Source: TPA_inf: Saccharomyces (lineage: Eukaryota). Taken from it: a DNA stretch of 64,000 bases. The notes beneath the pieces were generated by a model, which was not told the origin of the DNA, did no database searches, and worked only from the letters and a program-made list of their open reading frames with translations. The position numbers and the translations under genes were made by a program. The stretch covers positions 736,001-800,000 of the forward strand of contig BK006945.2 of assembly GCA_000146045.2 (NCBI GenBank). The letters are read 5' to 3'. Below, piece after piece: positions 1-64,000 of the stretch. Each line of letters begins with the position of its first letter. The first letter of the stretch is position 1.

Positions 1-1548
1 ACCATCCTTGTCCTTTAATTTGTCTGTTAGAGGGTTGAATCTCAAATCACCCGCAATGGCGAACGCAGTTACTAATTCTGGAGATGCAACAAAAGCATGA
101 GTTTGTGGGTTACCATCATTTCTAGAAGTGAAATTTCTGTTGTAAGAGGAAACGATAGTATTCTTGTCACCTTTCTTGATATCTCTACGATCCCATTGAC
201 CAATACATGGGCCACAGGCGTTTGCCAAAACGATACCACCAAATTCTTTGAAGGTTTCTAATTGGCCATCACGTTCAATAGTGGCTCTGATTTGTTCAGA
301 ACCTGGAGTAACAGTGAAAATGGTCTTGGATTTCAAACCATGAGCAGCAGCATCCTTGACAATGGATGCTGAACGAGACATATCTTCATAAGAGGAATTG
401 GTACAAGAACCGATCAAACCGACTCTGACATCCAATGGCCAGTTATTAGCAACAGCAACTTCCTTCATCTTAGAAACTGGAGTAGCCAAATCGGGGGTAA
501 ATGGCCCATTGATGTATGGTTCCAGAGTGTTCAAGTCAATTTCGACGACCTCATCGTATTCAGCATCCTTATCAGCAGATAATAGGTCCTTGTGGTATAA
601 TTTAGCAAAGTCAGCGATCTTACCACGACCAGTTGCTTCCAAATATTCAATCATAGATTTGTTGAATGGGAAAACAGATGTGGTAGCACCGATTTCAGCA
701 CCCATATTACAAATGGTACCCATACCAGTAGCGGAGAAGGTGTCAACACCATCACCGAAATATTCAACAATTTTACCAGTACCACCTTTGACAGTTGTGA
801 TACCAGCCAATTTCAAAATAATATCCTTTGGAGAAGTCCAACCGTTCATCTTACCAGTCAACTTAACACCTAAGATCTTTGGAGCCTTCAATTCCCATGG
901 ACGACCTGCCATAACATCAACGGCATCAGCACCACCAACACCAATAGCCAATTGACCTAAACCACCAGCATTTGGTGTATGGGAGTCAGTACCAATGATC
1001 AAAGCACCTGGGAAAGCGTAGTTTTCCAGAACAATTTGGTGAATGATACCGGAACCTGGCTTCCAGAAACCCATGTTATATTTCGCAGTGGCAGAGGCCA
1101 AGAAATCATAAACTTCCTTGTTTAGATCTATAGCTCTCTTCAAATCTTTTTCACCACCAACTTGTGCTTGAATCAAATGGTCACAGTGGACAGTGACTGG
1201 CTTAGCAACCTGTGGTAAACCAGCGGACATAAATTGTAAAATAGCCATTTGAGCAGTAGCATCTTGACAGGCAACACGATCTGGTCTTAATTTTAGGTAT
1301 GAAACACCTCTCTGAATATCTTGACCATGAGGGTCATCCAAGTGACCGTACAAAATCTTTTCCGCGTAGGTAAATGGCCTGTTTAATCTTTTTCTTACGA
1401 TATCCAGCGTTTCCACATTCTGCTTGTAGTTAATAAAAGAATGATCTTCTAATAAGTTTTGGTTGACTTTTGAATCTCTAGTCAAGTTGGAGACTGTCGC
1501 AAGACCACGAACAATGGGTCTCTTGATGGCAGAACGTGCAGACAGCAT
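1..1548 (-). CDS. ACO1: Aconitase, 5' portion of the gene. The N-terminus [30 protein letters not shown] is encoded from the ATG at 1548..1546. The CDS runs off the window start, so its 3' part is missing.
   Basis: Minus-strand reading frame is open from 1548 to position 1. The translated mitochondrial presequence plus mature N-terminus matches yeast aconitase. Position upstream of STT4 fits the YLR304C/YLR305C pair. The 185-aa plus-strand ORF at 398..955 is antisense to it. Confidence 0.88.
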
Positions 1549-1831
1549 TGTATATCTATAGTAATAATGGTAGTATTTATTACCTTCGTTCTACTATGTA
1601 ATAACTAAGAAAGAGTGAACAGAACAAGGGACAACGGAATTAAGCAACATACTCCTCCTAATTAACCTCTAAAACCGGAAGATTATATATATAACAAAAG
1701 ATTTTCCTTGTCCTCCCTTTTTGTGCTTGCCTTTCCGAAAACCGGCAGCGATTGGAGGTTTGATGGTTAAAGTCGCCTGCGGAGAACAACTGAAGGGTTC
1801 AAATTTTTCTCGTATGCACTAATTTCTCTAT

Positions 1832-2000
1832 TGATTGGTCAGGACCTTTGCCGATTTCGGCGCCGAAATGCTCGAAAAACAAAGGGTATTGCCCGGCCCC
1901 GCGGACCTCCCTTTTGCGGCTCTCGGCCATTTTTTAGGTAATTTGACACCGTGCCCAAATGGCTTGGCACAATCGAGAATCAGGCACCCGCGTGTGACCG
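1832..2000. promoter_or_regulatory. ACO1 promoter elements: a CCAAT (Hap2/3/4/5) site and an R-box GTCAC (Rtg1/Rtg3) site.
   Basis: TGATTGG at 1832..1838 is the reverse complement of CCAATCA. GTGAC at 1994..1998 is the reverse complement of GTCAC, inside the GC-rich CGCGTGTGACCGGCG. Both lie 280 to 450 bp upstream of the ACO1 ATG. ACO1 is a known HAP- and RTG-regulated tricarboxylic-acid cycle gene. Confidence 0.45.
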
Positions 2001-2160
2001 GCGTCATTCATTAAAGCCAGATAAGACAAAGTAAAATACAATGGATTATGATTAATACAATGATATACAAAAAGAGAGAAAATAAACGAAGGCTACGTCT
2101 GCGTAATTGACGATGGGAAACTGGTATTTTTATATAAGCATATGTAAAGTGCGAAGTATA

Positions 2161-5100
2161 TCAGTACGGAATGCCATTTGTGAGCCTTTGGAATTCATCA
2201 TAACCTTTAGTGAATATACTTTCATAACTTTTACGGATTAGCGCCTTCATATATAGTGCAGCTTCGTGATCGGTTTTTTGAGGTTGAAATCTTGCTCTTA
2301 GATTCCTAATTGTCTTGTGACCCTTAAAGCAGGGGAGACCGCTTCCTAACATAGGATTTACACACTCAATTATGGCCTCCACGTGCGGACGGGCGGCTAG
2401 ATATGCCTTGATACAAAGTTCTTCAAAGTCCAGATACGCTGGGGTCTGGGGCGAACCTCCCATCACTTTAACCATTTCTTTCGTCAGCTTGAATGGTACT
2501 GCTTCAAACTTGATACCACCTGGGACAATATCAAAAATAAACCCAAAATCGATATGTAGACAATGTCCTTGATCATCGTACATAATGTTACCATTATGTC
2601 TATCCTTGAATTGCAACAAATACGAAATTACGCTATATCCCGCTAAGGATTTAACAAAGTTGTTTCGTGCGTTTTGAAATTCGATAGTAGATTCATTACC
2701 AAATTTACTAGTGAAATATTCATATAATCCATTAACAGCTTCACGTCCTAACATATCACGGGATACCGAATTGGGTAGCACATCGATGACACCACAACCC
2801 GGTGCCGTCGCAGTAACTCTGTAGGGAAAAACGTAGACATCCAAGCCAATACTAGACCAAATGGTTCTAAATAGCGAGATCAATTGTAACGCTAGAACAT
2901 CTTGCCTACAGTCATCACCGACTTTGAAGATAGCAGCTTGCCATTTTTCAACTTCCTTGTTTTTACCTGTCAAAGGATCTTTTACGTCTTTCTTTATTTT
3001 AAAGGTCGCCATAAAAGGCGCCTTTGCGTGAGATTGAAGTGGCTTACCACTCTTCCGATCAATATCAATAACTACACCGTCAGGATTAGAAGGTAAATAA
3101 ACATCAGGTTTCACCTCAATTTTGCTCATTTCTTCATCGATCTTATGTTTCTTTTCAGCCTTACTTTTTTTTATGTATGGTTTCAACTTACCAGATATGC
3201 CAGTTACTTCGTCGAAGAATTCAAATTCACGTTCGTAAAAATCGCGATGAGATTGGCTGAAACTTGAAACCATACGCTCCCTAATACGATCTAGAGTTGG
3301 TTTGATTTCATCTTCTTGTATACCTTCATCATCCTTGTAGCAGTTTGCAAGCATATTCCAGATTATTTGATGAGAAAATAACACACTAATTTTCGCAGTA
3401 TCCAAAATCAATCTTTCGACATATCCGGTTTTATCGTATCTCAAACATTGTACGATTTGAGGAACATAGAAGAATGCCAAGTTCACATCTTGTGATTCCA
3501 ACGAATATATGCTGAATTGTAAGATAAAAGAATTACCTTGCCATTCGGGAAGGAAAAGGTTGATAGATTTTAACGGGCTCACTGGCGCCCAGTATAAGGT
3601 TGCGTGTAGGTCTTTCTTACTGCTCAGGTGGCTTCCTTTTATGAACAGGTCAAGAGCACTTGGGGACCCCACACACATTAAAGCATGTTTTGCAACTAAG
3701 CCCACTAAAACATCCTCAGCTTTCTTGCTATAACATCGTTGTAAGAGATTTATTGCTAATGTTGGATCTTTAGCAAAGGTAGCTTCAACGATATCGCTTG
3801 TAAGCTCGTTGCTGTCGGCTCCTTCAATCTTCTCAGTCGGAGTAAGCCAGGTTTGAATCTGCTGGATTTCGCTTGCCAAGAAATAGTTCAGGATCTTGTA
3901 ATCTTTCCCGCAATGACGTGACATTAGCGAGCTTAATTTGTTGAGCTGAAGGAAAAGGTCCCTAGTAACAGATAAATCTGCTTTGATTTTCAGCTCATTT
4001 GAGCCGAATGGCCACGCTACTGGTCTTTTAAACCAACTTAGGGCACCGTTTGTGATTTCTTGCGACAAACGGCCCATATACTTGGATCCCTGCTTATAAC
4101 TTGCGTTTAGTACGAGAGTCGCGAATAACAATAATTCGTGGCGAATCATTCTAGCGAACGGGTGTAGTGAAGCCTTATACAGATTCTTGATACCATAAAG
4201 CGCACATTTCGTGAAAATTTTCAATAAAAAGTCACTTTGAAATAGTGTGCCCTCGAAATGGGAAGCAAAAAATTTAATAACATGAAGATGTGGTTGCATA
4301 GCTTGGGATGCATTTTTTGCATCTCTGTTGATACCTGCTTTGTCGTAAGGGGAATATTCCATTTTTTGGTATTCTTCGCCCTTTAAGTCATGATCGCGAG
4401 AATAGAGACCAATATTGTCATCAATGGAGCGCATCCAGCAATAGCATACTTCAACTAAAAGCAAATGTGCAACTTCGGGCTTCTCAGTTATGATTGTTAA
4501 CCATACGTTTGTAGCAATCTTTAAAGATGCAGAGGTGAAGACTTCGAACGGGATGTGCACAATATCATATATCAATGACGCTGGTGCACCATTGCCAAGA
4601 ATTAACAACGCGGTAGCCATATCAAGAAAATCAGTTACGTCTTTAGTTATAATCTTATTTCCTAAGGTCAAATTTTTTCTTATGTTTTGAGTGGAAATAC
4701 CTATTTGCCTTTTGATATCCTCTGGTGATGATGTAATAGCGGTATCGAAAAGATATTTTGACCTCCAAGAATGTAAAGATATAAATCCAGAAATCGTGTT
4801 AGGTTTCTCTGGACCATAATAAGTAAGCCTTGATAATTCCTTATCTGCAGGTAAAATCAAACCAGCCATATCCATGGCAAATGAGACACCAAATTCAACA
4901 GAATTTAGCCTGCTGTACTCACCGAGATCTGATATGTATGATTGCAACAAAATCTTAGTATCCTGGTTGCTTCTATTCAATAGAATTCTTACCCATTCTT
5001 TAGCTGACTTGTGCAATCTTGATAGTGTCGTAGCGCGCCAGGACGATGAGCTTGGAACCAATATTGTTGTCTTAGAATGTTTTAATTTAAATTCATACCG

Positions 5101-7863
5101 TGGTTCAAATTTATGCGCCTCTGAGTCCAAGATACTATCAAATAGGGCTGTTAACATATCTAATAAGGTGTAGAGAGACAAATGATGACATAACGATGAT
5201 GGAATAGATCTGATAAATATTTCACAGGCATGAAAAGCGGCATCCTGCAAAGTTGGTTCCCTATGAGAAAGGCAAAGTAGCAAGTTATTAAGTTGTTGAG
5301 CAATCATTTTGGAGTTGAATATGGCATCGTTACCCTTTTGAATCAACCTAGCATATTTTCTAATCATGGAAACCGACAAAACTGCAATACACTTCTCAAT
5401 TGAACCGGAAAGAATGGAGGGGTCTGAGAAGTACAGTAGAGTCTTCGAACAATCACCTGCCTCGCATCTTATCGTTTCTAGAAGAACGGCAGCCGCTAAA
5501 AACATGATTTTAGACGATGAAGTTGTTCTGTACTGAACAATATTGGTATTGAAATATTCGGTTATCTGCTGTTTTTGTTGTTTGATATTTTCGTTAGATG
5601 AACCGCGGCGCAAAATTGTATTCATTTCCAATGAAAGCTCCTTGTTATTAGCAGGAAATTCAGAAGCCAGCGGTGGTGAATTATAGGCAATAGTTAATAA
5701 GAAAGAAAAATTTCGTTTGACAATAGGCCCGCCCAAGTGGTACCCATGGATGACAAAATTAAACCAGGCGTTCCTAAACTTGTTTGTAGTGACTTCATCC
5801 TTATTGATGTCCAATGGCGTATCGCCTGGAACAGGTAGTAGAGCGGCGAGGGGCTCTAAGTAGGTAGCGATTTGATCAGCAACACGGGAAATCTCCGTTT
5901 GAGGTCTGTGATGTTCCAATCGTTCTACTTCCCCACTGGCAATGATTGAGTCCAATAGATCATGAAGATACATGAAATATAAGTCACTTGAAAAATGCCT
6001 GGCCAACAATTCTTTTGATATCACACATTTCGCTTTAATAATATTTTTCAATAGTGCGCTATCATCAATTTTTGTTGCAATAACAGTTCTCGATTTGAAG
6101 AACTTTAGTAAAAGCGAAAATTCTGTCAGTGAAGTATTCGGAGCCAGTCTTGCCAAAGAATTCAAAATAACACCGTCTAATTCCTTTGACATAGAATTAA
6201 CTTTTTGCGTAAGAATAGAGATAGTCAAAGCTGTTATGCTTTGGGTGTTATAGTATGAGGCGATTGTAGTCGTTGCAGCCACACAATTAGATATCAAAGA
6301 GGCATGGTATGTCATAGTAGCTCCACTATTGACATCATGGGAGGAAAGTTGGCCCACAGTTGTATTTCCGAGCAGAGCACCAGTGCCATCCAAACTGGCA
6401 GATGAATTTCGCAAGGGAAAGTAGTCTTTCTCAATATTTTTTCCAGATGTTATTGTTAATTGGCGCTCACGGAGCACCGGGACGGGCGATCCGTCCTCGG
6501 AAACAGCTAATAAGTTGTTCATGGAATAAATTGTACTCACAATTGCATCTTCATTTAGAGGGTATAACCCTGTGGTGAATATTTTTGCAACATCATTAAC
6601 TGTTTCAGTCGTGATATGTGGAGACGCTACCAATAAAGGAAACATACGAATCAGAGTTAATGACAATTTTTCCGTGAAAAAATTCAGTAATGAGGCAGAA
6701 GCTACAATTGCTTTTATCAAAGATGGTGTAACGACATCAGATAAGAAAAATTTATCAATAGATTCAGAAACAACGTTTGTAAAACTTTCAAAAAGCTCGC
6801 TTTCTGTATCTTCTATAAACGGAATTAAACATAGCGTTTGTAGGTAGTGGGCTCGAGTATCAAAAGAAAATCTTGCACGGTTGTCTGTAGATAGGTCGAG
6901 AATATGTGACTCAGAACAAAATTGCAGGGAAATTTTACACATGTCTGTAAAAAACTGTTTATTGCTTCTTACGTTGAAAAAAAAGTCATCAATACACTTC
7001 GTATCATCGTTTTCATCGGCTACTTCTTGATCAAATTTGTAAAATTGGTATTGTTGATTTAGTAAGAACTCACTCAAGTTGGCGCCGACATGTGAAGTGT
7101 TTAACAGATGAGATATTAGCGAAACTTGCAAGCGAGATATTAATTCCAATAAGTAGGCACTGGATAGCTCATTTCCAGCATCGTAATACTGGACGATTGA
7201 ATCATTGGTAAACGTTGCTGAGGAATTCAAAATCTTATCAACTTCGTTTAGAAATGATCCACGAAGCACAAGTTTCGCTAACTTTTTCCAGGTGAATTTA
7301 GTAAGCTCTGTAGAGTTGGGAAACTGGATAAATGCATTAATAAAGCCCACTAATGATAGTAGACCAGATTGTTTAATAGTAAAAATCTTTAATACACGCT
7401 CAAAATAAGTTGAAATGATGCCGCCTATATTTTCATAAAGAACGGGATACTGTTCACAAGCTTGAATCATAAACTTAGTCAGCTGGAAAGTTAGCAATTC
7501 AATCGGATTTCTCATCTGTTCCAACTTGAATTTCGAGGACAGAACATCTGAAATTCTTTGTCTTGGAGTTTCCAGAAAATAAGGCGCAATTATTTCTTTA
7601 AGCATTGTCTCTACCAGATCGAGCGTGGTAGGGATTGCAACACAAAGCGAAGTTAGTACTTCCCATTCACTCAATGTAAGTGGTATAGTATATATCTTTG
7701 ACGTATTTGTGGAATAAAAAATAGGCAATGTATGAGTTATCAAATCTAATGTTGTACCATTACTGTTTTGATCATTTGGTGCACCCGTCGAAAGTTTAGT
7801 TAGTCTTCCAATAGCTTTCGCTCTTAAAGATGAAGAGGCTTTCAATCCTCTGGTAAATCTCAT
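2161..7863 (-). CDS. STT4: Phosphatidylinositol 4-kinase Stt4, 1900 aa.
   Basis: The ORF track gives a 1935-aa frame. The first in-frame ATG at 7863 (MRFTRGLKASSS...) gives 1900 aa. The C-terminal PI3/PI4-kinase catalytic motifs GDRHNGNIMYDDQGHCLHIDFGFIFD are present. Confidence 0.95.
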   Translation of the reverse strand: MRFTRGLKASSSLRAKAIGRLTKLSTGAPNDQNSNGTTLDLITHTLPIFYSTNTSKIYTIPLTLSEWEVLTSLCVAIPTTLDLVETMLKEIIAPYFLETPRQRISDVLSSKFKLEQMRNPIELLTFQLTKFMIQACEQYPVLYENIGGIISTYFERVLKIFTIKQSGLLSLVGFINAFIQFPNSTELTKFTWKKLAKLVLRGSFLNEVDKILNSSATFTNDSIVQYYDAGNELSSAYLLELISRLQVSLISHLLNTSHVGANLSEFLLNQQYQFYKFDQEVADENDDTKCIDDFFFNVRSNKQFFTDMCKISLQFCSESHILDLSTDNRARFSFDTRAHYLQTLCLIPFIEDTESELFESFTNVVSESIDKFFLSDVVTPSLIKAIVASASLLNFFTEKLSLTLIRMFPLLVASPHITTETVNDVAKIFTTGLYPLNEDAIVSTIYSMNNLLAVSEDGSPVPVLRERQLTITSGKNIEKDYFPLRNSSASLDGTGALLGNTTVGQLSSHDVNSGATMTYHASLISNCVAATTTIASYYNTQSITALTISILTQKVNSMSKELDGVILNSLARLAPNTSLTEFSLLLKFFKSRTVIATKIDDSALLKNIIKAKCVISKELLARHFSSDLYFMYLHDLLDSIIASGEVERLEHHRPQTEISRVADQIATYLEPLAALLPVPGDTPLDINKDEVTTNKFRNAWFNFVIHGYHLGGPIVKRNFSFLLTIAYNSPPLASEFPANNKELSLEMNTILRRGSSNENIKQQKQQITEYFNTNIVQYRTTSSSKIMFLAAAVLLETIRCEAGDCSKTLLYFSDPSILSGSIEKCIAVLSVSMIRKYARLIQKGNDAIFNSKMIAQQLNNLLLCLSHREPTLQDAAFHACEIFIRSIPSSLCHHLSLYTLLDMLTALFDSILDSEAHKFEPRYEFKLKHSKTTILVPSSSSWRATTLSRLHKSAKEWVRILLNRSNQDTKILLQSYISDLGEYSRLNSVEFGVSFAMDMAGLILPADKELSRLTYYGPEKPNTISGFISLHSWRSKYLFDTAITSSPEDIKRQIGISTQNIRKNLTLGNKIITKDVTDFLDMATALLILGNGAPASLIYDIVHIPFEVFTSASLKIATNVWLTIITEKPEVAHLLLVEVCYCWMRSIDDNIGLYSRDHDLKGEEYQKMEYSPYDKAGINRDAKNASQAMQPHLHVIKFFASHFEGTLFQSDFLLKIFTKCALYGIKNLYKASLHPFARMIRHELLLFATLVLNASYKQGSKYMGRLSQEITNGALSWFKRPVAWPFGSNELKIKADLSVTRDLFLQLNKLSSLMSRHCGKDYKILNYFLASEIQQIQTWLTPTEKIEGADSNELTSDIVEATFAKDPTLAINLLQRCYSKKAEDVLVGLVAKHALMCVGSPSALDLFIKGSHLSSKKDLHATLYWAPVSPLKSINLFLPEWQGNSFILQFSIYSLESQDVNLAFFYVPQIVQCLRYDKTGYVERLILDTAKISVLFSHQIIWNMLANCYKDDEGIQEDEIKPTLDRIRERMVSSFSQSHRDFYEREFEFFDEVTGISGKLKPYIKKSKAEKKHKIDEEMSKIEVKPDVYLPSNPDGVVIDIDRKSGKPLQSHAKAPFMATFKIKKDVKDPLTGKNKEVEKWQAAIFKVGDDCRQDVLALQLISLFRTIWSSIGLDVYVFPYRVTATAPGCGVIDVLPNSVSRDMLGREAVNGLYEYFTSKFGNESTIEFQNARNNFVKSLAGYSVISYLLQFKDRHNGNIMYDDQGHCLHIDFGFIFDIVPGGIKFEAVPFKLTKEMVKVMGGSPQTPAYLDFEELCIKAYLAARPHVEAIIECVNPMLGSGLPCFKGHKTIRNLRARFQPQKTDHEAALYMKALIRKSYESIFTKGYDEFQRLTNGIPY

Positions 7864-8150
7864 CTGCCTTAAACGAGTGGCGTTTTCGATTGCTGTAGTT
7901 ATCTTTTTGTGATCTAATTTTTTTCTTGATTTACAATAGTTATTAATGTTGAATATGTTTTTTCCCACAACTCAAACATCTTCGCAGTATTCTTGAAAAA
8001 AAAAAATACTATTAACGTACCTTCATCCCTGCGCGTGCCGTTTGATGATATCAGCCAAAAGGTAAAATGAGATGAAAAAGGCCAATCATTCATAAATGTA
8101 CTTAGAGACATTAAAGAATCAGTTAGAGAATATAAAACAAGATAATAAAA

Positions 8151-8851
8151 ATGGTACGTAGATGCAACTATATCTTTCCGTTTCTCATTGGCGGTTTTTA
8201 GCGATCGAAAATACTAACATAATCTTTTTGGGGGGTGAGAATGTATATGTGTACTGGATATGTATATTCTTGGCTTTATTCAAATAGTTGAAATTACGCC
8301 AATTACAAAAGAAAAAGCAAAAAGAAAATGAAAACAGCAGTTCTATTCAGCCTAATTTATCGGCAGCAAGAATTCGTTTGAAAAGGGACCTTGATTCGCT
8401 GGACCTCCCACCAACAGTGACTTTGAATGTAATAACATCACCAGATAGTGCGGATAGATCACAATCGCCGAAATTGGAGGTAATTGTTAGGCCTGATGAA
8501 GGATATTATAATTATGGATCTATTAATTTCAATTTGGATTTTAACGAAGTTTATCCGATTGAACCACCAAAAGTTGTATGTTTGAAGAAGATCTTTCATC
8601 CAAATATCGATTTAAAGGGGAACGTTTGCCTAAATATTCTTCGAGAAGACTGGTCGCCAGCTCTAGATTTGCAGAGTATTATAACCGGGCTTCTTTTCTT
8701 GTTCTTGGAGCCTAATCCCAATGACCCGTTAAACAAGGATGCAGCAAAGTTACTGTGTGAGGGTGAGAAAGAATTTGCTGAAGCTGTGAGATTGACCATG
8801 TCTGGAGGTTCAATTGAACATGTCAAATATGATAACATAGTTTCTCCTTGA
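8151..8851 (+). CDS. UBC12: NEDD8 (Rub1)-conjugating E2 Ubc12, 188 aa. It is spliced as join(8151..8153,8288..8851), so exon 1 is only the ATG.
   Basis: ATG at 8151 is followed directly by GTACGT (a variant 5' splice site), then TACTAAC at 8212..8218 and a 3' splice site CAAATAG at 8281..8287. Exon 2 begins TTG AAA TTA CGC = LKLR, giving MLKLRQLQKKK... with the UBC fold (HPNIDLKGNVCLNIL). Confidence 0.9.
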
Positions 8852-9619
8852 GTCAAGTTCAGAGTAATTTTCGGTTGATTTGATTATATATAAACAATAA
8901 AATTATAGATAATTGTGACATACTAGGCGAGTTGTCGCCTTGGTAACATCTTGCTACCGCCATCTTCTGTTAGTTTACGCCTTATGACCAACATTCCTTA
9001 TATTCTCGTTCAAACTTTTGTCTCGATATTTTGCAGGTACCTGTAGAACTTAATGTGTTCTATTCAAAATAAGTATAAAATTTCTGGCCAGTAAAGGCAA
9101 ACAAAACATAAAGATATTAATACGAAAAATTTCTTGAAGAAAACAAAAAATACTTCTTATAATAAAGAAACAGCGAAGCCATGGCTATTGACAAGATAAT
9201 CAGGAAGGTGAGATACCCTGGATAGAAGACTAAGAGAGAGCAGGAAGTTGAAGAACGCAATCTCAGCTATCGCTAATTCTTACAAAAAATAAAGATATTA
9301 CAACTATGGAAGAAAAAAATGAATGACTATACTAGTTAGTAATATTTAACAAGATAACGCTTTCTATTTTCTGTAAAAAAAATTCTGTCTCATGCACTTG
9401 GAAGCAGCTTCAACATTTCTCTTTTCCAGATGTCACATTTTCCGGACCGGCCGTCATTCAATCGCAATTAAAAGAGAAAAATACCAACAAGTGGGTTGAT
9501 TTACTTTTGTGTTTTCAAAAAGACCAATAGTTCTAACAAAGTAGATGCTTAGAAGTAAGCAAAGTGGAATATAGAGAAACAAAATTAAGTGATAGATTTA
9601 CTTTTACACAAGAAAAGAG

Positions 9620-10525
9620 ATGAAAATTTTCAATACAATACAATCTGTGCTGTTCGCAGCATTTTTTCTAAAACAGGGAAATTGCCTTGCGTCAAATGGG
9701 AGTACCGCATTGATGGGGGAAGTAGATATGCAAACGCCCTTTCCAGAGTGGTTAACAGAATTTACTAATCTTACACAATGGCCTGGAATTGACCCACCTT
9801 ATATTCCGCTAGATTACATAAATCTTACTGAAGTGCCAGAATTAGATAGGTACTATCCTGGCCAGTGTCCCAAAATTTCTAGAGAGCAGTGCTCATTTGA
9901 CTGCTATAACTGCATCGATGTTGATGATGTAACTTCGTGTTTCAAACTTTCCCAAACATTTGACGACGGTCCGGCCCCGGCGACAGAGGCATTGCTCAAG
10001 AAATTGAGACAAAGAACCACTTTTTTTGTTCTGGGGATAAACACTGTTAATTATCCTGATATATATGAGCATATTTTAGAGAGGGGTCATTTGATTGGTA
10101 CACACACGTGGTCACATGAATTCTTGCCAAGTTTATCAAACGAAGAAATTGTAGCCCAAATTGAATGGTCAATTTGGGCTATGAATGCCACAGGCAAACA
10201 TTTCCCCAAGTATTTTAGGCCTCCATACGGTGCAATTGATAATAGGGTTAGAGCTATAGTAAAACAGTTTGGCCTAACGGTTGTCTTGTGGGATCTCGAT
10301 ACTTTTGATTGGAAATTAATCACTAATGATGATTTCAGAACAGAGGAAGAAATACTTATGGACATAAATACTTGGAAGGGAAAACGGAAAGGTTTGATCT
10401 TAGAGCACGATGGTGCACGAAGAACAGTTGAGGTTGCTATTAAAATCAACGAACTTATTGGTAGTGACCAATTGACAATTGCAGAATGTATTGGTGATAC
10501 AGACTACATCGAACGCTACGACTAG
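9620..10525 (+). CDS. CDA1: Chitin deacetylase Cda1, 301 aa, with signal peptide and NodB polysaccharide-deacetylase domain.
   Basis: ATG at 9620 and the TFDDGP NodB motif. It is paralogous and adjacent to CDA2. An MSE-like TTTTGTG motif sits about 110 bp upstream. Confidence 0.95.
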   Translation: MKIFNTIQSVLFAAFFLKQGNCLASNGSTALMGEVDMQTPFPEWLTEFTNLTQWPGIDPPYIPLDYINLTEVPELDRYYPGQCPKISREQCSFDCYNCIDVDDVTSCFKLSQTFDDGPAPATEALLKKLRQRTTFFVLGINTVNYPDIYEHILERGHLIGTHTWSHEFLPSLSNEEIVAQIEWSIWAMNATGKHFPKYFRPPYGAIDNRVRAIVKQFGLTVVLWDLDTFDWKLITNDDFRTEEEILMDINTWKGKRKGLILEHDGARRTVEVAIKINELIGSDQLTIAECIGDTDYIERYD

Positions 10526-10847
10526 AAGTAAGATTTCCGAGAAATAAAGTTTCTCTCTATATATCTTTGATCTCTTATTTAATTATTCAACTCGCAAAAA
10601 TAAAAAGAATATTTTGTTATTTCAAAAGTAAAAAAGTATGTATTAGAATAGAGGACATATATAAAAATCATATATATCGATGCTTGAATGTATAAGGAAA
10701 AGCGTCAAATTATGAACGGTAGGTACTTAGGATGCTGATGTCACATAAAGTCAGAGGGTATAACTTTAAAAAGTAATTTTTTAGAATCTTTTAGCGTCAA
10801 AACGTTACACGTACATTTGAACAGTGTTAAGAGTAGATTAATTCAAA

Positions 10848-11111
10848 TTATACTTTTACGTGCTCCGATACAGTCTCTACCTCTTCGTTGTCAGTGCAAA
10901 TAACAATTGGCTTATCATGAACTGTTCTTGGAGATGGAGAATATCCTTTCAGACTCGTAATATTGATGACGGTAGTTATTCTGCGACATTGAGTAGTACT
11001 AGCATCCCTTATAACCGGAATAGTTGTTGATGTAGGTGAACTTTTTGGGACATAACACTTGGCAGTTGTTTGCAAATTTTTTGTGATCATTGATATGTTT
11101 CTTAGTGACAT
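10848..11111 (-). CDS. Small 87-aa ORF between CDA1 and CDA2, consistent with the annotated small ORF YLR307C-A, function unknown.
   Basis: An ATG-initiated 87-codon frame in an otherwise stop-rich AT-rich spacer. No recognisable domain, so this is weak support. Confidence 0.35.
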   Translation of the reverse strand: MSLRNISMITKNLQTTAKCYVPKSSPTSTTIPVIRDASTTQCRRITTVINITSLKGYSPSPRTVHDKPIVICTDNEEVETVSEHVKV

Positions 11112-11936
11112 TTTTGATGCTATTGTTTTTATAGTGTAATTGCTATGAGTTTATTTTGTTGACAAGTATACTTGGCTGTCTTTTTTATATAATAACGAAA
11201 ATGTGTAGTGGAAAAGCAGGTGTGTTTTGTCTTATATCTTACAAACTATATAGGCTTATATAGTTTTTTTTCAAAGATTCTTATTACTGCACAAAAAAAA
11301 ATAAGATCCCAAATTGAACATTAACATTAGTCATATTCAGGGATGGCTCATCACGAACAGCAAACTGAATAATTTTCTTGTCTGCGTTCCTTTTTTTGTG
11401 CACCAATGGATGTAGTATGCGCACCTGATGCGCATAATAGATTGCAATTACACTGACTACAACTTACGTATATGCGTTTTTATTACTTTTCTATTGCAAC
11501 GGCCTAAAGGAATTCGATAAAAGAAAGAGTAGGCAAGATAAGCCTGAATTTGGCTTTCGGCTGTTATTTTTACTTCCGCTAAATTTTCTTTGTTCTTCCA
11601 TTGTTTTTTTGCCTTTGTGTTCTCCATTAATCCATCCAATTTTAATGTCGGATTAATGGAACTTTCTATTAACCCATAAATGCCACATAGTACGGCTGTA
11701 GCAGTGAAGGTTACAAAAGGACGGGTAACACATGAGAAACATGCGTCAGGGAACAAACTAGATATTTGATTTTGTGACGCAACGCAAAAATTACTGGCTA
11801 TTCTTTTGTAGTATTATCAAAATCCATTTAAAATATTCTCTCTCCTTCAGTAATCCTCTATTATTTATCAAAAACCCACAGTGGGTAAACAAACTGCAAA
11901 AGAGTTGTTATTATTTCTACGGATCGGCAATTGAAA

Positions 11937-12875
11937 ATGAGAATACAACTAAATACAATTGATTTGCAATGTATTATTGCACTTTCCTGTCTGGGGCAAT
12001 TTGTTCACGCGGAAGCTAATAGGGAAGATTTAAAGCAGATAGACTTTCAATTTCCTGTATTGGAAAGGGCAGCTACAAAAACGCCTTTTCCGGATTGGCT
12101 TAGTGCATTTACCGGGTTAAAAGAATGGCCTGGGTTAGATCCACCTTATATACCTTTAGATTTCATTGATTTCAGTCAAATTCCAGATTATAAGGAATAT
12201 GATCAAAACCATTGCGACAGTGTTCCAAGGGACTCGTGCTCTTTCGATTGCCATCACTGCACCGAACACGATGATGTGTACACATGTTCCAAACTTTCCC
12301 AGACATTTGACGATGGTCCTTCTGCTTCCACTACTAAATTATTGGACCGGTTGAAGCATAATTCCACCTTCTTCAATTTAGGTGTCAATATAGTTCAACA
12401 TCCAGATATCTATCAAAGAATGCAAAAGGAGGGACACTTAATCGGCTCACATACCTGGTCTCACGTATATTTGCCAAATGTATCGAATGAAAAAATTATA
12501 GCTCAAATTGAATGGTCCATCTGGGCGATGAATGCTACTGGCAACCATACCCCCAAATGGTTCAGACCTCCATATGGCGGAATAGATAATAGAGTAAGAG
12601 CAATAACAAGGCAATTTGGCTTACAAGCCGTCTTATGGGATCACGATACTTTTGATTGGAGCCTCCTTCTCAATGATTCTGTCATAACTGAACAAGAAAT
12701 TCTTCAAAATGTAATAAACTGGAACAAGTCAGGAACCGGATTAATATTAGAACACGATTCAACGGAAAAAACTGTCGATCTTGCCATTAAAATAAATAAG
12801 TTGATAGGTGATGATCAATCAACAGTTTCTCATTGTGTCGGCGGAATTGATTACATAAAAGAATTCTTGTCCTAA
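11937..12875 (+). CDS. CDA2: Chitin deacetylase Cda2, 312 aa.
   Basis: First ATG at 11937 (MRIQLNTIDLQ...); the track frame starts two codons earlier at a TTG. NodB domain with high identity to CDA1 (FP[ED]WL..WPG.DPPYIPLD..CSFDC..LSQTFDDGP..HLIG.HTWSH..IAQIEWSIWAMNATG). Confidence 0.95.
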   Translation: MRIQLNTIDLQCIIALSCLGQFVHAEANREDLKQIDFQFPVLERAATKTPFPDWLSAFTGLKEWPGLDPPYIPLDFIDFSQIPDYKEYDQNHCDSVPRDSCSFDCHHCTEHDDVYTCSKLSQTFDDGPSASTTKLLDRLKHNSTFFNLGVNIVQHPDIYQRMQKEGHLIGSHTWSHVYLPNVSNEKIIAQIEWSIWAMNATGNHTPKWFRPPYGGIDNRVRAITRQFGLQAVLWDHDTFDWSLLLNDSVITEQEILQNVINWNKSGTGLILEHDSTEKTVDLAIKINKLIGDDQSTVSHCVGGIDYIKEFLS

Positions 12876-13033
12876 TTTTCAGGGAATTGAAGAAAATAAG
12901 GAAGAATTAAATTACAATTTAAAAAGAAATTGCTTTAGTATTTTATATATAGACATGCAGCAACTTCTTGATATATTTCAGGAAGAAAAAAACTGTTTCA
13001 ATATATACGTATCTTCTGCTTTCAGCTACATTT

Positions 13034-15769
13034 TTACTTCAGAGACATAACCAGTCTTTTTTCATCAGTACTGTCCAGTTGTAACAACATAGAAATTACA
13101 GGAAGTAATTGGTTCCGTTGTTCCTTGTGCTCCAAAAATCCCAACAAAACATTTTTTATATATGCAATTTTTTCATTTTTCTCAGAGTCTAACTCCAATG
13201 AACTTGATGATCGTATCTTCTCTAATTTAGTTGGATTAGAGTTATTCGCTGGTGAGGAATCAATATTCGCGTTAGCTAGAGTACCGATAGAACCAGACCT
13301 ACTAACTCTTCCTGACTTGTCACTGTATTGTCTTTCCTTTAAAGCATTCAATTGAGAGGACAATGAACGATAATTTTTTAGTAATCGATCAAATTTCTTG
13401 TTAAGTTCGTTATTTAAATTCAGAAGTTTCTCATTGGCAGACTGTAGCTCAAAATTCTTTTCATCAGCCTTAGACAATGAGAGTTTTAAATTAGATGTGA
13501 TCTGTTCCAACTGATCGGAATCATCTGAAGTGGCTTGAGTCTTCCTTTTGATGTCATTGTTAACATGTTTCAATGCGTCAACCTCTGATTTTAGTCCCTC
13601 TTCACGAAGCTTTAAAGCGTGTATTTCCGATTTCAGCTCAGTTACTGTATGCTTCCACTCTTGTAATTCAGTGGCCTTTCTGGATGTTTGTAAGTCTAAT
13701 TCTGCTTCCAATTTATTCTTTTCATCCGTTAAATAGGCCAATTTATTCTCCAACTCTTTTTGTTTGCTCGAATCATCTGTCTGACTGTCCGAAACTAACC
13801 TTCTCAATGTGTTAGCTTCTCTGGTTTTGTCTTGAACAATATTAGCATATTCATTTAGTTCATCTTCTAAAGATAAAATTTTTTTTGTAGATTCCTTCAA
13901 CTTGACATTTAGTTCCTCACATTGTCTTTTGATAGAATCTATGTGTTCATTCGAATTACTTTTTACATTTTGCAAGGTATTGTATTTTTCTTGCAAAATA
14001 TTCAATCTTTCCGATAATTTACCATTTTCTTTCAAATACTCCTCGTAGGAATTAGAATTCTTTGCGATATCATTATGCAGTGTCTCATTTTCCTTTTTTA
14101 ATAAGTCTAATCTGTTAGAAATTTTAGCATGATCTTTTCTCAGCTGTTCTGTGGATTTTTCAGCCACGTCCTTTTGCTCACTAAATTGTTTAACTTGTTC
14201 CTCCAAGTAACTCACAGTTTTTTCCTTTTGTTTATAAGAGGTTCTTAAAGAAGTAAGCTCCTTTGTTATGTTTGATTTTTCGTAGGTAAGTTGAGATATC
14301 TCCTCATTTAATTTGGCTACCTTGTTCTGCGATGTAGTCTGCTCTTTCTCCTTTTCTGTACATAAATTCTTCAGATGCTCTACTTTCTTGCTCAATAACT
14401 CTATCTTACTTCTCAACTCAGTATTTTTAGCTTCGTAGGCCTCGATCATCGTTGCATTTTTATGGCGTAAATCATCGAGCTCCAGCTTAACGGTTTTCAC
14501 TTCTTCATTTTGTTTACTCGAAGACTCTTTAATCTCATCTTTTGCGTCCACAAGCTCATTGCCTACAGTCCTCAGCATATCTCTCACCTCCTCTAGCTCC
14601 GAATTTTTTTCTTTCAATGACTTCTTGGTATCGATCAACTCGGTGTTAAGGGTTTCCAGCTCCTTTGCTGATTTTTCGAGCTGTGAGTTTTCCAATTCTT
14701 TAGCATCTTTTAGTTCTGCTTCTATATCTTCATACTTTTGCTTCCAATCTTCACAATCTTTATATTTTTCTTGTAATTCTTGCAAATTTTCTTTAAGCTT
14801 ATCATATTCTTCAGTATTGATTGAGTTATCGACCGTTTCCTCTTCACTGATATCACCCGTAGTTATGCCTCCCTTATTTTTCTTTCCCTTGTTTCTATTC
14901 TTTTTCCTTCTGTTATTGTTTCCTACATTTTGATGAGATATCGCCTTCGGTAACTCCTTCATTTTTTTTTCCAATTCACTCAGCTTGCGCTCTTTCTCTT
15001 TTAAAGTAATATTTAGTTCTGCCAACTCTGAGGACTTTTCCTCCATTATAGTACTTTTCGAAGACAAATTTTGCTCCAATTCGGTTATCTTCATTCGACT
15101 GTCCTCGAGAGAATGGTTCTTTATAGCCAATTCTTCCTTCAGTTCGGATATAGATACTTCTTCTTTCTGTTTTTTGGCCTCCCTTTCTTCCTTTAGTATA
15201 TTTTCCAGTGCAACTATTTTTTCTCTCAAACCTGAAACAGTATCATTTTTTTCTTTTTGTACAGTATCCAATTCTATGTTTAAAGCTTCCATTTTTTTTT
15301 TTAGATCGTCTATGTCATTTTTATAATTTTGCTCTTTTTTCAAAAATTCCTCTTCTTTATCCTTCAGAGTTTCACTAGAGGCGCTTTCTGGAATTTCCGA
15401 GTTCTGCTTAGTTAATCTCTTGATCTCATCATTCAATAGGTTATTTTTGTTGTTTAAATCCTGGAAAAAAGCTGGCAACGTATCCACTGCGTCGTCAATA
15501 TTAGATATGGGTGTATTTTCCGCTAAAATCTTTTCAACAGCCTCTAACTTCTCTGACTTTAATTTTTCATTTTTGTATGCGGAGAGTAGCAAAGGGTATT
15601 TTTGTTCATATTTCTCAAATTTTCTTAATTTAGCTTGTATTTCTTTTGGCAAGCCACTCTTATCATCTTCGATTTGTTGTTCTGACGGGGTAGGGCTCAT
15701 ATCATCGGCTAAGCCCTTCGCTAATTCATCGGTAAGATTCTTACCAATTTGTGACAGCTGTTTGAACAT
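13034..15769 (-). CDS. IMH1: Golgin Imh1, 911 aa, a long coiled-coil protein with a C-terminal GRIP domain.
   Basis: ATG at 15769, a heptad-rich E/K/L composition, and length equal to Imh1. Confidence 0.93.
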   Translation of the reverse strand: MFKQLSQIGKNLTDELAKGLADDMSPTPSEQQIEDDKSGLPKEIQAKLRKFEKYEQKYPLLLSAYKNEKLKSEKLEAVEKILAENTPISNIDDAVDTLPAFFQDLNNKNNLLNDEIKRLTKQNSEIPESASSETLKDKEEEFLKKEQNYKNDIDDLKKKMEALNIELDTVQKEKNDTVSGLREKIVALENILKEEREAKKQKEEVSISELKEELAIKNHSLEDSRMKITELEQNLSSKSTIMEEKSSELAELNITLKEKERKLSELEKKMKELPKAISHQNVGNNNRRKKNRNKGKKNKGGITTGDISEEETVDNSINTEEYDKLKENLQELQEKYKDCEDWKQKYEDIEAELKDAKELENSQLEKSAKELETLNTELIDTKKSLKEKNSELEEVRDMLRTVGNELVDAKDEIKESSSKQNEEVKTVKLELDDLRHKNATMIEAYEAKNTELRSKIELLSKKVEHLKNLCTEKEKEQTTSQNKVAKLNEEISQLTYEKSNITKELTSLRTSYKQKEKTVSYLEEQVKQFSEQKDVAEKSTEQLRKDHAKISNRLDLLKKENETLHNDIAKNSNSYEEYLKENGKLSERLNILQEKYNTLQNVKSNSNEHIDSIKRQCEELNVKLKESTKKILSLEDELNEYANIVQDKTREANTLRRLVSDSQTDDSSKQKELENKLAYLTDEKNKLEAELDLQTSRKATELQEWKHTVTELKSEIHALKLREEGLKSEVDALKHVNNDIKRKTQATSDDSDQLEQITSNLKLSLSKADEKNFELQSANEKLLNLNNELNKKFDRLLKNYRSLSSQLNALKERQYSDKSGRVSRSGSIGTLANANIDSSPANNSNPTKLEKIRSSSSLELDSEKNEKIAYIKNVLLGFLEHKEQRNQLLPVISMLLQLDSTDEKRLVMSLK

Positions 15770-16223
15770 TGAATCAGCAAATGTTTCCCTAAGTTAAAAT
15801 CACCTCAAATGTAACTCCTGTTGCTTACTATTTGACGTTTCTGCTACATTTGGTTCTCTTATATTGCTGGATCTGAAAATCCGAACTATGAGAATGCGGG
15901 TAATAGCTTTTCATAGAATCACTAATTGATATTTTTTCAGGTAATAAGTTTCCTCTAATCGGGCATTTAAAATCTTGGATCGATAACTTAACTGGGTGTA
16001 ATAAAATATATAAAGATATAAAATAGATATATATATATAAAACGAACTTTATCAAGAAGAACTGCAAATGAAGCGTACTCTCAAATCCTCGAAAACGAAA
16101 AACACTCCACCAGTACAGTATTATCACGAAGAATATTAAGTAAAAGCAGCCATCTTAAATAATAGAGTGTAGCAATCAAACATAAAGCTAAGGTTCTTCT
16201 TGATTAGCAAATTGTATAAACTT

Positions 16224-19200
16224 TTATCGAAATAACCTAGAAGGAGGTTTTTTCTTACCTAGCTTCAAAAAATTGCCATTTTTATCATCTGTAAATTCAC
16301 TTAGGAATTTTGCAGTTTTTGTACCGCTAGCAGAAGAAGCATGCGTACTGCCTTTGGTGTTTCCTGATCTCGGTTCCACTTGCAGTGATAATTGATACTG
16401 CTTTTCAATGTGGGGGACATTTTCCAAAGACGCTTCTATAACGGTCTGAATATCATCCAATCGTTTCAGCTTGTAATGGAATCTTTTAAAGCTTATAATT
16501 TCCTCCACTATATTTGCGATTTTAGTCCTCTTGCTGAAGTTTATTATGTTGGTTGAATTGTGAAGAAAATCTGGGTTTCCGACAAACGTAAATGTTAAAT
16601 CAGATAGGTATACACCAAAAAAGGGAACACATGCAACGTCCGTCACGGATCGCAACAGCTCTCTATACTTCACAAAATTTCTCTTGGAATCCATAAGGTT
16701 GTTTAGGTTCTTCAGAAGGTCCTTCGACTCAGTGGAAACTAAATCCCATGTCTTTTTCAGTCGGTAGATTGGGGAGGAATACAAAGCGGACACTATGGCA
16801 GTCATTGAAGAAAAATTATTCAACTCTTTACAATGCTGGGCAACGGTAACAAAATATTGCGTTAATTTTGAACGTGTCTTGACATCTGCCTGTTTTACAA
16901 TGGTATGAGAAACAAAATTAGTTAGCGTATTAGCATTAGCTATAAATTTCGTAATGTTCGGAGAACCACCCATATTACAATACTTGGTACCCCATGCCCT
17001 ATCCAAGCATTCAAACATAGTGATCCTGAGGTATAAGTCATGTTCAAGTACAGTCAATTGTGTGGCATATGTGTATGGGTCAATATCCAAGAGCTTCAAT
17101 TTCTTCAATCTAAAAAACGCTGAAGAAGCAGAAGATGGTAAAGAAGACGAAGACATGTGTATCGGTGATTTATTGTCACGTTTAGTTGTCTGTACGACTG
17201 CCGATACCGAATCTTGTTGCTTAGGATCCACTGGTTCTTTCTCATTCTCATTTATCAGTTTTTCATTTATCTTTTGCAAAAGATCCTCTGCCCCCGGTAT
17301 TTTCTCCGATACAACCATCTTGGCAAAATTTAGAATCAGTGGTATGCCAGGTTCATAATAATTTCTTGTCCAATACTGCGTCAAAAATGTTCTCATAATG
17401 TTGACCACACGGCATTTAATCGGGTTTGACTTTTTTTCTATCCAAATATTGTAATCATCGTAACTCAGCCCTTCAGGAGGATACAAGTTGTACCTGTAAA
17501 TCAGGGCATAAAAAAACTCTCTTGTGGTTAATATACTTCTGAAAGTTATTAACATTGTAACATTGAAAGCCGCATCAACAAGTTCATGACTGGTTAAATG
17601 TTCAATCAGTGCCTCTTTTGTCCCGCCACGAATTTTTCCTCTTGAGTCATAGACAAGACTAGTTTCATAATCTGAAGTTAAAAACCATGGAAGGTTTTTC
17701 TCTATGTTCGCAGCTTTGCGTTCAATATAGTCCTCAGATCCTAATTCGTCATCGATGATAGCTTCATCATTTTCTGAATCGTCATCACTATAGTCCTCGG
17801 AATAAATATCAAACCATTTTTCTTGCTCACCTTTCAATAGTTCTGCAGTCAAATTATTCTTCATCATTCTTGCTGCGTAGTTCAGCAAATTTTCTCTTTC
17901 TTCAATCAATTGATCAACAATAATACACGCAAGATTAGAAATCTCGACATACTTTTCACAAGCATCTTTAAAATCGTCGGAGTTGTTTAAAAATTCAAGG
18001 TTATTGAACTCCACATCTTGACTCACCAATACGTGAAATAAGGAGAGTGCCAATTGTTCATTTTTTTTATGGAAGGGGCCCTTGACCAAAGGTGTATTAG
18101 AGATATTCTTGAAAGGTTCATGATGTCCGACAGGGAAATTGGACCTCATTGAGGAAAACAAATACGGGTCGTCTAAGGTCGTTTGTTGCGTTGTCATTAT
18201 TAATCTGATGACGATGTCATGAAAAGCCTGCTTTATATCAAAAAACTCTGTTAGTACTGAGGAGACCGAAGACATGGCGTGAACTAAAAATTCCTCGCTT
18301 TCCAAATCCAACAAAATACTGGGTGTCTTAATCAGGTTTTTCAAATTGATGAAAATTGACAGATCTAAATTCTCCAGTATCTCCAATAGTAAAACATTCT
18401 GATTTATTTGTTCGTATGTGCTTGAATTTATTTCCAAATTCCTAATTCTGCTTTTGGGTTTACTTATAATTTTTAAGTGTTCACCTGTAGCATTATTTAA
18501 TTTTTCAAAAATTTGCGAGGATTTCTTCTTCATTGTATTCAAAGTGTCTACAGTTAATGGATATTTTTTCTTCCTTTTTGAAACTCTTGCTCTTGAAAAG
18601 GTTCTGTTATGAGAAGGACGGTTGAAAGGTGTAAAAACTGAACCAGACGCGGCACTGCTTGCTTTTAAATCAATTTGGGAATTTGTTTCTGAATTAGCGC
18701 TATATCCTGACGCAGAGGCAATAGCATCTGCCATCTTTGGTGGAATCCTTGATATTGAGGAATTTTTGGACGACGAAGCGGTCACTTCATTAGATGTGAC
18801 AGCTTTGTTCTTTGTCGCATTACCAAATTCATCCGTAATAAAAGTCGAAAATGGATTTGTCCAAGAACCACCGCTAAATGAACCTTTAAAAAATCTTGGG
18901 AGCAACTGTGGTAAAGTATTATCATCTGAGAAGACTGAGCTCTGTAACACAAAATAAAGTAACTGAACATGCCTTAAAAATTTCGAGAATTCCACATCAA
19001 CCATTTCGTAAATCGATTTAGCTGACTTAAAATTTTTGTTGGACGGTGAAAAATCTTCCAAAGTAGAATTTTGTATTGAAGTCCTTGGTGTTACGACAGA
19101 ATTAACACTATTTCTTGGACCTAAGACTGAGAAATTTTCCATATCGTTCTCATTGACTGTACTGAATGATGATCTCATTGGAGTCAATGTATCCGTTGTA

Positions 19201-20993
19201 CTGGTACTTACATTACGTTTACCGGACAATGGAACTGAAACTAGATCATGTACACTATCTACTTCAATTTTACCATCATCCCCTTCCGTCCTAGAACAAT
19301 TATTTTCCTGATTATCGTTATCCTTGTCATTCATAGTATCCATTTTTTTTCTGTGAAAAGCTGAATCGAAATATAAATGAGAATTGATACTTATCCTTGA
19401 CAATGAAGAGATTAGACCTTTGAAAATCTTCTTAATCTCCTTGCTGCAACTTTTGGCTTTAATTTCATGTTGCATTAGCCTGCAGCCTAACTGTGTGAAG
19501 ACTATTGAATCTGATATCAAATCAAAGTATTTCGTGAAATTGAGACGATTCTCTTTAAGGAACATCTTGTGAGCCGTTTTAGTATAATAAACTGTTAGGT
19601 CTTGTAATTCTGTCCACAATTTTATATCTCTTGAATAGTGATAAAAGATGTCACTCTTGGCCAGTATAGAAGAGCGACTTGGGGCAACTACCCTTGATTG
19701 AATATTCTGCGTTAAATCTGGAGCAGATAAAGAATTTAATGATGAAGGACCAGCCTCATTGAATTCGTTTTTGTTATTTTCGTTATTATTATCATCATCA
19801 TTAATACTGTTATTATTTCCATCAGTTTCTTTTGAATCCTGTTTTTCCATTAGAAGGCTTGATCTATTTTGTTCACTTTCCGATTGCTTCGATCTCGTAG
19901 AACTGTCCTCAATATTCGCATTTTTCCTCAGATCTCTAGTATATAGGTTAACAAGATGATCATTGGGCGGGAATTTTGGTTCGCTGTCACAAATGTCATC
20001 GGATTCCATAATTGAGTTAGAAATCAAGGGTAATTCTGAACAGTATATATCAAGGTCTTTGTTATAGTATACCAACTTGTAATCGGATGTTTTCGTTATC
20101 AGTGGTATGGGGGACCAAGTCGAAGCAATGTTCGAACGTATACCATTAATAATCATTTCTATCTCTTCCAACGGTAATATCTTAATTGTTTCTTCTGCTA
20201 CTAGTGGGGGACCTGCTTTCTCACCAGAAGTTTGTAAATTTGTTTCATTGTTATTCATAATTGCGTTTGTATTCATCTCAGATGAGCCATCTGCACTCTT
20301 TGTCATATCCTGGGATAGACTAGCATTGGAATTAAAGTTCGAAGATTGAGGGGTTATGTGGGAAGCATCGTTTGGCGCTGAAAAGGGAGAATTATTCATC
20401 GATACGGTGTTATTGTGGCCGGAACTTGTTTCTGCATTGTGGGCATTTGATAAAGACGCTGATAAAGTAGAACTCCCCCTCCTGCTCTTGCTCGGATTTC
20501 TAGGCACATGTAAATATGCACTATTGCCCAAGCTATTTAAGCTGCTGCGCCTTGAGCTCTTACTGGAACTATATTTTTTCATCGGATGACTGTGCTTTCT
20601 GAGATGACTGTCTCTTAAAGGTCTACCGAAGTTTTGAGGAAACCAGCCTCTGTTAACTTTCCCATTACTGTCGTCAATAACTAATCCATCCCACCACCCA
20701 GATGAGTTTTTGTTAAGTATATAAATGGTTTCCCCTTGTTGTACAGACAAAAGTTGCGAAGAACTGTCTTTTTTAATGGGATAATTAAAGTCATAAGCAG
20801 CGACTACTATTCCAATTGGACGAATGCTGGTCAACTCACTTGTCGAGGGGGAAGAAGAAAGAGAAGCTGAGGATGATTCTGTGTTAGTGGTAGTGGAAGT
20901 GTTAGATGAAGAGCTGATCGATGGAGTTTGTGAAGCATTGCCTGCCTCCCTTGCAGAACTTGTATTGGGAATAGACGTGTTAGTATCGGACAT
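16224..20993 (-). CDS. CDC25: Ras guanine-nucleotide exchange factor Cdc25, 1589 aa.
   Basis: ATG at 20993 (MSDTNTSIPNTSS...). Ser/Asn-rich N-terminus, an SH3 region, and RasGEF N-terminal and catalytic domains towards the C-terminus. Confidence 0.95.
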   Translation of the reverse strand: MSDTNTSIPNTSSAREAGNASQTPSISSSSNTSTTTNTESSSASLSSSPSTSELTSIRPIGIVVAAYDFNYPIKKDSSSQLLSVQQGETIYILNKNSSGWWDGLVIDDSNGKVNRGWFPQNFGRPLRDSHLRKHSHPMKKYSSSKSSRRSSLNSLGNSAYLHVPRNPSKSRRGSSTLSASLSNAHNAETSSGHNNTVSMNNSPFSAPNDASHITPQSSNFNSNASLSQDMTKSADGSSEMNTNAIMNNNETNLQTSGEKAGPPLVAEETIKILPLEEIEMIINGIRSNIASTWSPIPLITKTSDYKLVYYNKDLDIYCSELPLISNSIMESDDICDSEPKFPPNDHLVNLYTRDLRKNANIEDSSTRSKQSESEQNRSSLLMEKQDSKETDGNNNSINDDDNNNENNKNEFNEAGPSSLNSLSAPDLTQNIQSRVVAPSRSSILAKSDIFYHYSRDIKLWTELQDLTVYYTKTAHKMFLKENRLNFTKYFDLISDSIVFTQLGCRLMQHEIKAKSCSKEIKKIFKGLISSLSRISINSHLYFDSAFHRKKMDTMNDKDNDNQENNCSRTEGDDGKIEVDSVHDLVSVPLSGKRNVSTSTTDTLTPMRSSFSTVNENDMENFSVLGPRNSVNSVVTPRTSIQNSTLEDFSPSNKNFKSAKSIYEMVDVEFSKFLRHVQLLYFVLQSSVFSDDNTLPQLLPRFFKGSFSGGSWTNPFSTFITDEFGNATKNKAVTSNEVTASSSKNSSISRIPPKMADAIASASGYSANSETNSQIDLKASSAASGSVFTPFNRPSHNRTFSRARVSKRKKKYPLTVDTLNTMKKKSSQIFEKLNNATGEHLKIISKPKSRIRNLEINSSTYEQINQNVLLLEILENLDLSIFINLKNLIKTPSILLDLESEEFLVHAMSSVSSVLTEFFDIKQAFHDIVIRLIMTTQQTTLDDPYLFSSMRSNFPVGHHEPFKNISNTPLVKGPFHKKNEQLALSLFHVLVSQDVEFNNLEFLNNSDDFKDACEKYVEISNLACIIVDQLIEERENLLNYAARMMKNNLTAELLKGEQEKWFDIYSEDYSDDDSENDEAIIDDELGSEDYIERKAANIEKNLPWFLTSDYETSLVYDSRGKIRGGTKEALIEHLTSHELVDAAFNVTMLITFRSILTTREFFYALIYRYNLYPPEGLSYDDYNIWIEKKSNPIKCRVVNIMRTFLTQYWTRNYYEPGIPLILNFAKMVVSEKIPGAEDLLQKINEKLINENEKEPVDPKQQDSVSAVVQTTKRDNKSPIHMSSSSLPSSASSAFFRLKKLKLLDIDPYTYATQLTVLEHDLYLRITMFECLDRAWGTKYCNMGGSPNITKFIANANTLTNFVSHTIVKQADVKTRSKLTQYFVTVAQHCKELNNFSSMTAIVSALYSSPIYRLKKTWDLVSTESKDLLKNLNNLMDSKRNFVKYRELLRSVTDVACVPFFGVYLSDLTFTFVGNPDFLHNSTNIINFSKRTKIANIVEEIISFKRFHYKLKRLDDIQTVIEASLENVPHIEKQYQLSLQVEPRSGNTKGSTHASSASGTKTAKFLSEFTDDKNGNFLKLGKKKPPSRLFR

Positions 20994-21467
20994 GATACAA
21001 CTATCCAATATCCACCTTGCTTTTTCGTTTTATTTTTTAGTATTTATTCGAAGAAAAATGTGGCTCTTTTTATTCAATTTCTTTCCGAAAAAGAAACAGT
21101 CTATCTAACTAAAGGAATTGCTTCACGGTGATCAAGTCACTATAACTGTCTCCGCCGTGTTGGTGATGCAGTTTTCTCTGTAACTTTTGAGCTTATTTTT
21201 CTATTTTATTTTTTCCTCCAGGTCTCTGTCAAAGATCCGTCTCCCGCGATGTTTAAAAGTCGTTTTAGCGAATTACATAATAACCTGGAGGTGACTGACG
21301 TCGACTATTTTCTGCCCCATAAAGCAACAAAATATTTAACTCATAAAAGCTTCGAAGAATATGTAAATATAGTAGTATGAATCTAACTGAGTAAAAAAAG
21401 GGAATAACAAAACAAAAAAAAAGGAAAAGAGATGGATAGCATACGTTATGAAAGTAATAAAACCTTA

Positions 21468-21500
21468 GAGATAGAGATAGAGAGAGAGAGAGAGAGAGAT
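21468..21500 (+). repeat. (GA)n / (GAGATA)n microsatellite in the CDC25/ATG39 intergenic region.
   Basis: agagatagagatagagagagagagagagagatg. Confidence 0.85.
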
Positions 21501-21636
21501 GCACCTTTTCTATTCTCAATAAAAAAAGGAAAGTAAGTGTAAAAAAATTTAAAGGAGGGATATATGACACTCCTACTAAGCAGTCGTTTTTTTTTTCTTT
21601 TGTTAATTTCATTCTTCATGCTGGGTTTTGGATGAT

Positions 21637-22833
21637 CTAGTGTTTGCACTTAAAATAATTTTTTTTCCTGCATTCTGACATCGCTTTATACATCCTCGAA
21701 TGCTGTAATTTCAATCCGAACCGTTTCAGCTGCTTTACAAACCAGTTGGTATCTTTGCGAACCTTAAACTGAAAAACTCGGAATGGTTTCATTGACTTGA
21801 AACGAAGCTTGCGCAACTGCAATCTGGATCCCGACCAACATTGTTTTGCTTTTTGGCAAGAATGATCGAAATACCTTTTAATATGTGGAGAAAATTGCCT
21901 GTATTTATTATGAAGTAGCACAAAGAGCCTTTTCCAGCGGCGTTTCTGTTCTTTATGCAATACCCTTAAACTTTCTTGAGCGGATTTAAAAGAATTCTTG
22001 AGAAATAGGTGTAACTTTATTCTTCCTCCGTTTATTTTGTTAATTCTCTTGTGCCAACCGTCTTTCATTCGAGCTTTTGTTGTATACCATAAAATAACTA
22101 AGTCTGTTTTGTATCGTCTCCAGCCCATTAGGTCATCATCCTTTAATGGGTATGCAATATGATTGTCGAAGTCGACGTAGTATTTTCCTGAAGGAGCCCA
22201 CTGACTTAAAGAGTCACTTGATGAATCGTAAGATTTTTTATCAACAAAATCGATATTGCCGTACAACAGCTTCCTTTCATTATTACGTAATGACTGTTGT
22301 GATTTAAAACCTGCCAACACATCACCAGTCAGGGAATATTCGAGGGCGAGGTATGAAAAGGTCATGGAAAGCAATGAAGATAGCATGATAACATGCCACA
22401 TCTTCAATTTAGCAGATTTACCCTCACTTTTATCTATGATATGATCCGATAGTGTGCTAGAATTCCTTATCGTACTATCCTTCAGTTTCGACCCCTCCAT
22501 ACTTGGCAATACCGTTCCGCCAACATTTGAGCCGGACAAAGTATCAAATGACTCTGAAATAGTGGGAACTCCAGTTTGATCAATATTAACTCCAGCATTA
22601 CTAAATTCATTAGATGTTCTAAAATCGTAAATACGATTCATCTGTGCAGACTCTTCACTGCTAGTGTTCGATAGGACATCTGCATCGAAGTCCTCGTCGT
22701 CCTCTCCTGCAAAGGAGCTTTCATGCAAACTATCCAAAGATATTTCTGACTTCGATGACTGTTCTTCCCCTTCTCTCCCTTTACGTAATCTACGTAATCT
22801 AACTAAATTCCAATGATCGTCTTCTTCTGACAT
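21637..22833 (-). CDS. ATG39: Atg39, 398 aa, a receptor for selective autophagy of perinuclear ER and nucleus.
   Basis: ATG at 22833 (MSEEDDHWNLV...). Length and acidic N-terminus match YLR312C, and it sits between CDC25 and MRPL15. Confidence 0.85.
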   Translation of the reverse strand: MSEEDDHWNLVRLRRLRKGREGEEQSSKSEISLDSLHESSFAGEDDEDFDADVLSNTSSEESAQMNRIYDFRTSNEFSNAGVNIDQTGVPTISESFDTLSGSNVGGTVLPSMEGSKLKDSTIRNSSTLSDHIIDKSEGKSAKLKMWHVIMLSSLLSMTFSYLALEYSLTGDVLAGFKSQQSLRNNERKLLYGNIDFVDKKSYDSSSDSLSQWAPSGKYYVDFDNHIAYPLKDDDLMGWRRYKTDLVILWYTTKARMKDGWHKRINKINGGRIKLHLFLKNSFKSAQESLRVLHKEQKRRWKRLFVLLHNKYRQFSPHIKRYFDHSCQKAKQCWSGSRLQLRKLRFKSMKPFRVFQFKVRKDTNWFVKQLKRFGLKLQHSRMYKAMSECRKKNYFKCKH

Positions 22834-23458
22834 TTTAGGTCCGACAACTCGACTGTTTTACTAGTCTCTATTATCGTCACTGCGTATTACTCTGCTACTG
22901 TGCTTGTTACTTTATACCGGAACAGTAGCTCCTAAACGATTATTCCAAATGAAGAAAAACGTTTGGCCAGTAACCTGCATAAAACTGAATAACTATAATG
23001 ATACTCCGACTAATAATATATCCCAATGCCCCATCTCATCTGTGTAGATCAATTTTTATGGCTCGATCCAGGTACCTTGATAAGCAGCTGTCGCGCAAAG
23101 GGGTTACCGCAAAATGGATAGATGGACCGGGGGCACACCGGGGTAGGGGGTCCGGAGGGTTAACTGTCAACTCCACCCATACAAGACCGCGCAGAAATCG
23201 TCGCAGGACCCCGCCGAACGGCGAAAGCAAATATGCAGCCGTAAAGACCTAACAATAAACCTAATGTAGTCATAGGGCTAATTGATTTTAAATATATGAC
23301 CTAGCTGACTATTCAAGTTTGCCCTAATTGATGAGTTTTTGAAAAAAAAAACAACTTAGGTTTCGCTATCCAAGCTTATGCTATGGGAAGCGTTGGAAAA
23401 CTTGCATATAGTATGAACAAGAGCGAGATATAAAACTATAACGGTAGATGGAAAGTAA

Positions 23459-24241
<783 letters not shown>

Positions 24242-24354
24242 AGATACAAAAAATATAGTTGATGGTTCACTGGCCAAAAATGTATAAAAGAAAAATTTAT
24301 CTGTAAATAGTGATCGAAATAAAATAAGATAATAACTAAAGAATATATATGACT

Positions 24355-24753
24355 TTACTGTACAGATCTATAATTGAAAAATGACGAGAGGTCCTGTGAA
24401 AGAGTCTGCCTGTTCGCCATCTTCACACATTCAACCAATTCCCTGGTGCGCTTGGTTACTTCCATCAGGATATCTGCTAATTTTTGATAGAATCGTTTCT
24501 TCCCAAGCTTTGTGGAATCGCATCCATAAGTACACAATTCCGATAACTTTTGCGAGCAATCTGTGAGCCTTTCAATAATTTCTTTACAGTGCTCGCCTAA
24601 ATCCAGTTTAAAACTTTTTTGGACCATTGCTTTGGTAGTCATATCAATCACCGATTCCAAAATAGGAATAATCTCGATGGAATTTTGACATAATCTCGAA
24701 ACTGATCTTGCGGACTTGAACAATTTTGATTTAGAGGCTTGAACATCATTCAA
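24355..24753 (-). other. SPH1: Open 132-codon frame directly downstream of the SPH1 stop and overlapping it by 4 nt. It is likely the Spa2-like C-terminal portion of SPH1, separated from the body by a 1-nt frame change.
   Basis: The segment sits one nucleotide off frame from the upstream SPH1 frame. It stays open for about 145 codons in an AT-rich region. It ends 114 bp from the MRPL15 stop, a plausible convergent 3' spacing. Confidence 0.5.
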
Positions 24754-26342
24754 AATGCCCTGCCTGCCATAGGAAGAACAACCATTGATTTACTCTCAAC
24801 AAATTCGACGAGGTTATTTATGTTAGCGTTGTGCGTGGTTGAGTTGACATCAGAATTATTCAAGTTTTCTTCTGAAGTAGATATTCTTAATCCAAGACCA
24901 GAGTTGGGAGCAAATTTCTGCACTTTCTCTCTGAATTTCCTCATTTTGGTCACGGTTGGCGAGTAAAGTACGTCTGCAGCTGGCGGAATATTTGCATACG
25001 GCTTCGCCGTTTCTGCCACTGGTTTAGTGATAACTTTCTTCGGAGGTGATGCCTGATAATCCTGCCGAAATTTACCAATTAGCGGCAATGTGTTACCTTG
25101 AGGACTTGGACTTCTCGAGTTCGAGACAACTTTCAGAGGCAAACCTTCTCGCGGAGATGGCTCACTCGTAATTCTTGAAGAATTCTTAGTGTTTTTTAAC
25201 GGCGACACAGACGCTAAGTTTGTTTCTCCAGATGTATTATTTCGTACCTTCCCACTCTCTCGAATAGAAGATTCAGATTTTTCTATGATGGAAATTGATG
25301 GCGATGCTACAACCACTGGCATGTCCGATTTTTTTGTAATGGGCTTACCAGAGGATGGAAAACTAACAGCAGTACTACCGCTATCACCCAGAGATGATAT
25401 ATCCTTACCGTTTTTCTCATTTTTCACTTTTTCAATAATCTTCAACGGTTTCATACCTGCCTCGATATCACTGAGTTCTCCTTCATTGCGTGATATATCA
25501 TCACGTGAGGTGGATTTGATCTTCACAATCTGAGCAATATTGCAGAACGCAAAAATCACTTCCGAAATAGATGATTGAGCTACAATTCGTGGTATTAGGT
25601 CCCCATATGTGAGAAAATATCTTGTTGAAGTGATAGCATGAGATAAAGCACTCTTTAAGTATACTATTTCGTTTTCTAAAGAACTTTGCAGTGAAACTGA
25701 TGATAGGACAGGTAAGAGATCGCCTATCAACTTTGCTATCTTAATTATAGTCTCAAGCAGAATCGGCAGGCGTGTGGTGGTGGTATCCACAGGATCAATT
25801 CGATGGAGCGTGTTTTGAAAATAAAGTGTAAATTGAGTTTTTAATTCTCGGAAGACTTCAATGGATATAATACCATTCACGCTCATAAAATCATCGTTTA
25901 TTTTGAAGGATTCAAATAATGTGTCATTTAAATAGAAATTTAGATCACCCTCGTCTAACCCATTGTTATGCGTCCCCATATCCAAATGATGTAAGTTTCT
26001 CCTTTCAATTTCCGTGAAAATATCAAGAATCAATTTATGGAACTTCGCGTCCTTCAATCGAGACAGTTTAGATTGTGCTTTACCTCTTTTCAGATCAAGA
26101 TCATTTAGTGATGCATCCGCACCCGAATCTGTCAATCTTTTCATCAATTCATCGTTGACATCAGTCGTCAGTTGCCAAAATTGTACATTCGACAATTTTG
26201 TCAGGTCTTTATTTCTATTTTGGCGGTTTTGGTTCCTTCTTCTATCATCTTCTGGTACAGAGGCCTCTATAATTCTTTTGAAATTCTTATAATCCGATAT
26301 AAGGTCTATGATTTGATCATTCGTTAATTCTGAGCTAATCAT
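24750..26342 (-). CDS. SPH1: Sph1, the Spa2-homologous polarity protein. This is the 530-aa main reading frame; see the finding about the downstream out-of-frame segment at 24355..24753.
   Basis: ATG at 26342. The N-terminal Spa2-homology domain is present (MISSELTNDQIIDLISDYKNFKRIIEASVPEDDRRRNQ...). A second open frame of 132 codons follows immediately. Confidence 0.8.
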   Translation of the reverse strand: MISSELTNDQIIDLISDYKNFKRIIEASVPEDDRRRNQNRQNRNKDLTKLSNVQFWQLTTDVNDELMKRLTDSGADASLNDLDLKRGKAQSKLSRLKDAKFHKLILDIFTEIERRNLHHLDMGTHNNGLDEGDLNFYLNDTLFESFKINDDFMSVNGIISIEVFRELKTQFTLYFQNTLHRIDPVDTTTTRLPILLETIIKIAKLIGDLLPVLSSVSLQSSLENEIVYLKSALSHAITSTRYFLTYGDLIPRIVAQSSISEVIFAFCNIAQIVKIKSTSRDDISRNEGELSDIEAGMKPLKIIEKVKNEKNGKDISSLGDSGSTAVSFPSSGKPITKKSDMPVVVASPSISIIEKSESSIRESGKVRNNTSGETNLASVSPLKNTKNSSRITSEPSPREGLPLKVVSNSRSPSPQGNTLPLIGKFRQDYQASPPKKVITKPVAETAKPYANIPPAADVLYSPTVTKMRKFREKVQKFAPNSGLGLRISTSEENLNNSDVNSTTHNANINNLVEFVESKSMVVLPMAGRAF

Positions 26343-26574
26343 TCTTTTTATTTCGTTATGGCCACATTATGATATTCTTTTACTTTACTGTTTTAATTTT
26401 ATATTCTGCGATTCAAATCATAACAGATATTTAGTTGAATAACTCTGTTTTTCTTCATTTCCATTTTTTTCTATTTACCCTTCTTCTTTTTATTTTACGC
26501 GTCTCGCGTTTTATATATTAATAGTAATAATATTTAATAGTGTATGTTTGAAATTTTTATATGTCTTTATTTCG

Positions 26575-28137
26575 CTAACGTAAAAATCCCTTCTTCTTTG
26601 TAGGGACGGGGGAGTGGTTAACATTGGGAGAAGCACTATTTATTGAAAGTTCTAGCTGTTTTTTCTTGTCCTCCAAAGCTTTTAATTGTTTAGTTAATTT
26701 TTCCTTCATTTCTTTATGTCTAGCAAACAATTCAGTTTCTGATTTTTGTAGTTTTTTCTCCTTTTCGGAAACTTTTTGTTGGAAAACTGTTTTCATTTCA
26801 ATTTCTAGTTTGGCTAGTTTTGCCTCATGTAAAGTTTTTTCTTCTTGTTGTTTAGATATTGGATCGAACTCTTTGAAAACTGAATTATCTTGCTTAATAC
26901 CAAGTTTTGCCAATTTAGAAGACCTGTAGTTTTCGTATAGTATCTTGCTTGTCCTTTCCTTTAATTCCTCCATGAATTGCTTGATCAATAAATTTTTCAA
27001 AAGGTTGAAATCAGAGTGGTTGTCATTGTCCACTTCGATCACCCCCCATGGATAGGAACGGCCTCTCACTTGATTACCACTGTAGTTCTCTACAATATCG
27101 TTGGAACCAATAACAGCATAAGGTAAACTACTAAATAGTCTTTCGGATAAATGGCTATTTTCTGCATCATCGTTGGAATAAATTGGAGGCTTGAACAGCT
27201 CGATATTAGATTGGATTAACTGGTTCATAATGGTCTTCTTGAAACTTAAGATCTCTTCATCAGTTAAGATGTCAGATTTAGCAATGACAGGAATCAAGTT
27301 ACATTTTTCATATACAGATTGCATAAACTTCAGGTCCAGGGGCTTTAAGTAATGTCCTGTAGGTTCAATGAAATAAAGACATGCATGGATTCTTTTATCG
27401 TTTATTGAATGTCTGTTGATTTTGTTCTCCGCATCCAAGTATTGATCAAAACGAGAGTCAATCTCCTTAATGATCGGGTCCCATGATTTTTGATCATTAT
27501 TTAAAAAATCACCAAATCCTTCAGTATCGATCACGTTCAAATTCAGTTTAACACCATTTTCTTCAATAACCGACTCATATGACTTAATTTTGACCTTGTG
27601 CCTTTGTTCTTGTGATTGGTTCTCGTGACCCTCGCCCTGACCCTCCTCTTCTTCCTGATCATTTGCAAGTTCCTCCTCGTAATCTTTCACTAAATTGGCC
27701 TCAATATCATCATTATTAAATAAAGTTTTCATTAAAGTTGTCTTACCAATACCATCAGGGCCGACACATAGGAGATTGAAACTGAATCCGTTCTTTATGG
27801 ACCTTCTGTGCCATTGCTTGGGCAAATTAGCAAACCCTACATAACCATTGATTTGACGACGAATGAACTTAATCTCCGGTTGGTCAGGCAGAACTTGACC
27901 CTTTTCGCTCTGAGAGGAGGTGATGCCCATACCGAGGCCGGGTTCCACCTTTACATCGGATTCAGCTGCCTCAAATCTCTCGCTGTCGTCATTTTGCGTA
28001 CCGTTCGTGTACTGCGAGTCCACTCCATCATGATCCTGCGACTCTTGTTTGATCTGAACATCATTGAATTGATCATGCTGACGCTCTTCTTGTTCCGGGT
28101 CCTGCTTAATGGACACTTGTTCCTCCTTTAAACTCAT
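26575..28137 (-). CDS. CDC3: Septin Cdc3, 520 aa.
   Basis: ATG at 28137. Septin GTPase motifs GIGKTTLMKTLF (G1) and DTEGFGD, followed by a C-terminal coiled coil. Confidence 0.95.
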   Translation of the reverse strand: MSLKEEQVSIKQDPEQEERQHDQFNDVQIKQESQDHDGVDSQYTNGTQNDDSERFEAAESDVKVEPGLGMGITSSQSEKGQVLPDQPEIKFIRRQINGYVGFANLPKQWHRRSIKNGFSFNLLCVGPDGIGKTTLMKTLFNNDDIEANLVKDYEEELANDQEEEEGQGEGHENQSQEQRHKVKIKSYESVIEENGVKLNLNVIDTEGFGDFLNNDQKSWDPIIKEIDSRFDQYLDAENKINRHSINDKRIHACLYFIEPTGHYLKPLDLKFMQSVYEKCNLIPVIAKSDILTDEEILSFKKTIMNQLIQSNIELFKPPIYSNDDAENSHLSERLFSSLPYAVIGSNDIVENYSGNQVRGRSYPWGVIEVDNDNHSDFNLLKNLLIKQFMEELKERTSKILYENYRSSKLAKLGIKQDNSVFKEFDPISKQQEEKTLHEAKLAKLEIEMKTVFQQKVSEKEKKLQKSETELFARHKEMKEKLTKQLKALEDKKKQLELSINSASPNVNHSPVPTKKKGFLR

Positions 28138-28807
28138 GGCAACGTATTATAGGCCGATGTAATCGTTCAGTTGTCGTGTGATCCTGGATTTGATATTTTC
28201 TTGATCTGCTTTCCTCGAGAGATTTTAACTTAATACACAAAACAACACAAAACGCAATTCCTAAAACCGAGACAAAAAATGGCAAAAAATGGGAAGCGAA
28301 AACACGCCCCCACCATATCATTACACACGTAGATCATAAAAGACGAAAATACTAAATTAGCCGCCCAGGTGGTTCCTTTTTACGAAAGGAAGGAAGGAGA
28401 AATCTAGAGGTGCTGCTATATATGTTTGCAAGGTGCGAGAATATTCTGTCACAATTATCAAGCAGCAAGTTATATAAAGTTGTTTCTCACAGCTTCTTGC
28501 ACTCCCTTGCGGTGCCTTTCCTGCACCACTAGTGTAACTGCTGATGTCTTCCATTTGATGTCAGAATCGATTTCTTGTTACGCCACGAACAGTTAATATA
28601 TAGAATTAAAGGAATGATCTTGTACAACTACAAGATAACAATAGATTAACAGCCAATATTACCGTCGCCGCTGCCCGCTTCGCGGAGAAACAGCGAAAAA
28701 CAACGAAGATCGTTCTCGAAAAAGCCCAAAAGCTGGGTATAACGCAACAAAATAATCATAGATTTGACAATTGTGCTCCCAATCTTGCTTTGAAATTACC
28801 ATTATAA

Positions 28808-29269
28808 ATGAACTCTGAACAGCTGCTGCATAACTATGTTTCGGATTCGCTACTCACTACTCTGATAAGTTTTCAAGAGTTCAAGCAGCAACTACAGTCG
28901 TACACGAGCGACGAGCAACAACTGCAACATTGGTACGAATTGCTTCAGGCCAGGGATGCGCGAGTGACCTCTGAGTTAGAAGCACGAATCAAGCAGTTTT
29001 TCATAACGTTGCGCTCTAGATTACTGCGATTTCTGGAAAGCGAGCAACTATCACACTCCCTTAGCCTCGAGACACTGATCGACGCGCTGTACAAGATTAA
29101 TGACCTGTTGCAACAGCGTTTGCAGATTCTGGATGATGCTATTCAGGAAAAGACCTCGGAACTAGCAGAATTTGAAAATATGGTTCGCTCACCGAGTGCA
29201 GGAGACAATGCCATTCCTGGCCTATTACAAATTATACAATCTTATATTAATCTATTAGAGGAAAACTAG
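28808..29269 (+). CDS. NKP2: Kinetochore protein Nkp2, 153 aa.
   Basis: ATG at 28808 and length 153 aa. Its stop codon overlaps the TAD3 stop on the opposite strand. Confidence 0.85.
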   Translation: MNSEQLLHNYVSDSLLTTLISFQEFKQQLQSYTSDEQQLQHWYELLQARDARVTSELEARIKQFFITLRSRLLRFLESEQLSHSLSLETLIDALYKINDLLQQRLQILDDAIQEKTSELAEFENMVRSPSAGDNAIPGLLQIIQSYINLLEEN

Positions 29270-30358
29270 CAGCAGACATCCCGGTCAACCTGCCCCACAG
29301 GATATTCCTCGCCGATCCATTGAAAGGCTTCGTATGTTGAGTTTAGCTGTTTGTTATCGTTCATGCAGTACCCGTCACCACTCGTTAATTTTAAGCTCCC
29401 GGTGCGCTGCATCTCTGTAAGGAAGACCACTCGTCTCACACGAGAATGGATCAGGGCCATGGAGCACATTGAGCACGGCTCATGGGTCAAATAGACGTCG
29501 TAATCAAGACACAGATAAGAGTTTGCGTCTTCGTCTACACCCTCCCTGAGTCTTTCGCCTACCGCACGGATGCCCACCATTACACTGTGGTCGATGGGTA
29601 GCGAGTTTTCGCAGTTTCTGCCATCTTCTGCCACCACTTTGTCCTTCTTTCTTGATGGGTCAACAAAGACGCTCACCATTGGAAACTGTTTTCCTGCCGT
29701 TGCCATCTTCACAGACAACGTCGACGCACGCGATAGCTCATTTCGTACTTCCTGCATGTCTATTTTATAGTCGTTCAATATTTGATCATTGGGGTTGCCG
29801 TTCCAAATCAACGGCCAGTACTTCACAGACCAGGCATTGTTCAGTTCCTTTGTGCTGGGCGCAAACTCAGGCACTTCGATATCATCACTCAGTTCATACT
29901 TTTTCGTTCCAACCCAAATACTCTTCAATTTATTGTTTATTTCACCTTCGTCGCAAATATACTCTTTCGAACACAACACCACTTCCAAGGTGGAGGTCTC
30001 GATGTCCTTGCGGATCCTTTTCAAATGTCTCAATGAAACAGGGTCATTTTTCTGAAAATCGTTTCGAATTAGCCTACTTTACTAGTTAGTTTACTTCCAT
30101 GAATACAAAAGCAAAAATCATATACATACTCTATTACTTTCTTCGAGTCTCTTGGATCTATTCTTATACTCCATACATTGACTGCACTTATATATGTTTG
30201 AAAGTTAGTTAATTGATCCTGATTTCTGTTAGATCTCATAGATACATACTTAGTTTGGGCGTATTTACATCTTTGAAATTTCTAATTTGCAGAAGCCGAT
30301 TTTCTATTATCCCGTTCTGATAATCGATTTTTAGCGGATTATTAACTTTCTTAACCAT
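29266..30358 (-). CDS. TAD3: tRNA-specific adenosine-34 deaminase subunit Tad3, 322 aa. It has two introns: complement(join(29266..30073,30130..30181,30250..30358)).
   Basis: ATG at 30358 (MVKKVNNPLKIDYQNGIIENRLLQIRNFKDVNTPKL). Intron 1 is 30249..30182, with GTATGT, an AACTAAC-like branch point and a GCAG 3' site. Intron 2 is 30129..30074, with GTATGT, AACTAAC and TAG. The spliced sum is 969 nt = 322 aa + stop. The deaminase motif HEPCSMC is in exon 3. Confidence 0.85.
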
Positions 30359-30493
30359 AACTAACACGCCCTCATGAATATTATCCTTCTGAGGTTTGAA
30401 TAATATATACCTTTAGATGAGCTATTGGTGATTCGCATTTAGGAATGAAAAAAAGTAAAGCATGGCAATGAATGACACAAGTGAAATAGAAAA

Positions 30494-30528
30494 GTGAAAA
30501 ATTAAAAAAAAAAAAAAAAAAAAAAAAA
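30494..30528 (+). repeat. Homopolymeric poly(dA:dT) tract (A5TTA26) immediately upstream of EST2.
   Basis: aaaaattaaaaaaaaaaaaaaaaaaaaaaaaa read directly. Such tracts exclude nucleosomes in yeast promoters. Confidence 0.9.
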
Positions 30529-30541
30529 CTGATTTATACTC

Positions 30542-33196
30542 ATGAAAATCTTATTCGAGTTCATTCAAGACAAGCTTGACATTGATCTACAGACCAACAG
30601 TACTTACAAAGAAAATTTAAAATGTGGTCACTTCAATGGCCTCGATGAAATTCTAACTACGTGTTTCGCACTACCAAATTCAAGAAAAATAGCATTACCA
30701 TGCCTTCCTGGTGACTTAAGCCACAAAGCAGTCATTGATCACTGCATCATTTACCTGTTGACGGGCGAATTATACAACAACGTACTAACATTTGGCTATA
30801 AAATAGCTAGAAATGAAGATGTCAACAATAGTCTTTTTTGCCATTCTGCAAATGTTAACGTTACGTTACTGAAAGGCGCTGCTTGGAAAATGTTCCACAG
30901 TTTGGTCGGTACATACGCATTCGTTGATTTATTGATCAATTATACAGTAATTCAATTTAATGGGCAGTTTTTCACTCAAATCGTGGGTAACAGATGTAAC
31001 GAACCTCATCTGCCGCCCAAATGGGCTCAACGATCATCCTCATCATCCGCAACTGCTGCGCAAATCAAACAACTTACAGAACCAGTGACAAATAAACAAT
31101 TCTTACACAAGCTCAATATAAATTCCTCTTCTTTTTTTCCTTATAGCAAGATCCTTCCTTCATCATCATCTATCAAAAAGCTAACTGACTTGAGAGAAGC
31201 TATTTTTCCCACAAATTTGGTTAAAATTCCTCAGAGACTAAAGGTACGAATTAATTTGACGCTGCAAAAGCTATTAAAGAGACATAAGCGTTTGAATTAC
31301 GTTTCTATTTTGAATAGTATTTGCCCACCATTGGAAGGGACCGTATTGGACTTGTCGCATTTGAGTAGGCAATCACCAAAGGAACGAGTCTTGAAATTTA
31401 TCATTGTTATTTTACAGAAGTTATTACCCCAAGAAATGTTTGGCTCAAAGAAAAATAAAGGAAAAATTATCAAGAATCTAAATCTTTTATTAAGTTTACC
31501 CTTAAATGGCTATTTACCATTTGATAGTTTGTTGAAAAAGTTAAGATTAAAGGATTTTCGGTGGTTGTTCATTTCTGATATTTGGTTCACCAAGCACAAT
31601 TTTGAAAACTTGAATCAATTGGCGATTTGTTTCATTTCCTGGCTATTTAGACAACTAATTCCCAAAATTATACAGACTTTTTTTTACTGCACCGAAATAT
31701 CTTCTACAGTGACAATTGTTTACTTTAGACATGATACTTGGAATAAACTTATCACCCCTTTTATCGTAGAATATTTTAAGACGTACTTAGTCGAAAACAA
31801 CGTATGTAGAAACCATAATAGTTACACGTTGTCCAATTTCAATCATAGCAAAATGAGGATTATACCAAAAAAAAGTAATAATGAGTTCAGGATTATTGCC
31901 ATCCCATGCAGAGGGGCAGACGAAGAAGAATTCACAATTTATAAGGAGAATCACAAAAATGCTATCCAGCCCACTCAAAAAATTTTAGAATACCTAAGAA
32001 ACAAAAGGCCGACTAGTTTTACTAAAATATATTCTCCAACGCAAATAGCTGACCGTATCAAAGAATTTAAGCAGAGACTTTTAAAGAAATTTAATAATGT
32101 CTTACCAGAGCTTTATTTCATGAAATTTGATGTCAAATCTTGCTATGATTCCATACCAAGGATGGAATGTATGAGGATACTCAAGGATGCGCTAAAAAAT
32201 GAAAATGGGTTTTTCGTTAGATCTCAATATTTCTTCAATACCAATACAGGTGTATTGAAGTTATTTAATGTTGTTAACGCTAGCAGAGTACCAAAACCTT
32301 ATGAGCTATACATAGATAATGTGAGGACGGTTCATTTATCAAATCAGGATGTTATAAACGTTGTAGAGATGGAAATATTTAAAACAGCTTTGTGGGTTGA
32401 AGATAAGTGCTACATTAGAGAAGATGGTCTTTTTCAGGGCTCTAGTTTATCTGCTCCGATCGTTGATTTGGTGTATGACGATCTTCTGGAGTTTTATAGC
32501 GAGTTTAAAGCCAGTCCTAGCCAGGACACATTAATTTTAAAACTGGCTGACGATTTCCTTATAATATCAACAGACCAACAGCAAGTGATCAATATCAAAA
32601 AGCTTGCCATGGGCGGATTTCAAAAATATAATGCGAAAGCCAATAGAGACAAAATTTTAGCCGTAAGCTCCCAATCAGATGATGATACGGTTATTCAATT
32701 TTGTGCAATGCACATATTTGTTAAAGAATTGGAAGTTTGGAAACATTCAAGCACAATGAATAATTTCCATATCCGTTCGAAATCTAGTAAAGGGATATTT
32801 CGAAGTTTAATAGCGCTGTTTAACACTAGAATCTCTTATAAAACAATTGACACAAATTTAAATTCAACAAACACCGTTCTCATGCAAATTGATCATGTTG
32901 TAAAGAACATTTCGGAATGTTATAAATCTGCTTTTAAGGATCTATCAATTAATGTTACGCAAAATATGCAATTTCATTCGTTCTTACAACGCATCATTGA
33001 AATGACAGTCAGCGGTTGTCCAATTACGAAATGTGATCCTTTAATCGAGTATGAGGTACGATTCACCATATTGAATGGATTTTTGGAAAGCCTATCTTCA
33101 AACACATCAAAATTTAAAGATAATATCATTCTTTTGAGAAAGGAAATTCAACACTTGCAAGCATATATATATATATATATACATATAGTTAATTAG
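30542..33196 (+). CDS. EST2: Telomerase reverse transcriptase Est2, 884 aa.
   Basis: ATG at 30542 and length 884 aa. RT motifs are present (FYCTE..., the LKLADDFLIIS motif C region). A long poly(dA) tract lies just upstream. Confidence 0.95.
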   Translation: MKILFEFIQDKLDIDLQTNSTYKENLKCGHFNGLDEILTTCFALPNSRKIALPCLPGDLSHKAVIDHCIIYLLTGELYNNVLTFGYKIARNEDVNNSLFCHSANVNVTLLKGAAWKMFHSLVGTYAFVDLLINYTVIQFNGQFFTQIVGNRCNEPHLPPKWAQRSSSSSATAAQIKQLTEPVTNKQFLHKLNINSSSFFPYSKILPSSSSIKKLTDLREAIFPTNLVKIPQRLKVRINLTLQKLLKRHKRLNYVSILNSICPPLEGTVLDLSHLSRQSPKERVLKFIIVILQKLLPQEMFGSKKNKGKIIKNLNLLLSLPLNGYLPFDSLLKKLRLKDFRWLFISDIWFTKHNFENLNQLAICFISWLFRQLIPKIIQTFFYCTEISSTVTIVYFRHDTWNKLITPFIVEYFKTYLVENNVCRNHNSYTLSNFNHSKMRIIPKKSNNEFRIIAIPCRGADEEEFTIYKENHKNAIQPTQKILEYLRNKRPTSFTKIYSPTQIADRIKEFKQRLLKKFNNVLPELYFMKFDVKSCYDSIPRMECMRILKDALKNENGFFVRSQYFFNTNTGVLKLFNVVNASRVPKPYELYIDNVRTVHLSNQDVINVVEMEIFKTALWVEDKCYIREDGLFQGSSLSAPIVDLVYDDLLEFYSEFKASPSQDTLILKLADDFLIISTDQQQVINIKKLAMGGFQKYNAKANRDKILAVSSQSDDDTVIQFCAMHIFVKELEVWKHSSTMNNFHIRSKSSKGIFRSLIALFNTRISYKTIDTNLNSTNTVLMQIDHVVKNISECYKSAFKDLSINVTQNMQFHSFLQRIIEMTVSGCPITKCDPLIEYEVRFTILNGFLESLSSNTSKFKDNIILLRKEIQHLQAYIYIYIHIVN

Positions 33197-33317
33197 TACT
33201 AATAATACATGAAATACTGACAGCTTATGATGCTGATAAGGAAAATATTGCCGCAAACTTTGTAATAAGCCAAAAGCACTAATCTCTTTTCCGTTAGCTT
33301 TCATAAAATTAGTGTAT

Positions 33318-45379: not shown

Positions 45380-46173
45380 TTTTCCTTGATATTTTGTCGT
45401 ACTATATTCAACCTGAAATAAAAAACTAACAGTTGAAATATTTCTACATTGAAATTAGAAAATTTAATTCTTTAGATTGAAGATTCAATATTGTGCAAAA
45501 GCGTACAGCAGCAATCACGACTCTACATGCCATAGAGCTTGGAAAACTCTCCATAATTTTCCACTCGAACGTATGATGCTCCGTCTATTTTTTTCAACAG
45601 TTGCACGGACGAGTCCTCCTTTTCGCAAGGCATTTTAATTGTGTGGGTTTATGAAAATGCACGGATGCATTTTCTCTAGATGAAAATTCCGTCTTGGAAT
45701 AATATCGGAATGAGCTAAAAGAACACCAGTACGCGAATATGTGAGATGCCCTGTTTTGTCACATAACAGCGGCAGTTAATTTGGCGTCTTTTCTGGGAAG
45801 CGAGTTTATTTGGCAAGGCTATGATGTTTTATAATACTAATCACGCATTGCAACTTCACAAAGTAGTTGTGACATGTGGATGTAATAGCGTTACTTTTCT
45901 TTTTGTTTATTGCTATTTGTTTCTATTTTCTTTTTTTAAATCGCGCTAATACGTGGAAAAATGCGTAGAAGCCGGGAATGGGACGTGATTATGAGATCAT
46001 AACATGACTGCGAGCTAGAGAGCATTGGAAGAATTTGCTTTTTTGTTCAGTTCCCTACTCATATATTTGTTTCATAGAAGTCGTAGTATACGTGAGACAA
46101 GAGCACTTGAAAATAAATCTTGGATCTGCTGGGAGCAATATCATCAAGTAAAATAAGGGGGAAACCATATCAA

Positions 46174-46896
46174 ATGTCAGGGTTCATTAAGAGCACGTTG
46201 CTTGGTCTAGGCCAAGATTACTTAGAAGATCAATATCAAGAGTTCGCAGAACAGCATTTCCAGCCAACCAGGGATCCGTTTTATGAAACGAATAAAGATG
46301 GTAAAAAGCACCGCCGCAGACTGCCATATTATTGCACTAAGGATGAAAGTAAAGCGTGGAAAAAGGTCCAAAACAAAGCCTGGCTGCATGACAAATCACT
46401 GTGCGGATGCTGTTGCTGGACAAACACTATAGGATGGGCACCATTACTTGCACTTCTACCGGTTATAGGACCCTTATTGATGTATTGGGTGCATGATAAG
46501 TTGATTGAATTGGCAGATGACAGGTATAAATTGCCTGCGGAAATCAAGGTGAAGATGCATGGTAATATCGTTATCGATTTACTTATTAGTTTAGTTCCTA
46601 TTCTGGGAAGTGTTTTTGCATGGTTGCACGCATGTTCCACGAGAAACGCAGCTATAGTTTACAATTTTGTTGGAAAAAGGGCATTGGAAAGAAAGCAAGC
46701 GGAGCTCATGCATCAAAAAGAAGAAAATGAGAAACATTCCAATGCCAATACTGCACCTCCAGTAGTTGGTGGCAACAAAAATGTGAATGGAAACAGAAAT
46801 AATAGTAAAATGTATAACAGACCGCCTGTGACAGCTCCACCTGCACCAGCATACACGCGCAGTACTAACGGTCGCCCCCAAAGAGGTTACAGGTGA
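46174..46896 (+). CDS. Uncharacterised 240-aa protein (YLR326W). It has two predicted transmembrane helices and a Cys-rich CGCCCW motif.
   Basis: First ATG at 46174 (MSGFIKSTLL...). Hydrophobic segments WAPLLALLPVIGPLLMYWV and IDLLISLVPILGSVFAWL. N/P-rich tail. Confidence 0.8.
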   Translation: MSGFIKSTLLGLGQDYLEDQYQEFAEQHFQPTRDPFYETNKDGKKHRRRLPYYCTKDESKAWKKVQNKAWLHDKSLCGCCCWTNTIGWAPLLALLPVIGPLLMYWVHDKLIELADDRYKLPAEIKVKMHGNIVIDLLISLVPILGSVFAWLHACSTRNAAIVYNFVGKRALERKQAELMHQKEENEKHSNANTAPPVVGGNKNVNGNRNNSKMYNRPPVTAPPAPAYTRSTNGRPQRGYR

Positions 46897-47126
46897 ACAA
46901 ACCGGCCACGGTAAGGCTACATTCTTATCAACAAATATGGGCAATCAAAAACTTATAATGTAAATTTTATTTTTTATCGTAAACATGTATTTAAGAAGTA
47001 ATATAAAGGATGTTTGACATGATCATTTTATATATGCATACACGTTATTGAAGTTATATGGTCGTTAAATCATTAAAAGGCCCGTTTCTTTGAAATATGC
47101 TAACGGAATCAAACCGGTCGGGTCGG

Positions 47127-47387
47127 TTAGATGTGGTATTGTTGCAAATCAGAAAGCCTTCTTTCATTGTTTTGGGAGTTAGAGCCCCTTCTGGTCTTGT
47201 TGAAGACTGTCTTAATTTCGCCAGAATCGATTAAGTCATTAATCTCATCGCCAGGCTTGCCCCAATTGCCTTTCCCATAGCCTCCTCTCTTGACGTGGTT
47301 GGGAGACTCCCCAAAGTTGCCGTTATGGGTGAAATACTTTGGGTTAGACTTTGCTTCGTGGACTGTCCATTTGCTAGTTCTGGTCAT
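47127..47387 (-). CDS. TMA10: Tma10, 86 aa, a Stf2-family ribosome-associated stress protein.
   Basis: MTRTSKWTVHEAKSNPKYF...GYGKGNWGKPGDEINDL, 86 aa. Confidence 0.9.
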   Translation of the reverse strand: MTRTSKWTVHEAKSNPKYFTHNGNFGESPNHVKRGGYGKGNWGKPGDEINDLIDSGEIKTVFNKTRRGSNSQNNERRLSDLQQYHI

Positions 47388-48353
47388 GTTTGAATTGTGT
47401 TTGTGTTAGAAATTTGTGTGCTTTAATGTTATGTTATAATGAAATCTTATTAGATTTATTTAACGTTTTTGCTGTGCTTATAATAAACATTACATAATAA
47501 AAGGAGTAGAAGAAAGTGGTAGAGAGGAGTACAAATCTACCTGCCAGAACTCTCTCCTTATATATATTTCCAGTGGTGTCTGGATTACCTACCTCAAGCC
47601 ATACCATATCCATACCATATCCATAAACGCCTACAAAATTTCTACCCCAATCCAGCAGCTTCTATCACTATCTCGTATACCACCATAGGCACCACCACTG
47701 TTTGTGTAAATTTACTCCTGAGGGGGGGGTGGCTCAACACGGTGTAGGCCTTCTTCCCGCACAATCCGATGAAACCCCACAATCGCCTCCGTCTCTTCCA
47801 CTGTGCACGGCGCTAGCTCAACATCTTCCCCGCCACATTTACTGTGGCAAAGAAGGTGCATAATCTAAAAAAACATACGTATGAGAATGGAAAGGGCAAG
47901 ATAATATCGGACCGTAGTGAGTCACTTGCTTTTGGTATTGCAACCAACTGCCGCCCCTCTTCCCGCTCTTGCACCAAAACGCTAAATGCCCATTGTGATG
48001 GCTCATCCACCCTCACGACGAAGTAAGACCCGGGGCACAAGAAAATACGAGATCATAACAGTTCGAGTCCGTTTATTGTGTGCGGTTTTGGTACGCTTTT
48101 TCGTGAGGTGTACTACCATTCATGAGAGTCGTTTTAGGAGCTGTCATGAAAGATATGTATCTTGTTGATGAACTGTAAAAATTTGCAGAAATTGCGCTAT
48201 TCCGTTTATTTCATTGTCGATTCGGTGTTAATATTAGGGGTACAAAATATACTAGAAGTTCTCCCTCGAGGATATAGGAATGCGCAAATGGGCATTTGAT
48301 GTGACACAAAATTTGGACAATATAACGATTCATTTTTAGATCGTTGTTCAACC

Positions 48354-48453
48354 GTCCCAGTGGCCGAGTGGTTAAGGCGATGCCTGCTATTTCCTCAGAA
48401 AAGCAATTAGGCATTGGGTTTTACCTGCGCAGGTTCGAATCCTGTCTGTGACG
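48354..48453 (+). tRNA. tRNA-Ser with anticodon GCU, containing an intron. It is the class II (long variable arm) serine tRNA tS(GCU) type. The anticodon-loop geometry is unusual; see finding.
   Basis: Acceptor GTCCCAG/CTGTGAC plus discriminator G. D-arm GCCGAGTGGTTAAGGCG is identical to other serine tRNAs. Anticodon stem ATGCC/GGCAT, 14-nt variable arm TGGGTTTTACCTGC, T-arm GCAGG TTCGAAT CCTGT. GCT sits in the loop, followed by an intron of about 18 to 19 nt containing AGC complementary to the anticodon. A poly-T terminator follows. Confidence 0.85.
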
Positions 48454-48912
48454 CTTTTTTTAATTTCTTTACTCCATGACAAAAGCGGATAAAAATTCCC
48501 GCATTCGGCGTAAAAAAATCCGGTTTTTTTTTTAGCACTCGCTGTTTTTGCCTCTACCGGGTGAAAAATGACGATGAAGACGGCTGGAATTGCGCTGCAT
48601 CCGCTTACGTAGGATAGAACACCTACAAAGATTTACGAACTTTATTGCTCGAAGATTCGCTATCCATATCTTTTTAGTTTCCCCCCATTTCACAATGGGA
48701 TACCGTTGTTTTTTCTGTAGGTACGCTTTCTCATAGTTAATAGAGTCAGTAATTCATTTCATTTTTTGCAGAAAGGAATTTCTTCACCTAATTTAGAATT
48801 TCATCAACATTTATTGTATCTGCATGGTATAACAAATTAGAAAAATTTGGAAGGGAAAAAAAAACTGTTGCGTCAATTACTTATACCAGGGATAGAAAAA
48901 AAAAAAGGAAAC

Positions 48913-50118
48913 ATGGATCCCACAAGAGCTCCGGATTTCAAACCGCCATCTGCAGACGAGGAATTGATTCCTCCACCCGACCCGGAATCTAAAATTCCCA
49001 AATCTATTCCAATTATTCCATACGTCTTAGCCGATGCGAATTCCTCTATAGATGCACCTTTTAATATTAAGAGGAAGAAAAAGCATCCTAAGCATCATCA
49101 TCACCATCATCACAGTCGTAAAGAAGGCAATGATAAAAAACATCAGCATATTCCATTGAACCAAGACGACTTTCAACCACTTTCCGCAGAAGTGTCTTCC
49201 GAAGATGATGACGCGGATTTTAGATCCAAGGAGAGATACGGTTCAGATTCAACCACAGAATCAGAAACTAGAGGTGTTCAGAAATATCAGATTGCTGATT
49301 TAGAAGAAGTTCCACATGGAATCGTTCGTCAAGCAAGAACCTTGGAAGACTACGAATTCCCCTCACACAGATTATCGAAAAAATTACTGGATCCAAATAA
49401 ACTGCCGTTAGTAATAGTAGCATGTGGGTCTTTTTCACCAATCACCTACTTGCATCTAAGAATGTTTGAAATGGCTTTAGATGCAATCTCTGAACAAACA
49501 AGGTTTGAAGTCATAGGTGGATATTACTCCCCTGTTAGTGATAACTATCAAAAGCAAGGCTTGGCCCCATCCTACCATAGAGTACGTATGTGTGAATTGG
49601 CCTGCGAAAGAACCTCATCTTGGTTGATGGTGGATGCATGGGAGTCATTGCAACCTTCATACACAAGAACTGCCAAGGTCTTGGATCATTTCAATCACGA
49701 AATCAATATTAAGAGAGGTGGTGTAGCTACTGTTACTGGAGAAAAAATTGGTGTGAAAATAATGTTGCTGGCTGGTGGTGACCTAATAGAGTCAATGGGT
49801 GAACCAAACGTTTGGGCGGACGCCGATTTACATCACATTCTCGGTAATTACGGTTGTTTGATTGTCGAACGTACTGGTTCTGATGTAAGGTCTTTTTTGT
49901 TATCCCATGATATTATGTATGAACATAGAAGGAATATTCTTATCATCAAGCAACTCATCTATAATGATATTTCTTCCACGAAAGTTCGTCTATTTATCAG
50001 ACGCGCCATGTCTGTACAATATTTGTTACCTAATTCGGTCATCAGGTATATCCAAGAACATAGACTATATGTGGACCAAACCGAACCTGTTAAGCAAGTT
50101 CTTGGAAACAAAGAATGA
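48913..50118 (+). CDS. NMA1: Nicotinamide/nicotinate mononucleotide adenylyltransferase Nma1, 401 aa.
   Basis: First ATG at 48913 (MDPTRAPDF...). (H/T)xGH-type nucleotidyltransferase motif (VACGSFSPITYLHLRMFE) and a His7 run. Confidence 0.92.
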   Translation: MDPTRAPDFKPPSADEELIPPPDPESKIPKSIPIIPYVLADANSSIDAPFNIKRKKKHPKHHHHHHHSRKEGNDKKHQHIPLNQDDFQPLSAEVSSEDDDADFRSKERYGSDSTTESETRGVQKYQIADLEEVPHGIVRQARTLEDYEFPSHRLSKKLLDPNKLPLVIVACGSFSPITYLHLRMFEMALDAISEQTRFEVIGGYYSPVSDNYQKQGLAPSYHRVRMCELACERTSSWLMVDAWESLQPSYTRTAKVLDHFNHEINIKRGGVATVTGEKIGVKIMLLAGGDLIESMGEPNVWADADLHHILGNYGCLIVERTGSDVRSFLLSHDIMYEHRRNILIIKQLIYNDISSTKVRLFIRRAMSVQYLLPNSVIRYIQEHRLYVDQTEPVKQVLGNKE

Positions 50119-50441
50119 TTTGCCGTCCGGAATTGCTTCGTTCTTTCTTTCATCTTTCTCTTTACAATTTCCAATTTTCCCCTACAGGAATTAATTGGAG
50201 GGTACAAGCGAGTAGAAATGTGACATATGACTTACCTATCTGTGTTTTAGTATAGTTTTTTTTTCTGTAGTATAATTCACTTTTACACTAATTTTTTCGC
50301 CTTTTTCTCTTAAAGAGCTAATTTCTATAACCTTCAGCGGTTATACCAAATATAAAAAATGGAAGGAAAACAAACAGTAAGAAATAAGCGCAACAGCACG
50401 TTAGTTCACCATTGGATTCCAACATTTCAAAATTTAATCTA

Positions 50442-51333
50442 ATGGCAAGAGATATCACATTTTTGACCGTATTTTTAGAAAGTTGTGGCGCTGTAAATAA
50501 TGATGAGGCAGGAAAATTGTTATCTGCTTGGACTTCAACCGTACGCATTGAGGGACCGGAATCAACCGACTCTAATTCATTATATATTCCACTGCTACCA
50601 CCTGGAATGTTGAAAGTATGTTTCTCCTAGCAAAATTAAAACCCATCCGTGAATGAAGCGTTACTAACTATAATAACTGGTAGCTTTGTCACTCGTACCA
50701 GGAAAAGTGAAGATTAAACTGAATTTTAAAATGAACGATCGATTAGTTACGGAAGAGCAAGAGTTGTTTACAAAATTGCGCGAGATTGTAGGTTCAAGTA
50801 TTCGCTTTTGGGAGGAACAACTGTTTTATCAAGTTCAAGATGTAAGCACCATAGAAAACCACGTCATTCTCAGTTTAAAATGTACAATTTTAACGGATGC
50901 TCAGATAAGTACGTTCATAAGCAAACCCAGAGAGCTTCATACGCATGCCAAAGGATATCCTGAAATCTATTACCTTTCCGAGTTATCAACAACTGTCAAT
51001 TTTTTTTCTAAAGAGGGAAACTATGTCGAAATAAGCCAGGTTATTCCTCATTTTAATGAATATTTTTCCTCTTTAATAGTGTCTCAATTGGAATTTGAAT
51101 ACCCGATGGTCTTCTCCATGATTTCAAGGCTCCGATTGAAGTGGCAACAAAGTTCGCTCGCTCCGATATCCTACGCCCTAACGAGCAATTCAGTACTTCT
51201 TCCAATAATGCTTAACATGATTGCCCAAGACAAATCTTCAACAACCGCGTATCAAATTCTGTGTCGAAGAAGAGGTCCTCCAATTCAGAATTTTCAAATT
51301 TTTTCCTTACCGGCTGTAACGTACAATAAGTAG
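50442..51333 (+). CDS. REC102: Meiotic double-strand-break protein Rec102, 264 aa. One intron: join(50442..50615,50713..51333).
   Basis: ATG at 50442 (MARDITFLTVFLESCGAVNN...GMLK). Then GTATGT at 50616, TACTAAC at 50662..50668, and a 3' splice site GTGAAG at 50707..50712. Exon 2 starts IKLNFKMNDR. The sum is 795 nt = 264 aa + stop. Confidence 0.88.
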
Positions 51334-51663
51334 CATGCATAAAATATAATTTAATCAAATACTTTTGGGCAATTAAAATTTTAGTTAACAATAGTTATGC
51401 AATGCGCTTTATGTTCATATGATACCGTTTATAAGCTATTGCCATATCCTTATCTTATTGCTTCCAGTAGCCTCGAGTCGACCACTAAAAAGATGTCACT
51501 TAAGACGGAAATTATGTAGCTGCACTTCTTTTTTAACAAGTTCGGTCGGCCCTTCAAGTTCTCCTTTCTAAAGCCTCATTATTTATTGCGTAGATGCTAA
51601 ATGTTATCGCGGTTTAGCTTGCATGTTACGTTTCCGTTTTAGAACCTGGTCGAGTAGCGAATA

Positions 51664-53679
51664 ATGTCTTCAGTTGATGTACTGTTAACAGTAGGTAAGT
51701 TGGATGCCTCATTGGCGTTACTGACTACTCAGGATCATCATGTTATTGAGTTTCCTACAGTATTATTACCAGAAAATGTTAAAGCTGGATCTATCATAAA
51801 AATGCAAGTTTCACAAAATTTAGAGGAGGAAAAAAAACAAAGGAATCATTTTAAGAGTATACAAGCCAAAATTTTGGAGAAGTATGGTACCCATAAACCG
51901 GAGAGCCCAGTTTTGAAAATTGTTAACGTTACGCAAACGAGCTGTGTTCTAGCATGGGATCCATTGAAACTTGGCTCAGCAAAATTGAAATCACTGATCC
52001 TTTATAGGAAGGGAATACGTTCAATGGTAATTCCAAATCCATTCAAAGTGACTACCACGAAAATATCCGGTCTTTCCGTTGATACGCCATACGAATTTCA
52101 ATTGAAACTGATAACCACGTCAGGAACATTATGGTCTGAAAAGGTTATATTGCGTACACATAAGATGACTGACATGTCTGGTATCACTGTATGTTTGGGT
52201 CCATTGGATCCATTGAAAGAAATTTCAGACTTACAGATATCCCAATGTTTGTCTCACATCGGGGCGAGACCTTTACAACGTCATGTTGCGATAGATACTA
52301 CGCATTTTGTCTGTAACGATCTAGACAATGAAGAAAGCAATGAAGAGCTTATAAGGGCAAAACATAACAACATACCAATTGTCAGACCGGAATGGGTGAG
52401 AGCTTGTGAGGTTGAGAAAAGAATCGTTGGTGTTAGAGGATTTTACTTAGATGCAGATCAAAGTATACTGAAAAACTACACATTCCCACCAGTTAATGAG
52501 GAAGAACTTTCGTACTCAAAGGAGAATGAGCCGGTAGCCGAAGTAGCGGATGAAAATAAGATGCCCGAGGACACAACAGATGTCGAACAGGTTGCATCAC
52601 CTAATGACAATGAGAGTAATCCTTCAGAAGCTAAGGAACAAGGAGAAAAGAGTGGACATGAAACTGCCCCAGTAAGTCCTGTAGAAGATCCATTGCATGC
52701 TTCGACGGCTTTGGAGAATGAAACCACCATCGAAACCGTCAACCCCTCCGTAAGAAGTTTGAAAAGCGAACCTGTTGGTACTCCCAATATAGAGGAAAAC
52801 AAAGCGGACTCTTCCGCAGAAGCCGTGGTAGAAGAACCGAATGAAGCTGTGGCTGAAAGTTCTCCAAATGAAGAAGCAACGGGACAGAAAAGTGAGGATA
52901 CCGATACACATTCTAACGAACAAGCTGATAATGGATTTGTACAGACTGAAGAAGTAGCTGAAAACAACATAACCACAGAAAGTGCAGGGGAAAATAACGA
53001 ACCTGCAGATGATGCAGCAATGGAATTTGGACGTCCAGAAGCTGAAATTGAAACTCCAGAAGTAAATGAGTCTATAGAAGATGCCAATGAACCTGCGGAG
53101 GATTCCAATGAACCTGTGGAGGATTCCAACAAACCTGTGAAGGATTCCAACAAACCTGTGGAGGATTCCAACAAACCTGTGGAGGATTCCAACAAACCTG
53201 TGGAGGATTCCAACAAACCTGTGGAGGATGCCAATGAACCTGTGGAAGATACCAGTGAACCTGTGGAGGATGCCGGTGAACCCGTACAAGAAACCAACGA
53301 GTTTACTACCGACATTGCCTCTCCAAGACATCAAGAAGAAGATATAGAACTTGAAGCCGAACCTAAAGATGCTACCGAAAGTGTTGCAGTCGAGCCATCC
53401 AATGAAGATGTAAAACCAGAAGAAAAAGGTTCAGAGGCAGAAGACGATATCAACAACGTTTCCAAGGAGGCTGCCTCTGGTGAGAGTACTACCCACCAAA
53501 AAACTGAGGCCTCTGCTTCTCTTGAAAGCAGTGCCGTCACGGAAGAACAAGAGACAACGGAAGCCGAAGTAAATACAGATGACGTTTTGTCCACTAAAGA
53601 AGCTAAAAAAAATACTGGCAACAGCAACAGTAATAAGAAGAAGAATAAGAAGAATAAGAAGAAAGGGAAAAAGAAATGA
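51664..53679 (+). CDS. CHS5: Exomer component Chs5, 671 aa. It has N-terminal FN3/BRCT-like regions and an acidic C-terminal half built from 7-aa repeats with a Lys-rich tail.
   Basis: ATG at 51664 and length 671. A run of about ten EDSNKPV-type heptapeptide repeats and the tail KKKNKKNKKKGKKK. Confidence 0.93.
   Translation: MSSVDVLLTVGKLDASLALLTTQDHHVIEFPTVLLPENVKAGSIIKMQVSQNLEEEKKQRNHFKSIQAKILEKYGTHKPESPVLKIVNVTQTSCVLAWDPLKLGSAKLKSLILYRKGIRSMVIPNPFKVTTTKISGLSVDTPYEFQLKLITTSGTLWSEKVILRTHKMTDMSGITVCLGPLDPLKEISDLQISQCLSHIGARPLQRHVAIDTTHFVCNDLDNEESNEELIRAKHNNIPIVRPEWVRACEVEKRIVGVRGFYLDADQSILKNYTFPPVNEEELSYSKENEPVAEVADENKMPEDTTDVEQVASPNDNESNPSEAKEQGEKSGHETAPVSPVEDPLHASTALENETTIETVNPSVRSLKSEPVGTPNIEENKADSSAEAVVEEPNEAVAESSPNEEATGQKSEDTDTHSNEQADNGFVQTEEVAENNITTESAGENNEPADDAAMEFGRPEAEIETPEVNESIEDANEPAEDSNEPVEDSNKPVKDSNKPVEDSNKPVEDSNKPVEDSNKPVEDANEPVEDTSEPVEDAGEPVQETNEFTTDIASPRHQEEDIELEAEPKDATESVAVEPSNEDVKPEEKGSEAEDDINNVSKEAASGESTTHQKTEASASLESSAVTEEQETTEAEVNTDDVLSTKEAKKNTGNSNSNKKKNKKNKKKGKKK
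53077..53289 (+). repeat. In-frame 21-bp tandem repeat, about 10 copies, inside CHS5 (GAGGATTCCAACAAACCTGTG and variants).
   Basis: Direct reading shows a near-perfect 21-nt periodicity encoding EDSNKPV / EDANEPV units. Confidence 0.9.
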
Positions 53680-54675
53680 TTAATGGATGCCTTCAATGAG
53701 TTCCACGACGCACGTTTATTTTTTCGACTGAGAATCCCTCAGCAAATATAATCTATTTTTTATATATCTGTGTATATGTAAGCATGTATAACTAGTTACA
53801 AATATGATAACTGCTTTGGCGATCACTTCATTTTCTTGAGAGGGGTACTCAGTAGCCGCCAAGCACGAAATGTCCGTTATTAAAAATTGGGGAGTGAATC
53901 TTAAAAGCCCGAAAAGGAAATTCAAAATCTGTCTATTTATAGGCCGTCGCGCTCTACGAAAACGCGAAATTATTCAAACGGAAAACGGAAAAAAATCTAA
54001 AAAAAGAAATTAATTGAGAGATCTCACGGAAATGCCGCGAGGAATGTTTCTCGAGGCTGAGCGGCGTGGTCTGTGCAAAAAAATGGCAATTTTTTTGTAG
54101 GAGTTTGCATTGGGCCATTCAGAAGGAGCACCGTTAGATGGGATGGTAAATGAATTTGCTGTTTCAGATTTGAATCAATCTTTACCCGTTATTTTTGCCG
54201 TTTTGCTTTCATAATCTGCAAATTAACAAAGTCATAAAGAACATAAAGACATCACCCCAGTTTTTACACTCTTTTTTCCTGTGTTTGGTTTAGCACAACT
54301 TTCCAATAACCAAGTTGGTTTCAGATCATCCCCATATTATTTTCTAGTTTCATTTACTTACCAAACTCACCATTCAAGGCTTTCAAATTAAGTTACGAGT
54401 ACAGTGGACCATTTTTTTCTGATTCTTCATATTTTCCGTTATAAGTCTTATAAGGAAGGTATACATTTATATTGCGAATTTGAAAAATAATTTAAAGCTG
54501 ACTTTGCGTTTTAGGTAGGCTAGAAAAGAATACAACTATCCCTAAACACATTCTAGATTCACGAAGACGCCTCTGCCTCAAAGACATACTATATTTTTAC
54601 TCTCGTTGAACAAATAGTACCATTATTTCGCTACTTTCGTTGAAGATTGGACATATAAAATACGCAAATCATAGT

Positions 54676-55806
54676 ATGTTGTCTTTCACAACCAAGAATA
54701 GTTTCCGCTTATTACTTTTAATACTGTCATGCATATCGACGATACGCGCACAATTTTTCGTGCAATCATCATCTTCGAATTCTTCAGCAGTATCTACTGC
54801 ACGTTCTTCCGTAAGTAGAGTTAGTTCTTCAAGTTCCATTTTGTCATCCAGTATGGTTTCTTCCTCAAGTGCTGACTCATCTTCCCTTACTTCATCGACA
54901 TCAAGTAGGTCCCTCGTGTCACATACGAGTTCGTCTACCAGCATTGCCTCCATATCGTTCACATCATTCAGTTTCTCATCAGATTCAAGCACCAGCAGCT
55001 CTTCCTCTGCTTCTTCAGATTCTTCATCCTCCTCATCCTTTTCCATCTCTTCGACATCCGCAACTTCTGAATCATCGACGTCTTCTACGCAAACGTCAAC
55101 ATCATCTTCATCCTCACTGTCGTCAACGCCGTCCTCTTCATCATCCCCATCAACAATCACTTCTGCACCTTCAACCTCCTCCACACCATCCACTACTGCC
55201 TATAATCAAGGAAGCACTATCACCAGTATTATTAACGGTAAGACGATTCTCTCAAATCATTATACTACCGTTACGTACACACCATCAGCAACCGCTGATT
55301 CAAGCAATAAATCCAAAAGTTCGGGTCTTTCTAAAAAAAATAGAAACATCGTCATTGGTTGTGTGGTTGGTATTGGTGTACCACTGATTCTGGTGATACT
55401 GGCTTTAATTTACATGTTTTGTATCCAATCATCAAGGACGGACTTTATTGACTCAGATGGTAAGGTCGTTACGGCATATAGAGCTAACAAATTTACGAAA
55501 TGGTGGTATATGCTTTTGGGTAAGAAAGTTAGTGATGAATACCACTCCGATTCACCATTAGGTGGTAGTGCATCGTCCGCAGGTGGTTTAGACCTAGATG
55601 AAGCAGATGATGTGATGGAGCAAAGCTCCCTTTTCGACGTCAGAATAAGAGATAGCGATAGCGTATTACCAAACGCCAACACCGCCGACCATAATAATAC
55701 CAATAGCGGTGGAGAGCCTATAAATAGTAGCGTTGCGTCAAATGACATAATAGAAGAAAAATTCTATGATGAACAAGGTAACGAATTATCACCACGAAAT
55801 TATTAA
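54676..55806 (+). CDS. MID2: Cell-wall stress sensor Mid2, 376 aa. It has a signal peptide, a long Ser/Thr-rich O-mannosylated ectodomain, one transmembrane helix and a cytoplasmic tail.
   Basis: First ATG at 54676 ([25 protein letters not shown]). About 200 residues of serine-dominated low complexity, then [24 protein letters not shown]. The antisense ORF at 54669..55193 is a low-complexity artefact corresponding to dubious YLR331C. Confidence 0.92.
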
Positions 55807-56889
55807 TCATATCCATTCATATCATTTAGTGCTTATGGCTACTTTTCATTCCTCAATTATTGTAAATTGACCATCTTAATTATATTTCTGATATTGAGTA
55901 GGTGGACTTCATTAGTATTTTTACAAATATTATCACCTTCTTATGTAGGATTAGCATTACATACCCTCTAATTAAAAAAAGTTAACATTAATTACATTTT
56001 AAAAAAAATTGTAATAGTATGATAGTAGGACCTGACAGCCATTTGAATAAGGTTTCGAGTGCTTTAACGTTCCACTGATTTTATGTAGTTCATATGGGGG
56101 TTAGTCTGGTTTGAGGAGGAGAATTTCAGGGAAGCAGTGGCCGTTGAATCTCCCTGTAGGGCGCTGATTATTTTTATCCTAATAATCCAAAAATGACAAT
56201 GTCAATAAAGAAAACTTACCGAGTTCTGTGAATTTCTCCCTAAAAAATTACTAATTATACCTGGGCGAGTTTTGAACTCTTTGGCAAATAAACTTGGGGT
56301 AAACCTTTCGATTATAAAGACGTTACTGCTCAAAAATGTGTAGAAGCATAAGGAGATATTCTCTCGTATGTTTAATTGGAGTTGGCTTTTTTGGACTCTG
56401 AAGTTTGAGTATGGGAGGGGAAGTAATCGAGATTAGATTCCCTGATGTTCACATATGGGGATAAAGAATGCTTTTTGGGATATGATTGTTTCTTTCCGTC
56501 GTTACGGTTGTAGGTGCAACGAATTGCGTAAGGGTGGCTAGCCGAGATTTAATGACGACGCAAAAGGGAATAACTGTGACAGGAAGATGAATTCACAAAG
56601 TTTATAAAAAGAAAGGGCGATGCACTGCTACATGGTTGAACAAGGCACTACATAATTCACAGCTTGTAGCTTGTAAATAAAAAGAGCATTCACGCGATAT
56701 ACGATTTTCAATGATCACTCTAAGAGGAACGGCGAAAAATAGAATTCAATATGAACTGGAATGGCAATTATGATCAGTTAAATATACAATATTGTTGTTG
56801 CAATTGTATTACATTTAAATAAGAGCATGTATGTGATAAATTACTGGGAATTTATGGTATAGGTTCCAAAACGCCACCGCCCAAAACAT

Positions 56890-57020
56890 TGTTATTAATG
56901 AAATAAGAATCAACGATCTTCTCAATCATTTTTATTTAATGGGTATTGAAATGAAAGGATTGATAATGTAATAGGAAGATGATTGACCCAGAAATTATCT
57001 CAAAATTCGCCTATTTCTCA
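56890..57020 (+). mobile_element. Internally deleted Ty1/Ty2 delta LTR fragment.
   Basis: Starts TGTTATTAATGAAATAAGAATCAAC, like the delta start TGTTGGAATAGAAATCAAC. Contains the GGATTGATAATGTAATAGGA core and ends ...CCTATTTCTCA, the delta terminus. Confidence 0.6.
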
Positions 57021-57551
57021 GTTATATTAACCTGCTTATTTTAACTTTAAAAAAAATTGGAAAGTTTGCATTCTACGTTTTAGCTTTTCCGTATAAAAAT
57101 TAGATAATTTGACGTTCAGTATAAAAAACGTATCGTAATAGGTTTGCTTATTGGAACGTTAAGGAAAAAAATAATAAAGAATTCATTTTTTTCCTTTTTA
57201 ACCCACCTCTTTCAATCCACCTATACAACTCATTATTAGTAGAGTATTATTCTACCGTTTTATACAGATCATATCGTGTCTTTTGCTATGCTAGGTTGAA
57301 ACAAGGTAAGATACGTTAAACGACAACGGCTATGTTGCAGGCGAATCGCTAGCGATTATTTAAAAGATCGTAAACTATAACTGAGAAAATAAAGAGACGT
57401 AATCCAAAGTACTAGCAACACTCAACATATATAATTGTCAATACTTTAGGAAGCTACTATTTAAGATCAGGTACGTAGAAGCAGACGAACAGATTCGAGT
57501 TTCGATCTCCTTTCTGTATTGTATTGGTTAGGTTACATCTCGGTGGAAGGC

Positions 57552-57826
57552 TGTCGTATCTCAGAATGAGATACGTCAGTATGACAATACATCATCCTAA
57601 AAGTTCATAAAACACACATGAAACAACCTTATAAGAAAACGAACAGAGTGAGTAACATGAGATAAAACTCCGCCTTCCTTGGCTGACCCACCCAAACATA
57701 TAAATGCCTGAACAATTAATTTGGATCCGAGGTTCCGCGCTTCCACCATTTAGTATGAATCATATTTATGTAGTATATAGGATAAGTAACATTTCGTAAA
57801 TCAAGCTGATAATCCATTTTGACAAC
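57552..57826 (+). mobile_element. Solo sigma element (Ty3 LTR) upstream of tRNA-Asp.
   Basis: ...TGTCGTATCTCAGAATGAGATACGTCAGTATGACAATAC...CATGAAACAACCTTATAAGAAAACGAACA...ATAAATGCCTGAACAATTAATTTGG...ATCATATTTATGTAGTATATAGGATAAG...GCTGATAATCCATTTTGACAAC matches sigma throughout. Boundaries are approximate. Confidence 0.7.
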
Positions 57827-57917
57827 TGGTCACTTCCTCAAGACTGCTTATATTAGGATTGTCAAACCACCTTACTATGAATTGCGTTTTGACACAGGAA
57901 ACGCTAATGTAATATAA

Positions 57918-57989
57918 TCCGTGATAGTTTAATGGTCAGAATGGGCGCTTGTCGCGTGCCAGATCGGGGTTCAATTCCCCGTCGCGGAG
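57918..57989 (+). tRNA. tRNA-Asp (GUC), 72 nt, no intron.
   Basis: TCCGTGATAGTTTAATGGTCAGAATGGGCGCTTGTCGCGTGCCAGATCGGGGTTCAATTCCCCGTCGCGGAG is the canonical yeast tRNA-Asp, with a T-run terminator after it. Confidence 0.97.
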
Positions 57990-58481
57990 ATTTTTCATTT
58001 TTTTTTTTTTGAGCCACAAGAGGTATAGTTCGACAGAAGAGTTCTATTAAAGTTTTCCTGTTATTTCATTTGGAATATAACCCAAGTTGCTTTTCTTTGA
58101 TCATAATTATTTCCACCTCTTTAATGGTTTGTTTATTGGTTGATTATTTCAGCCTTTCTTTTAGGTTCCTTCGCATTACATTAAACCCCGTAACTAAACT
58201 TAAACTTTAAAAAAAAAATATGGACAACTTCAGGAGATAGATACAATAAAGCATCTTTAAAATTTGAGCAATGCTTTGCTTATTAACCAGCAAATGAAGA
58301 CTATGAATTCTAATTGCTAAACATGTTAATGATGCTAGAAAGCAAGACAATGTTAATAAATAATACAATTCATGCATTTAGTAAGATGTAACTGTCCAAC
58401 AAACTGGTGGTACAAGGATCCTTCACTGCAATTAGAGTAGCGTACGAATGCAAGAAAATTAATAATTACAAGGAATGTTGA

Positions 58482-58575
58482 ACAAAATCAGATTTGAGCT
58501 TTGGTAAAATTGGTTATCTTCCTATTATTTTGGTTCAGAAGCAGAACTGAATAGTAAATTTTATCATCATTGTAG
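58482..58575 (-). ncRNA. Candidate box C/D snoRNA, possibly one member of the snR61/snR55/snR57 polycistronic cluster.
   Basis: Minus-strand transcript reads ACAAUGAUGAUA (C box) ... UUCUGAACC (D' box) ... AAAUCUGAUUUUGU (D box). A short terminal helix ACAA/UUGU is possible. Length is about 90 nt. Confidence 0.35.
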
Positions 58576-58694
58576 ACAACATTCCACACTTGATTTAGGT
58601 ATAACTTTATATAATATCACTTTGACCGATCACTAATTTTCTTCAATATTGATAAACAATGGAAATAATGAAAATCCAGGTAATATAATGGGTT

Positions 58695-58795
58695 AAAATC
58701 AGATGGTGATGCATGATGTAATCCATGGCACATATTCCAAAGGAATCATCGCCGGATAAAAAAAAGACGATTGTGGTGTCTATTCATCAAATAAA
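58695..58795 (-). ncRNA. Candidate box C/D snoRNA, a second member of the putative cluster.
   Basis: Minus-strand transcript reads UUUGAUGAAUAG (C box) ... GGCGAUGAUUCC (C' box) ... CAUCUGAUUUUAAC (D box). Length is about 100 nt. Confidence 0.35.
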
Positions 58796-59572
58796 AAGTT
58801 CCAAACATATACCATTTATCAATACTATATTATGAACTCATAATAATGAGAAGAAAATTATTGAACCGGATATTTTAATCAGTGTCAAATTCGTAGCACT
58901 TTTTGATGTAGTCTAAGTTGGAAAATAAAGAGGCCAGATCATAAACGAAGAATTCCTAATTCACAATATGTCCTGCATATACTTCCTCAGAAAAATATTT
59001 AAATCATTTTTTATAATCACGCTTAACCTCGATATCTCCCAAACTAAAATCGGTATCAAAGGTGCTCGTAAAGGACCATCAAAAAATACCTAAATAACAT
59101 CGACGATAATTGGCAATGCTTCCTAGCATACAAAAGACAATTATCACAACACTTTTTAGGCGTGGCTGAAAATAGCAGCTATTTCTGCCACTTCAAAATT
59201 TGTTTGGCTGGCATTGTTCTTAGCAAAAAAAAGGATAGCTTTTCATCCAACTCAATTAAGAAAGTTAGAAGATCCTTATATATGATGAAGAAAAATTTTC
59301 TTCGGATGTTGGAAGAGAATGTTCGATAATAATCGTTACATACGATTGTCACTGTAGCATTTGTTAGGGTTCAATCATATATGATAAGCCCAATTTGAGA
59401 CCAAAATCGTACATTGGACAGGACCGCATCACGTCAGAATAGTTTTTGTGCATCTATGTAATATAATACGGTTGAATTATCCTTTTATAATGATGACTAT
59501 TTAATTATTATATGATTAAACAAAAAAAAGAAGAAGACAAACAACTTATTACCTTATTTCTTGATTTTATAT

Positions 59573-59899
59573 TTATTCGGAAGCAGCAGCTCTGGTATAG
59601 ATAGCTTGCTTGGAATGCTTCGAGATTGGCTTGATGATACCTTCCTTTTCCAAGTGCCTCAAAGCAATTCTGGCAAGAGAACCACCAATCTTTAATCTAT
59701 CAACCAAAACGGAAACAGAGACGTATCTGTAAGTTGGAACCTCCTTCAAGATTCTGTCGTATTTTTCTTGATCCAAAATAACAGCGTGTTGAGCTCTGTC
59801 CTTCATGGACTTTTTGGACCACTTCTTCTTGGACTTCTTACCACCAGCAAGAGCGGCAGCGGCTTTGGCAGCTTTAGACAATTGTTGCTTTGGAGGCAT
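59573..59899 (-). CDS. RPS25B: Ribosomal protein S25 (B copy), 108 aa.
   Basis: [108 protein letters not shown]. Confidence 0.96.
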
Positions 59900-60761
59900 G
59901 TTATATTATGTTCTGAGACGTAAGAAAGGGTGAAAATTGATGTTAGTGTCAAAAATTATATTACAAAATACGCAGAGATATTCTAGTTCCTTTGATGAAT
60001 GAATCTTTCAGAAAAAAAAGTCAAAGCAAAAGCAAAATGGCCTGCAGACTAAACTGTATGGTGGTCTTGGAATGATAAAGATCTGTTTAATAGATTTAGT
60101 AGATACAATAGCACATCTCATTACCCAGTTATGATTGACGTCATTCTGAGTTACAATGATCTTAGCGACCTGTGCTCATTATTTGCTCCACTAATTCTAA
60201 TTTTCCTCGCCTTTCATATTTCGTATCTTTATTCTATATCCTAAAATTTTTTTGGCAAATCCCAGATTTGGCTTTGATTTTGGCATCGGTTCGGTTCTTT
60301 CAAATATCTTCTTCCCGTGAATCAACTGCACATACCTTAATAACTAGTTCAGTTTAGTGCTCTGTCTGAGTGACTGTAATAATAAATTTTACAAGCCACT
60401 TCTCATGACATATATTGGTAAGTAACTTCATCAATACTAATTAGTCTTTGCCGGTTACCCATCTGGCCCCTGACTTGCGATGCTTAGGAAGTTCCATACT
60501 CGCGGCTCTTCCCAACAGTAGCACATCCGTGAAACTTCTGGCGCTATTCATTATGCAGTACCAGGACAAGAAGTTAAAAAAAAAGCTCTGTTACAAGTTC
60601 AATGGTGGTGCAAGGATTGAAGTTATTATCCAGGAGGCACGGATGCAAAAGATAGAAGACAAATTAATTTCCTTAAAATTCAAAATGCTCATTATTGTCA
60701 CGCTGTATGAGCATTTGGTGAAGATTTCACTGGGAAATGTTGCAATAATTTGATAATCGTT

Positions 60762-61088
60762 CGTATTGGATGAAACTGTAACATCATCTGTTTATTAAGT
60801 ATCCGTGTTATTAGTATATCATCACATACGGTGTAAGAAGATAACATAAAGATTGAGAAACAGTCATCAAATATAATGGAAGCTGAAATGCGAGGATTGA
60901 TGATGTAATAGGACAATAAAAAATATAAGACGGAAGAAGAAATAATCGTAATAGCATTATGTAAAAATAGGGATTTGAGGATTCCTATATCCTCGAGGAG
61001 AACTTCTAGTATATTAACTATACAGAATATCATAGCCTTGATCAACAATAAAATCCCAGCAATTATCAAATTATCCATCCATTTCTCA
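60762..61088 (+). mobile_element. Solo Ty1/Ty2 delta LTR of about 330 bp, lying about 90 bp upstream of tRNA-Glu.
   Basis: ...TATCATCACATACGGTGTAAGAAGATAAC...GGAAGCTGAAATGCGAGGATTGATGATGTAATAGGA...GGATTCCTATATCCTCGAGGAGAACTTCTAGTATAT...CCATCCATTTCTCA matches delta along its length and ends in TCTCA. The 5' boundary is approximate. The 126-aa minus ORF at 60698..61078 lies inside it (dubious YLR334C-like). Confidence 0.8.
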
Positions 61089-61177
61089 GTGACATTCTCA
61101 CTAGATGAGCGTTTTTGAGAATAATGCTAACATTTGGTAAGGTATGAAATAAAATGCGATATCCTCCGTAGTTGTCG

Positions 61178-61249
61178 TCCGATATAGTGTAACGGCTATC
61201 ACATCACGCTTTCACCGTGGAGACCGGGGTTCGACTCCCCGTATCGGAG
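61178..61249 (+). tRNA. tRNA-Glu (UUC), 72 nt.
   Basis: TCCGATATAGTGTAACGGCTATCACATCACGCTTTCACCGTGGAGACCGGGGTTCGACTCCCCGTATCGGAG is the canonical yeast tRNA-Glu, with a T-run after it. Confidence 0.97.
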
Positions 61250-61429
61250 ATATATTTAATATTTTTTTTGATTTGACTTCAAATGAGAACTATTTTTTTA
61301 AAGCATCGTGTGGTAAACAAGCTTCCACCGAATGAGCTTAAGAAAGCGCAAACAATTTTCAACCTGACAAAGCATACATCATTTTTCATACAAGTCCTTG
61401 TTAAGTAACTCAAAAAAATCATTAACGAG

Positions 61430-63592
61430 ATGGCCAAAAGAGTTGCCGATGCGCAAATACAGAGAGAAACGTACGATTCTAACGAGTCTGACGATGACGT
61501 GACTCCCTCCACTAAGGTTGCGTCATCTGCTGTGATGAATAGAAGAAAAATTGCCATGCCAAAGCGCAGGATGGCGTTCAAACCTTTTGGTTCTGCAAAA
61601 TCGGATGAAACCAAGCAGGCTAGTTCCTTTAGCTTCCTGAACCGGGCGGACGGCACTGGAGAAGCTCAGGTTGATAATAGCCCTACCACAGAAAGCAATT
61701 CCAGACTAAAAGCATTGAACCTCCAGTTCAAGGCTAAGGTTGATGACTTAGTTCTAGGCAAGCCGTTAGCGGACTTGAGGCCCCTTTTCACCAGGTACGA
61801 ATTATACATAAAGAATATCTTAGAAGCTCCCGTGAAATCTATCGAGAATCCAACGCAGACAAAGGGAAATGATGCTAAACCTGCCAAAGTAGAAGATGTC
61901 CAAAAAAGTTCCGATTCTTCATCTGAAGATGAGGTTAAGGTGGAGGGACCCAAGTTCACAATAGATGCTAAACCGCCTATTTCAGATTCCGTTTTCTCAT
62001 TTGGCCCAAAAAAAGAAAATCGCAAGAAAGATGAAAGTGATAGCGAAAACGATATAGAAATCAAGGGCCCTGAATTTAAATTTTCTGGAACTGTATCAAG
62101 TGATGTATTTAAGCTGAATCCAAGCACCGATAAAAATGAAAAGAAAACCGAGACTAATGCTAAACCATTTTCATTTTCTTCGGCCACTTCAACTACTGAA
62201 CAAACGAAGAGTAAAAATCCCCTTTCATTGACAGAAGCTACCAAGACCAATGTGGACAACAACAGTAAAGCCGAGGCTTCCTTCACTTTTGGAACAAAAC
62301 ATGCTGCGGATTCTCAAAATAATAAACCATCTTTTGTATTTGGTCAAGCAGCTGCAAAACCATCGCTAGAAAAGAGCTCATTCACGTTTGGTTCAACAAC
62401 AATTGAAAAAAAAAATGACGAAAACTCAACCTCTAACTCAAAACCTGAAAAGTCTAGTGATAGCAATGATTCAAACCCATCTTTTTCCTTTTCCATACCC
62501 AGTAAGAATACACCTGATGCATCTAAGCCATCTTTTAGTTTTGGGGTCCCAAACTCTTCCAAAAACGAAACTTCAAAACCGGTATTTTCGTTTGGTGCAG
62601 CAACACCATCGGCCAAAGAAGCTAGTCAGGAAGATGACAACAACAACGTTGAAAAACCTTCCTCTAAGCCTGCCTTCAATTTAATATCTAACGCTGGTAC
62701 CGAGAAAGAGAAGGAAAGTAAAAAGGACTCAAAGCCAGCTTTTTCATTTGGCATATCAAACGGAAGTGAAAGCAAAGACTCTGACAAACCCTCTTTACCC
62801 TCTGCGGTTGATGGTGAAAATGACAAGAAAGAAGCAACAAAACCTGCTTTTTCGTTTGGAATAAATACAAATACTACTAAAACCGCGGATACTAAAGCTC
62901 CAACTTTTACATTTGGCTCCTCTGCACTCGCTGACAATAAAGAGGATGTTAAGAAACCTTTTTCATTCGGTACCTCCCAGCCTAATAATACTCCATCCTT
63001 CTCATTCGGAAAAACAACAGCAAACTTGCCTGCTAATTCTTCAACATCTCCTGCTCCCTCTATACCATCGACGGGGTTCAAATTTTCTTTGCCATTTGAA
63101 CAAAAAGGTAGTCAAACAACTACAAATGATAGCAAGGAAGAATCAACAACAGAAGCAACTGGAAATGAGTCGCAAGATGCAACCAAAGTAGATGCTACCC
63201 CAGAAGAATCAAAGCCAATAAACTTGCAAAACGGTGAGGAAGACGAAGTGGCTTTATTTTCGCAAAAAGCAAAATTAATGACATTCAATGCTGAAACCAA
63301 ATCGTACGATTCAAGAGGCGTAGGCGAAATGAAGCTTTTGAAGAAAAAGGACGATCCTTCTAAAGTGCGCCTACTTTGTAGGTCTGACGGTATGGGTAAT
63401 GTATTACTAAATGCAACTGTTGTAGACTCCTTCAAATATGAGCCTTTAGCTCCCGGAAATGATAATCTCATTAAAGCTCCTACTGTTGCGGCTGATGGGA
63501 AACTTGTAACTTATATCGTCAAGTTTAAGCAGAAGGAAGAAGGCCGCTCATTTACGAAAGCTATTGAAGATGCTAAAAAAGAAATGAAATAA
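61430..63592 (+). CDS. NUP2: Nucleoporin Nup2, 720 aa. It has FxFG repeats and a C-terminal Ran-binding domain.
   Basis: ATG at 61430. About 15 copies of K/PxFSFG and PSFSFG motifs between roughly 62150 and 63070. The C-terminus carries a RanBD-like region (...KLMTFNAETKSYDSRGVGEMKLLKKKDDPSKVRLLCRSDGMGNVLLNATV...). Confidence 0.95.
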   Translation: MAKRVADAQIQRETYDSNESDDDVTPSTKVASSAVMNRRKIAMPKRRMAFKPFGSAKSDETKQASSFSFLNRADGTGEAQVDNSPTTESNSRLKALNLQFKAKVDDLVLGKPLADLRPLFTRYELYIKNILEAPVKSIENPTQTKGNDAKPAKVEDVQKSSDSSSEDEVKVEGPKFTIDAKPPISDSVFSFGPKKENRKKDESDSENDIEIKGPEFKFSGTVSSDVFKLNPSTDKNEKKTETNAKPFSFSSATSTTEQTKSKNPLSLTEATKTNVDNNSKAEASFTFGTKHAADSQNNKPSFVFGQAAAKPSLEKSSFTFGSTTIEKKNDENSTSNSKPEKSSDSNDSNPSFSFSIPSKNTPDASKPSFSFGVPNSSKNETSKPVFSFGAATPSAKEASQEDDNNNVEKPSSKPAFNLISNAGTEKEKESKKDSKPAFSFGISNGSESKDSDKPSLPSAVDGENDKKEATKPAFSFGINTNTTKTADTKAPTFTFGSSALADNKEDVKKPFSFGTSQPNNTPSFSFGKTTANLPANSSTSPAPSIPSTGFKFSLPFEQKGSQTTTNDSKEESTTEATGNESQDATKVDATPEESKPINLQNGEEDEVALFSQKAKLMTFNAETKSYDSRGVGEMKLLKKKDDPSKVRLLCRSDGMGNVLLNATVVDSFKYEPLAPGNDNLIKAPTVAADGKLVTYIVKFKQKEEGRSFTKAIEDAKKEMK

Positions 63593-63696
63593 GAGTAAAT
63601 ACAGTTAACAATTTTAAATAGAATAGAACCCTCATATTTTGTAGCTCAAGGTTATAGTTGAGCAAATAAAGAATACAAAATTTATTCCAAAAAACA

Positions 63697-64000
63697 CTAC
63701 GAATCTATATTTTCCAGTTCTTTGTCTATAATAGATTTGGCAGCTTTTGAAGCCCAAGCCAATCTTCTTTCATCCCTATCAAAAGCTTTATCTCCTTTCT
63801 TTCCTGCAAGGAAATTATGGTATCTAAATTTCTTGTTAATAAACCACTTCAAACCTTTGAGAATGAATAGCATATTTTCCGATTTAACGTTCTTCGTTAA
63901 AACATCGCGCAAATAATCATCGGAGTAGATTATACGCTTATTTCCACTTTCATCCATCTTGAGTTTCTTCTCACTTTTTTTAGCTACAGTTAAAAATAAC
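63697..64000 (-). CDS. SGD1: 3' end of a minus-strand gene whose frame stays open to the window end. It is probably the C-terminal part of Sgd1 (YLR336C). The ATG at 63957 is internal.
   Basis: The frame stays open from 64000 down to the stop at 63697. Assignment rests on position, as the next gene after NUP2 on chromosome XII; the fragment itself has no diagnostic motif. Confidence 0.55.
   Translation of the reverse strand, partial: LFLTVAKKSEKKLKMDESGNKRIIYSDDYLRDVLTKNVKSENMLFILKGLKWFINKKFRYHNFLAGKKGDKAFDRDERRLAWASKAAKSIIDKELENIDS

Follow-up and report, generated by a model that had tools for sequence, protein, structure and literature searches.

The window analysed here, a 64,000-nt stretch of Saccharomyces DNA, carries the polarity gene SPH1 (YLR313C) between the septin gene CDC3 (26575..28137, minus strand) and a 253-aa MRPL15-type gene (23480..24241, plus strand) for an RNase III-like mitochondrial ribosomal protein, with the order CDC3-SPH1-MRPL15 kept at all of the S. 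cerevisiae, S. mikatae, S. uvarum, and further relatives' loci examined. The SPH1 frame has the length and the end originally predicted for it (Table 1), and its product is exactly the 530-aa sequence of Sph1p from S. cerevisiae S288C (NP_013417.3), which is also that of CEN.PK113-7D. Residues 1–526 are native, with the final four (G-R-A-F) being the product of a frameshift. The Spa2 homology domain GIT_SHD (Pfam PF08518) is found in two stretches of this ORF, scoring 44.9 bits where the cut-off is 21.1 (E = 8.5e-12).

Table 1. Features of the SPH1 locus, in window coordinates
Feature	Position	Strand	Remarks
SPH1 (YLR313C) ORF	24750..26342	-	530 codons and TGA at 24752-24750
Best-scoring Spa2 homology domain repeat (GIT_SHD)	25995..26072	-	residues 91-116 of Sph1
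Out-of-frame SPH1 tail	24355..24789	-	144 open codons and TAA at 24357-24355
Derived 2-bp insertion GG	24763..24764	-	ATGGCA[GG]CAGGGC, also written ATGGCA[GG]CAGGGCATTTTGA; DNA alignments
CAG codon replacing the stop (TAG or TAA elsewhere)	24394..24396	-	T to C at 24396
TATATA element	24344..24349	-	motif scan; just past the tail stop codon

The end of the SPH1 ORF is overlapped by a second minus-strand frame, hereafter the tail, which is offset from the main frame by one nucleotide and could be joined to it by a +1 or -2 change. As listed, the tail ORF comprises 132 codons from a TTG at 24753 to 24355, with 12 further open codons lying 5′ of the TTG, up to a TAA at 24792-24790; the count of 144 sense codons agrees with the earlier estimate of about 145. 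If each codon has a 0.066 chance of being a stop, an open run of 144 codons has a probability of 5e-5, and a shuffled 64-kb window contains 0.25 runs of this kind, all six frames counted. The G+C content of the tail (0.384) is that of the main SPH1 ORF (0.386), compared with 0.22–0.23 in the flanking spacers. The TATATA element beyond the tail, which by analogy with yeast polyadenylation signals would be the native SPH1 3′-end efficiency element, is the only one found by the motif scan downstream of the premature stop, and the SPH1 mRNA of S288C therefore probably carries the entire tail as 3′UTR.

The tail is collinear with, and 98% identical to, the C-terminus of the 648-aa Sph1 of other strains, and its resemblance to the C-terminal block of the Spa2 family, supposed by the original prediction from its place alone, is borne out by profile searches. 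Pfam GIT1_C matches the window's tail on its own at 24.2 bits (E = 4e-5), a borderline score against the cut-off of 25, and matches six of six orthologous tails with a best E-value of 1.8e-8. The 530-aa Sph1 itself is without GIT1_C, which the DNA still encodes, though in the other frame. An exhaustive HMMER search with a tail profile retrieved 170 proteins, 122 of them at E <= 1e-10 and the best down to 1e-20, with nearly all of the matches located at the extreme C-terminus of proteins of 1000–1800 aa with the Spa2 architecture (GIT_SHD and GIT1_C). A word-indexed protein search with the same profile returned a single fragment (P0023) and did not reach Spa2. By BLASTP, the tail is 31% identical to a 1467-aa Spa2-type protein (E = 2e-9). 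In a PDB sequence search, the tail profile hit secretin and SipB only; these hits were insignificant (E >= 0.02) and were taken as chance matches.

AlphaFold2 models the tail as four long helices forming a four-helix bundle (pLDDT 86, pTM 0.83). Foldseek comparison of this model with the PDB gave no match at E <= 1e-3; the top entries, none of them significant, include the FAT domains of FAK, Pyk2, and p130Cas and the vinculin tail (TM 0.6–0.79), as well as designed helical bundles. The predicted fold is a generic four-helix bundle, and Foldseek therefore neither proves nor disproves kinship with FAT domains. Between species with intact tails, the tail shows a dN/dS of 0.20–0.49. The stranded tail is a real and constrained Spa2-family C-terminal (GIT1_C, possibly FAT-like) domain, for which a search of the literature on the Spa2 C-terminus found no statement of function.

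DNA alignments place the break between the two frames at a GG dinucleotide, across which alleles without it translate as M-A-Q-G-I-L-N-D. The original prediction of a single-base indel near 24750–24760 was correct as to an indel, however the change is of two bases and lies just upstream. The GG is carried by the window and by four further loci (L001–L004), whereas GCA-CAG without GG is found in L005, which encodes a 661-aa protein, in L006–L011, which encode 648 aa, in a related species (L012), and in S. mikatae (L014). It is the sole length difference at SPH1 between the window and the GG-less alleles. S. uvarum, S. eubayanus, and two other relatives have continuous proteins of 644–653 aa that read ...PMVQGIL... 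over the junction, and no intact orthologue ends at the equivalent of 24750. The GG is a derived insertion, missing in the 661-aa allele, in the 648-aa alleles of many S. cerevisiae isolates, and in three further species of Saccharomyces. The recurrence of GG was assessed over 24 contigs; the 530-aa protein is indexed in 64 blocks, and S288C and CEN.PK113-7D are the only strain names attached to it. Separately, the Sph1 tail has also been lost, independently, in S. mikatae IFO 1815, whose ORF stops ~14 codons before the S288C site is reached; here the tail has decayed through deletions, an in-frame stop, and more than one change of frame, and the S288C GG is absent.

A second change distinguishes the window haplotype. 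All other alleles and species aligned have TAG or TAA at 24396-24394, and the stop-loss at 24396 lengthens the haplotype's tail frame by 13 codons (QDLSSFFNYRSVQ). Removal of the GG from the window yields a translation of 661 aa rather than 648 because the ancestral stop is no longer there in this haplotype, and this translation exactly matches the 661-aa records Q06160.2 and AAB64516.2, both labelled S288C. The existence of a 661-aa protein in UniProt thus follows from the TAG to CAG change. The length of about 662 aa proposed originally for the functional protein is incorrect, with the ancestral protein being 648 aa, a length found in many natural isolates and Kyokai 7, and the GG-less form of this haplotype 661 aa. 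The Logan contig L005 differs from the window haplotype in having no GG and in three SNPs elsewhere, at 28796, 28524, and 27325, and therefore derives from a different but closely related strain. The alleles compared here show the order of events, in which a 648-aa protein was first extended to 661 aa and later cut to 530 aa.

The window very probably contains an S288C-lineage SPH1 allele truncated by a recent, derived GG insertion, with loss of the C-terminal domain. The natural truncating allele considered in the original prediction, and the small indel offered there as its alternative, prove to be one fact, the reference being truncated by that indel. An earlier stop-loss (TAG to CAG, 24396), the only derived change in the tail of this haplotype, had extended the protein from 648 to 661 aa; the GG inserted after codon 526 then shifted the frame and brought a stop into register four codons on. 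The 530-aa product retains its middle region and, N-terminal to it, the Spa2 homology domain, and is without the C-terminal GIT1_C-type helical-bundle domain of roughly 120 residues. Owing to the recent date of the mutation, the tail coding sequence is still intact in its own frame, and the tail would now be untranslated.

Against this, a sequencing or assembly error would mean that real S288C is without the GG and encodes UniProt's continuous 661-aa protein, which is highly improbable. UniProt and GenBank do keep this protein under an S288C label, L005 encodes it exactly, and papers of 2011 and 2015 (PMC3240633, PMC4494051) used a reference ORF running through codon 649; however, the current RefSeq protein is 530 aa, the genome-project ORF of 1997 was already without the tail, and L005, with its three additional SNPs, represents another strain and no better read of S288C. 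With the GG the junction reads GCAGGCAGGG, and without it GCACAGGG. Four independent 530-aa loci, drawn from different projects and read sets (two in NCBI assemblies, two in Logan run assemblies), match the window letter for letter over 6,593 nt, and the recurrence of the 530-aa allele with 100% identical DNA in independent assemblies therefore speaks against a sequencing error. The 661-aa record represents either the pre-insertion allele or a curated "repair", and the retention of a continuous S288C protein by UniProt and GenBank indicates that curators once treated the frame break as an error. Judging from the record versions and from the assumptions of the 1997, 2011, and 2015 papers, the annotation appears to have gone from 530 to 661 and back to 530 aa. 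The 2014 reference-genome paper and its supplements, consulted for a change in the reference sequence, do not mention SPH1 or YLR313C.

About as improbable is independent expression of the tail as a small protein of its own, whether through reinitiation or an internal promoter, in which case the gene would be split rather than truncated. Gene callers give products of 132, 95, or 90 aa here in other assemblies, though these are backed by nothing but the openness of the frame, and whilst in-frame ATGs occur at tail codons 38, 43, 97, and 112, a start at the first of these would leave out the first predicted helix of the bundle and the beginning of the second. Reinitiation past a 530-codon ORF would be unexpected in yeast. 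The split arrangement is, furthermore, no older than the GG insertion, leaving no time for a start signal to have evolved.

Marginally less probable still is the joining of the two frames by design, with programmed -1 ribosomal frameshifting or other recoding giving full-length Sph1. The shift needed is indeed -1, and the last sense codon, UUU in A-UUU-UGA, makes a low-level slip of the P-site tRNA-Phe to AUU conceivable, however a canonical X XXY YYZ heptamer is absent, with none found among the 15 in-register heptamers at 24795-24753, a span that covers the 24789-24750 overlap. Nor does the downstream RNA favour a stimulatory structure, with the 110 nt concerned having an MFE of -17.8 kcal/mol (z = +0.35) and 127 of 200 shuffles folding at least as well. 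The frame break is absent in every other allele and species examined, and there is therefore no conserved recoding signal, whilst published ribosome-footprint support for the extreme C-terminus is low at best (PMC4494051). Coincidence of an AT-rich spacer can be dismissed: long frames do arise by chance in shuffled windows, but homology to the 648-aa Sph1 C-terminus and to Spa2 C-termini, alongside the coding-like G+C, settles the original contention that the frame exceeds chance.

The truncation of SPH1 is a strain difference already on record since 1997 and no new phenomenon. Arkowitz and Lowe, who cloned the 648-aa SPH1 in 1997, reported differences from the genome sequence in both the frame and a "subsequent stop codon". 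Two later reports need re-reading. The "Q649TAG inactivating stop" that PMC3240633 describes in strain 74-D694 is no more than the stop codon of the ancestral allele. Similarly, SPH1 has been listed with a 13-aa extension by point mutation, a "de novo C-terminus" with ribosome-footprint support that is low at most (PMC4494051); these 13 residues sit behind the S288C frameshift, which is consistent with the weak footprints. Phenotypes of sph1-delta are reported for laboratory strains (PMC3784387), and if these strains carry the 530-aa allele, the truncated Sph1 keeps activity; it may accordingly be supposed that the truncated protein retains at least part of its function. In the literature searched, SPH1 is not mentioned as a QTL or causal variant, and no S288C phenotype is ascribed to its truncation.

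Given that the SPH1 allele is a catalogued strain polymorphism and that the reference annotation is already 530 aa, the value of these observations is practical. The length of Sph1 is in conflict between UniProt Q06160 (661 aa), RefSeq NP_013417.3 (530 aa), and most natural strains (648 aa), and domain maps, interaction data, and structure models of "S288C Sph1" may therefore depict a protein that is not made. C-terminal tags planned on the 661-aa annotation would be expected to fall out of frame in S288C-derived strains. Likewise, sph1 phenotypes in the S288C background concern a protein without the C-terminal domain, and may differ from those in 648-aa backgrounds.

The closest relatives of the window allele are the 648-aa forms (AF008236, Kyokai 7, and many natural isolates), which share its locus and synteny and encode a protein ~98% identical to that of the window. 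Their tails equal that of the window apart from one F/Y difference (24719), at which the window has the ancestral F; in contrast to these alleles, the window carries the GG, with a 530-aa product from which the C-terminal domain is missing, and has CAG rather than a stop codon at 24396. The 661-aa protein of Q06160.2 and AAB64516.2 is encoded neither by the window, nor by NP_013417.3, nor by the independent assemblies of the same haplotype.

SPH1 and SPA2, which encodes a polarisome scaffold, are ohnologues, a pair from the whole-genome duplication (PMC4629796). Like the SPH1 locus, Spa2p and the mammalian GIT1/GIT2 combine N-terminal GIT_SHD repeats with a C-terminal GIT1_C helical domain, and hits of the tail profile in Spa2-type proteins cover their last ~135 residues. 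Sph1 is much shorter than these proteins (648 aa compared with about 1,000–1,800 aa) and is without their long repeat region, and the window allele, unlike Spa2p, is also without the C-terminal domain. It is unlikely that loss of GIT1_C from Sph1, recent in S288C and both independent and earlier in S. mikatae IFO 1815, is recurrent rather than mere accident; if so, it would suggest ongoing subfunctionalisation of SPA2 and SPH1, with Sph1 shedding a C-terminal interaction module in certain lineages, possibly under selection. In a weaker variant, slippage at A-UUU-UGA would still give S288C a little full-length Sph1.

Other natural frameshift or nonsense alleles of the S288C lineage include those of FLO8 and HAP1. 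The SPH1 allele resembles alleles of this type in being a disabling or truncating mutation specific to the laboratory lineage that hits a non-essential gene and leaves the rest of its coding sequence intact, but differs from them in that the greater part of the protein, 526 of 648 residues, is retained.

The minus-strand reading frames of the window confirm that SPH1 is split into two frames offset by one nucleotide, with a 530-codon frame (ORF1) followed by an open tail frame overlapping it by 13 codons, such that the lesion joining them must fall in 24750-24789 and joining requires +1 or -2 nucleotides. The original prediction of a 132-codon frame from 24753, open for ~145 codons, agrees with the 132 and 144 sense codons found, and its view that this frame is too long for chance is upheld by a probability of ~5e-5 for a stop-free run of this length at local base composition; shuffled windows contain 0.25 such runs over six frames. 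The G+C content of the tail is coding-like (0.384), with values of 0.386 in ORF1 and 0.22-0.23 in the flanking spacers. The neighbouring genes CDC3 and MRPL15 identify the split gene as SPH1/YLR313C.

Reading frames of SPH1 and its neighbours in the window
Feature	Coordinates	Strand	Details
SPH1 ORF1	ATG 26342 to TGA 24752-24750	minus	530 codons, ORF scan
SPH1 tail frame	open 24789 to TAA 24357-24355; upstream limit TAA 24792-24790	minus	144 sense codons, 132 from TTG 24753
CDC3	26575..28137	minus	520-aa septin; SPH1 neighbour
MRPL15	23480..24241	plus	253-aa RNase III-like protein; SPH1 neighbour

Gene callers differ over CDC3 at four other loci (L001, L006, L009, and L011), giving it either 513 or 520 aa depending on the assembly; as L001 matches the window at 100% identity, the disagreement lies in the choice of start codon, not in sequence.

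The 648-aa S. cerevisiae proteins read continuously through the junction (...VVLPMA-QGILNDVQASK...), as do the 644-653-aa proteins of S. uvarum, S. eubayanus, and other relatives (...PMVQGILSGIQ...), with the window DNA reading CCTATGGCA GG CAGGGCATTTTGAATG. In DNA alignments the GG is missing from six loci of the 648-aa allele, one locus of a 661-aa allele, a related species, and S. mikatae, identifying the lesion as a derived 2-bp insertion at 24764-24763, which turns ...M-A-Q-G-I-L-N-D... to ...M-A-G-R-A-F-stop. The original interpretation of SPH1 was essentially right; alignment to other alleles bears out the indel it proposed, but as two bases at 24764-24763 instead of a single base at 24750-24760, and its full-length protein of ~662 aa gives way to an ancestral protein of 648 aa, or 661 aa for the window without GG.

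Comparison of 2.3 kb of the window with the 648-aa allele reveals four further differences, at 26247, 26232, 24719, and 24396. At 24719 the window encodes F and the 648-aa allele Y, with the F of the outgroups indicating that the window state is ancestral. The minus-strand codon 24394-24396 is CAG in the window, TAG in the 648-aa allele and S. mikatae, and TAA in the related species, showing that an ancestral stop has been lost on the window haplotype, adding 13 codons. By exact-sequence look-up, the window without GG translates exactly to the 661-aa UniProt Q06160.2 / GenBank AAB64516.2.

The split SPH1 is a truncating allele specific to the lineage of the reference strain and already known, not a new mechanism. 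Its 530-aa product matches RefSeq NP_013417.3 ('Sph1p [S. cerevisiae S288C]') residue for residue, is also on record for CEN.PK113-7D and four AJV accessions, and appears in 64 index blocks of the assembly collection. Furthermore, among 24 contigs read, four representative loci (two from NCBI assemblies, two from independent run assemblies) match the window at 100% identity across 6,593 nt. The 661-aa protein was found on a lone contig, L005 (Logan run ERR15089278, spanning the counterpart of window 28842-23873), in which the stop-loss is present and GG absent. L005 differs from the window by GG and three SNPs, at 28796, 28524, and 27325, and thus derives from another, closely related strain with an intermediate allele and is not a corrected S288C read, so that a near-S288C haplotype without the insertion exists. 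Comparison of the alleles gives the order 648 aa, then 661 aa by stop-loss, then 530 aa by GG insertion. The tail is still intact because the insertion is young, with no function required as explanation.

Production of the tail as a separate protein is unlikely, as its first in-frame ATG, at tail codon 38, falls within the predicted helical bundle. The lone TATATA downstream of the premature stop is located at 24349, directly past the tail's own stop, suggesting that in S288C the tail forms part of a lengthened 3'UTR of the mRNA. Recoding, which would need a shift of -1, was rejected, with no in-register X XXY YYZ heptamer in the ORF1/tail overlap, folding of the 110 nt 3' of the premature stop no better than that of shuffles (z = +0.35), and no conservation of the frame break in relatives in protein and DNA alignments of alleles and species.

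The suggestion that the tail is a Spa2-like C-terminal block is borne out by sequence comparison. ORF1 contains the Spa2 homology domain (Pfam GIT_SHD, E 8.5e-12), and the window tail alone scores 24.2 bits against Pfam GIT1_C (E 4e-5), slightly below the cut-off of 25, with all six orthologous tails matching GIT1_C (best E 1.8e-8). In an exhaustive search of 1.84 billion representative proteins, a profile built from the orthologous tails (A2) matches 170 at E <= 1e-3, of which 122 reach E <= 1e-10, nearly always covering the last ~135 residues of proteins of 1,000-1,800 aa, and all four matches scanned have the Spa2 architecture of N-terminal GIT_SHD and C-terminal GIT1_C. Additionally, BLASTP aligns 91 residues of the tail frame to one 1,467-aa protein of Spa2 architecture at 31% identity (E 2e-9). 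The AlphaFold2 model of the tail comprises four long helices (pLDDT 86, pTM 0.83). Foldseek returned no statistically significant match to it in the PDB; the best superpositions include the FAT domains of FAK, Pyk2, and p130Cas and the vinculin tail (TM 0.6-0.79), and also designed bundles, such that the predicted fold is consistent with a FAT-like domain, without discriminating power. Between species with intact SPH1, dN/dS is 0.20-0.49 in the tail, 0.16-0.30 in the N-terminal 300 residues, and 0.38-0.55 in the middle region, the tail value marking it as a constrained domain. Residues 41-185 of a predicted ENA protein (P0023, 185 aa, 17 member sequences) are 95% identical to the tail, and this protein is presumably a fragment produced by gene calling on contigs or alleles where the tail was treated as a gene of its own.

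The SPH1 orthologue of S. mikatae IFO 1815 (L014, GCA_947241705.1; identical to L015, which may be the same strain) is annotated as 513 aa, its ORF ending ~14 codons before the S288C site is reached. Past this stop, ~440 nt (L014:3043-3480) align to the tail in pieces in all three frames, interrupted by two deletions and by an in-frame stop that falls in the conserved TDC(S/L)Q motif. This decay is an independent, older loss of the Sph1 C-terminal domain, and hints that the domain is dispensable in some lineages.

The practical value of these results lies in the database disagreement between 530, 648, and 661 aa, and in a re-reading of two published interpretations (PMC3240633, PMC4494051). 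Arkowitz and Lowe (1997, PMC2139937), who cloned SPH1 by PCR, reported a frameshift exposing C-terminal homology to Spa2p (28% identity over its terminal 84 residues), and their two differences are exactly the two mapped here, the frameshift and the stop at 24396. For S288C Sph1, RefSeq NP_013417.3 (530 aa) conflicts with the 661-aa UniProt and GenBank records, whose sequence is not encoded by the window DNA. Record versions and literature suggest that the annotation started out truncated, was 'repaired' to 661 aa, and later reverted to 530 aa; our literature search found no published statement of this order. 'SPH1 Q649TAG' in strain 74-D694 was classed as an inactivating stop by comparison with the reference (PMC3240633, 2011), but on present evidence this codon is the ancestral stop. 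The table in that study lists a '23 amino acid truncation', yet 661-648 = 13. SPH1 was also listed with a 13-residue C-terminal extension from a point mutation (PMC4494051, 2015), with no ribosome footprints initially and low footprints under relaxed filters, as expected if the frame was already broken upstream in the profiled strain. As the 13-codon extension sits behind the frameshift in S288C, this 'de novo C-terminus' is probably untranslated there. Measurable effects of SPH1 deletion have been reported for laboratory strains (PMC3784387), and if these carry the 530-aa allele, truncated Sph1 is not null.
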